A stretch of 64,000 nucleotides of DNA from Octopus sinensis (lineage: Eukaryota), in assembly GCF_006345805.1 (NCBI RefSeq), contig NC_043006.1, positions 23,994,001 to 24,058,000 on the forward strand. The letters are read 5' to 3'. The notes under the pieces were generated by a model. It was not told the origin of the DNA and made no database searches. It saw nothing but the letters and a program-made list of their open reading frames with translations. Of this stretch, positions 1 through 64,000 are shown piece by piece; positions within the stretch are counted from its first letter, which is position 1, and the number at the start of each line of letters is the position of its first letter. The translations under genes were made by a program, and so were the position numbers.

Positions 1-88
1 ACTCGAAAAGGTAGAATCCCCCGCTCGCTGCGCGCGCGTCACCGCTGCCCCTTCCGGTCAGCTCCCCAGCTGCTGACGTCATCCCACA
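1..88 (-). repeat. Start of 3' LTR of the gypsy element (runs off the window)
   Basis: On the minus strand, after the end of pol, a purine-rich tract AAGATCAGGGTGGCG is followed by TG at 88-87. Confidence 0.55.
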
Positions 89-102
89 CGCCACCCTGAT
101 CT

Positions 103-1020
103 TAAAGATCATGTCGTAGTCCACCATCCAGCAGGGAGGGCGCCTTGCGCGTCGAGATCTTCTCAAGCTGGGCACCTCATTCTCCCCCTCTCCACAATGG
201 TTGTCCGTCGAAGCGACAATCCTGCGAAGGTCCAAGACGTGTCGCGGCATTCCATCCACAGAGACGTTGTTTCTGGAATTGACCACAGTCACTGTTCCTC
301 TGCTCCATTGAGACGTACAGCGCGCTTTTGGTGGCTTAACCCAGACTTCCTCCCCTATTTTCTCTTCCTCGTGGCCCTCCGGCGCTTTGCTCGGGTACCT
401 CCATTCATATTTAAATACAGCTCTCTGCGGCACAGATTCCTCAGCTTGTCCGGATCGGGGAGACAAGTTGTACCAAAAAACTGCTTCAAGCGGCGAAATG
501 TGCCCTCTTTCCGCTATGGCCTTGACTGTCCGATGGTGCCTCTCTACGATCACGTTACCGCTCGGCCTATACGTTGCTCTGAACAAGCGACGCACCTTCC
601 ACCGATCAAGCATAAACCCTCAATGCTTCCGAACGAAACGCCGCCCCGTTGTCCATCAGCAGTTCTTCCACGGGACCTCTCTCTAAAAATATCCCGTTCA
701 AGATCTGCGCGATCTCGTCAGCAATGCCCGTTCTCAACTCCCTCCAAATGGCCAGCCGGCCCGGCCCGCAGTCGACCATGGAGAGATACATTCCCTGACG
801 GTAGTGCGTCACATCCACAGCTAGCCTTTTCCAGTTGTGCTCCACCGAAAGGTTTCCCTGCTCATGCCCACACGGAGCAGGGTCGATGGACTGACACCTG
901 TCACAGCTCCCGACCAATTTCCGGATGCTTCTCCTAGTGACTGACGTCAGCATCAAATTTCTTCGCCAGATACAGGGTCCTGTCCACACCCAGGTGATGC
1001 ATAGCATGCAGTCTCTTCAG
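103..1020 (-). pseudogene. Gypsy integrase (frameshifted)
   Basis: ORF 606..1007 has CDRCQSIDP, RLAVDVTHY and ELLMDNGAAF. The catalytic E region (AYRPSGNVIVERHHRTVK) continues in another frame below 600. Confidence 0.88.
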
Positions 1021-1027
1021 TTCAGAG

Positions 1028-2930
1028 TCATCCAACTGACACGCCGCAGCTATCCCTTTCCGGGCCTCCTCCGGTTCTTCCAACCACGCTCTTTTCACCC
1101 TGGTCAGTGCGTCCGTTTTTCTCCGAAGGCACGAAAACCACGTTCAGCTTCAGTCCGAACTCGGCGATCAATTCACCTAGAACTCCTAGACGGCGCTTCA
1201 CTAACATATCCGCGGCACCTTTCGTCCGCACTCTCCTTTCACCGGTGATCACCGATCCTACCCAGCCAAGCACAGTGGCCGAATCCGTCCGGATTTCAAT
1301 TGTGCGCAGCCCCCATTTCAGGGCCAAGTTCACCCCTTTCAGCACCGCATCTTATTCGGCGACATTGATGTGGTTGAAGTCATCTGCTTTCCGAAGCCAG
1401 GCTGCGTCCTCCACCGCAGCGTCTTCGATTGCCAACACAACCCCTATCGCTATACTACTAGCATCACACCAGACGGTCCCGCATTCCGTCTTGGGCACGT
1501 ACCAGTTCCCCCTGACCGTGTCTTCCGCTCTCGTCCTCTCTAGGATTTCCTGCATCATCGCCACCGTACCTTCTCCCACCTTGTCGCCCCAACTCTCCCT
1601 CTCCGCTCGTCTCTTGGTGTAACTGCACGCCGTGCGCAGCCATCCAGCGATCGGGTAGTGACCGACCAACTTCCCACACACCGAGAACAGCTCTCTCCTG
1701 CTGACGCTGGAACTCAGCTCTGGGATTTCATTCCCTCTCCGGAACACCAATTCACCTGATCCATCTCTTCGCAGCTTCATCCCCAGCGCGGCTCCCCCTT
1801 CCATCGACTCCGGTGGCTTCGCAATCAGTCCGAACTTCTCCAGATGACTAACTACCTCGTTGGCTGGCACTACAGTTTCGTCCACCAAAATGTCGTCAAT
1901 GTAGGAGCTGGTAGCCTTTCTAATCTTGCCGTCTTTCCCTAGGACTGACTTAAGCACTGCCGCCATGATCTTCGGAGCGGAATTCAGCCCGAAACCCAGC
2001 CTGGTTAAACAGTACGTCCGGCCTTTGTACCGCACCAGCTGATATCGCCACAGTTTGTCGCTCACATGGAGCTGCAAGTATGCCGATTTCAAGTCGACAA
2101 TCGTCGCTGCTTTGGTCGACTGTCTCCACGCACGTAACGTCTCACCACAAACGTCTGTCACCTCACCTCCCGTGTGACACGATATATGCTGGTTTAGCTC
2201 CCTGAAGTCCAGCACCGGTCTGACTTTTCCCTTCGTAGGTTGCACCACCGCCATCAGGGGTAGCACTCCGCCCGCTACCTCCTCCTCCCAAGGGACAAGG
2301 ACCCCTTCCTCGATCCACCTCTCCACCTCGTCTTCAAACTCAACCCTGGCGTGGCCTTTCAGGGTATGCTGGTAACAGCTCACTCTGTTTTTCAGCATCG
2401 GAGGCTCGTCCTTCCATCGCCACTCTATCGTCCACCGCTGACCATTGAACGCCGCCACAAAGTCTTTGTCCTCGATGGTGTAGGCGGCGCAGTCCCTCGC
2501 GGAGCTCTGCTCTCTCTCTCTCTGGCGATCCTGACTCGCAGTGCACAATTCCCCCACGCTTCCGAACTTGACCTCATCTCCCACAATACTGACGCCACCG
2601 AGGCAGTTGATGGAGTCCATCCCCATCACTACATCAACCCCATCTATCACGCGTTCATCCACAATTACCTGTAGCCTTAGCGTCGCGCCGCGCACCACTA
2701 TCTCTACCTTGCTGCTGCCTCTGCAACGGATTTCACTGCCATCGACCGCCCGGACGCTACTTGCCCCGTTCCATTTCTTCGTCACCCTTGAAGTCACAAG
2801 GGTGGTCGTACAGCCCGTATCCACGAGGGCCTTGAACGTCTTCCCCTCGGCCTCCACGTCAATTAATGGCAGCGTCTCCAAAAGCGCCTCTACTCGTTTG
2901 CGGGGAAAGTTCGAGAGCAGCAACTTCCCC
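1028..2930 (-). pseudogene. Gypsy protease-RT-RNase H, with a premature stop at 1352-1354 inside RNase H
   Basis: ORF 1352..3037 (DTG protease, YIDD RT, CDAS) ends INVAE*. The same frame resumes DAVLKGVNLALKWG...TDS (ORF 1028..1345). Confidence 0.93.
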
Positions 2931-3400
2931 GCGGTCGTTTCCCTGGTCGCAATCACGGGCGATGTGCCCTGTCTGCCTGCATCGATAGCAAACGGGCCCC
3001 GGTTGCGTAGTCCCGCGCCATATGCGACCCCTGACATCTAAAACACCGACCTGAGAACGGCCGCTGTCGTTGCATGGTAGGCTTCTGTACGTCTTTCTCC
3101 GGTCGTCGTCCGTCTTTACGCACCTCCATTACCGCCATCGCTATCGCCTTCCGCCCAGAGTGTCGCGTCAACACGCGGGCTTGAGTCACAAGTTCGCTCA
3201 GCGCCATCTTTTTAATCCCGGGCAATCGTTGTAGGTGAATCCCTACATCGTCGGGGAACCCATTTACAAACGCCAGTCGCGCTGCTCTCTCCATCCCTCC
3301 TTCTGTAAACCCAGCCAGCGTCGCTAACCTTCGAACTTCTGCCGCGTACTTGTCCACCTGTCCTCCCGTCCATCTGATCGTACCCAGCTTAGCAAAAGCT
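2931..3400 (-). pseudogene. Gypsy gag C-terminal part with two CCHC zinc knuckles
   Basis: CFRCQGSHMARD in ORF 2953..3357. A second knuckle CYRCRQTGHIARDC follows in a shifted frame. Confidence 0.85.
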
Positions 3401-3717
3401 AACAGATTGGATTTGGAGAAAGTACATTAGTCGCTTTTACTGTCTGTATACGTACGTGCGTACGTACGTAACAGCTACTTGTGATAAAGGACCCGAAATA
3501 CCTGTTACGTGGTAGCAGGGCATGCAAGAAATAGCAGCCAAATACTTTCTTTTCTGGGGAAAGGAGCCGTTTACACGTGATTTTGATGCGAAATAACTTG
3601 GAAAAGATTTTAAAAAACCAGCGTAACCACTCCGCTGCTGGGAAACTCAGACGTACGTATGTATGTATATATGTGTGTGTGTATGTATGTATGTATGTAT
3701 GTATGTATGTATGTATG

Positions 3718-3748
<31 letters not shown>

Positions 3749-5780
3749 CAGGCAATTGGATGGTCGCTGACTCTCTTTAATTCACCTGTCCTTTGACGGA
3801 CCTCCTTTTTTTATCCACCAGGATGTCTAGAACTCATCTTACACTAATCAGGATGGCCAGTTTAGTCGCCGATCACCTGACCATATAACAGATTACATGT
3901 TACCAACAGCACGCATGACCGACCAAACACACACTCACACACGTAATCTCTCTCTCTCTCTCTCTCTTACGCGCATGTGCGTGACCGGAAATCTGTCGCA
4001 GGAAAAGTCATCATTTTGGCTCAGTAAACAATGTCCCACGTTGTTTAAATACCATAAATAATAATAATTCACATAATAAAACAAATATTTGACAATTCGT
4101 GACGTTGATACAATTTCTGTAATGGCAACACTTAAATACCACAACGTTCTATTTAAAATATTTATGTGTGTGAGTGGGGTGTCAGTGACAGAGTAAGGAG
4201 GCGAAAGAGGAAGATCCCCAAGAGACATAGGTTTAAAAAGGGCTCAAAACTGCCTTTGATTTACCATGCCTGCTAATACCAAAAGTGTATTTACCATCAG
4301 GAACTGAAAATCTTTTTGCTGTTGCTGTTTTATTTGTCTTTTCTGTCAATTTTTTTCTATTACTTTATGACTGGAACAGGTTGTTCGACGAACTTGTTCT
4401 TTCAAGCATTGTTGGCTTCATTTTTTTTCTCTTCTTTTCCTTTTATTGTCTTTATTGCGGTTCTTTTCGGTTTCGCACACCAGATCCGATCTTTTTTCTG
4501 TTTGTTTTTTTGAAAGCTTCTACACTGAAGTGGTTTCTCATGCGTATTACGAAAGCATTAGTATAAAGGATTACTCAGTACGTGTTTAGTCATTTTCACA
4601 AGAAAAAGGTTTCAATGACAGTGACCATCTCATGAAGGTGATCAAGCCGAACCTTCTAAAAGTTCACACACACACACAAACACAACAGTATGTCACTCCA
4701 ACTACATGTTTTGGGTGTTATCTTTTTCGTTTCGAAAAAGGACTATGTCCGAAACGTTATACCTATAACTTTATAACTGTTATTTCTTCATCCTAATTGC
4801 ATTAAGTATAAACGTTCCTTGTACTTTTGTTGCTTTTTGTTATTTGTATTTGTTTTGCTATATACTCGAACCATATCTTTCTGGTCATATCCAGAGAATT
4901 GCAGTTGTAATGATAAAAGTTTTGTTGTTGTTTACTGTAGGATGAGAAAGATGAACAATGCATGAAGTTTTAAAGAAATATTTATTTACCGTTACGTTGA
5001 AAAACACCATACCTCGACGGGCAGGTTGTAATAAATCCAAAAGCATGCGAAGTAAAGTTTGTGTTTGTGTCCTCTTCATTGTTTAGTAGTAATTACAGAG
5101 AGAGAGATAGGATGATGTTGTAAGAGAACAGAATTAGAGCTAGAGAGAGTGAGAGAGTGTGGGACGTTGTCTTCCTTTTTTCTCTCTGGCTGTTTTGTCT
5201 GCCTGCTTCCATTATTATAGTTGTCGGTTCACAAACTGATGTTAACTCTCTCTCAACTCACGAGTTTGTCACCAAGGTGACTAACTCCGTTAAGTCGTCA
5301 CGACTGTGACGAACTCATTTTTGCTTGGGATGTGCTGGTTTATATAACTATCCAGGAGGATAGATATATCATTGAGAACAATAGATTTAGTTGGTGGTCT
5401 TGTTATCTATATTCTAGCTTTTGGTGAAGTAGAAGAGGTTAGAAAGAGTCAAGTGGTGAAGACATTATTTCGACCTAGCTAAAGGCATCTGTAAAATGTA
5501 AAACTGCTGTCAGAGAAAAACCATTGTTCCATCGTGGGAAACGTTCTGTTGCAGTGTTAATTTAAATTTGGCTGTGATGGATCGAATCCACTTCATGCTT
5601 GCATTTGGCTGTGGTGGATCGAATCCACTTCATGCTTGCAAAATCCACTACAATTATATTATTATTATTAGATAAAGATTTGTCCAAACGTTCTTTGAAG
5701 ACCTCCACATCTAGCATGCACATATACATACTGAGACACATAACATTTTCTTTCAAAATCCCATGTATCATTTTATAGAA

Positions 5781-5832
<52 letters not shown>

Positions 5833-6151
5833 TGTACCAGTACGTTTGTGTGCAAGCCCAATTTTTTTTTCCAATGCAAAATTTCGCTATAATTATAACC
5901 TAAAAGATATTTGTAGAAAATTTTATTAGAAAATATTTATTTTTATGAAAATTATGAGGAAACAAAGCCAATCCGTGTGAATTTTTTGAAACACTTCTCC
6001 CCGTCCTCGGAAAAAAAAATTCACATTAAATTCCAATATAATCGAACTCTACACCATCCGAAAGATATTTGTAGAAAATTTCATTTAAAAAATTTTCTGA
6101 AAGTTGTGAGGAAACAAAATCTAGAGGCACAGTTGTGTACATATGCGTTTA

Positions 6152-6236
<85 letters not shown>

Positions 6237-6239
<3 letters not shown>

Positions 6240-7790
6240 GGAGTAAACACATAAATGTGAAACAAGGTGGAATAAAGAGTACTCAAATACCAGTGGTAGA
6301 GTAATATGCTTTATTTTAAGCAGCAGAAAATTCAACAAAATCTGTTACTCTGAGTTTCTCGTTGCCGTTCATCAGACAGTTTTTGCTAGAATGGAACCGA
6401 TATATCAATTCAATCTAGACTCTTACAAACGCTACACCTTTAAAAAGAAATGGACTTGTTTGATTGGCCCTTTAGAAAAAAACGGTCAATCTTCGAGCGA
6501 TAAACAAAAAGGTAAAAAAATAGTCAAAATCAAAATTTCAAAAATCAAAAATACAAAGAAGTGAGCTAATGAACTTATGTAGGCACGCGGCTAAATTTAA
6601 AATGTCGAATATAAATATACCATATGGATAGAGTATATATTTTGCATTTTTGATTTTTGAAATTTTGATTTTGACTCTTGAACGATGAGCGCTACGATGG
6701 ATTTTGTTTCCAAGCTATGCGGATCTTAATCCGTATAGCAAAGTCTTATGTTTCTACATATACATCAGGAAAAACCTTCAACTTTGTTTTCATGTTATTG
6801 TATTGTATAGGATTACCTTGATTATTTATATTACCTTGATTATTTATAAATGATCCAAAATAGGGTGTTATATTTTATTTTATATGTCTTTCGTATATAT
6901 TTTTATTAATGCACCCATTCTTTTAAAAAAAGCAATGTTTTTTTTAAAAAAAGCAATGTTGTCAAAATTAGAATGTTGATGTAAGTATGTGTATAGCCGG
7001 GGATATGTATTTGTAAGCATGCGTATCTGTGTATGTGTAAGTGAGAGTATGTTTGTGCTTAAGCACACATATACACGACTGTATGTGTATGTATCCATTC
7101 GAACTTGTGTTTATACTTGTCTCCATATATGCCAATAATGCCGTTACACAGCTTGTATACATAATTTTTTCTTATTTCGTTTTTTTCCCCACCCCTCCTT
7201 CGTTCCTTTTTCTCTCTCTTCCTTTCTTTCGTTCCCCCCCTTACTCAGTATATGAGAATCGCTACATAGATCATTTTTAACTTGCGTGCGAGATGGTTTG
7301 CGTGAATATATGTACACATGCATTTATGTGTATATTTAGATTTATATTCATACGTCTGTATATGTATGGCGTTTGCGCGCATCCTTTTGTGTATGTTGAT
7401 ATATATATGCACATTTTAATAAAAATATGTATTGCAGTGTAATATTAATAACAGCTTTAATTTCTATGAATTAATTTATACTTTCTTCATTAACGTCAAT
7501 ATGTATTTTATTCAATGTAAGGTTTTTTCCTCGGATTTTATAATTTTTTTATAAGATTTTTTATATATATATACATATATTTTTTTACCTTTTTGTTTAT
7601 CGCTCGAAGATTGACCGTTTTTTTCTAAAGAGCCAATCAAACAAGTCCATTTCTTTTTAAAGGTGTAGCGTTTGTAAGAGTCTAGATTGAATTGATATAT
7701 CGGTTCCATTCTAGCAAAAACTGTCTGATGAACGGCAACGAGAAACTCAGAGTAACAGATTTTGTTGAATTTTCTGCTGCTTAAAATAGA
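6237..7790. mobile_element. PLE-type fold-back element between (TA)n tracts, with about 210-bp inverted arms each carrying an HHR motif
   Basis: 6313..6522 is the near-exact reverse complement of 7578..7789. Both ends abut (TA)n. Confidence 0.7.
7717..7763 (+). ncRNA. Type I hammerhead ribozyme motif (mirror copy on the minus strand at 6337..6384)
   Basis: ctgt-CTGATGA-acg gcaa cga-GAAA-ctc a gag-TA-acag. Stem I is ctgt/acag, stem III is quasi-palindromic ACTCAGAGT, and the first pair of stem II is mismatched (A-A). Confidence 0.7.
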
Positions 7791-7799
7791 GTATATATA

Positions 7800-7841
<42 letters not shown>

Positions 7842-7878
7842 TATATATATTATATATATATATATAATATATATATAT

Positions 7879-7928
<50 letters not shown>

Positions 7929-7931
<3 letters not shown>

Positions 7932-8338
7932 TTAATAAGGGTGAGAGAATTAGATACTAATTTAATAGTATATTTATTCAACACCAAGTGGCCTAGTGCT
8001 ACGAGAAACTGGATTATTATAATATTTTATAACATATTATAATATTTTTACAAAATAAATATAAGAGAGTGGTCACTATATTGCTCACTCTAGCACCAGT
8101 TAATCCAAAGGTTTCAACCACGAAAATACATGCTTCCCATGAAAGCCAGTACGACTGTTAGCTCACACGGACAGGGCAAGTAAAAAATAACAGTATTTTT
8201 GTATTTTTTACTTGCCCTGTCCGTGTGAGCTAACAGTCGTACTGGCTTTCATGGGAAGCATGTATTTTCGTGGTTGAAACCTTTGGATTAACTGGTGCTA
8301 GAGTGAGCAATATAGTGACCACTCTCTTATATTTATTT
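7929..8338. repeat. Fold-back element in (TA)n; inverted arms 8053..8189 / 8202..8338
   Basis: Arms of about 137 bp read as exact reverse complements. Confidence 0.85.
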
Positions 8339-8366
8339 ATATATAATATATATATATATTATATAT

Positions 8367-8413
<47 letters not shown>

Positions 8414-8654
8414 AACCTCTTGACCATTGCCAGCCTCCTCTGGCCCCTGTGCGGTGGCACGTAAAAAGCATGCACATATACATACTGCGACACATAACAT
8501 TTTCTTTCAAAATCCTGTGTATCATTTTATAGAAATGTGTGTGTGTGTGATGTACCAGTACGTTTGTGTGAGAGCCCAAATTTTTTTTCCAATGCAAAAT
8601 TTCGCTATAATTGTAACCTAAAAGGTATTTGTAGAAAATTTTATTAGAAAATGT

Positions 8655-8800
8655 GGTTGGCGTTAGGAAGGGCATCCAGCTGTAGAAACACTGCCAGATC
8701 AGATTGGAGCCTAGAGCAGCCTCCTAGCTTCCCAGACGCCAGTCGAACCGTCCAACCCATGCTAGCATGGAAAACGGACGTTAAACGATGATGGTGATGA
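8655..8800 (+). mobile_element. RTE-type 3' tail repeat ending in (TGA)n (representative; other copies near 12015-12260, 17020-17455, 24745-25070, 25600-25940, 28252-28400, 30740-31030, 39475-39905)
   Basis: Recurrent GTTAGGAAGGGCATCCAGCTGTAGAAAC...CCATGCTAGCATGGAAAACGGACGTTAAACGATGATG. At 30530-31030 it follows RTE C-terminal coding remnants. Confidence 0.8.
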
Positions 8801-8823
8801 TATATATATATATAGATATATAT

Positions 8824-8974
8824 GTAGGTCCCGAGTTGAGTCGGGGTTAACCACAGTAAATAAGGTACTCAATACATAGCAGAGTAAATTAATTTTTTAT
8901 AGAAGGAGCTTCTACAGGACTAGAACTGTTTCGAATGAAACAGTTCTAGTCCTGTAGAAGCTCCTTCTATAAAA
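8824..8974. repeat. Short fold-back element in (TA)n; 38-bp perfect hairpin 8895..8974
   Basis: TTTTATAGAAGGAGCTTCTACAGGACTAGAACTGTTTC-gaat-GAAACAGTTCTAGTCCTGTAGAAGCTCCTTCTATAAAA. Confidence 0.85.
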
Positions 8975-9130
8975 TATATATATATATATATATACACACA
9001 CATATATATATAATATATATATAACACACACATATATATATATATATAATAACACCACACACATATATATATATATATATATATTAATATATATATAAGA
9101 TATATATATATATACACATATATATACATA

Positions 9131-9495
9131 CTAGCAGTATCGCCGGCGTTGCTCAGGTTTGTAAGGGAATAACTATAAAGCATTTTTAGAGAGTTATAGC
9201 CAAAAAATGGAAAAAATGATGGTAAATTTTTTTTTGAGATTTAAAAAAGGTGGAGTTGCGTCCCCTAGACAGTTTGTGGTTCGTGTTTCTGATTCTCGAC
9301 CCCATGTCGAATTTATCGATTTTATTCAGAACTGGGGGAACTTTTCAAAATTTTCGCTGCGTTAGTTTTGAATTATGACATTGGGCTATGTGTGTGTCAA
9401 GTTTCATCAGAAACGGTTGAAAGCCGTGGTCAGGGTGAGGGTACAAGCAAACAGACACACAGAAACACGCACAGACAAACTGCCGTTTATATATA
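9131..9495 (-). mobile_element. Non-autonomous Helitron
   Basis: Minus-strand 3' end with a GC-rich hairpin followed by CTAG at 9131, like the Helitron end at 45930-45961. The 5' end has TATATAAAC...TTTGTCTGTG. Confidence 0.7.
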
Positions 9496-9520
9496 ATATA
9501 TATATATATTATATATATAT

Positions 9521-9578
<58 letters not shown>

Positions 9579-9904
9579 CACATATATATGTGTGTATATA
9601 TATATATTATACACACACACACACATACATACATACATACATACATACACTTAAGTTTCGGCTAGAATTTACCTAGTCCATGTCTAAATAAATAGCACCA
9701 CCTGGAAAAGATATTAATGATATTTCATATTAGTCGTTGTGTGTGTGTGTGTGTGTGTGTATGCATGCATGTATGTATATAATGTCATATTATACAATAT
9801 ATGTGTATATACGTATGTACACACACTTAGATACGTACATACTTAGAAATATAGAGATAGCCAGACATACAAATGTGTTCGTGTGTGAGAGAAAAGAGAG
9901 AGAG

Positions 9905-9951
<47 letters not shown>

Positions 9952-10671
9952 GTGCGTATGTGTATGCATATGTTGTGTATGTATATTCGTATCTATGTGT
10001 GCGTTTGCATCTATATCTATATTTATATCTATTTGTCCTACTCGATGTTAACTCTCCCTGTTTATCCTTCTAACCTTTACTCTATTCTCTCTCACTCTCT
10101 CTCTCGCTCTGTATCTATCTATCTATCTATCTCTCCTTTTATATGTATATATCTCCCCCTCCTTCTATCTCTCTATCCCCTTTCTCTTTTTTCTCTCTTT
10201 CTATTCTTTCTCCCTCTCTATCTATCCCACACAACTGTCGTCTGCTATTCAACCATTTTAACCAACAGTCCTGCCTGCCATTAACACATTGATTGAATCG
10301 CTCAGATTTCTTCTAACTTCAAACATTTTCTCCGTCCACAGATTTTGTTTAGAGTATCCCAAGGTCACGTATCTTTATCTCATAGCAAATATTTATCTTA
10401 TTTCTGATTATTTGTCCCGATATGAAAGACTATAATGCATGTTGTAAGTTAACATTATGAGCTACGTACATCGGACTTCTGATGTCGGAAATTCACTATT
10501 ATTGATATTAGGTACTATTTGTCTGGGAAAATTTGAATGAAAATTTAAGTATTTCTAATGAAATACTTAACTTTTCATTCATATTTTCTCTGTTATAAGA
10601 GAGTCATTATTTTCAGTTATTTTACCAAGTATTTCTTCACAAGAAAAAGAAAACAAACACTTTAAAGCTAA

Positions 10672-11040
10672 CTAGCAGTATCGCCCGGCATTGCTCGGGT
10701 TTGTTTCGACCCTTTGGAATTGGAATTTTTGAAAAGTAAAAGTTTTGCATTATGTAGCTTATTATTCTCTTTAAATGAATTTTTTCTGGTTGAAATACAC
10801 TGAAAAATGGCAGGGATTTTCATAGAAAAAAAGCACCTTTTTGATGTAAATAATTTTTGGTGTTAACCTGGTCCGATTTGAATTTTTTCTTTTTTTCTTA
10901 TCCGGAAAGAAGAGCAAGCCTTCTTCTATCATACTCTCAAGTTTGGTCAGCTTGCGCCGCAGGGTCTCGGAGGAGATAGTGTTAGTTGAAGGCTACCAAA
11001 CCTGTCATACACAGACAACTTCAGCTTTATATAGAGAGAG
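10672..11040 (-). mobile_element. Non-autonomous Helitron
   Basis: Minus strand begins TCTCTCTATATAAAGCTGAAGTTGTCTGTG and ends CCCGAGCAATGCCGGGCGATACTGCTAG. Confidence 0.75.
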
Positions 11041-11191
11041 ATTTATCTCTTTACTCGGTTGTGTTCGTTATGCCTAAATAATGCAACGTGTATACCTTAC
11101 ATTTATGCATGTCTATATGTGTGTGCGTGCATGCGTGAGTGTATATATAGTATAATACATGTGTGTGTATAATGTGTATGTATAATATGTG

Positions 11192-11232
<41 letters not shown>

Positions 11233-11616
11233 CCTAACACCGCTTGACAACCAGTGTTGATTTGTTTACGTTCCTGAGACTTAGCGGTTCAACAAAAAGG
11301 AGTCGTTAAAATTAGAAACAGGAATAAAAATAAGCACTGGAGTCGATTCGTGCCTTCAACACACACACACACTCTAGCTTTCGCATCAATATACAAGCAT
11401 ATCCATCCATCTATCTGGCAATCCATCCATCCAAACATACATACATACATACACACACACATACATGCATACATACATGCATACATACCTACACACAACA
11501 CACATGCATACATACATACATACATACATACATACATACATACAACATACATACATACATACATACATATATCTATCTATCTATATATATATATGTATAT
11601 ATATATATCTATATAT

Positions 11617-11647
<31 letters not shown>

Positions 11648-11729
11648 ATAATATATATATATATATTATTATATATATATACTTTTCAGCAACCCTTCGT
11701 ATATATATATTATATATATATAATATATA

Positions 11730-11763
<34 letters not shown>

Positions 11764-11767
<4 letters not shown>

Positions 11768-11940
11768 GAAGGGTTGCTGAAAAGTTCCTGGCTTTAAGGG
11801 TGTCGCGCGAGGGGCCTGGTGGAGGCCTAAACTTCAGAGTTCTTTTAGAAGGCTTAGAAAAAACGATGTGACTGCTGCAATAAGTGTGTGAATCTGAGTG
11901 GGGAATATATTGAACAAAAATCATAATTAACTGATTCTCG
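11764..11940. mobile_element. Mariner/Tc1-derived fragment or MITE
   Basis: Begins TACGAAGGGTTGCTGAAAAGTTCC, resembling a mariner-type terminal repeat at a TA. The other end is degenerate. Confidence 0.45.
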
Positions 11941-12316
11941 TGTATATATATATATATATTATATAATATATGATATTATATATAATATATATATATATAT
12001 ATCTATATATATATCATCATCATCATCTTCATCGTTAACGTCCGTTTTCCATGCCAGAATGGGTTGGATGGTTCAACTGGGGTCTGGGAAGCCAGGAGGC
12101 TGCACCAGGCTCCAGTCTGATCTGGCAGTGTTTCTACAGCTGGATGCCCCTCCTAACACCAACCACTCCATGAGTGTAGTGGGTGCTTTTTACGTGCCAC
12201 CGGCACAGGTGCCAGGGGAGACTGGAAATGGCCACAATCGGCTGGTGCTTCTTACGTGCCATACATATATATACATACATACATACATACATACATACAT
12301 ACATACATACATACAT

Positions 12317-12357
<41 letters not shown>

Positions 12358-12900
12358 AAATTCTTCTGTTGTAGTATACATTCATAAACACCAACTCAAG
12401 GAATACTGGTGGAATATTCCCATCAAAACCTCTGTCAAACGTAAGCATAACAGGTCAGATATTGTTGTTTGGGACAGAGGGGCAGAGGTATGTACTATCA
12501 TAGAGGTCAGCTGCCCTGTAGATATAAATATCTCCTTGAAAATCAAAGAAAAAGAAAGAAAAAGAGGATATCTATGGACAACTGCTTTGAAACCTCCAAC
12601 TACTATATCCAGACTATGAATTTATATTCATACCAATAATAATTAGAGCACTAGATTTTGTTAGTAAATGCTTAAAGGAGAATCTAGATAAATTGGGATT
12701 TTCAGAAAGAGAAATTGACCGGCTGATTCGTACACTACAAGTCCAATTTGTGAGTGGAACAGTAAAAATATGCAAAACTTTTCTCAAGTTCCAAATGTGA
12801 ATTTGTCTGTCTTAACTACATCCCAAAAATGGAGCCTTGTATCTTTGTTGGAAACCGGCTCCCTCCTCAGTGGAAGATTTATCATAATTGAAAAATAGAT
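12358..12900 (+). mobile_element. 3' fragment of an R4/Dong-like non-LTR retrotransposon with a restriction-like endonuclease
   Basis: YWWNIPIKT..KHNRSDIVVWDR....TIIEVSCP (PD-(D/E)xK type). After a frameshift it continues LYPDYEFIFIPIII...GTVKICKTFLKFQM*. Flanked by (TACA)n/(GACA)n. Confidence 0.75.
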
Positions 12901-14906
12901 ACATACATACAAAAATACCCTGTTTTTGATGTTGAAATTGGATCTAGATTAGAAACCAGCTCTTTCTCTATTGGCAAGAAATCTTGAAATAAAATTGAAC
13001 AATGACATGCATACATATCAATAACCCACAATGTGTTTATTGTATCAATAAACACTTATACTGCAATTTGGTCTGATTGATTGGGTGATAGATGAGAGAT
13101 CTGACCTGTTGATGCTAAAGTTGTTAAACCATTCCAGAAATTTCTTCATCAATAATGATATTAGTTGTCTCTATGTAAGATAAAAACACAGTTGCAATTG
13201 AAACGGTGTGTTGAAAGTTGCAGCATATCCTTTCGACAACATCTCCTAACCCCCAAATGTTGAAGTCCATCCATAGACTAAATCTTCCGAGGGGCAAGCA
13301 TGGTTGTATGGTTAAGAAGTTTACTTCCAAACCACATGGTTCAGTCCCACTGCATGGCAACTTGGGTCAGTGTCTTCTACTATAGTCTTGGGCCAACAAA
13401 AACCTTGTAAGTGAATTTACTTGACAAAACCTGAATGTGTGTGTGTGTGTATTCATGTCTTTGTTTGTTCTCTATCACCACCACTTGACAACCAGTAACT
13501 TAGAGATTTGGCAAAAGTGACCGCAGTCTCATGACTGAAACAAGTAAAAGATAAAGAAAAAGATAAAAGATAAAAAACATGTGAGGCTGATGACATCATG
13601 AGTTAGAAAGAAACTTCTCAGAAAGTATTTCGTTACTAAGGACCAGGGATATTAATCCAAAAGGAACTGCACAATTTTCCAGCAACAGGTCTTAAATAGA
13701 GAGGTTCTTTTAATCTTTTAGTGGTTTCAGTCATTTTGACTGCGGCCATGCTGGAGCACCACCATTTTAGCCAAACAAATCAACCCCACGACTTATACTT
13801 TGTAAGCCTAGTACTTATTCTATCGGTCACTTTTGCAGAATCGATAAGTTACGGGGACATAAACACGCCAACATTGGTTGTCAAGTGACAGTGGGGCAAA
13901 CACAGACACACAAACATATACACATACATATACATATGTGTGTGTGTGTGTATATCATCATCATCATCATCATCATCGTTTAACATCCATTTAAACGACA
14001 ATGATGATGATGATATAAAGAAACATTGATCATAGAACAAGCATCAAATTTGAGTGAACAACATACCTCCAAATATATGATCATATATACATCTGTCTCA
14101 ATTACATTTGAGCACTTCTTTCTTGCAGTCCTACAAACCCTTTTGTTTCCATAAAAAGAGACAAAAATTATATATATGTATGTGTGTGTGTGTGTGTGTG
14201 TGTGACTGTGTGTGCAAGAGTGGCTGTGTGATAAGTAGCTTGCTTACCAACTATATGGTTCTGAGTTCACTCCCACTGTGTGGCACCTTGGGCATGTAAA
14301 AGCACCCACTACACTCTTTGAGTGGTTGGGGTTAGCAAGGGCATCCAGCTGTAGAAAGTTTGCCAGATCACATTGATGATGATAATGATGATGATGATGA
14401 TAACCAGGGAAACATACATATGAAAATTTTCCAAGCGTGTCTTCTGTATAAAGAACATATAGCTAAATGTGTGTGTGTGTTGTGTGTGTGTTTGTTTGTG
14501 GAAAATTTGTGCGTAATTTATAAAGAAGTCTGCTTCTTTTCTATTTCTCATAGAGATTGGTTTAATTAAGCAACATGGAATCTTTGACAGATGACAGTCT
14601 TGAAAATATCCAGACAGTTTATATTTCATCAGTTAAAAGAGGTATCACTTTCTCTCTCTTTCTCTGTTTGTCAGTCTCTTTATAATCTCTTCCTTTCTCT
14701 CTCCCCCTCTCTCCCTCCTCTCTCTCTTTATCTTTCTCAATTTATTTGCTCCCTGTCTCTCACTGTTTTTACCTGTCTTTTTCTCTCTCTTCTCTTAGCA
14801 TGATTCTCTTCCTCTCTCCCTCTCTCATCCATCTCCCTCCTTCTCCTTCCCTCCCCCTCTCTCTCATCCCTCTCTTTCCTTCTCCTTCTCTCTCCCCTCT
14901 TTCTCC

Positions 14907-14950
<44 letters not shown>

Positions 14951-15682
14951 TGCACTCTGTTTTTCTGTCTCTGCCTCTCCCCCACTGCTCACCATTTCTC
15001 AAGCTCTCTAATTGGCTTGAGATTATTCGTAAAGTGAAAAATAAAAATAAAAATTGTTTTCCTTTATAAATTACAATAAAAAAAACCATATTCTTTGATG
15101 CCAATATTGTCTGATGTTCTGAAGTGATAGAAAAGCATTGTGGGATATGAAAACACTTGGAGAGTAGAAATGAAACAGTGGACATTTTGCTGCATTGTCT
15201 GATTTGTGCAAAGAAAGCCTTCATTTAAATCACATCCATTGAAAGAATGATGACTAATATTTCACCCTCCGTATTAACAGAGTATTTAACTCAGCTTGTC
15301 TTAACCTGCCTGGTGAACAAAAGGTTACACATCTATTTTAGTCCAAACATACAACAAAACAAAATATAAATAACTATCATTATATAAATAAATTTAAATT
15401 AGTAAAAATCACTCCAACTTAGGTATCGGTCCCACTGTGCAGCACTTCCAGTAAGTTTCCAATAAACCCCTTAGCCAACCAAAAACTTGTGAGTTGTCAG
15501 TGGATTTGGTAGATAGAAAACTGAATGGGCTTCTTTCAGTTTCTGTCATCACAAGGCTTTGATTGGCCCAGGGCAATAGTACTATAGTAGACGACACATA
15601 CTCAATGGGACAAGAAGTAGGACTGAACCTGGAACAATGTGGTTGGGAAGTGAACTTTTTATTCAAGCAGTCAGGCCTTTCG

Positions 15683-15736
<54 letters not shown>

Positions 15737-15751
15737 TCTCCCTCTCTCTCG

Positions 15752-15806
<55 letters not shown>

Positions 15807-15847
15807 ACTCTCTCATTCTTTCTCCCTATGTGTGTGTGTGTGTGAGA

Positions 15848-16140
15848 AGGCACATGGCCTAGTGATTAGGTGCATTGCACTCACGATCATCAGATTGTGG
15901 TTTTCACTCCCAAACCAGCTGCACATTGTGTTCTTGAGCAAAACACTTTATTTCATGTTGTCCCAGTCCACTCAGCTGTAAATGGGTCACCCCTGTAACT
16001 GAATAGCCTTCCGATCTCGGGGGAACATTAGCCTGCTTGCCTAGCCAGTGTGGTGGTATCATTTGAAAGCTAAAATGATGCAAGTCACATTGTGACCAGC
16101 ATGGTATAACAACATCTGATAATCTGCACAATCACATGAT
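15848..16140 (+). mobile_element. tRNA-derived SINE, second family (related copies about 28940-29245 minus and 51612-51875 plus)
   Basis: Head GGCACATGGCCTAGTGATTAG, central GTTCTTGAGCAAAACACTT...CCACTCAGCTGTAAATGGG, and a tail shared among the copies. Confidence 0.65.
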
Positions 16141-19037
16141 GTGTGGGGGCGGGTGTAAGTATATGAGTAAATAGGCGCATATATGTATGAGTGTGTGTAA
16201 GTATTTGCTGACATCAGCACTTCTCTAAAAATCACTCAGCTACAACCAGTGATGTCATTCCCCCTATCCTGTCAGCGAGTCATCTGCTGGCTTTGCCCCT
16301 TTAAAGACATATGAAATAAGGGACCCCTTACTTGAAAAACGGATAAGACTTAATGATTGGGAGGGCATCTGGCTGTAAAACAGTACCACAAAATTTTTAG
16401 TTAACCTATGCTAGAAAATAGACAAAATTCAATGCTGGAAAATGGACAAAATGAATAAATGAATGAACGTAAATGTGTGTGTGTGTGTGTGCATATTGAT
16501 GCATTTACAAGATGGTAAAAAAGTACTTGATGCATAGAGTAGAATGCATATATAATTTGTTTAAGAATTTCCCATAGACTTTAAATGTCATAAGTCTGTC
16601 GATAAAAGTTGTGTTACAGTGAGTTGTAGTTGCCTTAAAAGCTTCACTGCTTCCATAGCCAGTATAAACACTAGGAACCTTTCTAGTATAAATATGTAAA
16701 ACTCTGTCTATGCAATTGTAACAATCCTAATAGCTTCTCTCTTGATGATGTGTAACTTTCTACAGGATAAGTTTATCAAATTAAGGTCTCTTTTGGCAAT
16801 GGCTCTGAAACAAATAAAGCATATAGGGCTGAAGAATCTTTTTTAAAAAATGTGCTTGTAATATATGCACACATTCAGATATACAGAATGATTTCTTATT
16901 ACTTCACTATTGAAATATATCTGGGATCTAAATGATAGAGTAAAAATTATAAAATCAGTTTGACTAAGTGTAATACCTTTATACCAGCAAATCAGCCTCA
17001 CTCAAAAGTACCTTGGATCATAGGGTGACATGCCATGCTTGAGGAGACCTATTGAGACAAGTACATCAACATCAGCAATATGAAAATCAAATTAAATGGA
17101 AATTGTAGTTGTACCCTGTGCCGGTAGCATGTAAAAAGCATGTAAAAAGCACCATCTGAATGTAGCCGATACCAGTGCCGCTTTGACTGGCTTCCATGCC
17201 GGTGGCATGTAAAAAGCACCATCCAGTCATGGTCAATGCCAGCTCCTCTGGTCCCTTGAGCCTGTTGCATGTAAAAAGTACCCACAACACCCTTGGAGTG
17301 GTTGGTGTTAGGAAGGGCATCCAGCTGTAGAAACACTGCCAGATCAGATTGGCACCTGGTGTGGCCTCCTGGCTTCCCGGATGCCAGTAAAACCGTCCAA
17401 CCCATGCCAGCATGGAAAATGGACGTTAAATGATGATGATGATGATGATGATGAGTTTGCTATTAGAAACCCTGTCATTGGTTCCAGAAGCTGTGTTCCC
17501 TGTCTACCAGAGAAGTATAACATTCTATTGTAGCTATTTGTAACTTTGAACAAAATATCAAAATTGGTAAATTCTTGCACATACTGCCATTGTTGTTTAT
17601 TGAGAAATTTCCAGTTAGCAGATAAAAAATGTTATTTTCCCTACTCTGGAAGGTAGGCCTCATATTTTAACAACATGCATATATTCATCAACCTTGAAGG
17701 CATAAGGTTTGCAGTATGATCGCTCTGGGCACCACATTCAGTAAATGTCCTCTATCGTAGCTTAGTTTGATCAAAGACTTCTAAGTGAATTTTGGTGAAC
17801 AGAAATTGTGCAAAATCTCACGTACTTCTGTGAGTGCATATGCATGTACATCTACTTACATATGCATTGTGTTTCTGCTTATTGCCATGCTGATGGAATT
17901 GGTGTGTTGAATAAAATAGAATTTGCAGGATTTTTGTTTCCATCTCAGTTACCTTGTTTCACACCTAAGCAACTTTACCCTTTGCCTCTTATGAAATCAA
18001 TAAAATATATACCAAACAAAATAATGGCATTAATATAAACAACTAAGTCCTTGAAGGTAGTGCCCCAGAATGGCCACAGTCAAATAACTGAAACCAATAA
18101 AAGAACAAAAATATATGATCAGCATTTGAAGGTATTTAGAACTAGTATTGCATAATTATTATTATTTTTATCATTGCCATCATTTACTGCTTGTTTTCCA
18201 TGCTGGCTTGGGATGGACAGTTTAACTGGAGCTGGCAAGCTGGAGAGCTGCATCAGCTTCCACTTGTCTGTTTTAGCATGCTTTCTATGGCTGGATGCCT
18301 TTCAAAATACTAACCACTTTAGAGAGTGTACTGGGTGTTTTTGATGTGACACCAGACCAGTGTTTTTTCCATGGCACCAGCACAGCCACTTTTTACATGG
18401 CACCAGCACAGGTGCTTTTTACAGTGATGTAGCTAGAGAGTGTGCTACCTGGGGCAGCCCTTGAGTTTACCACTCAGCTCCACAGCCTGTACACACTTAT
18501 ACAGCAGACTCAAAGGCACTCCCCCAGAAAATCATCACTTTGAGCCATCTGAATTCTTTCATCCACTACCAGCTACACTATTTCTGTTATTGCCCCCAAC
18601 ATGAGAAATAAGTAGTGTTGCTATGTTCCTGTTATTGTATGGACATATTTCTATTGCATTTTTTACTTCATATAAATGATTTCAATTTAAATACAACCCA
18701 AATACCACCCAGTGTATGCCTTGTTGATAGACATAAGCTGCATACTTAATAACTAAATGATTTGTTTAAAATACATTATTTTCAAAAAACTGTTTTAATA
18801 TTTATTTTGCTTTGTGAGCATTGTTAAAAAATGCTTCAATTTCCAAGGCTTGTGCAGTTAATTTTTGAAATACCAGAACTGACATTCTATCAGTGGAGTA
18901 AGCAAGCAAGCATGGGAGAAAATGGGACAATCTAATGTTGTTGCAGAGTTTGTTTAGCCTCAGACCAGCTCTGATTGGATAAATAAAGGATCAAAACTGT
19001 TCCAGCTGTGACCATCCTGGATTTTTTTGTTTTTATT

Positions 19038-19260
19038 AGGCATAGGCGTAGCTGTGTGGTATGTAGCTTGCTTACAAACCACATGGTTCCAGGTTCAGTC
19101 CCACTGCGTCGTACCTTGGGTAAGTGTCTTCTACTATAGCCTCGGGCCGACCAAAGCCTTGTAGAAGACACTTGCCCAAGGTGCCATGCAGTGGGACTGA
19201 ACCCTGAACTATGTGGTTGGTAAGCAAGCCACTTACCACACAGCCACTCCTATGCCTATA
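19038..19260. repeat. Two SINE 5' halves fused in inverted orientation
   Basis: About 19038..19135 and 19161..19258 are imperfect reverse complements of the same SINE head. Confidence 0.8.
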
Positions 19261-19523
19261 TTTAACTTTAATTAAGAATTATCAACAAGTTTAAAATGTT
19301 GTATGGCATTCCTTTTCATTGTAAAGTTTTAAAATTCCTAGTCACTGAGATTACCATACCTCTGCAATGCAGATTAGCCTCTATATTTTTTCCTCAATAA
19401 ACTAAGATTAATATTTTTCACTGAATGAAGGTAGTGAGCTGGCAGAAGTGTTAGCATTGCCTCGGCAAAAAGGTTAGCAGCAATTTGCCTGTCTTTACAT
19501 TCTGAGTTCAAAATCTCCCAAGG

Positions 19524-19839
19524 TGTTGTAGCAAGAGTCAAGACACCCCCAGTGAGAATAAACTTAACCAAACAACTATAAATAGTAGTGGTCTGAGTGA
19601 GAGACAGAGAGAGAGTAGGCATTAATCGCAGGAAGTCGTAAGGTGTCGTTTTGGTAGTTTGTCGGAATATCGTTTGTTGGTTCATGTATAATTCATGGAG
19701 AGTTTGTTGCATTATTACATTGTTATTAACCTGCTTTGTTATATGTTTTATTGTTACTACATGGGTATAGTGTAAACAAGTATCGTCATTAATTGTGACA
19801 ATACTGCAATAAATGGCAACGAGTAACTAGGTTACAACA
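19524..19839 (+). mobile_element. Solo LTR (316 bp) inserted in a Nin-type SINE
   Basis: Termini TGTTGTA...TACAACA; 5-bp target duplication CAAGG at 19519-19523 and 19840-19844; internal TATAAA and AATAAA; SINE sequence resumes exactly across it. Confidence 0.9.
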
Positions 19840-20307
19840 CAAGGTCAACTTTGCCTTTCGTCCACTCAGGGGTCGATAAAATAAATACCAGTTGAGCACT
19901 CAATGATTCCAACAATAGGGGATCCTGTTGGTGCTGGTGCCATGTGAAAAGCACTTGTGTTGGTGCCATGTAAAAAAGCACCCAATACATTCTATAAAGT
20001 GGTTGCTATAAGAAAGGGCCTCCAGCCATAGAAACCATTCCAAAACAGGCAATGGAACTTGGTGCAGCTCCTATCAAACCAGCCAACCCATGCCAGCATG
20101 GAAAATGGATGTTAAATGATGGCGACAACGACAATGACATCAACCTACACAGAAAATAATTTGACTAATGCAAGTTTTAAAGTTAGCGAAATTGTTCAGT
20201 CGGAATTCATTGGGAATTTTATGATTGATTTTGAAATTTCCATTAATGTTACATGGAAATATAACTTTTTTTCTTGTATTGTATTGTTACAAATATAGAT
20301 TGCATCA

Positions 20308-20461
20308 TTATTTACATTATTTACATTCAACGGATATTTGTCCTCATCTTGTTTGTTATTAACACACCATTTCAGCTGATATACCCTCCAGCCTTCATCA
20401 GGTGTCTTGAGGAAATTTCAAACCTCGGTTCTCATTCCTAAGGTATTTTTCGATGTTGTTA

Positions 20462-20517
<56 letters not shown>

Positions 20518-20634
20518 ATTATTATTATTATTATTATTCTGGTCACTGCTTGGAATCGTACTCAGAATCTTGGGGTTAATAGCCCGCTCTCTTAACCACT
20601 ATGCCCGTAGTGTAGTGGTTAAGAGTGCATGTAT
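20308..20634 (-). mobile_element. tRNA-head/(TAA)n/HHR-tail element, copy 1
   Basis: Same family as 41589..41981. Short inverted head fragment at about 20606-20628; 12-bp duplication TAGATTGCATCA at 20296-20307 and 20635-20646. Confidence 0.8.
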
Positions 20635-21179
20635 TAGATTGCATCAGATTTGAAGAAGACAAAGTATGACAATGACATTTGTGATAATGACAACGATTAC
20701 AAGAACAATGATAATGATGATGATGATGATGGCAATGGTGATAAAGATGATGTTGAGGATAATAATGATTTTCATCATCTTCATCATGATCATTGTTTCA
20801 TGTCTGCTTTCCATGCTGGCATAGGTTGGATGGTTTGACTGACGATTACAACAATTGTGATTGTTAAGATGGCTATAATTACAGAGTTGGATATGATACC
20901 AGGTAAATGATGTGATGAAGATAACGTTATCATAATCATGATGGTGATGTTGATGATAATAGCAACAAGAATGATGACAATTATCATAATCACAATGACG
21001 GTTATGCAAACGAAGAGGACTTTGAGCTGACAATGGTAGTGTTGATGGTGTTGTTAAGATAATGATGATGATGATAAAATATTGCTAAATTAATTTCATC
21101 ATGCTGATGTTGGCATGGATTAAATTATAAAGGGAAGTCATTAGTGACGACTACTACGATTAAGATGCTAAGGATATAT

Positions 21180-21620
21180 AATAAAGAGGAGGAAGAGGAA
21201 GAGGAGGAAGAAAAGGAGAAGCAGGAGAATGGCAACAATGACGATGGAGGTGCTGGTGACAGAAGTGGCGGTGGTGAAGATAGTTATGGTTGTGATTATG
21301 ATGATAATGATGACGATGACAGCTACAATGATGATAGCAACAACGACGACAATGCTGATGGTGGTGATGGTGGGTGGTGGGTGATAGCAGCAGTGGTAGT
21401 GGCGATGGTAGTTGTGATGGTGGTGAGAGTGGTGGTGGTGGTGGTGGTGGTGGTGGTGGTGGTGATAGTAGTTGTGATGGTGGTGATGGTGGTGATGACA
21501 ACAACAACAATGTCTATGGTGGTAGTCATAATGGTTGTGATGACGATGAAGATGACGACAATGACGACGACAACGACGACGACGATGACGACGACGATGA
21601 TGATGATGATGATGATGATG
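21180..21620. repeat. Compound trinucleotide repeat (GAG/GAT/GGT/GAC)
   Basis: Visible directly; it is the source of the spurious poly-D/H/V/G ORFs. Confidence 0.9.
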
Positions 21621-21651
21621 TAACATTGTTAATTACTTTCTATTGCCAGTC

Positions 21652-21802
21652 ATGTCTGTTATGTCATCGTATTGGAAACAGCTGCAACTTAAGCAGATCA
21701 TGGACAATGTAATGAATAATGTTCTGTCTATAAACCAATTTTGGTCTTGGAGCATTCTGGCAATAATAATTGTGACAATGATTCTCAGGAACAAACGTAG
21801 CA
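21652..21802 (+). CDS. Membrane-anchored ankyrin-repeat protein, coding exon 1 (start codon and predicted TM segment)
   Basis: Acceptor tttctattgccAG at 21648-49, ATG at 21652, MSVMSSYWKQLQLKQIMDNVMNNVLSINQFWSWSILAIIIVTMILRNKRS, donor A|GTAAGT. The phase 1 end matches exon 2. Confidence 0.7.
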
Positions 21803-22711
21803 GTAAGTGTTCTTCATACTTCATTCCTCTTTCTGTTCTGTTTTTGACAATTTAAAGTTTTAAAAGTCTTCAGTTGATTTGATTTCGCTTAATTTTCCTT
21901 GTTATTCTAATAATTATTTTCAGGTGACATATTTTTGCTCACATATACACTAACACACATTCATCCATATATACATACACGCATGCACATAAGCACACCC
22001 ACACACACACACATGTACATGCGCGCATGCATACACACACACATACACACACATACATGAATTATCTGTGTGCTTTGACTGTCATATATCAGCATTGTTG
22101 AAAGGCAGCAACTGGCAGAATCGTTAACATACCAAGCGAAATGCTTAGTGGTATTTCTTCTACTACTATGTTCTAAGTTCAAATTCCGCCAAGGTAAACT
22201 TTACGTTTCATCCATTCAGGGCTGATAAATCAAGTAGCAGTTGCACTGGGGGGGGGGGGTAATCTAATCGACATGCCCCTTCCCCAAAAATTTCAGGCCT
22301 TGTGCCTAGAGTAAAAAGGATATCTTTGTTGTTGACATCATAAAAATTCATAAACTTTCAGTGAATGTGAAATATTTTTTCTCTTTTACTGGTTTATCTT
22401 GAAGCAAATAAAGCTATAGATAATGATAGTTGGGGGCAGCCTTTGATTTTTTTCTATGCAGAAGGGTTTCGACATTGTATTTACATACAATCATTTATAT
22501 TGTATTTACATATAATGTTTACATTCTTTTACGTATTTCAGTCATTCAACTGCGGCCATGCTGGAGCACCACCTTTAGTCGAACAAATCGATACCAGGAC
22601 TTATTCTTTGTTAGCCTAGTACTTATTCTATCGATCTCTTTTGCTGAACCACTAAGTTACAAGGACATGAATGCACCAGCATTGGTTGTCAAGCAATGTC
22701 GGGGGGGGGGA

Positions 22712-22755
<44 letters not shown>

Positions 22756-22917
22756 ACAGGCTTCTTTCAGTTTCCGTCTACCGAATTACCTCACAAGGCT
22801 TTGGTCAGCCCAAGGCTATAGTAGAAGACACTTGATCAAGGTGCCATGCAGCGGGACTGAACCTGGAACCATGTGGTTGGTAAGCAAGCTACTTACCACC
22901 CAGCCACTCCTGTGCCC

Positions 22918-22960
<43 letters not shown>

Positions 22961-23156
22961 CAATGGGCTTCTTTCAGTTTCTGCCTAACAAATCTACTCA
23001 CAGGGCTTTGGTTGGCACTAGGCTATAGTAGAAGACACTTGCCCAAGGTGCCCATGCAGTGGGACTGAACCCAGAACCATGTGGTTGGTATGCAAGCTTC
23101 TTACCACACAGCTAATTATCTTTTTTTACATACTATCAATATTTACATTCTATTAA

Positions 23157-23390
23157 GACAACAAGCTGGCAGAAACATTAGCACTCCAGATGAAATGCTT
23201 AGCAGTATTTCTTCTGTCTTTATGTTCTGAGTTCAAATTCCACCAAGGTCGACTTTGCCTCTCATCCTTTCGGGGCCGATTAAATAAGTACCAGTTACAC
23301 ACTGGAGTCGATGTAATCAACTTAATCCTTTTGTCTGTCCTTGTTTGTCTCCTCTATGTTTAGCCCCCTATGGGCAATAAAGAAATAAAT
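23157..23390 (+). mobile_element. Nin-domain-type tRNA SINE (representative; also about 19428-19900, 22110-22320, 37930-38140, 41167-41582, 46380-46590, 55230-55410, 57225-57390)
   Basis: GAGTTCAAATTCC B-box and GCCTTTCATCCTTTCGGGGTCGATAAATAAGTACCAG-type core; flanking duplication AATATTTACATTCTAT. Confidence 0.8.
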
Positions 23391-26277
23391 ATTTACATTC
23401 TATCATTTGTAGCTGTATTTACTTCAAAATACACTGTCTCCACCCCACCAAAAAAAATTTTAATAAAAACTAAGAATTATTTCATACTTATGTTATCTTT
23501 CATATGTATCTACATATGAATGTCTCTTTTTATATGTATTGGTTTGTCAGATAAATTTGTTCATATTCATTTTTTTCTGCTTGGCACTCCATCACCATAT
23601 GTCTGAAAAAATGCCAAATTTATTCAAATTCAAAATCAACAAAAGCACTCAGAGAGTGCAAACCTCCACCAAGGTAACACCAACATCCTTTCAATGATTA
23701 GCAAGGGAGGATTTTTAAAATGAGAATATCTCAAATGCTCTCACAAACGAGAATACCAAAAATGAACCCAACTGCTCTCAAAAGTTAAATTTTAAAAATG
23801 GAAAAATAATCCAGAATCCTTGCCTGGTACTGTATCAATCCCAAAATCTAATCAGTTTGTGCCAATCACAAGGCCAAACATCCCTGAAAGTTTCATCCGA
23901 ATTCATCCAGTAGTTCTTGAGATATATTGTCCATGGCACAACTGAAAACAATACCTCCACCTACATTAAGGCTTAAGTTGATTACATCGACTCCAGTGTG
24001 TAACTGGTACTTATTTAATCGGCCCCGAAAGGATGAGAGGCAAAGTCGACCTTGGTGGAATTTGAACTCAGAACATAAAGACAGAAGAAATACCACTAAG
24101 CATTTCGTCTGGAGTGCTAATGTTTCTGCCAGCTTGTTGTCTTAATAGAATGTAATAAACATAAGTTGTAGAGGAAGAATTGAGCTATGAATGAAAAAAC
24201 ATACATGAAACACTAATTATGATGTTAATTTGAATAACATTTTAAAGCATTAAAATAAATAGAAAAAAGCAAATGAATTTATCTGACAACCCCATATTTA
24301 ATCCTTTAAAATTCAGATTACTCTATCAAATGTAATCTTTATTTATTCACATTGTTTTGAATTAATCATGGATTATCTCATAGCTTTGAGATTTCAATGA
24401 TGTGATTGTTCATTTTAAGAATGACATTGTAGGATAGGCATGAGAGGCTGGATCTGCTTAGTTTAAACTTAAAAGTAGAATATTTGGGTCAGATATGGCC
24501 AGTTTAAATACTAACGGGTTAAATATGTGTCTACATTATATATATATATATTTATTTATTTTTATAAGCAAAATGTAGACAGTGACTTCAAAGTTTCAGC
24601 TTGTTTGCCAACTTAATTTAGTATTATTTGTGGATGGAGCAGAGTATATACAAATTTAGTGTGGTGTAAAAATGAGTTTGTCAAGAGAAAAGGGAAGTGA
24701 TTGTGTAAGGCAATGGAATAGAAAAGGAAAGGGAGAAAAAAATAGCGGCTGAGTTCCTTTCAAGTGTTGGGCCTCGTAGAGGCAAAGACTGAGACCTTTG
24801 GCATTATGTCATGCTTGAGAAGAAGACCCATCAAGCCAAGTAAAATCGTAGTCATAGCAGATACTGGTGTCACGCAAATTGCACCCATGCTGGTGGCATG
24901 TAAAATCTCCCATTACACTCTCAGAGTGGTTGGTGTTAGGAAAGTCATCCAGCCATTGAGAACCATGCCAAATCAGACTGGTGTCTGGTGCAGCCTTCCA
25001 GCTTGCCAGCCCTCGTCAAACCATCCAACCCATGCCAGCATGGACAATGGACGTTAAATGATGATGATGAGTGATAGAGTGGAGAAGAAAGGATAGTAAG
25101 GACAATTTTTCAAGTTAGACCAGGACCTAGCCTTGGGGATCTCTGTGGCCCATGCGGATCCATATAAGAGTTTGTTGTTAAAGTTTAAGAGTAATAGATT
25201 AGTTATACATCTACAATACACAAAATATTTTAATAATTTTTTTAATACAATCCCTAATAATAACTAATTATAAAAATATAAGGGGATTCTTTTGATATGG
25301 GTGCCAATCAGAATAAAATAGGAATCAAATGGGGTTCATAGACAAAAAGATGGTTGAGAACCACTGTGTTAGACAAAAGGAGTTGTGCTCATTTGAGAAC
25401 AGTTACTGATTAGCATTTAAACCAGTCATATCCGGTCTAAACGTTCTACCTGTTCTATGTTCAAACTGGTCAGTTCTGGTCTCATGCAACTACCCTACAA
25501 TGTCATTCTAAAAATATACAGTCATATTACTGAAATCTTGAAGCTACAAGATAAAACATGATTAATTGAAAACAATGTGAATAAGTATTACGACTGACTA
25601 CCTGACTGGCTTCATGTGCCAGTGGCACATAAAAAGCACTATTTGAGTGTGGTCATTGCCAGTGCCACCTCACTGGCTCCCATACTGGTGGTATGCAAAA
25701 AGCACCATTCAAGCATGGTCGATTCCAGTACACCTGACTGGCCACGTGCTGGTAGCACATAAAAAGCACCCACTACACTCTCAGAGTGGTTGACATTAGG
25801 AAGGGCATCCAGCTGTAGAAACCTTGCCAGATCAGATTGGAGTCTGGTGCAGCCTCCTGGCTTGCCAGTCCCCCAATCAAACCATCCAACCCATGCCAGC
25901 ATGGAAAACGGATGTTAAAAAGTGATGATGATGATGATGATTTGGTAAGGTAATCTGAATGTTTACAGGCTAATATTTCGTTATTTGATTATATGTTATT
26001 GTTTGAATCAGTTGTGCATGTGTGTTAAACCAAGTGCTAGAAGATATATTTGCATCACAGTTCATGTGACAGACAGATAACATTCAGGTCCTAATAAAAA
26101 ATCACATTTATTTTGATCACTATCTTCACCTTACTTGTACTAAATTGAGCTTTCTTAACATTTAACAGAAGAAATTTCTCTTATGCAAAATATCTGAGAA
26201 AGTTGAGCAATTCTACATGAGATCTATTTCTATTTGGAAAATATTTTAATTTGTAATTAAGTGATCATTTTTTACAG

Positions 26278-26366
26278 AAGCTAAAAAATCTTTCTATACT
26301 GAACTGACAAAGAAAAAAGACGATTTTAAGAACCCATATAAACTGAACATATACGATCTGTGTAAG
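26278..26366 (+). CDS. Ankyrin-repeat protein, coding exon 2
   Basis: tttttacAG|AA GCT...TGT AAG|GTATGT; (K)AKKSFYTELTKKKDDFKNPYKLNIYDLCK; 89 nt, phase 1 to 0. Confidence 0.8.
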
Positions 26367-26571
26367 GTATGTAAAACACCTTTTTTTTATCATTTTTGGG
26401 AGGTGTAACAATACAGATTGGTGGATGTGAGATGTTTCAGTACAATCGTTTTGGTGCTGTCTATTTGGTGTTACTGATTCAATGCTGACTTATTTAACAT
26501 CAGACATTTTAATGTTTCTCTCCTTCTCCCTTCCTTCCTCCTGTTTATGTGTGTGGACATATATTTCTTTT

Positions 26572-26762
26572 TACAGTTCTATATTTAAGAGATGAGGAAT
26601 TATGTACATTATTTACATTCAACGGATATTTATTCTCATCTTGTTTGTTGTTAACACGTTTCGGTTGATATACCCTCCAGCTTTCATCAGGTGTCTTGGG
26701 GAAATTTCGAACCTGGGTTCTCATTCCTAAGGTATTTTTCGATGTTATTATCATTGTTATTA

Positions 26763-26811
<49 letters not shown>

Positions 26812-26865
26812 AGTTCAGGTCACTACTTGGAATCTAACTCGGAATCTTGGGGTTAGTAGCCCAAG
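26572..26865 (-). mobile_element. tRNA-head/(TAA)n/HHR-tail element, copy 2 (head truncated)
   Basis: Minus strand reads AAGACAC-CTGATGA-AAGCTGGAGGGTATATCAACC-GAAACGTGTT and ends AAATATAGAACTGT. Confidence 0.8.
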
Positions 26866-27149
26866 AGTAGTAGTAAGTAGTAGTATGGGGAGGTGTACTG
26901 TAACAGTGCATTGTTGCATCCACCATTTGTTGGCGATTCCCTTCTACTCTTGGCAGACGATACCTTTGCATCCCTAAGACGACAGCCCTCCAGCCCATGG
27001 ATCTGTTCAGGTAGTCTTTGGTGGTGAGGGCTTTTATAGTTTATTTTTAGCCCCTGTTTATGACATGCAGAAGAAATGTTGGGTCTATTGTTTGACATGT
27101 TGGTCTCCATACAGCACTAGAACAACATGAAATGAAATAAAAATAAAAT

Positions 27150-27680
27150 AATAATGATGAAATTATTGTGTACAGTGCTCAGGTGCACTGCAACTCATCA
27201 AAGGTGCATGAACAGTACATAGAACTATGTACAAAGGTCAGGAAAGTCAGAAGTGTATGAGTCATGGTATACATGTGTATGGAGGGGGGATATCAGGTGT
27301 AGTGTTGGTGAATTTCAGGAAGCATGGAGGTTTTAAAGGATGCAATGTCTCATCAATTAACAACAGATGCAAGTAGTTTGTTCCATGCTTCATGGGAGCT
27401 GTGCTGTTTTCTGACTTTGTAGGTATACCCACATGTGTCAGACACATGAAACACAAAAAGGTACTCAAAGTGGTTGTTGGCACAATGGTTAGTAATTTTG
27501 TGGGTGTTTACCAAGTCAGACGCCAGACGTCAGCACTTCAATGTAGCTATGTCCAGGAAAGCAAGGAGTTCAGAGTATGGTAGATGCCTGATGGAGGGTA
27601 TTCGCTTGGCTGCATGTCTCTGAACAGTTTCCAGGAGGTCAATGTCCTGAAATAGATAGGGGTTCCAGACTGCTGATACA
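27150..27680 (-). mobile_element. Degraded CR1-clade LINE 3' fragments
   Basis: Shares the 3' tail GTGCACCTGAGCACTGTACACAAT with the CR1 fragment at 47905-48335. Confidence 0.6.
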
Positions 27681-28214
27681 AACGTTTTGCTCAAGAACTA
27701 AACATGCTGCCTGGTCCAGGAATCTAACCCATGACCTGGGGATAATGAGTACGACATGCTAACTACTTGGCAATGTGCCCATCATTGGAACAGAGCATAA
27801 AGTACTTGCGGTTCTTCTACCATTATCACATTCATCATCATCTTGGTTGGCATCAATATCATCTTCACTATCGTCATTGACTTAACATGACTTCATTGTC
27901 TCTAACACATAGCTTACAGTTCTACCCAGCTTGTCAACAAGCCAGCAAGCCAATTAATTATTTACCAATAAATCTATGAATCTGTCCTTACAATGAAGAA
28001 AGTCAGAATAATGGTTTTTGAGTGCATCTCTGTCTATCACTAAACATAAAAACCTTCAAAAATCAAACACATTCAAACATATTTGTATGTTAAATGTATA
28101 TGTATATATATACACATATTTATATGTGTGTATATGTATGTATGTATGCATGTATATATGTATATGTATGTATACATTTATATATGTGTGTGTGTGTGTA
28201 TGTATTCATACATG

Positions 28215-28252
<38 letters not shown>

Positions 28253-28849
28253 CGTTAGGAAGGGCATCCAGCTGTAGAAACACTGCCAGATAAGACTGGA
28301 GCCTGGTGCAGCCTTCTGGCTTCCCAGATCCCCGGTCGAACCGTCCAACCCATGCTAGCATGGAGAACGGACGTTAAACGACGATGATGATGATGATGAT
28401 GATATATATATATATTGTTGTATTTAGGAATGGTCATTTTGCCAGTTTAGCCAATAAAAACACACACACTATATATTTGGTGTTACTTTGCTTCAGTGTT
28501 ATTTATTTTTTACATTAATCTTAATCTTATTTCGGCCAGAGTTCTTTCGTCGCACTCCTGTGACCGCATCAGTGGTCCTTTACTTTCATCTTTCTTATTT
28601 GTGTGTCTCTCCTTACTAACCGTCAGCCATTTTGTATTTCTATTGTATTCATTTGCGCATGCGTATATCTCTGTGTGCGTCTATGTTTAGTTAGTGGGGG
28701 GGGGGGAATGCCTGTAATATTTGTATCTCCTGTTTATATCCGTTCGTGTAATCTGTTTTTGTTTTTGACTATTCTTATTTTGTTCATGTGTTTACACCCA
28801 CTTATTATTATTATTATTATTATTATTATCATCATCATTATTATTATTA

Positions 28850-28885
<36 letters not shown>

Positions 28886-29274
28886 TATTCTAACACACGA
28901 TTTCACATCAAAAATCTTGCAAAACAAATATATATATATCACCGTGATCACCATGACCGACCAGGCTATCAGATGTTGCTACACATCGCTGGTTACAATG
29001 CGCTTCGCATTGTTTTAGCCTTCAAATGACGCCACACCGCTGGCTAAGCGAGCAGGCCAACAGAAGAGAGAGTGAGAGAAAGTTGTGGCGAAAGAGTACA
29101 GGAGGGATCGCCACCACCCCCTGCCAGAGTCACATGGAGCTTTAGGTGTTTTTACTCAATAAACATTCACAATGCCCTGTCTGGGAATAGAAACCGCAAT
29201 CCTACAACCATGAGTCCGCTGCCCTATCCACTGGGCCATTACGCCTCAAATATATATATACAAATATATATACA

Positions 29275-29680
29275 GGAGTGGCTATGTGGTAAGTAGCTTG
29301 TTTACCAACCACATGGTTCCGGGTTCAGTCCCACTACGTGGCACCTTGGGCAAGTGTCTTCTACTATAGCCTCGGGCCGACCAAAGCCTTGTGAGTAGAT
29401 TTGGTAGACGGAAACTGAAAGAAGCCCGTCGTATATATGTACATATATATATGCGTGCGTGTGTGTTTGTGTGTCTGTGTTTGTCCCCCTAGCATTGCTT
29501 GACAACCGATGCTGATGTGGTTATGTCCCCGTTACTTAGCGGTTCGGCCAAAAAAGACCGAATAGAATAAGTACTGGGCTTACAAAAGAATAAGTCCCGG
29601 GGTCGATGTTGCTCGATTAAAAGGCGGTGCTCCAGCATGGCCGCAGTCAAATGACTGAAACAAGTAAAAAGAGTAAAAGT
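29275..29680 (+). mobile_element. Full-length major tRNA-derived SINE (representative; also about 13293-13570, 13715-13905, 22525-23110, 29820-30155, 35203-35540, 50655-51215, 62725-63105)
   Basis: A/B-box-like head (TGGCTATGTGGTAAG...GGTTCAGTCCC), CACCTTGGGCAAGTGTCTTCTACTATAGC core, internal CA/TA microsatellite, tail GACTGAAACAAGTAAAAGAG. Many copies on both strands. Confidence 0.88.
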
Positions 29681-31049
29681 ATATATATATTATATATATA
29701 TATTATATATATATATATATAGAGGAGAGATAGATAGATAGATAGATTGATACAGATAAGGAAATAATTTTATTCTCAAACACAGGATAATGCTAATAAT
29801 ATACCATGAACAGAATAAACAGGAGCACCGCCTTTAGTTGAGCAAATCGACCCCAGGACTAATTCTTTGTAAGCCTAGTACTTATCCTATCAGACTCTTT
29901 TGCCGAACCACTAAGTTATGGGGACATAAACACACCACCATTGGTTGTCAAACACAGACACACAAACATATATACACACATACATATATATATACACAAC
30001 GGACTTCTCTCAGTTTCTGTCTACCAAATCCACAAGGCTTTGGTTGGCCTGAGGCTATAGAAAAAGACACTTGCCCAAGATGCCACACAGTGGGACTGAA
30101 CCCGGAACCATGTGGTTGGTAAGCAAGCTACTTACCACACAGCCACTCCTGCACCTACGTATATTCATAAGTTACTTTACATTGTTTGACATCTGTTAAG
30201 AAATCCTCCAGGCCACATACCACAGCAAAACTAAGCTTTAGACATATAAATATTTTTAGATATATTGAATTTTTAAATATTCATGTTGTGTTGGTGTATT
30301 CTTTTGATATTACAGCAATGGAAATAAGAGAATTCTCCGATGAGAATTAATAAATCCAAATTACTGTTAGCTTGATATTTGTGGTCTGTTATCTAATCTC
30401 AGAAATCTATCAACTCACATATTTATGTAGTCTGATCAATAAGTATCTGTACTGTTGCCATAGTAATGAAGCTTGAGAGAAAAATTGGGCATAAGAGGCA
30501 TCGGATATGGTGTGCAAAAGAGACAACTATATGATGCATAGCATATAGATGAGGATAGCTGCATAAAGACACGCCAATCTCAAACTGTGAAGGGAACCTA
30601 TGGAAGAGGTAGACCCAGGAAGACATGGGACAAGATGATAAAGCATGATCTTCAAATGTGGGGTCTCATAGAGGCAATGATGAGTGATCATGACCTTTGA
30701 CAATTTGCTGTGTTTGAGAAGACTCATCAAGTCAAATGAATTCATAGTTGTGGCCAATGTTGGTGACACATAACAGCATTTGTGCCAGTGACACACAAAA
30801 ACACCAGTGCTGGTGATGTGTAAAAGAACCTGTGCTGGTGACAAGTAAAAGGCACCCACCACACTCTCAGCGTGGTTGGCATTAAGAAGGGCATCCAGCC
30901 ATAGAAACAAATCCAAAGTCAAACTGGATCCTAACGCAGCTCTCCAGCTTGCCAGTCCTCGGACAAGCCATCCAACCCATGCCAGCATGGAAAGTGGACG
31001 TTAAAGGATGATGATGATGATGATGATGACGACGACAATGATGATTACA

Positions 31050-31081
<32 letters not shown>

Positions 31082-31802
31082 ACTCTCTCACACACACACA
31101 CACATATATTTCTCTGTGTGTCTGTGTTTACCCCCCCCCCCCGCCACTGCTTGACAGTTAGTATTGGTGTATTTACATCACCGTAACTTAGTGGTTCAGT
31201 AAAAGAGACTGATAGAATGAGCACCAGGATTAAAATAAGAAAATACACTGAGGTCGATTCATTCAACTAAAAATTCTTCAAAGCATTGCCCCAGCATGGC
31301 CACACTCTAATGACTGACACAAGTAAAAAGCAAAAAGATAGAAGATAAATTAGACAATTGAAAACATCTGAGCAGATTTGTGAATCTCTTACATACCCTT
31401 CTTGTGTTGGCTCCTCCTACACAAACCCTGCAATTTTAGTTACCCTCTAATACTAGGAAATCAAAGGGCTCAGGGAAAGCTTCTACATGTCCAAAGAAAT
31501 CTGGTCTTGCAGCTGAGACAGAGACAGCTGCAGTTGTTTGTGAAAGCACTGTTACCTTTGCTGTTGGTGTTGGTAGCTTTTCCTGAAGTATTGTTAATTA
31601 AATGCTACGATCTAAAAGCTACAACAATACTGCTAAGAGTATGAAGTAAATTGTAAGCAGTATATCGGCCAAAAAACATTTTAGCCATGAATAGAAATAT
31701 CACAGGGCTATAATTACATGCACACATACACTCACATACTAACACAGAAGCACAATACACAAATCAATAAATCTAAAAAAAACATACTTATGGGTGTCTG
31801 TG

Positions 31803-31842
<40 letters not shown>

Positions 31843-31849
31843 AGGGATG

Positions 31850-31889
<40 letters not shown>

Positions 31890-31946
31890 ATAATTATAGA
31901 TATTATATATATAAAAGAGGGATGATATATATATATGTGTGTCTAT

Positions 31947-31980
<34 letters not shown>

Positions 31981-32613
31981 CTGTTATGTGTGTATGTATA
32001 TAATAATATATATATGTATGTATGTATGTGTGTGTGTGGGTGTATAAATGATACAAATAACATAAAATCTATACAAATGTAGAACAGCATTAACTGTAGT
32101 GTTTTGTCACAGAGAAATTCACTTGGGACAGTTTGTGTATTAAAAACACTGAGCTCATTCAGAATGTCTTCAGCAGATCAACAGACACTGATGTTTCAAC
32201 TTGATTTGATCTCCTCAGTGAGGAACAGCCCCAGATATTCTGATCCAAGTTGGAATCTTTGTTTCTCTTTAGAAATCAACAAACAAGACATTTACTGATT
32301 TCTTTTTTGATTTTGCTTTTCAATGTAATTCGTTTTTAGTTAACAATATATTTTTACAGGAAGAAAAGAAAGAAAAGAACAACAGTCTAGACTTACCTCT
32401 CCTAAGGAAACAAAGAAAAAGAATATATATATATATATATATATATTATTAAGAAAAATAAGGTAGTCAGGATCTGTATAAAAGCTATTTATTTAGCGCT
32501 TTCGTCCCTTTCAGGATCATCATGAACGGTTTATGATTTAGTTGACAACAAGACTGGAGTTGAATTATATATAAAGAGATATATATGTCTATATATATGT
32601 GTGTGTGTGAGTG

Positions 32614-32645
<32 letters not shown>

Positions 32646-33628
32646 TCATCATCATCATCATCATCATCATCATTATTATCATCATTTAACTTCTGTTCTC
32701 CATGCTGGCATGGGTTAGACAGTTTGACTGGAGCTGATGAGCTGGAGAGCTGCACCAGGTTCCAGTCTGATTGGGCGTAATTTCTACAGCTGGATGCCCT
32801 TCCTAACACCAACCTCTTCAGGAGTGTAACGCATGCTTTACCAAGCCATTTACATGACACCAGCAATGACCCCAACTACAATTCATGGATGGGTGCCACT
32901 TGCATGGCACTGCCAGCAAGCCTGATGATTCATAGGTACCATTTACATGGCACCGGCAACGACACATGGGTGCCATTTACATGACATTGGTACAGCCACA
33001 ACTATGATTTCACTTGGCCTGATGAGTCTTCTCCCTACCCTACACACATACCACTACCCCAACCTAAACAAACTACTGCTCGCATCATCATCACCATCAT
33101 TACCACCATCATTTAATGTCTGTTTTCATGCATGGGTTGGGTGGTTTGACAGGAGCTGGCAAGGCTGGAGAGCTTCACCGGGCTACAGTTGTCTGTTTTA
33201 GATATTTTTCTCTGGTTGGATGCCCTTCCTAATGCCAACCACTTTACAGAGTGTACTGGGTGCTCTTGACATGACACCTGCATGGATGCTTTTATGTGCT
33301 TTTTACTGCACATTACTTTTATATTGAGTACTTCTTCTCCTAATCATTATTTAGTATATATGTGCGTGTATGTATATGGTATTTGGCTATAGAAAAACTG
33401 CCATGGAAAAGTGAAGGCTAAAATGATGATGGTGGTGGTGGTGGTGGTGGTGGTGGTGGTGGTGGTGGTGGTGGTGGTGGTGGTGGTGGTGGTCATGATG
33501 GTGGTGGTGGTGGTGGTGAGGATGATGATGATGATGGCATACATCTATGTATACATATGTACATTCACGCATATATACATGTATACATACAGTCATAAAC
33601 AAACACACACACAAACACATACACACAC

Positions 33629-33690
<62 letters not shown>

Positions 33691-33756
33691 TACTCATACA
33701 CAAACACATGCATAGTAATTAACATATTTCTAACAGATGATTTAATCTCTCCACAG

Positions 33757-33861
33757 ACAGCTTACCGTCCAGGACACACTGAGGCTGTTATTGATCTAAT
33801 AGAACGTTTGCACTATGACATCAATGCACCATTACCATCCAATGGCTTAACTCTATTTTCA
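33757..33861 (+). CDS. Ankyrin-repeat protein, coding exon 3
   Basis: tctctccacAG|ACA...TCA|GTAAGT; TAYRPGHTEAVIDLIERLHYDINAPLPSNGLTLFS; 105 nt, phase 0 to 0. Confidence 0.88.
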
Positions 33862-34549
33862 GTAAGTTCTCTTTCATCTAAAATATTCTGAACTCTGTAA
33901 CTCAGATATATGTAAATTTCTGTGTATATGTGTGTATAGGATCACTAAGTATGGAAGACTTAAAAAAGCTGGTACTTTTGAAGATGTGTAGGGGATGTAT
34001 GTACAAGCTCAGGCATGGCTGTGTGGTTTAGAAGCTTGCTTTCCAACCATGTGCTTTGGGGTTCAGTCCCACTATACAACACCTTGGGCAAGTGACTTCT
34101 ACTTTAACCCTGCGATCACCAATGCTTTATGAGTAAATTTGGTGGATGGAACTGCATGGACACTCCTTGTGTGTATATACTTACATACATAAATACATAC
34201 ATACATAAATACATACATACATACATACATACATTCATAAATACATACATAAATACATACATAAATACATACATACATACATACATAAATATATACATAC
34301 ATACATACATAAATATATACATACATACATACATAAATATATACATACATACATACACACACACACATACATAAATAAATGCATAACTACATATATAAAT
34401 ACATACATAAATACATACATACATATATAGACATACACACACACACACACATATATAAAGACAATTTGCCACTATCAGCCCAACGACAGATTAGGAAGTG
34501 TGTGTGAATGTGGATGAAAAAGTATGTTTTTTTCTCTCTCTCTTACTTT

Positions 34550-34653
<104 letters not shown>

Positions 34654-35555
34654 CATATATATACATGTATATGTATATATACATATATATATATGTATAT
34701 ATACAAATTGAGATAGGGGTTGTAAATGCACATAAAGGGCTAATATTGGTAAAATGAGACATAATTATCGACATGGCCGAAACAGCTGTAAGATCTAATG
34801 TATGCTTATATTTATATTTATATTTACTTGTATTTATATTCTTTTTTGTATATATTCTAATTATTATACAACATTACTCTTTTATGTACACTTTTTTATG
34901 TACATTCCTTTATGTACACTGATTTGTTCTGCTTTTTATATTTAACCCTGCAGTCTCTTATGTGGTGGTTTGATAAAGTATGTGATTGAGTATTATCTCG
35001 TAATTGATATTTGATTTAGATGTGTTTCTCCATTTTCTTATCTTGTATATGTATATATACATATATATATGTATGTATATATACATATATATATGTATGT
35101 ATATATATATGTGTGTGTGTGTATATGTGTGTGTGTGTATGTCTATCTGTATGTATGTATGTATGTCTCTCTTCTATTTTTGAATGTTATGTATGTATAG
35201 GGGCAGGAGTGGCTGTGTGGTAAGTAGCTTGCTTACCAACCACATCATTCTGGGTTCAGTCCTCAGGTCAACCAAAGCCTTGTGAGTGGATTTGGTAGAT
35301 AGGAACTGAAAGAAGACTGACGTACATGTGTGTGTGTGTCTGTGTTTGTCCCCCCCCACCATCGCTTGGCAACCGATGTTGGTGTGCTTATATCCCTGCA
35401 AAATTGGTGCTTCAGCAAAAGATACCAATAGAATAAGTACTAGGCTTGCAAAGAGTAAGTCCTGGGGTCGATTTGTTCAACTGAAGATGGTGCTCCAGCA
35501 TGGCCACGGTTAGATGACTGAAATAAGTAAAAGAATAAAAGAATATGTGCACACA

Positions 35556-35586
<31 letters not shown>

Positions 35587-36224
35587 CAGAGGAATTGGTT
35601 GGCACAAGGATATACAACACACTCATATAAATGAGAGAGAGAGAGAGAATCAACATTATTCATGTACATGCCACTAGTCACCCTGAGTTATTTCTCTTGG
35701 CTCATTTTTGTTTATATCATCTGGGCCATAAATTCTTTCTACTTTTATTTGAATATATCTAAGTCTTCTAAGATCAGACAACTGTCATGCTGATAACAGC
35801 TACTGAGCCAGTGTCTATGACTGTCCTCTTATCTCCAGACAATAAGCCCGTCCTTTTCTTTCATGGAGTGTTGGTTTTGGAGAACATTTTATTCTTGAGA
35901 TTATCTCCTCTTTTTCCAGAGGCTCCAGTCTTAAATATCATCTGTTAATTACGATATAATCTCTAGAGGTGGAGATAATTTTAAGAGTTCTAGAATTTAT
36001 GTTGTATGGTATTTGACATGTATTAATATATCTCATCATCATCATTGTTTACCGGCTGGTCTCCATGCTGACATGGATTTGACAGTTTGACATGGATCTG
36101 GCTAGCAGGAAGCTGTCTGGACTCTCACTGTCTGTTGTGATATGGTTTCTACAGCTAGATGTCCTTCCTAATGCCAACCACTTAACAGAATGTGCTGGGT
36201 GCTTTTTATGTGTGACTGTCACGG

Positions 36225-36255
<31 letters not shown>

Positions 36256-36293
36256 TGTATGTATGTATGTATGTGTATGTATGTATGTATGTA

Positions 36294-36334
<41 letters not shown>

Positions 36335-36590
36335 TATTCACACAGACATACAGTAATCTCTTACCATGTTATGGTTCACCTACTACGGTTTATTATTTAA
36401 GCTTATACCATTTCTTCCATGGTGTTGTTTTGCATTTATAATAAAATGAATATATACAAATTATTAAAAATTAATTTTTAAAAAATATACAGTACAGTAC
36501 TGTTTCTACTTTGTGGATTTTCACCTTTTGCTGGGGATTTTGGAATGTAACGCCCACGATAGTCGAGGGAATTTTTGTGTTTGTGTGTGT

Positions 36591-36632
<42 letters not shown>

Positions 36633-36923
36633 TGTTTGTGTGTGTTTGTGCTACTTTGTCTTCAAGTGATGTAATAGTTGCAAATGAGTGTTACCATCAT
36701 ACATGTGGTGTCCTTCATTTCCAATGTTCAGTGAAAACATGTCTGGCCATACAGAAATGTTACCTTGCTCGGAAATAGCTGAGAATTAGTGACTGGAAAG
36801 GCATCTGGCTGTAGAAAAATCTACCTCAACAAATTCCATCTGACCTCTCCAAGCTTGAAAAAATGCACTTTAAAATAACAATGATGTTGATAATGATATA
36901 TGTCCATTGTTTTCCCATTACAG

Positions 36924-36975
36924 TGTGCCTGCCTCAGTGGATCCAAGAAATTGATTCTTTATTTACTGCTAAAAG
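36924..36975 (+). CDS. Ankyrin-repeat protein, coding exon 4
   Basis: tttcccattacAG|TGT...AAA G|GTAAAT; CACLSGSKKLILYLLLKG; 52 nt, phase 0 to 1. Confidence 0.85.
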
Positions 36976-37347
36976 GTAAATTTCTTTTGTTTCCTTATTA
37001 TTTTACTTCATAGCATAGGTATCGTTGTCCTTGACAATATCTGTCACTGTACTGACCTATGGTATCCATTTGCAATGAGGTTGATCACTGTCTCAGTCAT
37101 TTAGCCTAATCTCAAAAGCTGGTATAGTTTTATTCTACTCATACTGAAGGCCTTTGCTCCCTATGGGGTGTAGTCCACCTATGACTCTCCACTCTGGGCT
37201 GTCTTTCTGCTTTTCTCCACTTGTATCTCTGCTTTTCCTTTCAGGTTTTGCTGCACAATGTTATGTTTCACTGAGAGAAGGCTCTCTCTCTCTCCTCTCT
37301 CTCTCTCCTCTCTCCTCTCTCTCTCTCTCTCTCTCCTCTCTCCTCTC

Positions 37348-37387
<40 letters not shown>

Positions 37388-37388
37388 G

Positions 37389-37419
<31 letters not shown>

Positions 37420-37784
37420 CTCGTCTCTCTCTCTCTCTCTTAGGCTTTGTTGGTTTTAAATTGACACTGATGTGTCTGTAACTTTGCTTTTCTCTGGGTT
37501 GGGGTGCTGGCCCTACACAAACCCATTTTGGGGTTGACAAAGAGGTGATACATATTAGATTGGCCTCTATCCACAGACCTGTCTAGCATGACAGATCCCT
37601 ATCAAAAGTTTGCAATCTACTGGAATAGTTCCCAGGGTCTCCAATGACCCTGGAACTATGCCAATGGATAGACCAGACTTCTGGACTTTGTGAAGGTACA
37701 GTGTCACAGCCTGCTGCAACACACACACACTCTCTCTCTCTCTCTCTCTCTCTATCTATATCTATCTATCTATCTATCTATCTG

Positions 37785-37835
<51 letters not shown>

Positions 37836-38289
37836 CTAACACACATGCTTGTACAGGATGATTCAAGTGTCATTAATAGAAGGTAAGAGACAAGTGAGCT
37901 CAGTTAATTTCTTAATATACTTCTCTCCAAGGCAGTGAGCTGGCAGAAACGTTAGCATGCCAGGTGAAATGCTTAGCAGTATTTCATCTGTCTTTATGTT
38001 CTGAGTTCAAATTCCACCGTGGTTGACTTTGCTTTTCATCCTTCCAGAGTCGATAAATTAAGTACCAGTTTCATACTGGGGTCGATCTAATCTACTGGCC
38101 CAGCCCCCAAATTTCGGGCCTTGTGCCTAGAGTAGAAAAGAATATACTTCTCTCCTTTTTTCCCTTCCTCACACCTACCATGTTTCCCCACAGCCTTCAC
38201 CCACCTCTCCACCACATTCACTACCTCTCTGCATCCCCTGTTCCCCCATTAACTTCCATTCACAGAGCAGGGATTTCAAAATAACATGC

Positions 38290-39190
38290 CATTGTCACAG
38301 AGGCCAGCTTGTTGCTCTCGCAACGATCTCACTCATATGGTACTCTTAGCGCTCCACTAGCACGGATGCCAGTCATCGAATTTGATTTTGATTTCACTTG
38401 CCTCAGCAGGTCTTCGCAAGCAGAGTTTAGTGTCCAATGAAGGAAAGGGATGCATAAGTGGACCCCTGGCATAAACCACAAGGTTATGGTCTCACTTGCG
38501 CTCGCCAAGTCTTCTCAAGCACAGCATATTTCCAGAGGGTCCGTTCACTAGTCATTGCCTTGGTGAGGCCCAATGATCGAAGGTCATGCTTCACCACCTC
38601 ATCCCAGGTCTTCCTGGGTCTACCTCTTCCACAGGTTCCATCAACTGCTAGGGTGTGGCACTTTTTCACTCAGCTATTCACATCCATTCTCACCACATGA
38701 CCATACCAGTGCAGTCATCTCTCTTGCACACCATATCTGATGCTTCTTAGCTCCAGCCTTTCTCTCAAGCCACTAACACTCCGTCAAGTATGCACACTGA
38801 CATTACACATCCATCGGAGCATGCTGGCTTCATCCCTTGCGAGCTTACGCATGTCCTCAGCAGTCACGGCCCATGCTTCACTGCCATGTTGCATGGCCGT
38901 TCGTACACATGCGTCGTACAGTCTATCTTTTACTCTGAGTGAGAGGCCCTTTGTCACCAGCAGAGGTAAGAGCTCTCTGAACTTAGCCTTGGCTATTCTT
39001 GTTCTAGCAGCTACACTTTCAGTGCACCCATCCTTGCTACTGACTTGGTCACCTAGGTAATGGAAGCTATTAACTACTTCTAGTTTTTCTCCCTGGACTG
39101 TGGCAGTTGTTCTCTGCATATTTTCAGTGTTATTTATTGCTCCTAAGCATCTGCCACATACAAAAACTATCCTCCCAGTTAGCCTTCCTT
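38290..39190 (-). mobile_element. RTE-clade LINE 3' fragment
   Basis: EKLEVVNSFHYLGD...RLYDACVRTAMQHGSEAW...MLRWMC and GRGRPRKTWDEVVKHDL are typical RTE RT C-terminal motifs. Confidence 0.88.
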
Positions 39191-39441
39191 TGATATATAT
39201 TATACATACATATGTAGGGTAGCGAATATTCCTTAGAAATATCACCACCAGTGGCCTAGCATGTATAAATAGTCAATGGACAACATATTCTTAATATAAA
39301 ATAGTGTACATTTAAACACAAGAGAAAACTAACTTTTAACAAGTAACTTTTACATGCTAGAAGAAGCAGCCAAAATGACCAAAACCACAATTAATATCAA
39401 TTTTTGAAGGAAAAGAAAAATAAAAACTTTTACCATGTTAC

Positions 39442-39473
<32 letters not shown>

Positions 39474-39929
39474 GGTGTGCTGTGCTTGAGAGGACCCATC
39501 AAGCCAAGTGCACCTGTGCTGGTGGCACATAAATATCACCTTTTGAGCACTGGTCCTCACTGAGACAATGGCTGAGACCTTTGGCATTATGTCATACTTG
39601 AGGAGAAGATCCATCAAGCCAAGCAACATCACAGTTGTGGCAGATAATAGTGTCACATGAATTGGAACCTGTGCTGGTGGCACATAAAAGCACCTTGATA
39701 TCACACAAATGTCAACCATGTTGGTGGCACATAAAAGCACCCATTACACTCTCGGAGTGGTTGGCATTAGGAAGAGCATCCAGCTGTGGAAAACCGTGCC
39801 AAATCAGACTGGAGTCTGATATAGCCTTCCAGCATGCCAGTCTGGTCAAACCATCCACCTCATACCAGCATGGACAATGGACGTTAAATGATGATGATGA
39901 TGATTATATATATATATATATATATAGAT

Positions 39930-40358
39930 AAGAAAGTTGGTTTGTGAAAGCACGTGGTTGAATATATAGAAAATAGTAAAAAGTGAAAAAACTACAGAAG
40001 GCTTAAAGGTTAAAAAATATATATATTTGCATCAATATGTCTGAAGAATATTTTAAAATTTTTTTTCCTTACAATGACATAGTTTAGAAGAAAGACCGGT
40101 TTCGCGTTTAGCTTTTCAAATTTCTTACGACGTTATGTTTATGTTGAATAGAGTTATCGTTATATTTATGTAACGATAACTCTATTCAACATAAACATAA
40201 CATCGTAAGAAATTTGAAAAGCTAAACGCGAAACCGGTCTTTCTTCTAAACTATGTCATTGTAAGGAAAAAAAATTTTTTTAATATTCTTCAGACATATT
40301 GACGCAAATATATATATTTTTTAACCTTTAAGCCTTCTGTAGTTTTTTCACTTTTTAC

Positions 40359-40368
<10 letters not shown>
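39930..40368. mobile_element. Fold-back element in (TA)n with about 198-bp arms, each carrying an HHR-like motif
   Basis: 39965..40162 versus 40171..40368. Plus-strand motif AAGAAA-t-TTGAAAA-GC taaac GC-GAAA-CCGG-TC-TTTCTT at 40207..40245. Confidence 0.75.
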
Positions 40369-40399
<31 letters not shown>

Positions 40400-40730
40400 T
40401 GGGTGTCGTCTTTGTGTTTGCTTCACAATTGATGTTGGTTTGTTTACATGCCAATAACTTAGCATTTCAACAAAAGAGACTGATAGAATAAGTACCAGAC
40501 TTTAAAAAGACAAGAAGTACCAGGGTTAATCTTTGAGGTGGTGCTCAAGTATGGCCACAGTGCAATGACTGAAACATGTAAAAAATAAAAAATCAAATAA
40601 GATAAATGGGGTGGGGGGAAGGAGCTTCTCATATGAAATCAGAATAATGTGATTGCCTCTAAATGTACTTTTGAGGGTTTTTTTTTAATATTTGTTAGCT
40701 TATGTTTATTTATTTACATTTCTCTTAAAG

Positions 40731-40847
40731 GGGCTGACCTTATGAGCGTCACCAAAGATGGCGATGGACCTTTGTATTTAGCCACGTATGCTGCTCTTAA
40801 TTCTCCAGAAACAGATGTTACCACTCTGGATTTGCTCATTACATATG
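40731..40847 (+). CDS. Ankyrin-repeat protein, coding exon 5
   Basis: tctcttaaAG|GG...TAT G|GTAAGA; GADLMSVTKDGDGPLYLATYAALNSPETDVTTLDLLITYG; 117 nt, phase 1 to 1. Confidence 0.9.
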
Positions 40848-41588
40848 GTAAGAATTTCAGGAAAACTCTCTCAATTTTTTTTTGTTTCTGAAGAGTGACA
40901 TGAGGATATTAACAAGAATGGATGATAATGACTGTACGAGTATGCTATTGTTGTTGTTTAGCATCCCCGCCTCCCACGAACACTATTGCAAAGTAAGATT
41001 TATGATCAAAGATATACCAGCCATGATCATATTGTCTTTTTTTAGAAAGGATACCTGAGATTACATCACCTAACGTTAGTGTTTAGCCCAAGGTCATCTC
41101 CTGTCAAGCAACCATATGGTCAAAGGTGTTCCAGATAGGATCACAGCATCTTTTCTTTTTTCAGACAGCGGCAATCTAGCAGAAATGTTAGCACGCCGGG
41201 CGAAATGCTTAGCAGTATTTCGTTTGCCGTTACATTCTGAGTTCAAATTCCGCCGAGGTCGACTTTGCCTTTCATCCTTTCGGGGTCGATAAATAAAGTA
41301 CCAGTTATGCACTGGGTCGATATAATCGACTTAATCCATTTGTCTGTCCTTGTTTGTCCTCTCTGTGTTTAGCACCTTGTGGGTAGTAAAGAAATAGGCA
41401 TTTCATCTGCCGTTACGTTCTGAGTTCAAATTCCGCGGAGGTCGACTTTGCCTTTCATCCATTCGGGGTCGATAAATTAAGTACCAATTACGCACTGGGG
41501 TCGATGTAATCGATTTAATTCCTTTGTCTCTCCTTGTTTGTCGCCTCTATGTTTCGCCACTTGAGGGCAATAAAGAAATAAGAATGTA

Positions 41589-41758
41589 ATTACATTATTT
41601 ACATTTGACAGATATTTGTCCTCATCTTGTTTGTTGTTAACACAACATTTCAGCTGATATACCCTCCAGCCTTTATCGGGTGTCTTGGAGCATATGGTGT
41701 AGTGGTTAAGAGTGCAGGCTACTAAACCCAAGATTCCAAGTTCGATTCCAGGCAGTGA

Positions 41759-41806
<48 letters not shown>

Positions 41807-41981
41807 CAACATTGAAAAATACCTTAGGAATGAGAACCCAGATTCAAAATTTCCCCAAGACAACTGATGAAGGCTGGAGAGTATATCAGCCGAAATGTTG
41901 TGTTAACAACAAACAAGATGACAAATATCTATCAAATGTAAATAATGTACATAATTCCTCATCTCTTAAATATAGAACTGT
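41589..41981 (+). mobile_element. tRNA-head/(TAA)n/HHR-tail element, copy 3 (most complete), preceded by an inverted copy of its own tail
   Basis: Head 41688-41760 (TGGTGTAGTGGTTAAG, GTTCGATTCC); (TAA)n; CTGATGA at 41864 with stem GGCTG/CAGCC and GAAA; inverted tail piece 41589-41687; duplication AGAATGTA at 41581-41588 and 41982-41989. Confidence 0.82.
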
Positions 41982-43698
41982 AGAATGTATTTAGAGATAC
42001 ATTATATGATCTGTTTTATCTTCTTTTTTTCCTAAAGGTGTTATTTAACAGCAGTTTCTAGCTGGTCAAAACGTCACATTTTCTATCCTTTATTGGCTTG
42101 TTATTTCTGTTGTTGATGATGTTGTAACTGGTGTTGCCATCTGCACTTTCGTTGACCTATTTTAAAGTATTTTTATAATCAATATTCCTAATAACTGCAA
42201 GGTGACAAGCTGGAAGAATTGTTAGCAAGATACTTAACTATCATTTTGTCCATCTTAATATTCTGGGTTGAAATTCGACCAAGATCAAAGTTACCTTTCA
42301 TCCTTTTGTGGTTGATAAAAATAAGCAAAATTTGGGCACTGTTAATCGAAAAGTTAACTTCTTTAACCATTAATCTGTTAACCAAACAGTTAACTTTGAT
42401 AACCATCAATCAGTTAATTCTTTAAAAATACAACGGAAGTTATCGTAAAATGTTAACATTGATTTTTATTATAGAAAAATTTTTTTAATCAGCTTTGGCT
42501 CTAAAACCACCTTTAAAAAGTGCCAAAACTCTAAAATCTGTTAACTTTAATTGAATTGAGTTAACAGAAGTTAATTATTCCAATAATGATTTCCACAGTT
42601 AACTTAAAAGTTGAATTGTTAACAAAAATGCTAACTTTGTTAATTAACGATCAACGGATTAACGGTTTGGTGCCCAGGTTTGAAAATAAGTTACAGTTGG
42701 GCACTGGGGTAGATATAATCAACTTACCCACAATCCCAAAATTGCTGGCCTTGTGCCAAAATTTGAAGTCAATATTCCTAGTAGTTGTGATTGATTTATT
42801 ATATGCACCAACATCACTTTTGATTCCAAGTTTAAATTCTGCTAAAGTTGAAATTGGTTTTTGGTTTCTTTCATCTCTTATTATAAAAGGCAGATTTTAT
42901 CTGCCTCCCTTTGTATCTCTTATTATAAAAGGCAGATTTTATCTGCCTCCCTTTCTATCTTATAGAAATCTACAATATAGGATTTCTTCAATTACAATTT
43001 ACCTAGCATTTTTAAGAGTAGAATGCATCGGGTCGTGCCAGGTCCACTTTTTAAAATTTCAACCCCAGTTAAGCGAAATTTAGAGAAAACTCACATTGTG
43101 GTGTATGAGTCAAATGCTTCTCTTAGTGTGGGATACAGCACATGCAAACACACACACACAGTGTGCAACGAATAAAGTGAAAGTAATTCACTTTCTGTAG
43201 TGAGTGACTCTTTCACTCTACATTCCCACTTCCACTTTACACACATAGACACGCAAATATATAAATAAAATTGTAAGCTAACGTGTGTGTGTGCGTCTGT
43301 GTGAGTGTGTGTGTGTGTGTGTGCGTGTGTGTGTGAGGATGTGTGTGTGTGTGTGTGTGCGCGTGTGCGTGAGTGTGTGACAGGAAAGTTTTTTACGACG
43401 AATATAAGACCTATATCCAAGTAGCAGAAAGATCGCCCAAAAGTGTATATAGATATTTAAATGTATTTAATAGAAATATTAAAATTACTAAGTCTCTCTA
43501 AAAGAGAACAACGGCAGCGTTTCCGGAAAATAATAGTTATCGCCATACTAATATGGCATTCTTATAAAAATAAGAATAAAGCTGTCCGCTTATTAGCTCC
43601 ATGAGGCCATCGCCTTAAGTTAGCTATTTGATACACAAACTGTATCCATATAACCTTCGAACAAGGGAGGTCAGTCGCTCCACACTACTTGACCGGCA

Positions 43699-43740
43699 GC
43701 TACAGACGCGTTTCGGGGTATTGCCCCTTTTCAATGCAGC
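43699..43740 (-). ncRNA. Minimal type I hammerhead ribozyme, U3-A8 core variant
   Basis: Reverse complement of 44268..44309, core intact. Confidence 0.8.
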
Positions 43741-44267
43741 GTAGCCAGACCAGTAGGTGTCGCTTCTGACAATCTCTGTTCGAAGGTTTTATTTACCTAG
43801 CTTCAGTGGAATACATCCACTTGTTTTCAATAATAGAAATATTAAAATTACTAAGTCTCTCTAAAAGAGAACAATGGCAGCGTTTCCGGAAAATAATAGT
43901 TATCGCCATACTAATATGGCATTCTTATAGAAATAAGAATAAAGCTGTCCGCTTATTAGCTCCATGAGGCCATCGCCTTAAGTTAGCTATTTGATACACA
44001 AACTGTATCCATATAACCTTCGAACAAGGGAGGTCAGTCGCTCCACACTACTTGACCGGACCGCTTTATTCTTATTTTTATAAGAATGCCATATAAGTAT
44101 GGCGATAACTATTATTTTCCGGAAACGCTGCCGTTGTTCTCTTTTAGAGAGACTTAGTAATTTTAATATTTCTATTATTGAAAACAAGTGGATGTATTCC
44201 ACCGAAGCTAGGTAAATAAAACCTTCGAACAGAGATTGTCAGAAGCGACACCTACTGGTCTGGCTAC

Positions 44268-44309
44268 GCTGCATTGAAAAGGGGCAATACCCCGAAACGC
44301 GTCTGTAGC
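44268..44309 (+). ncRNA. Minimal type I hammerhead ribozyme, U3-A8 core variant; predicted cleavage after C44303
   Basis: GCTGCA-TTGAAAA-GGGG caata CCCC-GAAA-CGCG-TC-TGTAGC: 6-bp stem I, 4-bp stem II, palindromic stem III ACGCGT, GUC triplet. Confidence 0.82.
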
Positions 44310-44630
44310 TGCCGGTCAAGTAGTGTGGAGCGACTGACCTCCCTTGTTCGAAGGTTATATGGATACAGTTTGTGTATCAAATAGCTAACTTAAGGCGATG
44401 GCCTCATGGAGCTAATAAGCGGACCGCTTTATTCTTATTTTTATAAGAATGCCATATTAGTATGGCGATAACTATTATTTTCCGGAAACGCTGCCGTTGT
44501 TCTCTTTTAGAGAGACTTAGTAATTTTAATATTTCTATTATTGAAAACAAGTGGATGTATTCCACCGAAGCTAGGAAAATAAAACCTTCGAACAGAGATT
44601 GTCAGAAGCGACACCTACTGGTCTGGCTAC

Positions 44631-44672
44631 GCTGCATTAAAAAGGGGCAATACCCCGAAACGCGTCTGTAGC
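44631..44672 (+). ncRNA. Hammerhead copy with a G5A core mutation (TTAAAAA), core probably inactive
   Basis: Identical to 44268..44309 except TTGAAAA changed to TTAAAAA. Confidence 0.7.
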
Positions 44673-45363
44673 TGCCGGTCAAGTAGTGTGGAGCGACTGA
44701 CCTCCCTTGTTCGAAGGTTATATGGATACAGTTTGTGTATCAAATAGCTAACTTAAGGCGATGGCCTCATGGAGCTAATAAGCGGACAGCTTTATTCTTA
44801 TTTTTATAAGAATGCCATATTAGTATGGCGATAACTATTATTAAATGTATTTATATATTCATCTATACACAGATGTATGTATAATGTGTGTGTATATATT
44901 TCCATAGAGGTAACCTTTCACTCCATACAAAGTTTTTTAGGACGAATATAAGATCTAAAGTTATCTCTAAGAAAAAGAAAGGTCGCCCAAAAGTGTATAT
45001 AGATATTTAAATGTATTTATATATTCATCTATACACACATGTATGTATAATGTGCGTGTATATATTTCCATAGAGGTAACCATTCAATCCATACAAAGTT
45101 TTTTAGGAAGAAAATATTTATATATAAAAGAAAGGTTGTGTGTCTGTCTACTCCGATTTAGATTCCTAACTACTCCCACATTTTGCAATGCAGTTTAACC
45201 AAAACCGGGTATCTTATAGTCGTGATTCATATCGAGCCCTTCTGGGTATTAGCGCGCGTCTACGATGAGTCTATGATTTTACAAATAATTTACCATCATT
45301 TTTTTCCATTTTAATGCATATTTTTTTAAATAAAGGGAAGTAACTCTCAAACTTCACACCAAT

Positions 45364-45860
45364 ATGCATGCTCATATGCGACGTAATATCACATCAGCAG
45401 CATTTCCTCACACCCTCCTTGCACTTGGCGAAGGCAAAATACCAGGGGATGAAAATGGTAATATTGCCATCGATTCCATTTGTACCATTGTTAAGACGCC
45501 TTCTGATCTCAGAGATGCAGTGTTCCCAGATCTACAAGCTAATTATCAGAATATGGATTGGATTGGCAAAAAGGCTATACTGGCCCCGAGGAATAAAACT
45601 GTTCACCATATTAATGATGAAATGCTAAAACTCATTCCTGGGGAAGTCTATGTATATCAGTCTATCGATACAACTCCTGACCCAGAGGACGTCATCAACT
45701 ATCCAATAGAGGTACTCAATTCCTTTGAGCACCCCGGACTACCACCACACTTTCTCAAACTTAAAGTTGGTGCCCCTATAATGCTCATCAGAAATTTGGT
45801 TCCCCCAAAACAATGCAATGGCACACGTTTGATCGTTAAGTCCTTATCGCCCACCGTAAG
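45364..45860 (+). pseudogene. Helitron RepHel Pif1-like helicase fragment
   Basis: AILAPRN..V..IN, YPIEVLNS...GLPPH.LKLKVGAPIMLIRNL...CNGTRLIV. Confidence 0.92.
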
Positions 45861-45982
45861 CTTATATCAATATTTGCCTGAATAATCATCATAATTCAGT
45901 GCAATCATTAACAGTACTTTCAAGCAATTCAGCCCCGAGCAACGCCGGGCAATTCTGCTAGTGGTTAATAAAATATAAGCAG

Positions 45983-46360
45983 AGGTGCAATGGCCCAGGG
46001 GTTAGGGCAGTGGACTCGCAGTCGTAGGATTGTGATTTTGATTCCCAGACCAGGCGTTGTGAGTGTTTATTGAGCATAAACACCTAAAGCTCCACAAGGC
46101 TCTGGCAGGAGGTGGTATTGAACCCTGCTGTACTATTTCACCACAACTTTCTCTCCCTCTTTCGTCATGTTTCTGTTGTACCTGTATTTCAAAGGGCCAG
46201 CCTTGTCACACAGTGTGTCATACTGAATCTCCCCAAGAACTACATTAAGGGCACACGTGTCTTTGGAATGCTCAGCCACTTGCACTTTAATTTCATGAGC
46301 AGGCTGTTCTGTTGATCGGATCAACTGGAACCCTCGTCATCGTAACCAATGGAGTGCTAC
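45983..46360 (+). mobile_element. tRNA-derived SINE, further family
   Basis: GGTGCAATGGCCCAGGGGTTAGGGCAGTGGACTCGCAGTCGTAGGATTGTGATTTTGATTCCC tRNA-like head followed by a non-tRNA body. Confidence 0.6.
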
Positions 46361-46613
46361 GAATAAAATATATACCAGTTCAGCTGGCAGAAATGTTAGC
46401 ACACCAGGCAAAATGCTTAGCGGTATTTGGTCTGCCACTACATTCTGAGTTCAAATCCCGCCAAGGTCAACTTTGCCTTTCATCCTTTCAAGATCGATGA
46501 AATAAGTACCAGTTACGCACTGGGGCTGATGTAATCGACTAATCCCCATCCCCACCAAAAATTTTCGAGGCCTTGTGCCTAGAGTAGAAATGATAATAAT
46601 AATAATAATAATA

Positions 46614-46653
<40 letters not shown>

Positions 46654-47904
46654 CACTGTGTTTTTTTTACGTGGCACAAGCACAGGCCTTGCCAAAACTG
46701 ACCTTGCCTGTGCTTGTGCCATGTAAAAAGCACCAAGTCCACTCTGCTGAGTGGTTGGTGTTAGGAAGTGCAATTATCATCATCGTTGTCGTCGTTTAAC
46801 GTCCGCTTTCCATGCTGGCATGGGTTGACAGTTTGACTGAGGAATTGCAAGCCTAGAGGCTGTGCTATAAAGATCCTGCCAAAACAGTCACCGAAATCTA
46901 GTGCAAGTTTCTGCCTGGCCAGCTCCCGTCAAACCATCCCAGCCATGCCAGCATGGAAGGCAGATGTTAAACAATGATAATGATGATGATATCTTCTTTG
47001 CATTTGGTCCTTTCAAGATTCATAAAATAAGGACCATTGAAGCACAGGGGTTGAGGTAATCACCTCTCCCCTTCCAACAAAATTTCAGACCTTGTGCCTG
47101 TAATAGAAATTATTATCATTATCCTTATTATTATCACTCAATTGATTAATAATTAATAATTAGTTGATTAATTAATAATTAATTAATTGATTAATTAATT
47201 AGTTTATTAATTTATGTATATTTATTACAATTTTACTAAGACAGAAAAATGAAGAGTTTACTGACAGAAATTTAACCACCACATTAGGAAATGTGATAAA
47301 TTAGAGAAATATTTTCAGTGGATTAAATGGAAAGAAATGTGACAAATGAGGTGAAGAAATTTTTGAAAGACATCACCAATTTCAGATGTGGGGAATGACA
47401 ATTTTTGCAAGTCAAAGGGAGATAACTCTGTTGCTAGTTTTGAGTTTATTTGAAATTATTTGAAATTCTTGTCAGACAGACAATATAGTTACCATTACAC
47501 CCGGCACATGCCGTCAGTAGTTACTCAGGGTACGCAGCCGGTGAGTTTTATATAGTAAAACACTGAAAAATAAGCGAAACACAGGCACGTGACTGAGTCG
47601 TAGGTAGATTTACTTCTGCCTTTATAGCACACCAAGAAAACGTTGTACACGCAGCACATGCCCTACAGCAGTTCTATGCATAGCTTAAATACTGAGATTG
47701 AAAGGCGAATTATGCGAATTATGCCTGCCTTATCTACAAAAAAATTTAATATTTTGCATTTAAGCATAGTAATCAGAGTAACCTTCATAATCTTATTGAA
47801 TTAGGTGCATATTTTGCCATGAAAGAAAAATATTGCTATCAATCTATTTTATTCAATGTAGGCATTGTCTACCTTGCCCACACTATTTAGAATGAAATGT
47901 AACA

Positions 47905-48284
47905 GCACCTACCATATTCTGAGCGCCTTGTTTCCCTGGGCATGGATTCACTGAAGCTCCGGCGTCTGGCGATGGACTTGGTAAACACCCACAAAGTTAT
48001 CAACCACCTCACCAACAACAACACTGAACACCTTTTTGATCTCCATGTGTCCAACACACGTGGACATGCCTACAAAGTCAGAAAACAACACAGCTCCCAT
48101 GACTTTCTGAAACATTTTTTCATGCTCAGAGTTGCTGAAGCATGGAATAAACTGCCTGCGTCAGTTGTTGACTCCCATTACACTGCATCCTTTAAGGCCA
48201 TCATGCTTTCCGAAATCCACCGAAACTACACCTGATTATATATACACTTTAGATGAGTTGTAGTGCACCTGAGCACTGTACACA

Positions 48285-48335
<51 letters not shown>
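47905..48335 (+). mobile_element. CR1-clade LINE 3' end with (TTA)n tail
   Basis: LPYSERLVSLGMDSLKLRRL..DL...HK...NTRGH.YK...HFF..RV..AWNKLP.SVV. Confidence 0.88.
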
Positions 48336-48336
<1 letters not shown>

Positions 48337-49458
48337 CTTTTGCAGTTAAACACTGAATATTTTTGAAGCATATTAATATGTTGCAACATTCTAGCATTGA
48401 CAAAATGCAGCTAAAGCGAGAAAAAGGGATGGAGAGATAGAATGGGTGGGTGGGTGAGTTCACAAGAGTGTGAAAACAATATGACAGATGATTACAGAAT
48501 GGGATTTAATATTTAAGGTTCCCACGCCAAGTTTTATTCGGTGAGCTCACTTCAGGGAAAAGACCATGGGGTTGCACTCTTTGAAGATTCAAGGGCCAAC
48601 TCAAAGCAACACCGAAAGCCATTGGAACTGAGCCCAAATTGTTTGAAACACAAGCCCAAGACTACCAAGTGGCAATGTTCCATTACCATTAGGACCAAAA
48701 ACTCCGATACCATCAGAAAAGAAAAAGGAAATCAAATAACAGGCGGGAAAGGCTCAACAAAATCAACTTCATCCTTCAGCAACATTGTCATGCAGTCAAA
48801 GCTATCAACTCTTTTATGCAAAAATTGGTCTACAGCAGAAATTCTTAAACTTTTGGGGCCACTGTCCCCCTCATTGCCACATAATACCCTCAGTGGCCCC
48901 ATTCCTATTTTTGTGTATAAATGAATATTTTACATTTTACTAATTTATATATACTGAGCTTGAGGAACCTGCACAAAGTAGATGTAGGCATTTTAAAATC
49001 AAGGCTGGACCTCTTCCTGTTGAGAGTCCCAGATGAACCTACCTCTCACCAAGAGGTGCAAATGAGGGCAGCTACATCAAACTCCATTCTTCACCAAGTG
49101 CCACATATTGGAGGAGGCTCTCCGTAATGACGGTGTAGCAAAACAGCGGTGCATCAGCATGGCCATGGCCACAGCTCTGAGTTGAAACTATAGTAAAAAA
49201 AAAAATGCTATAATAATATTAAAATTTCATAAGCATCCCCCAAGTTCAGTTCTTGGTTGTTGTAGTAATTTTGTTCACTCTAAACCAGAGGTTCTCAAAC
49301 TTTTTGGGACACTGCCCCCCCCCCCATCATGGCCACATGATACCCTCAGTGTCCCCACCCCAAATTTTATGTATAGATAAATATTTTATATTTTACTAAT
49401 TTATATATACTATGAATCATTTGATATATAATATAATATTATATAATTTGTACACAAT

Positions 49459-49633
49459 ACAGTTCTATATTTAAGAGATGAAGAATTATGCACATTAATT
49501 ACATTATTTACAATTGACAATATTTGTCCTCGTCTTTGTTGCTAACACGTTTCAGCTGGTATACCCTCCACCCTTCATCAGGTATCTTGGGGAAATTTCA
49601 AACCTGGGTTCTCATTCCTATGGTATTTTTCGA

Positions 49634-49677
<44 letters not shown>

Positions 49678-49879
49678 TCACTGCCTGAAATCGAACTCGG
49701 AATCTTGGGGTTAGTAGCCCGCACTCTTAACCACTATGTCATATGCCCACGGGCATATAATATTAATAATAATAATAATAATAATATTAATAATAATATA
49801 ATAATAATAATAATAATAATATAATAATAATATTAATAATAATAATAATAATATAATATAATAATAATAATAATAATAA

Positions 49880-49924
<45 letters not shown>

Positions 49925-50052
49925 TTCGAAAAATAGCTTAAGGATGAGAACCCAGGTTCGAAATTTCCCCAAGACACCTGATGAAGGCTGGAAACGTGTT
50001 AACAACAAACAAGATGAGGACAAATATCCGTCTATTGTAAATGATGTGAATA
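49459..50052 (-). mobile_element. tRNA-head/(TAA)n/HHR-tail element, copy 4, with a long inverted partial copy
   Basis: Complete minus copy about 49459-49748, inverted plus copy about 49751-50050. Flanks TTGTACACAATAC (49448-49460) and TTGTATACAATAC (50053-50065). Confidence 0.8.
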
Positions 50053-50433
50053 TTGTATACAATACTATAATAATATTATAATAAATTCATAGTGTCCCCC
50101 AATTAACTGCCTTCCTCCCAATGCATCCTTTTTCTCTACCCCCCTACACCGCCTCCTTAAACACCAGCAACCACCTGGACCTTCCCAATGCCCACTTTGA
50201 GGACCTGTGCTCTACTGTGTCATCAATGGCATCACCATAAAGAAAATGTTCAACAAAGATGAAAATAATTTCTCAGACATAAAATAAAGCCATCGACGCC
50301 AACATCCCGACACACACACATATATAGATAGGTGGATGGATGGATGGATGGATGGATGGGAATATATTTCTATGTGTAACGCATGAAATATTTATGGTAA
50401 GCCTTAAATGTCATGTTTGCTCCTTTTGGTCAG

Positions 50434-50532
50434 GATGTGATGTGAACAGACAGAACAATAAGGGATACACACCTTTACACCGAGCCGCAAGTAAAGGGAA
50501 CTACAAAGTGGTTAAGTGTCTACTTCGTCATG
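50434..50532 (+). CDS. Ankyrin-repeat protein, coding exon 6
   Basis: ttttggtcAG|GA...CAT G|GTAAGT; GCDVNRQNNKGYTPLHRAASKGNYKVVKCLLRHG, a canonical 33-aa (99-nt) ankyrin exon. Confidence 0.95.
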
Positions 50533-50561
50533 GTAAGTAAATCTTCTTTCAGTCATTTACC

Positions 50562-50613
<52 letters not shown>

Positions 50614-52381
50614 CCTACCTCTCTCTCTCCCTGCATAAATATTCTGTTGTTTTTTTATTCTTTTATTTGTTTCCGTCATTTGACTGCGGCCATGCTGGAT
50701 CACCACCTTTAATCGAACAAATCAACCCCAGGATTTATTATTCTTTGTAAGCCTAGTACTTATTCTGTCAGTCTCTTTTACCAAACCACTAAGTTATGGG
50801 GACACACCAACATCGGCTGTCAAGCAATGGGGACAAACACACACACACACATATACATACATATATATATATATATACTCACACACAACAGGCTTCTTTC
50901 AGTTTCTGTCTACCAAATCCACTCATATTAGAAGATACTTGCCGAAATTGCCATGCAGTGGGACTGAACCTGGAGCCATGTGGTTGGGAAGCAAGCTTCT
51001 TACCACACAGCCACTCCTAAATACCATCAGACGATGACTTAAACACACACACACACATATGATGGGCTTCTTCCAGTTTCCATCTACTGAATCCACTCAC
51101 AAGGCTTTGGTTGGCCTAAAACTATAATAGAAGACACTTGCTCAAGGTACCACGCAGTGGGACTGAACCTGGAACCATGTGATTGGGAAGCATGCTTCTA
51201 ACCACACAGCCACTTCTAAACAGTCATCAGACGATGGTTTAAACACCCCCACCCACCCATCCCACACCCACATATATATCATTGTCATCACTTAACATGA
51301 ATCTTTTATTTCATGCTGGTATGTGTTGGCTGGTTTAACAAAGGTTGACAAGCTGGAACAGTGGTTCCCAGCCTGAGGTCCACAGGACCCTAGTGGTCTG
51401 AAAAAGAAGTACTGGGGGTTTGTGAACTAAATTCAAAATTTTATAACTAAATATGTACATGAGGATAGGCATATTAAAAGGGATCCATGGGGAACTCATT
51501 TCAATAAAAGGGTTAGGAACTGCTGTGAAAAGGTTGAGAACCACTGAGGGAAAGAATTGCACGAAGCGTCAATATATAATATTAATTATAATATGTGCAA
51601 CATCCTAAACACTAGGTGTGGACTGGTGGTTAGAATGTTGTACTCACAATTGCTAGATTGTGGGTTCAATTCTCAGATCGAACAGTGCATTTCACATTGC
51701 ACCAGTCCATTCAGCTGTAAATGGATAACCCTGCGATGGACTGAACTTCCAGTCAGGGAGAATGTTAGATGGGTCACCTGGCCAGCAGGGTGGCGTCACT
51801 CAAAAGCTAAAATGATACAAAGTGCATTGTGACCAGTGATGTATAATGACATCTGATAGTCTGGTTAACCATGTATACATATATGTATGTGTGTATGTAC
51901 GTATGTATGTATGTATGTATATGTATGTATGTATGTGTATGTATGTATGTATGTATGCATGTATGTATGTACGTACATATGTATGTATGTATGCATGCAT
52001 GCATGTTTATATATATTCATTTAGTAATTCATGCATACACATACACAGACATATATATGTGTTTATATACATAAAACACAAACACACTCACACACACATT
52101 TCCCATAAACTCTTTCAAAAAACTCGTTGACTTGCAACACCCTAAGAGATGCTGTTTTTGGCACCAAGGGACACAACTCATAACTCAACCCTTTCTTGGT
52201 TCATTTCATTATTTCCACAGCAACCACAAACCATGTGTGTCTTAGCCAGCTGGAGGAGATGTCTTCCTGGACTATAAAAGTCAGTGACACTCTCACATTT
52301 GGGACGCCACACTTGGTTGGCAATTATATGTTACGATTCCATATTGCTACTGTTTACATCTTGCTCAGAGATTCAATATAG

Positions 52382-52421
<40 letters not shown>

Positions 52422-52520
52422 TAATCCAAACATGAAAACACAAAGAGAAAACACAACAACGCGAGGACGTGGAACAAATATAGTATTATTGGACGCTCAG
52501 GAAGGAAGGGAAGAAGGAGG

Positions 52521-52555
52521 GTTTAACGTTTCGAGCGGAGCTCTTCGTCGGAAAC
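52521..52555 (-). ncRNA. Minimal hammerhead variant (U4C, extra A after A9) in a repeat that starts at (TA)n near 52417
   Basis: Minus strand: GTTT-CCGACGA-A-GAGC tcc GCTC-GAA-ACGT-T-AAAC. Copies near 60955 and 62608 have GAAA mutated to AAAA. Confidence 0.6.
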
Positions 52556-53413
52556 ATAGGAGAAGGAAAGATCCAGAGAAAGGAATATATATATGTATAA
52601 TATATAAATATATGCATATATACATACATATATGTACATACCTACATATATATGTATATATACATGCATATATGGGTACAGGGCATAAAAAAATATGAAC
52701 AAAATGAGAAACGAGAACATAAAAAACAAAAACAGAAAACGAACATTTTTTCAAACAACAAAAGAAACAAATAGGGAAACGAGACAGGCAACATAAAGAA
52801 CATTCCCTTCATCAGTTGTCCCGTTTCATCTACTCCATGTTTCGAAGGTAGGGACAAGACGTGACTTCATTAAAACAGTCGTTCCCGCAAAGCAAATTAA
52901 ATAAAATTTGGGATTTTTGTGGAGGGTTAAAGTGATAACAAAAACAGGACAGTAAGAATAAAACAGTAAAAACAAACGGTGAGGGCTGTTAAGCCAAGAC
53001 GAGGTGAAGTGGTGAATGCTGGAAAAACGAGCTTTGAGAAGAGACAGGAAAAAGCACGTCATGCTTTTAGGAAGGAAGTGGAAGAAAGAAAGATGGATAG
53101 CCGTTGGTCACATGTGAGCAACGAGAGAGTCAAGGAGGAAGAGTGAGAGAGAGGAGAAGAATAGGGAAAGAGTAGGAGAGAAAACAGAAAGCACATACAC
53201 ATGCAAATATATTTGTAGTAGTTTTGTATATCTATCTTTTAAGAATCCATGGTAGTTTGTGAATTAAAGACAACAGAAACTTTTATTGCCACTGTATGAC
53301 TGGCTGAATAAACAAGTTCTACTTTTTACTTCCTAACTGAGAAGTTATAGTATAGCCATCCAGCTGTAAAAGCAACTGCAAAAATAAAAAATTCAATTAT
53401 TTTCCATTTTCAG

Positions 53414-53476
53414 GTGCTCGCATAAATGTGCCCAACAAATCTGGAATTTATCCAATTGACTGTGCCAGTAATGCAG
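53414..53476 (+). CDS. Ankyrin-repeat protein, coding exon 7
   Basis: tttccattttcAG|GT...GCA G|GTAACT; GARINVPNKSGIYPIDCASNAG; 63 nt, phase 1 to 1. Confidence 0.9.
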
Positions 53477-53539
53477 GTAACTATATCAAATAATTTTTTT
53501 TTTATATATATTGGAGAGTCCACAGGTAGCCATGTCAAT

Positions 53540-54058
53540 TGAGCTGTGGTTCTCAGATAGAAGCCTGTCGTATATATCAAGCTGGATGGTGTCAAACCTA
53601 TGGGGTGAAAGCATTTGAAGAGGCCAGGATAACGCATGCAAGACTCAAGAGAGATTTAAGGAAGAATATTATGATTGAGAAGGTGAATGACATTGACCTT
53701 TTGCATACACAGTTTGTGACAGACCATGCTTTTCTTATGCTGGGCTCATATCTCATTTGCAAACCCATGGAAAACAAACCTCCACCAACTATTCTGCTTA
53801 AATGTCTGTGCACACCTTCGAATGCAGTGTATCCCAGAAGGTTTGCAGATCTAACGGAGGCCTCAAAAAACATTTTAAGATCCACAAAGATCAGAACTTA
53901 TCTGCAGCTCTTGGGTGGTCCAAATCAGATATGCAATCTATGTGGGTGTTTTTTCAGAACATTGTTTGGTTTAAAAAGCCACATCAGATGCCATGATGGT
54001 TCTATGGTGTAGGTACATGAAGTGATCAAACTCTGCATAAAGAGTAGACAACCACCAT
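53540..54058 (+). mobile_element. Degraded LINE 3' end (RTE-like) with C2H2 zinc-finger remnants
   Basis: GVKAFEEARI...KR.LRK, FECSVSQKVCRSNGGLKKHFKIH and CNLCGCFFRTLFGLKSHIRCH lie in different frames; no splice link to the ankyrin gene. Confidence 0.6.
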
Positions 54059-54687
54059 ATATATATATATTATATATATATATATATATAACAGGCTTCT
54101 ATCTGAGAATCGGATGTATATAATTTATTTTCAAGTGATAAAATTTTCTCTATATATAGGACACATCGAAGGGCTCAGTATGTTTAAACCATAGGAAAAT
54201 AGGAAAAATAATGATGAGAGACAAAAGATAGGTTACTAAAACATTCTGTAGTAAAATTATAATGTGCACAAAATCATGTGCTAAAATATATAGATATATA
54301 AATATATAAATACACTTAAGAATATATAAAATATACATGAAATAAATATATTCTTAGCATATTTATATATTTATATTGATATATGTGCTCATAATAATTT
54401 TACTACAGAATATATTTTAGTAACCTATCTTTTGTCTCTCATCATTATTTTTCCTACACACACACACACTCATAAATATATATATATATACTACAAAATT
54501 AGAAAATGGAGAAACATACTTAAATCAATCAAACATCAACCATCAGATGATACCCAATCAATACTTTATTACACCATTACATAACAGTAAAGGCATTATA
54601 CAAAATATATTGTAAATATAATTAGACAAGGAAATAGAAATATAAAATATAAAATATAATATGTAATTATATCATATCTGACAGCTG

Positions 54688-54718
<31 letters not shown>

Positions 54719-54742
54719 TATATATATTATATATATATATAT

Positions 54743-54794
<52 letters not shown>

Positions 54795-54849
54795 TGGAAT
54801 TTTGTGGGGGATTATACCATATAGTTTTTCTTTACCTGGTTTTCATAGT

Positions 54850-55730
54850 GTTTGGGAATCCTTTTCAAGGGATGCATTTTATCCCATCATCAAAGCCACT
54901 TCCACTCAGGGCCTCGTTGTAAGGTATGGTTGAACTGTCAAATGTCTCTTTATTGGATATTTTAGAGAATTTTTTTGATAAGGTTTATTGGTAAGATTTG
55001 AGGGTGGGTAGTTAGAATTTTTATTAATGTAATGTATAACCTCATTAGGTTTTCTATAGGAACTGTATATAATTAAAGCTAGATTTAAAATGGTATCTCA
55101 GTTTACTATGCTGGTGTTATTACTATCAGTGATCTTGAGGCTGAACCTTAAGAAAGCATTAATTAACTTTTTATAAGGTGGTCTAATTAGTGTCCAGTTT
55201 TATTAGCTAGTACTATAAGACTGTCATTTAAGGTGGTGAGCTAGTAGAATCGTCTGCATGCTACACAAAATGAGTAGTAGTGTTTCATCTGTTCTGGCTA
55301 GGTTGACTGCCTTTCATCTTTTTGAAGTTGATAAAATAAGCTGCAGGGGTTGGTGTAACTGACTAACTCCCACCCCTGAAACTGCTGGCCTTGTGCCAAA
55401 ATTGAAAACCAATATGATCTCTGTTCAATTCTAATTCTAAAAAATTAAATCTAGATGTTGTATTGCCTAAAACAAATAACCCTGTAAGGTTGCTGATTTC
55501 TTCTCCATCATAGCTGCCAATTAGAACATTGAAAAGTTCCCATCCATTATGTTTCTCCCACAAAATCATTAAAAGATAGAAGCAACTTTCTGGCTTGCAT
55601 AGGGATATTTATGTCCAGCTATGTAATCATAGCATTTTCACCAGCAAAACTTAAGTCTTTTATTTATAGCCCCTTGGTGGTAGAAAAGTAAAAATCAATT
55701 ATGTCAAATTGAGTGAATAAACAGTTGTAT
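54850..55730 (-). mobile_element. Penelope-like element RT relic (Naiad-like), interrupted by a SINE
   Basis: FNVLIGSYDGEEISNLTGLFVL resembles the MGSYDGAE RT motif; downstream YINKNSNYPP...YNEALSGSGF thumb-region remnants. Confidence 0.7.
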
Positions 55731-56124
55731 TAAGTTGTGTCTGGGGAGAATCATTCTCTTTTAGTGCTTTATTATTTAACTCACTTGTAAAAATTGTAGT
55801 ATAAAAATTAACACTTCCTTCTCCAAGCTTAAATTCAAAACCGAATCTAAGGATTCTCTCATATTCAAACCACTACGATCAACAGGTGCGAAAAAAGGTT
55901 TTCTTTGTCCTGTCAAAAAATGATAAATCATATCCCTTTGACCTATGACCTCAGCCATGTCAGGCGAAACTCACCGGTAAAATTTCCACTCATTTACTTA
56001 TTTATTTTTCTAGAATTTTTGTTGCATCATGCAACCTTTTCAATAGTTGTTGATTCTGTCCATTATTCAAGTTGCATTCTTTTTTGTTTGTGCGAATGTC
56101 TTGGTCAGTGTGTGCATACACATC

Positions 56125-56158
<34 letters not shown>

Positions 56159-56415
56159 TATATGGATGCATGTATGTATGTATGCATGCGTGTGCATGTG
56201 CAAATGTATATATGTATGTGTGTGTATATATGTATGTGTGTATTTATGCATGTATGCATGTATGTATGCATTATGTGTGTGTGTGCATGTGCGTATATAT
56301 ATATGTATGTATGTGTGTGTGTGTGTATATATATGTATGTATGTATGCATGCATGTAAGTGTGTGTATGCAGGTATGTATGCATGTATTTAAGTCTGTGT
56401 GCATGCACATATGTA

Positions 56416-56446
<31 letters not shown>

Positions 56447-56788
56447 ATATATGTATGTGTGTATATTTGTTTGTATGTATTCTGTATATTCATGTGTTTG
56501 TATGTTTGTGTGTTTTCATGTGTGTGTGTACCTCAGTCTCCTTGTGTACACATGTCTGAGTGTATGTGTGTGTATGGGTTTTTGTGACTATGTACTGCGT
56601 TGTATCAAATTATCAACTAATTTGTCACTGAAAGTCATTTGAATCTGGATGCTGAAAAAAATAAACATACAACAAACTTATTGTATACAATAGTCAGGTG
56701 CACTGCAAACCCATCAGAAGTTGAACAAGTTGAAGTACATTCATTCTTTATCAGTAAAAAATAAACTGTTTCCTTTGTTGCCTGCTAG

Positions 56789-56970
56789 GTCATCCAGAAA
56801 TAGCCAAAATCCTGGCATTTAAAGTGAACAACCCCCATGTGTGGGATGTCGTGGAACCTCACACTCCTCCCAGTATAAAAATGGGCTTAAGAACTCCCAT
56901 GCGACCAAACATTTTGCAAAGTCCAACTTACAAACGATCGTTCATCTCCCAAAGGATGAAACCAATGTGA
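56789..56970 (+). CDS. Ankyrin-repeat protein, terminal coding exon 8
   Basis: ttgcctgctAG|GT CAT CCA...ATG TGA; GHPEIAKILAFKVNNPHVWDVVEPHTPPSIKMGLRTPMRPNILQSPTYKRSFISQRMKPM* completes the last ankyrin repeat. AATAAA at 57013. Summed CDS is 858 nt with no internal stop. Confidence 0.88.
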
Positions 56971-57176
56971 GAGGGAAAAAAAAACAAGAGAGGAAAATAA
57001 CAAAAGTAGAGGAATAAAAATTACAAATGGACAAATGCTGGGTTGTCAGATAAATTTGTCTTATTTTTCTACTTGGCACTCCTGAAAAGAGGTAAAATTT
57101 TTTGCAAATCTCAAAAACAATAAAAAAAAAGTTGTGGCAGAAGAATAGACCTTTATTATTATTATTATTATTATTA

Positions 57177-57217
<41 letters not shown>

Positions 57218-57546
57218 TGGAGTAATGTCATCTGTTCTTACGTTCTGAGTTCTAATTCCGCCGAGGACATCTATGCTTTACATCATTTTGGGGTCGATAA
57301 AATAAGTACCTGTTGAGCACTTGGTTCCATGTATTTCATTTATCTCCTACCCCCAAATTGCTGGCCTTGTGCCAAAATTTAAAACCATTATTATAATTTA
57401 CAGTTAGTTGTAACCCAAGAGATCTGAAATTGTTTTTGTTTTTCTTTAATTTTAGCTGTTAATTTAAATTTAAATAAAAAAAAATTGTTGACAAATAAAG
57501 ATAGAAAAACAAACTGTGTTGAATATCTTTTATTTTTTACTTGTTA

Positions 57547-57950
57547 CAGCCCTACAATGTGTGCCCCTTTCTCACAGTTTTTTAATGTGTTCTCCCTTCT
57601 CCCAGGTCTACAATGTGTGTTCCCTTCTCCTGTCTTTTTAATGTGTTCTCCCTCTTCTTCCAGCCTTTCAATGTATTCTCCCTTCTCCCAACCCCACAAT
57701 GTATGCCCTCTTCTCCCAGTTTCTCAGTGTATTCTCTCTTTTCTCAGCCCTAGAAATGGAGTTGGCCAGCGCCCTACAATGTGTGCCCTCTTCTTCCAAC
57801 CTTTCAATGTGTTCTCCCTTCTCCCAGCCCCCACAATGCATGCTCTCTTCTTCCAATCTTTCAATGTGTTCTCCTTTCTCCCAGCTCTGCAATGTGTAAC
57901 CCCTTTTCCCAGATTTTCAGTGTGTTCCCCCTTTTCCCAGCCTTAGAGAT
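57547..57950. repeat. Degenerate minisatellite, unit about 26-30 bp (CAATGTGTTCTCCCTTCTCCCAGCCTT)
   Basis: More than ten adjacent diverged units, with no unique spacers. Confidence 0.85.
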
Positions 57951-58991
57951 GGAGCTGGCCAGACTCCAGTTGTCTCCAGGTGGCATGGTTTCTATGGCTA
58001 GATATATAGTTAAAATTTATAGAAAAACAGACGAAGACAGGTGTATGAACAACAAGCAAATGTATTAGTTTGATGCTCAGGAAAAATGGAAAAGTCTTTT
58101 ATGTTTCAACCCTAGGCTCTTTGACAGAAAGGAATAAGAGGAAATGAATAGAGACAGAATGAAAAAAAATACGTGTTGAGTTCAGTGGTCCACCATGACC
58201 CAACATATAATATTAAAGCAAAATAGCTACTCTAACCCCAGGAAGATCTTCCATCAGCTGGTTATCAGTGCAACGCTGCACCCTTTATATACAGTATATA
58301 TTGCTAGCTGGGGGAGTGAACCCCAACCATCCCCTAGCAGACAATAGGATCACAAGACTGACTCAGTTTCAATCTGCTCGGTTCATCCTCAGTCGGGAGT
58401 GCCTGGCCACAAAAGTGATAATGAGGGTCTGCTCCAGCCAGCAATATATTGTAAACGAAGTGACCATCGGTCACTGATTTGCATCATCAAAAGAGCTAGT
58501 TGTAAAATCTCCAGAAGAGGTCAGAGTAGTAACTATTTTAACTAATAAAGTTAATTGCCACATCAAAGTGGCTGTTCTATGGTTACTACTAGTTTAACCC
58601 CAGGCAGATCTTCCGCTTGGCTCATATTTTACAACTTTTCCACTTTTTCAAGATCAGTGACTTTTCGTCACTGGAAAAAGGATATATATTTGCATTGAGA
58701 ATCACTTCCCATCGCCAACCAGTGGTTGTCACATGCTGATGATGTGTTAATACCCAGAAACTCAGGTTTGTGTGTTACACGTCAGGTTGGAGATGGGAAT
58801 GATGACTTCCCTTTCCAAATACTGACAGGGCACAGACAGTGTGTCAAATAGCCAGCTGGAGGAGATGTCTACCTGGGGCTACAAGCTACAGTAGCATCGA
58901 CCCTTAAGGGTTAGCCACATTTAGGTGGCAAATACACTTCACAATGTTGTGCTGCTACTGTTTATACCTCGCTCAGAGATTTATTATTGCT

Positions 58992-59042
<51 letters not shown>

Positions 59043-59388
59043 TATAAAATGAGATAGGGGTTGAAAATTCAACCCACCATGGGATAACATATATCCAATA
59101 TACTGCTAGAGAGGTACCCAACAAGACTAATACATAAATGTTAAAAATTGCCATGCAATTAATTCATCTACTGTATTATGTGGGCAAGGGTAAAAATATT
59201 ACCGTAAATTAATAATACAAAATTAGAAAATGGAGAAACATACTTAAATCAATCAAACATCAACCATCAGATAATACCCAATCAATACTTTATTACACCA
59301 TTACATAACAGCAAAGGCATTATACAAAATATATTGTAAATATAATTAGACAAGGAAATAGAAATATAAAATATTCCCCAAGTAAGTT

Positions 59389-59426
<38 letters not shown>

Positions 59427-59526
59427 AGAAGAAAATGGATATAATAACAATCGGAAACTCATGGATTACGCTGGCATGTCTTTAATTAAATAGGTAACAA
59501 AGAAGTAAGAAGCAGGGATGAGGGTG

Positions 59527-59577
59527 GTATTTACGATTGTTTCGATTTACTGGAGTAAGTAAATCTCTTCAAGATGC
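59527..59577 (-). ncRNA. Degenerate type I hammerhead downstream of the PLE endonuclease (copy at 61178..61228)
   Basis: Minus strand: TTGAAGA-GATTTAC ttactcca GTAAATC-GAAA-CAATCG-TA. Perfect 7-bp stem II; stem I has mismatches. Confidence 0.6.
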
Positions 59578-60439
59578 ATAACTCTACCCTAACCCTAAAA
59601 TAGATTGAAATGCAAGAGATCGATACTAGGGTTATAATTATGGGTGACAATTTCATTTCACACCGCTAGAAAAAAATCCCATTTTCCGTAGCGGTGTCGT
59701 ATGAAATTGTCACCCATAATTATAACCCTAGTATCGATCTCTTGCATTTCAATCTATTTTAGGGTTAGGGTTAGGGGTGGAGGAAGGGTATCTTTTTTTC
59801 TTCGCAAATGTAAATAAACCCAATCTGTTTCTTGAACGAGTGACATATTCATACAGCACGGAATGTTTACACCCCAAATGGAGGTCAGCGATTGGTTAAA
59901 ATTGCCGAAATGCTCGAGATTTCAGACGAAATATCTTACAAACTATAGAATTTTCTCAATAAAGCCAAGAAAAAATGATGTTTAATAAACACATTCTACC
60001 AGTATACGAAGTTTAAAAGTGTTTAGTTAACAAGAAATTGTGTTGACATGTGCCGTTCAAAAGGAAAAGATCCTCGTTGGGTAATTAGGGCGTGGTGAGT
60101 ATTATCTAGGTGCAGGTTACCTCGTTTAATTAAGCACATTTATTCTCACGTGTTCATCTCGTATTATAGATTTTGACACCAGCGGTGTAAGTGAAGGGGG
60201 TAACTCTAGCAGGGTGAAAAGGGAGCTAACTCTTACCAAATAGTGGGTGGTTTGAAAATGTGTTACGTCTAATAATTGTTTTATTACTAGAGTTTAGGAA
60301 TTTCTTAATGCTAGGCGGGGCCCTAAACATTTGCAAGGTGTATTATTATGGAATGTTTGGAGCGAGTGGGTTTTCAGGGTGACTATTCATGACTATTCAT
60401 GTGTTACTCTGTTAATTAGGCTTATATAGATGAGTATTC

Positions 60440-60830
60440 TAGTTTGGGATTATGAAGGCATAGAGGGCTTCATGAAGACAAGACCCTTTTGCCATTCTAT
60501 CGGTATTTCAAAAATACATAAAGGCCCACGTGAAGACAAAAAAACGTTGTTCTCAAATTTTCTGTTGAGAAGGGTTTACTTAGCTGTAGGTATAGCTAGG
60601 CATTCTGATAGGCAGAGATAATAGCGTCTACTTGCGGTGTTGTAGGAGGCTGTTTTGGGGAGTATACGCCAGTTCAAGCTAAAATCTATTTTTTTGTCCT
60701 TTAGTTCCCAAATGTATGTACTAAGTCCTGTTGAGTTTGCCTTGTTCCTATATCTGAAGCTGGAGAGATGCATATTATATCTGAGAATCATTTGGTTCTT
60801 AGTTGCACCTATGTAAGATTTTGTCTAACT
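60440..60830 (-). pseudogene. PLE GIY-YIG endonuclease fragment (copy 1)
   Basis: KSYIGATKNQMILRYNMHLSSFR...STGLSTYIWELK...WRIL...YNTASRRYYLCLSE. Confidence 0.85.
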
Positions 60831-60832
60831 TG

Positions 60833-60863
<31 letters not shown>

Positions 60864-62090
60864 TAATCCAAACGTGAAAACGCAAAGAGAAAACACAACA
60901 ACATGAGGACGTGGAACAAATATAGTATTATTGGACGCTCAGGAAAGAAGAAGGGTTTAACGTTTTGAGCGGAGCTCTTCGTCGGAAACATAGGATAAGG
61001 GAAGACAGAGGAAAAAAAATCGCCAACGGTACACACGCAGTCACATTTTGAATATATATTATATATATATATATAAGAGAAGAAAATGGATATAATAACA
61101 ATCGGAAACTCATGGATTACGCTGGCATGTCTTTAATTAAATAGGTAACAAAGAAGTAAGAAGCAGGGATGAGGGTGGTATTTACGATTGTTTCGATTTA
61201 CTGGAGTAAGTAAATCTCTTCAAGATGCATAACTCTACCCTAACCCTAAAATAGATTGAAATGCAAGAGATCGATACTAGGGTTATAATTATGGGTGACA
61301 ATTTCATTTCACACCGCTAGAAAAAAATCCCATTTTCCGTAGCGGTGTCGTATGAAATTGTCACCCATAATTATAACCCTAGTATCGATCTCTTGCATTT
61401 CAATCTATTTTAGGGTTAGGGTTAGGGGTGGAGGAAGGGTATCTTTTTTTCTTCGCAAATGTAAATAAACCCAATCTGTTTCTTGAACGAGTGACATATT
61501 CATACAGCACGGAATGTTTACACCCCAAATGGAGGTCAGCGATTGGTTAAAATTGCCGAAATGCTCGAGATTTCAGACGAAATATCTTACAAACTATAGA
61601 ATTTTCTCAATAAAGCCAAGAAAAAATGATGTTTAATAAACACATTCTACCAGTATACGAAGTTTAAAAGTGTTTAGTTAACAAGAAATTGTGTTGACAT
61701 GTGCCGTTCAAAAGGAAAAGATCCTCGTTGGGTAATTAGGGCGTGGTGAGTATTATCTAGGTGCAGGTTACCTCGTTTAATTAAGCACATTTATTCTCAC
61801 GTGTTCATCTCGTATTATAGATTTTGACACCAGCGGTGTAAGTGAAGGGGGTAACTCTAGCAGGGTGAAAAGGGAGCTAACTCTTACCAAATAGTGGGTG
61901 GTTTGAAAATGTGTTACGTCTAATAATTGTTTTATTACTAGAGTTTAGGAATTTCTTAATGCTAGGCGGGGCCCTAAACATTTGCAAGGTGTATTATTAT
62001 GGAATGTTTGGAGCGAGTGGGTTTCCAGGGTGACTATTCATGACTATTCATGTGTTACTCTGTTAATTAGGCTTATATAGATGAGTATTC

Positions 62091-62481
62091 TAGTTTGGGA
62101 TTATGAAGGCATATAGGGCTTCATGAAGACAAGACCCTTTTGCCATTCTATCGGTATTTCAAAAATACATAAAGGCCCACGTGAAGACAAAAAAACGTTG
62201 TTCTCAAATTTTCTGTTGAGAAGGGTTTACTTAGCTGTAGGTATAGCTAGGCATTCTGATAGGCAGAGATAATAGCGTCTACTTGCGGTGTTGTAGGAGG
62301 CTGTTTTGGGGAGTATACGCCAGTTCAAGCTAAAATCTATTTTTTTGTCCTTTAGTTCCCAAATGTATGTACTAAGTCCTGTTGAGTTTGCCTTGTTCCT
62401 ATATCTGAAGCTGGAGAGATGCATATTATATCTGAGAATCATTTGGTTCTTAGTTGCACCTATGTAAGATTTTGTCTAACT
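62091..62481 (-). pseudogene. PLE GIY-YIG endonuclease fragment (copy 2)
   Basis: Duplicate of 60440..60830. Confidence 0.85.
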
Positions 62482-62516
<35 letters not shown>

Positions 62517-63366
62517 TAATCCAAACGTGAAAACGCAAAGAGAAAACACAACAACATGAGGACGTGGAACAAATATAGTATTATTGGACGCTCAGGAAAG
62601 AAGAAGGGTTTAACGTTTTGAGCGGAGCTCTTCGTCGGAAACATAGGATAAGGGAAGACAGAGGAAAAAAAATCGCCAACGGTACACACGCAGTCACATT
62701 TTGAATATATATATATATATATATTCTTTTATTCTTTTACTTGTTTCTGTCATTTGACTATGGCCATGCTGGAGCACCACCTTTGTGTCGAATAAATCGG
62801 CCCTACGACTTATTCTTTGTAAGCCTAGTACTTATTCTATCAGTTCTCTTTTGCCAAGCTGCAAATGTGACGGAAACATAAACACTCCAACATTGGTTGT
62901 CAAGCGATGGTGGGGACACAAACACAGGCACAAACAACAAACACACACACACACACACATGCATACATACATACATAATCCACTCATAAGGCTTTGACCG
63001 GGCTGAGGCTATTGTAGAAGGCACTTGCCCAAGGTGCCACGCAGTAGGACTGAACCCGAAACCATGTGGTTCGTACACAAGCTTCTTACCACACAGCCAC
63101 TCATGCACCAACCCATGCCAACATGGAAAACAGATGTTAAACGATGATGATGATGATGATGATGATATATAATATAAATAAGGTTAGATAAGCTGGTCTA
63201 TGGGATAACACTGAGTTTCACATCCATAGAACACTTAACTTTACGGCATATCATCAGATATCAAAACTTGTTGGTTTAAGGCCTCTCTAGCATGTGGCCT
63301 TATCTAACTTAATTTATATATCTATATTATATACTACTCTTCTTTTTCAGATTTATGTTTTACCAA

Positions 63367-63427
<61 letters not shown>

Positions 63428-63455
63428 TGTATGTATGTATGTATGTATATATATA

Positions 63456-63490
<35 letters not shown>

Positions 63491-63491
<1 letters not shown>

Positions 63492-63912
63492 ATTTCAACA
63501 ATTGAGGGCAAAATTAATTAATTATTAATCAATTTCACCAAGTGTTCAGTATGCAAAGGGACCATTCAAGGCGAATTCAAATTATTACATTATATAAAAG
63601 GGCTTAGTAAAATAAATTACTTTGCCGCATACTGAACTCATTAGAAATAGCAGCTAAAAAACTTTTTAAAGCTATTTCTAATACTTAAAGAAAATCTCTC
63701 TCATATATAGTGTTTGCTTAATTCAACTCGTGAGTTGAATTAATCTCTCTCATATATAGTGTTTGCTTATTCAACTTGTGAGTTGAATTAAGCAAACACT
63801 ATATATGAGAGAGATTTTCTTTAAGTATTAGAAATAGCTTTAAAAAAGTTTTTTAGCTGCTATTCTAATGAGTTCAGTATGCGGCAAAGTAATTTATTTT
63901 ACTAAGCCCTTT

Positions 63913-63920
<8 letters not shown>
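63491..63920. repeat. Fold-back element in (TA)n; arms about 63590..63729 / 63781..63920
   Basis: Near-perfect inverted arms, with a partly re-duplicated centre. Confidence 0.85.
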
Positions 63921-63980
<60 letters not shown>

Positions 63981-64000
63981 TATATATAAGGATTACATCA

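What the first reader, a model, noticed from the sequence alone, without database searches (positions are those of the whole stretch)
41581..41989. tRNA-headed element with a hammerhead-type tail: a candidate Penelope-mobilised SINE
Seen in four loci (about 20308-20634, 26572-26865, 41589-41981, 49459-50052): a tRNA-like head with A box TGGYGTAGTGG and B box GTTCGATTCC, an internal (TAA)n, and a tail whose reconstructed consensus is GACAC-CTGATGA-A-GGCTG gagggtatat CAGCC-GAA-ACGT-T-GTGTT (stem I GACAC/GTGTT, palindromic stem III). There is no poly(A) or simple-repeat 3' end. Three copies carry an inverted partial copy of themselves at the 5' side and have 8-13-bp flanking duplications. Established: classical SINEs borrow LINE tails, whereas minimal HHRs and 5' inverted duplications are PLE traits. 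Inference: a Pol III-driven non-autonomous element that parasitises PLE reverse transcriptase. Caveat: no single copy here has a fully intact motif; the consensus is my reconstruction.
Basis: partly seen in the sequence, partly recalled or inferred. Interest (0 to 1): 0.85.

Follow-up and report, generated by a model that had tools for sequence, protein, structure and literature searches.

The report
Penelope transposon carrying a tRNA promoter
This short repeat is the end-piece of a 2.7-kb, protein-coding Penelope-type jumping gene in the same genome, and it holds a tRNA-derived promoter-like sequence beside a predicted hammerhead ribozyme, which suggests that the jumping gene is likely copied by the cell's tRNA polymerase, something we found described only for passengers that code no protein.

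Summary
The repeat is real, and the hammerhead core is intact in 975 genomic copies. It is not a SINE with a borrowed tail. It is the pseudo-LTR of an autonomous Penelope/Poseidon-type element in the same genome. The tRNA head lies 29 nt behind the RT-endonuclease stop codon in 30 of 30 ORF-anchored loci, and the 'tail' encodes the ORF's first ~52 codons.

PLE mobilisation is strongly supported. The 3' ends fall at two sites ~30 nt apart, 60 of 65 two-armed loci pair one long with one short end, and TSDs peak at 12 bp.

The unusual part is the tRNA-derived A/B box inside the pLTR. Copy 5' ends pile up at its start, in short and in some full-length copies, and the 2.7-kb sense strand has no T4 run (P about 0.02-0.04). 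Pol III transcription of a coding retroelement is therefore plausible but unproven. A native hairpin at the same spot is a real rival explanation.

Verdict: new variant of a known kind. Precedents: Schistosoma Sm-alpha, retrozymes, TRIMp3.

The parts
41581..41588 (.). left target-site duplication (8 bp)
   Evidence: identical to 41982-41989
41589..41688 (-). inverted, 5'-truncated second arm ending at the short (S) 3' site
   Evidence: S/L pairing rule
41690..41762 (+). tRNA-derived head of the pLTR; A box 41695-41705, B box 41740-41749
   Evidence: sequence; best match tRNA-Arg(TCT) among 27 genomic tRNA sequences, z 7-9 against shuffles
41763..41810 (+). (AAT)n tract inside the pLTR
   Evidence: length varies between copies
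41830..41981 (+). first ~51 codons of the PLE ORF (ATG at 41830), ending at the long (L) 3' site
   Evidence: open frame in this copy; continues into the RT-endonuclease ORF in L264, L268, L273, L280, L285, L289, L290
41859..41904 (+). type I minimal hammerhead motif overlapping the ORF; predicted cut after 41899; this copy has changes in stems I and III
   Evidence: architecture as in PMC4209133
41952..41981 (+). ~30-nt PLE 'tail' between the S and L 3' ends
   Evidence: bimodal 3' ends; PMC11167929, PMC8557442
41982..41989 (.). right target-site duplication
20308..20634 (-). second copy, S end, short inverted head piece at 20610-20634; 12-bp duplication at 20296 and 20635
26569..26863 (-). 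third copy, L end, 5'-truncated within the head (no A box), 3-nt deletion at the ribozyme cut site
49460..50052 (.). fourth copy, two-armed: L arm on minus (to 49748), S arm on plus (to ~50050); 12-bp duplication at 49448 and 50053

Best explanation
The repeat is the solo pseudo-LTR of an autonomous Penelope/Poseidon-type retrotransposon whose pLTR contains a tRNA-derived A/B-box sequence that likely serves as its RNA polymerase III promoter. Shown: unit order ORF stop - 29 nt - tRNA head - (TAA)n - ATG - hammerhead - two 3' end sites - rest of ORF; one long plus one short end per two-armed insertion; ~12-bp TSD; 5' ends piled up at the head start. Inferred: (1) RNA starts at a purine 2 or 6 nt before the head and can run through the ORF because no T4 terminator lies in the way; (2) the PLE protein nicks both target strands ~12 bp apart and primes two cDNAs, one from each internal start site; (3) priming in the 5'-proximal pLTR of the RNA gives ~300-nt SINE-like copies, and priming in the distal pLTR gives long 5'-truncated copies; (4) the cDNA ends join by microhomology, most often at the hairpin on the head start. 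Ribozyme cleavage is probably dispensable for insertion.
For: pLTR identity: head directly behind the ORF stop in 30 of 30 ORF-anchored loci (three are near-identical copies and one is the query locus); tail runs into the ORF; column-majority frame open for 841 codons with YVDD, the GIY-YIG-type motif and no CxxC linker; 33% identity to an 836-aa Anolis protein, and 127 RT-bearing homologues. PLE mechanism: 97 short, 90 long and 10 other ends among 197 tail hits; L+S in 60 of 65 two-armed loci, and in 38 of 42 in sets not anchored on the long end (38 of 39 with both ends classed, p=7e-11); exact flank duplication >=8 bp in 43 of 61 against 2.6% of shuffled pairs. Pol III: A box equals the consensus and B box matches 10 of 11 letters at 33 nt spacing (consensus quoted in PMC8969392). 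Exact genome-wide counts fall 4415 (+32..+59), 2268 (+1..+28), 669 (-38..-13). Of 72 arms reaching the head start only 11 go on upstream; 14 stop at -2..-4 with no fold-back. ORF-bearing copies L273 and L308 also begin at -2 against unrelated flank. There are 0 T>=4 runs in 2717 sense nt against 32 antisense, while nine other retroelement ORFs here have 1-10 and match their nulls. T4 is the commonest first run behind this genome's tRNA genes (16 of 38).
Against: No transcript evidence for the start site or the polymerase. The T4 deficit is modest: 0 observed against 2.9-3.6 expected under synonymous shuffles, P 0.02-0.04, and not significant under order-1 or order-2 Markov nulls (P 0.09, 0.19). 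The low Phe content behind it is shared by the six closest homologues. A native hairpin sits exactly on the head start; 29 of 72 junctions use it, and several of the -7 ends look like short fold-backs. The drop in copy number is broad (+30 to -10), not a single cliff. True tandem copies exist (L313, L316), so RNAs also extend upstream of the head. An uncapped Pol III RNA must still be translated, and characterised PLE promoters come with introns or poly(A) tails, i.e. Pol II-type (PMC8557442). Samples lean to well-conserved copies.
Confidence: 0.55

Rival explanations
1. Ordinary 5'-truncated PLE copies. A tRNA-derived piece was captured in the pLTR as a passenger, the element is made by Pol II or read-through, and 5' ends pile up because reverse transcription stalls or folds back at the tRNA structure and the hairpin at its start.
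For: Hairpin centred on head +1; 29 of 72 junctions are hairpin-type; broad rise in truncation through the head; tandem copies with the ORF upstream; 5' truncation with inverted copies is standard for PLEs (PMC8557442, PMC8969392).
Against: 14 arms stop at -2..-4 next to flank or tail without fold-back. Both boxes are kept near consensus while the cloverleaf is lost. No T4 run over 2.7 kb.
Confidence: 0.3
2. After birth as a solo pLTR, short copies amplified on their own as a true PLE-dependent SINE, while the autonomous element uses another promoter.
For: Short copies keep both boxes and both RT start sites and outnumber ORF-linked heads about 3 to 1 (11 of 72). Precedent: Sm-alpha and non-autonomous Chlamys elements (PMC6765202, PMC8557442).
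Against: The three commonest shared indels are in frame (17, 13 and 9 of 184 arms), and the -3 and +9 variants checked also occur in ORF-anchored loci; rare indels are mostly frameshifts (47 of 66 types). Five frameshifting indels are also shared by 3-7 arms, and the in-frame ones lie at slippage-prone sites, so this test is not decisive.
Confidence: 0.13
3. A LINE-dependent SINE, or a chance neighbour of microsatellite and tRNA pseudogene.
For: tRNA head and (TAA)n resemble ordinary SINE parts; LINE and SINE insertions often sit in the (TAA)n.
Against: The tail is PLE coding sequence, there is no 3' simple repeat, ends follow the L/S rule, and only 1 of 130 clusters was a head with no tail nearby once interrupted copies are counted.
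Confidence: 0.02

Closest known systems
Penelope/Poseidon clade PLEs (e.g. PAc of Anolis carolinensis, PMC11167929)
   Same: Single RT + C-terminal GIY-YIG ORF of ~835 codons; hammerhead overlapping the ORF start; two internal 3' ends 30-40 nt apart inside the early ORF; partial tandems and inverted 5' copies; AT-rich targets.
   Different: The pLTR contains a tRNA-derived A/B box and a (TAA)n tract, and most copies are solo pLTRs beginning at that head. No such promoter is mentioned in the parts of PMC11167929, PMC8557442 or PMC4209133 that I read.
Schistosoma Sm-alpha / Sj-alpha SINE-like elements (seen through passages of PMC6765202, PMC2770079, PMC8490949; originals not read)
   Same: tRNA-related Pol III promoter followed by a type I hammerhead; tens of thousands of copies.
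   Different: Sm-alpha is described as non-coding, often in tandem repeats, with no autonomous partner named in those passages. Here copies are dispersed monomers or inverted pairs, and the parent is an identified coding PLE that carries the same head.
Animal non-LTR retrozymes (bioRxiv 10.64898/2026.07.22.740005)
   Same: Non-coding hammerhead repeats homologous to PLE pLTRs.
   Different: Retrozymes are defined as head-to-tail tandem repeats with at least two ribozymes. These copies are not tandem arrays and carry a tRNA head, TSDs and the L/S tail.
TRIMp3 (Cassandra, Helenus, Ajax; PMC10886601)
   Same: A small-RNA-derived Pol III promoter inside a terminal repeat.
   Different: Those are non-autonomous LTR elements, and the paper argues that their autonomous partners must use Pol II. 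Here the promoter-like sequence sits in the autonomous element, and the class is PLE.

Membership tests
Penelope-like element (EN+) | RT plus GIY-YIG endonuclease in one ORF | tested here: met
   841-codon column-majority frame with YVDD and the VYSIPCSC motif; aligns to RT-bearing homologues. Pfam gave no hit on two natural C-terminal fragments, so the endonuclease call rests on the alignment.
Penelope-like element (EN+) | pseudo-LTR / partial tandem organisation | tested here: met
   Head and tail at both ends of the ORF in L273, L290, L268; true tandems L313, L316.
Penelope-like element (EN+) | 30-40-nt tail at one end; inverted 5' copy | tested here: met
   60 of 65 two-armed loci are L+S.
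Penelope/Poseidon clade | C-terminal EN without the CxxC linker; phylogenetic placement | tested here: inconclusive
   No CxxC in the 100 aa before the EN; 33% identical to an 836-aa Anolis protein, whose identity with PAc I infer. No tree with named clade references was built.
Type I minimal hammerhead ribozyme | CUGANGA/GAAA/UH core, extra base after A9, G10.1-C11.1, palindromic stem III, short stem I | tested here: met
   features listed in PMC4209133. Rfam gave no match, and the monomer MFE fold pairs part of the core.
Type I minimal hammerhead ribozyme | self-cleavage (as a dimer) | not testable with these tools
   No assay possible.
SINE | tRNA-derived head with A and B boxes | tested here: met
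   (only 7 tRNA isotypes were compared, so the Arg origin is tentative); consensus from PMC8969392.
SINE | 3' end borrowed from a LINE, simple-repeat tail | tested here: not met
   The 3' part is PLE coding sequence with no simple repeat.
SINE | independent non-autonomous lineage | tested here: inconclusive
   Shared in-frame indels occur in both classes; no genome-wide tree.
SINE | Pol III transcription | not testable with these tools
   Only contigs of guessed-RNA runs were available; indirect signs are.
non-LTR retrozyme | head-to-tail tandem array with two or more ribozymes | tested here: not met
   Most of 130 clusters are single copies or inverted pairs; direct doublets were seen in a few (L186, L187, L196, L198).

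The most novel reading that the evidence does not exclude
An autonomous, protein-coding Penelope retrotransposon driven by a captured tRNA (Pol III) promoter. It keeps its 2.7-kb unit free of Pol III terminators and spawns about ten thousand SINE-like copies from its own RNA leader by internal priming. This would show how Sm-alpha-type hammerhead SINEs can arise from a PLE pseudo-LTR.
Probability: 0.4. Interest if true: 0.85.

Novelty: new variant of a known kind. Interest (0 to 1): 0.62.

Why it matters
Pol III promoters in retroelements are described for non-coding passengers (SINEs, TRIMp3). A coding element that uses one would raise a direct question about translating uncapped RNA, and it would supply a concrete parent for tRNA-plus-hammerhead repeats such as Sm-alpha. 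Whatever the polymerase, the strict one-long-one-short rule across two-armed insertions is genome-scale support for both internal RT start sites being used in a single insertion, a step the in vitro PAc work left open. In practice, repeat annotation would likely file these copies as a tRNA SINE and miss the PLE.

Tried and rejected
Rfam and ARAGORN found neither head nor ribozyme.

The first partner hunt used Pfam GIY-YIG and returned mostly a young Neptune-like family whose pLTR and ribozyme do not match the tail. Closely spaced ribozyme pairs held no matching PLE ORF. The parent was found only by extending shared upstream sequence of single copies.

The idea that single-armed copies hide tiny inverted ends held for only 2 of 62.

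A metagenome search for relatives found none, so whether homologues carry a tRNA head is untested. Low Phe content was considered as support for terminator avoidance and set aside, because the closest homologues share it.

Sequencing runs: no RNA holder was listed. Contigs of three guessed-RNA runs and one unlabelled run cover most of the unit but cannot show start, strand or level.

Earlier scan findings: none by sequence or by words. A recalled octopus SINE name gave no paper, and one genome paper was not held. Calibrating copy number on ORF-anchored loci was too noisy to use.

Full report
1. Observation. The four loci are in the window as described and are 78-94% alike. The three flanking duplications are real (8, 12 and 12 bp). 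The genome G000 is 2.72 Gb; that it is a cephalopod is my recalled impression, not a tested result. Eight unselected 50-kb blocks held 3 loci. Exact motif counts corrected for divergence suggest roughly 10^4 arms (rough). ARAGORN and Rfam detect neither head nor ribozyme.

2. Anatomy. The column majority of 184 tail arms has stem I (5 bp), CUGAUGA, an extra A, G10.1-C11.1, stem II, GAAA, a palindromic stem III and a GUU cut site. These are the features listed for metazoan PLE minimal hammerheads (PMC4209133, parts 1-2 of 4 read). Decay is CpG-heavy (4% non-CpG, 21% CpG; the sample is biased to good copies), and 98 of 184 arms keep the core. The majority of 112 heads has a consensus A box and a 10-of-11 B box 33 nt apart; its best match among 27 genomic tRNA sequences of 7 isotypes is tRNA-Arg(TCT). 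All 30 head-anchored loci hold a tail.

3. Insertion signature. Tail 3' ends are bimodal: 97 at positions 137-160, 90 at 167-176, 10 elsewhere, of 197. Of 130 clusters, 73 show a divergent inverted piece and 65 have tails on both arms; 60 of those 65 pair one long with one short end. Leaving out the set anchored on the long end gives 38 of 42 (38 of 39 with both ends classed, p=7e-11). Exact flank duplications of 8 bp or more occur in 43 of 61 loci against 2.6% of 3000 shuffled pairs, with a mode of 12 (lengths uncertain by 1-2 nt). This is the PLE 'tail' (PMC8557442, passages), which in PAc is the stretch between two internal RT start sites in the early ORF (PMC11167929, parts 1-2 of 4). Because the arms overlap in content and differ at their 3' ends, I infer two cDNAs rather than one folded back.

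4. The parent. The abundant Neptune-like PLEs do not share the tail. But 13 of 94 heads shared upstream sequence that encodes a GIY-YIG-type C-terminus. Searching with it gave 30 of 30 loci with the head right behind the ORF, 29 nt after the stop. Copies reaching the ORF's 5' end show the tail running straight into it. The majority frame is open for 841 codons, with ATG at tail position 20, and the focal window copy still reads the first ~51 codons. Homologues are RT-bearing proteins, including an 836-aa Anolis protein; homologue P0005 keeps a similar peptide across the ribozyme. There is no CxxC linker, which points to Penelope/Poseidon; no tree was built. No copy with an unbroken ORF was seen in the outputs, so the family is probably inactive. 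The finding is thus a solo pLTR.

5. Is the tRNA head a working promoter? For: exact counts drop from 4415 to 2268 to 669 across the head start. The truncation hazard peaks at -10..+7 (0.04-0.06 per nt against 0.001-0.005 in the head's 3' half; 101 arms). Of 72 arms reaching +1/+2, 11 continue upstream, 29 join an inverted head, and 32 end within 10 nt: 14 at -2..-4, 10 at -6..-8, 7 at 0/-1 and 1 at -10. Positions -2 and -6 are purines after pyrimidines, and a TATA-like word lies near -36 (sequence; the Pol III start preference is recalled). Of 7 distinct ORF-bearing copies with a 5' head, 2 start at -2 against flank, 2 are hairpin-type, 1 is truncated and 2 are true tandems. The sense strand has no T4 run in 2717 nt, and T4 is the commonest first run behind this genome's tRNA genes. 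Against: the T4 result is only P 0.02-0.04 under synonymous nulls and not significant under Markov nulls. Low Phe is a subclade trait. A native hairpin lies on the head start. No RNA data bear on the point.

6. Separate SINE lineage? The commonest shared indels are in frame, and the two checked occur in ORF-anchored loci too; rare indels are mostly frameshifts, but five frameshifts are shared by 3-7 arms. Eight of 30 loci picked on early-ORF sequence end 223-259 nt beyond the long site, so at least some short products come from ORF-containing RNA. Independent amplification of solo pLTRs is not excluded.

7. Comparison. tRNA promoter plus hammerhead is known from Schistosoma Sm-alpha (passages of PMC6765202, PMC2770079, PMC8490949; originals not read). 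pLTR-derived non-coding repeats are known as retrozymes (bioRxiv 10.64898/2026.07.22.740005, parts 1-3 of 5; supplements not seen). Pol III promoters in terminal repeats are known as TRIMp3, all non-autonomous (PMC10886601, passages). Ten searches listed no paper whose title or abstract start describes a PLE with a tRNA-derived pLTR. Passages of two cephalopod repeat papers (PMC6962438, PMC13282606) and of a curation guide (PMC8969392) do not mention one. Repbase, Dfam, subscription journals and supplements were not searchable, so a database entry may exist.

8. Verdict. Observation confirmed; interpretation partly supported; new variant of a known kind. The pLTR identity is about 0.97 certain, Pol III initiation at the head about 0.55, and Pol III supplying the full coding RNA about 0.4. 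Interest 0.62.

Noticed in passing
L101 1-6508 (also L102-L105, L108): Young Neptune-like PLE family with an intact 781-codon RT/GIY-YIG ORF, an upstream 479-codon frame with no Pfam hit, ~5.9-kb unit and its own hammerhead; its pLTR includes a ~280-bp stretch shared with other repeats.
   Followed up: partly
L299, L301, L303, L306, L309, L311, L318, L322 (about 223-259 nt past the long end): A third cluster of 3' ends inside the ORF of this family, usually followed directly by another truncated copy; possibly a minor RT start site.
   Followed up: partly
L011, L019, L166, L171, L183, L191, L200: The (TAA)n tract is a landing site for other repeats, including a 3-kb LINE in L183, splitting head from tail.
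   Followed up: no
L053/L054 and L069/L070: Hammerhead-like motifs near fragments of other PLE families, with the same palindromic stem III but an altered first core box.
   Followed up: no
window 43468-44842: Overlapping 99%-perfect inverted repeats of 170-530 nt; a young foldback element or an assembly artefact.
   Followed up: no
window 606-3426: Gypsy-like LTR retrotransposon gag/pol fragments on the minus strand (assignment from recalled motifs).
   Followed up: no
window 45334-45885: 183-aa frame resembling a PIF1-type helicase, perhaps a Helitron remnant (recalled resemblance).
   Followed up: no
window families D15-D20, e.g. 22101-22268, 22818-22914, 28334-28415: Several other abundant SINE-like repeat families with ordinary simple-repeat tails, unrelated to this element.
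   Followed up: no
L007 about 1330-1500: A copy inserted beside degenerate telomere-like TTAGGG repeats.
   Followed up: no
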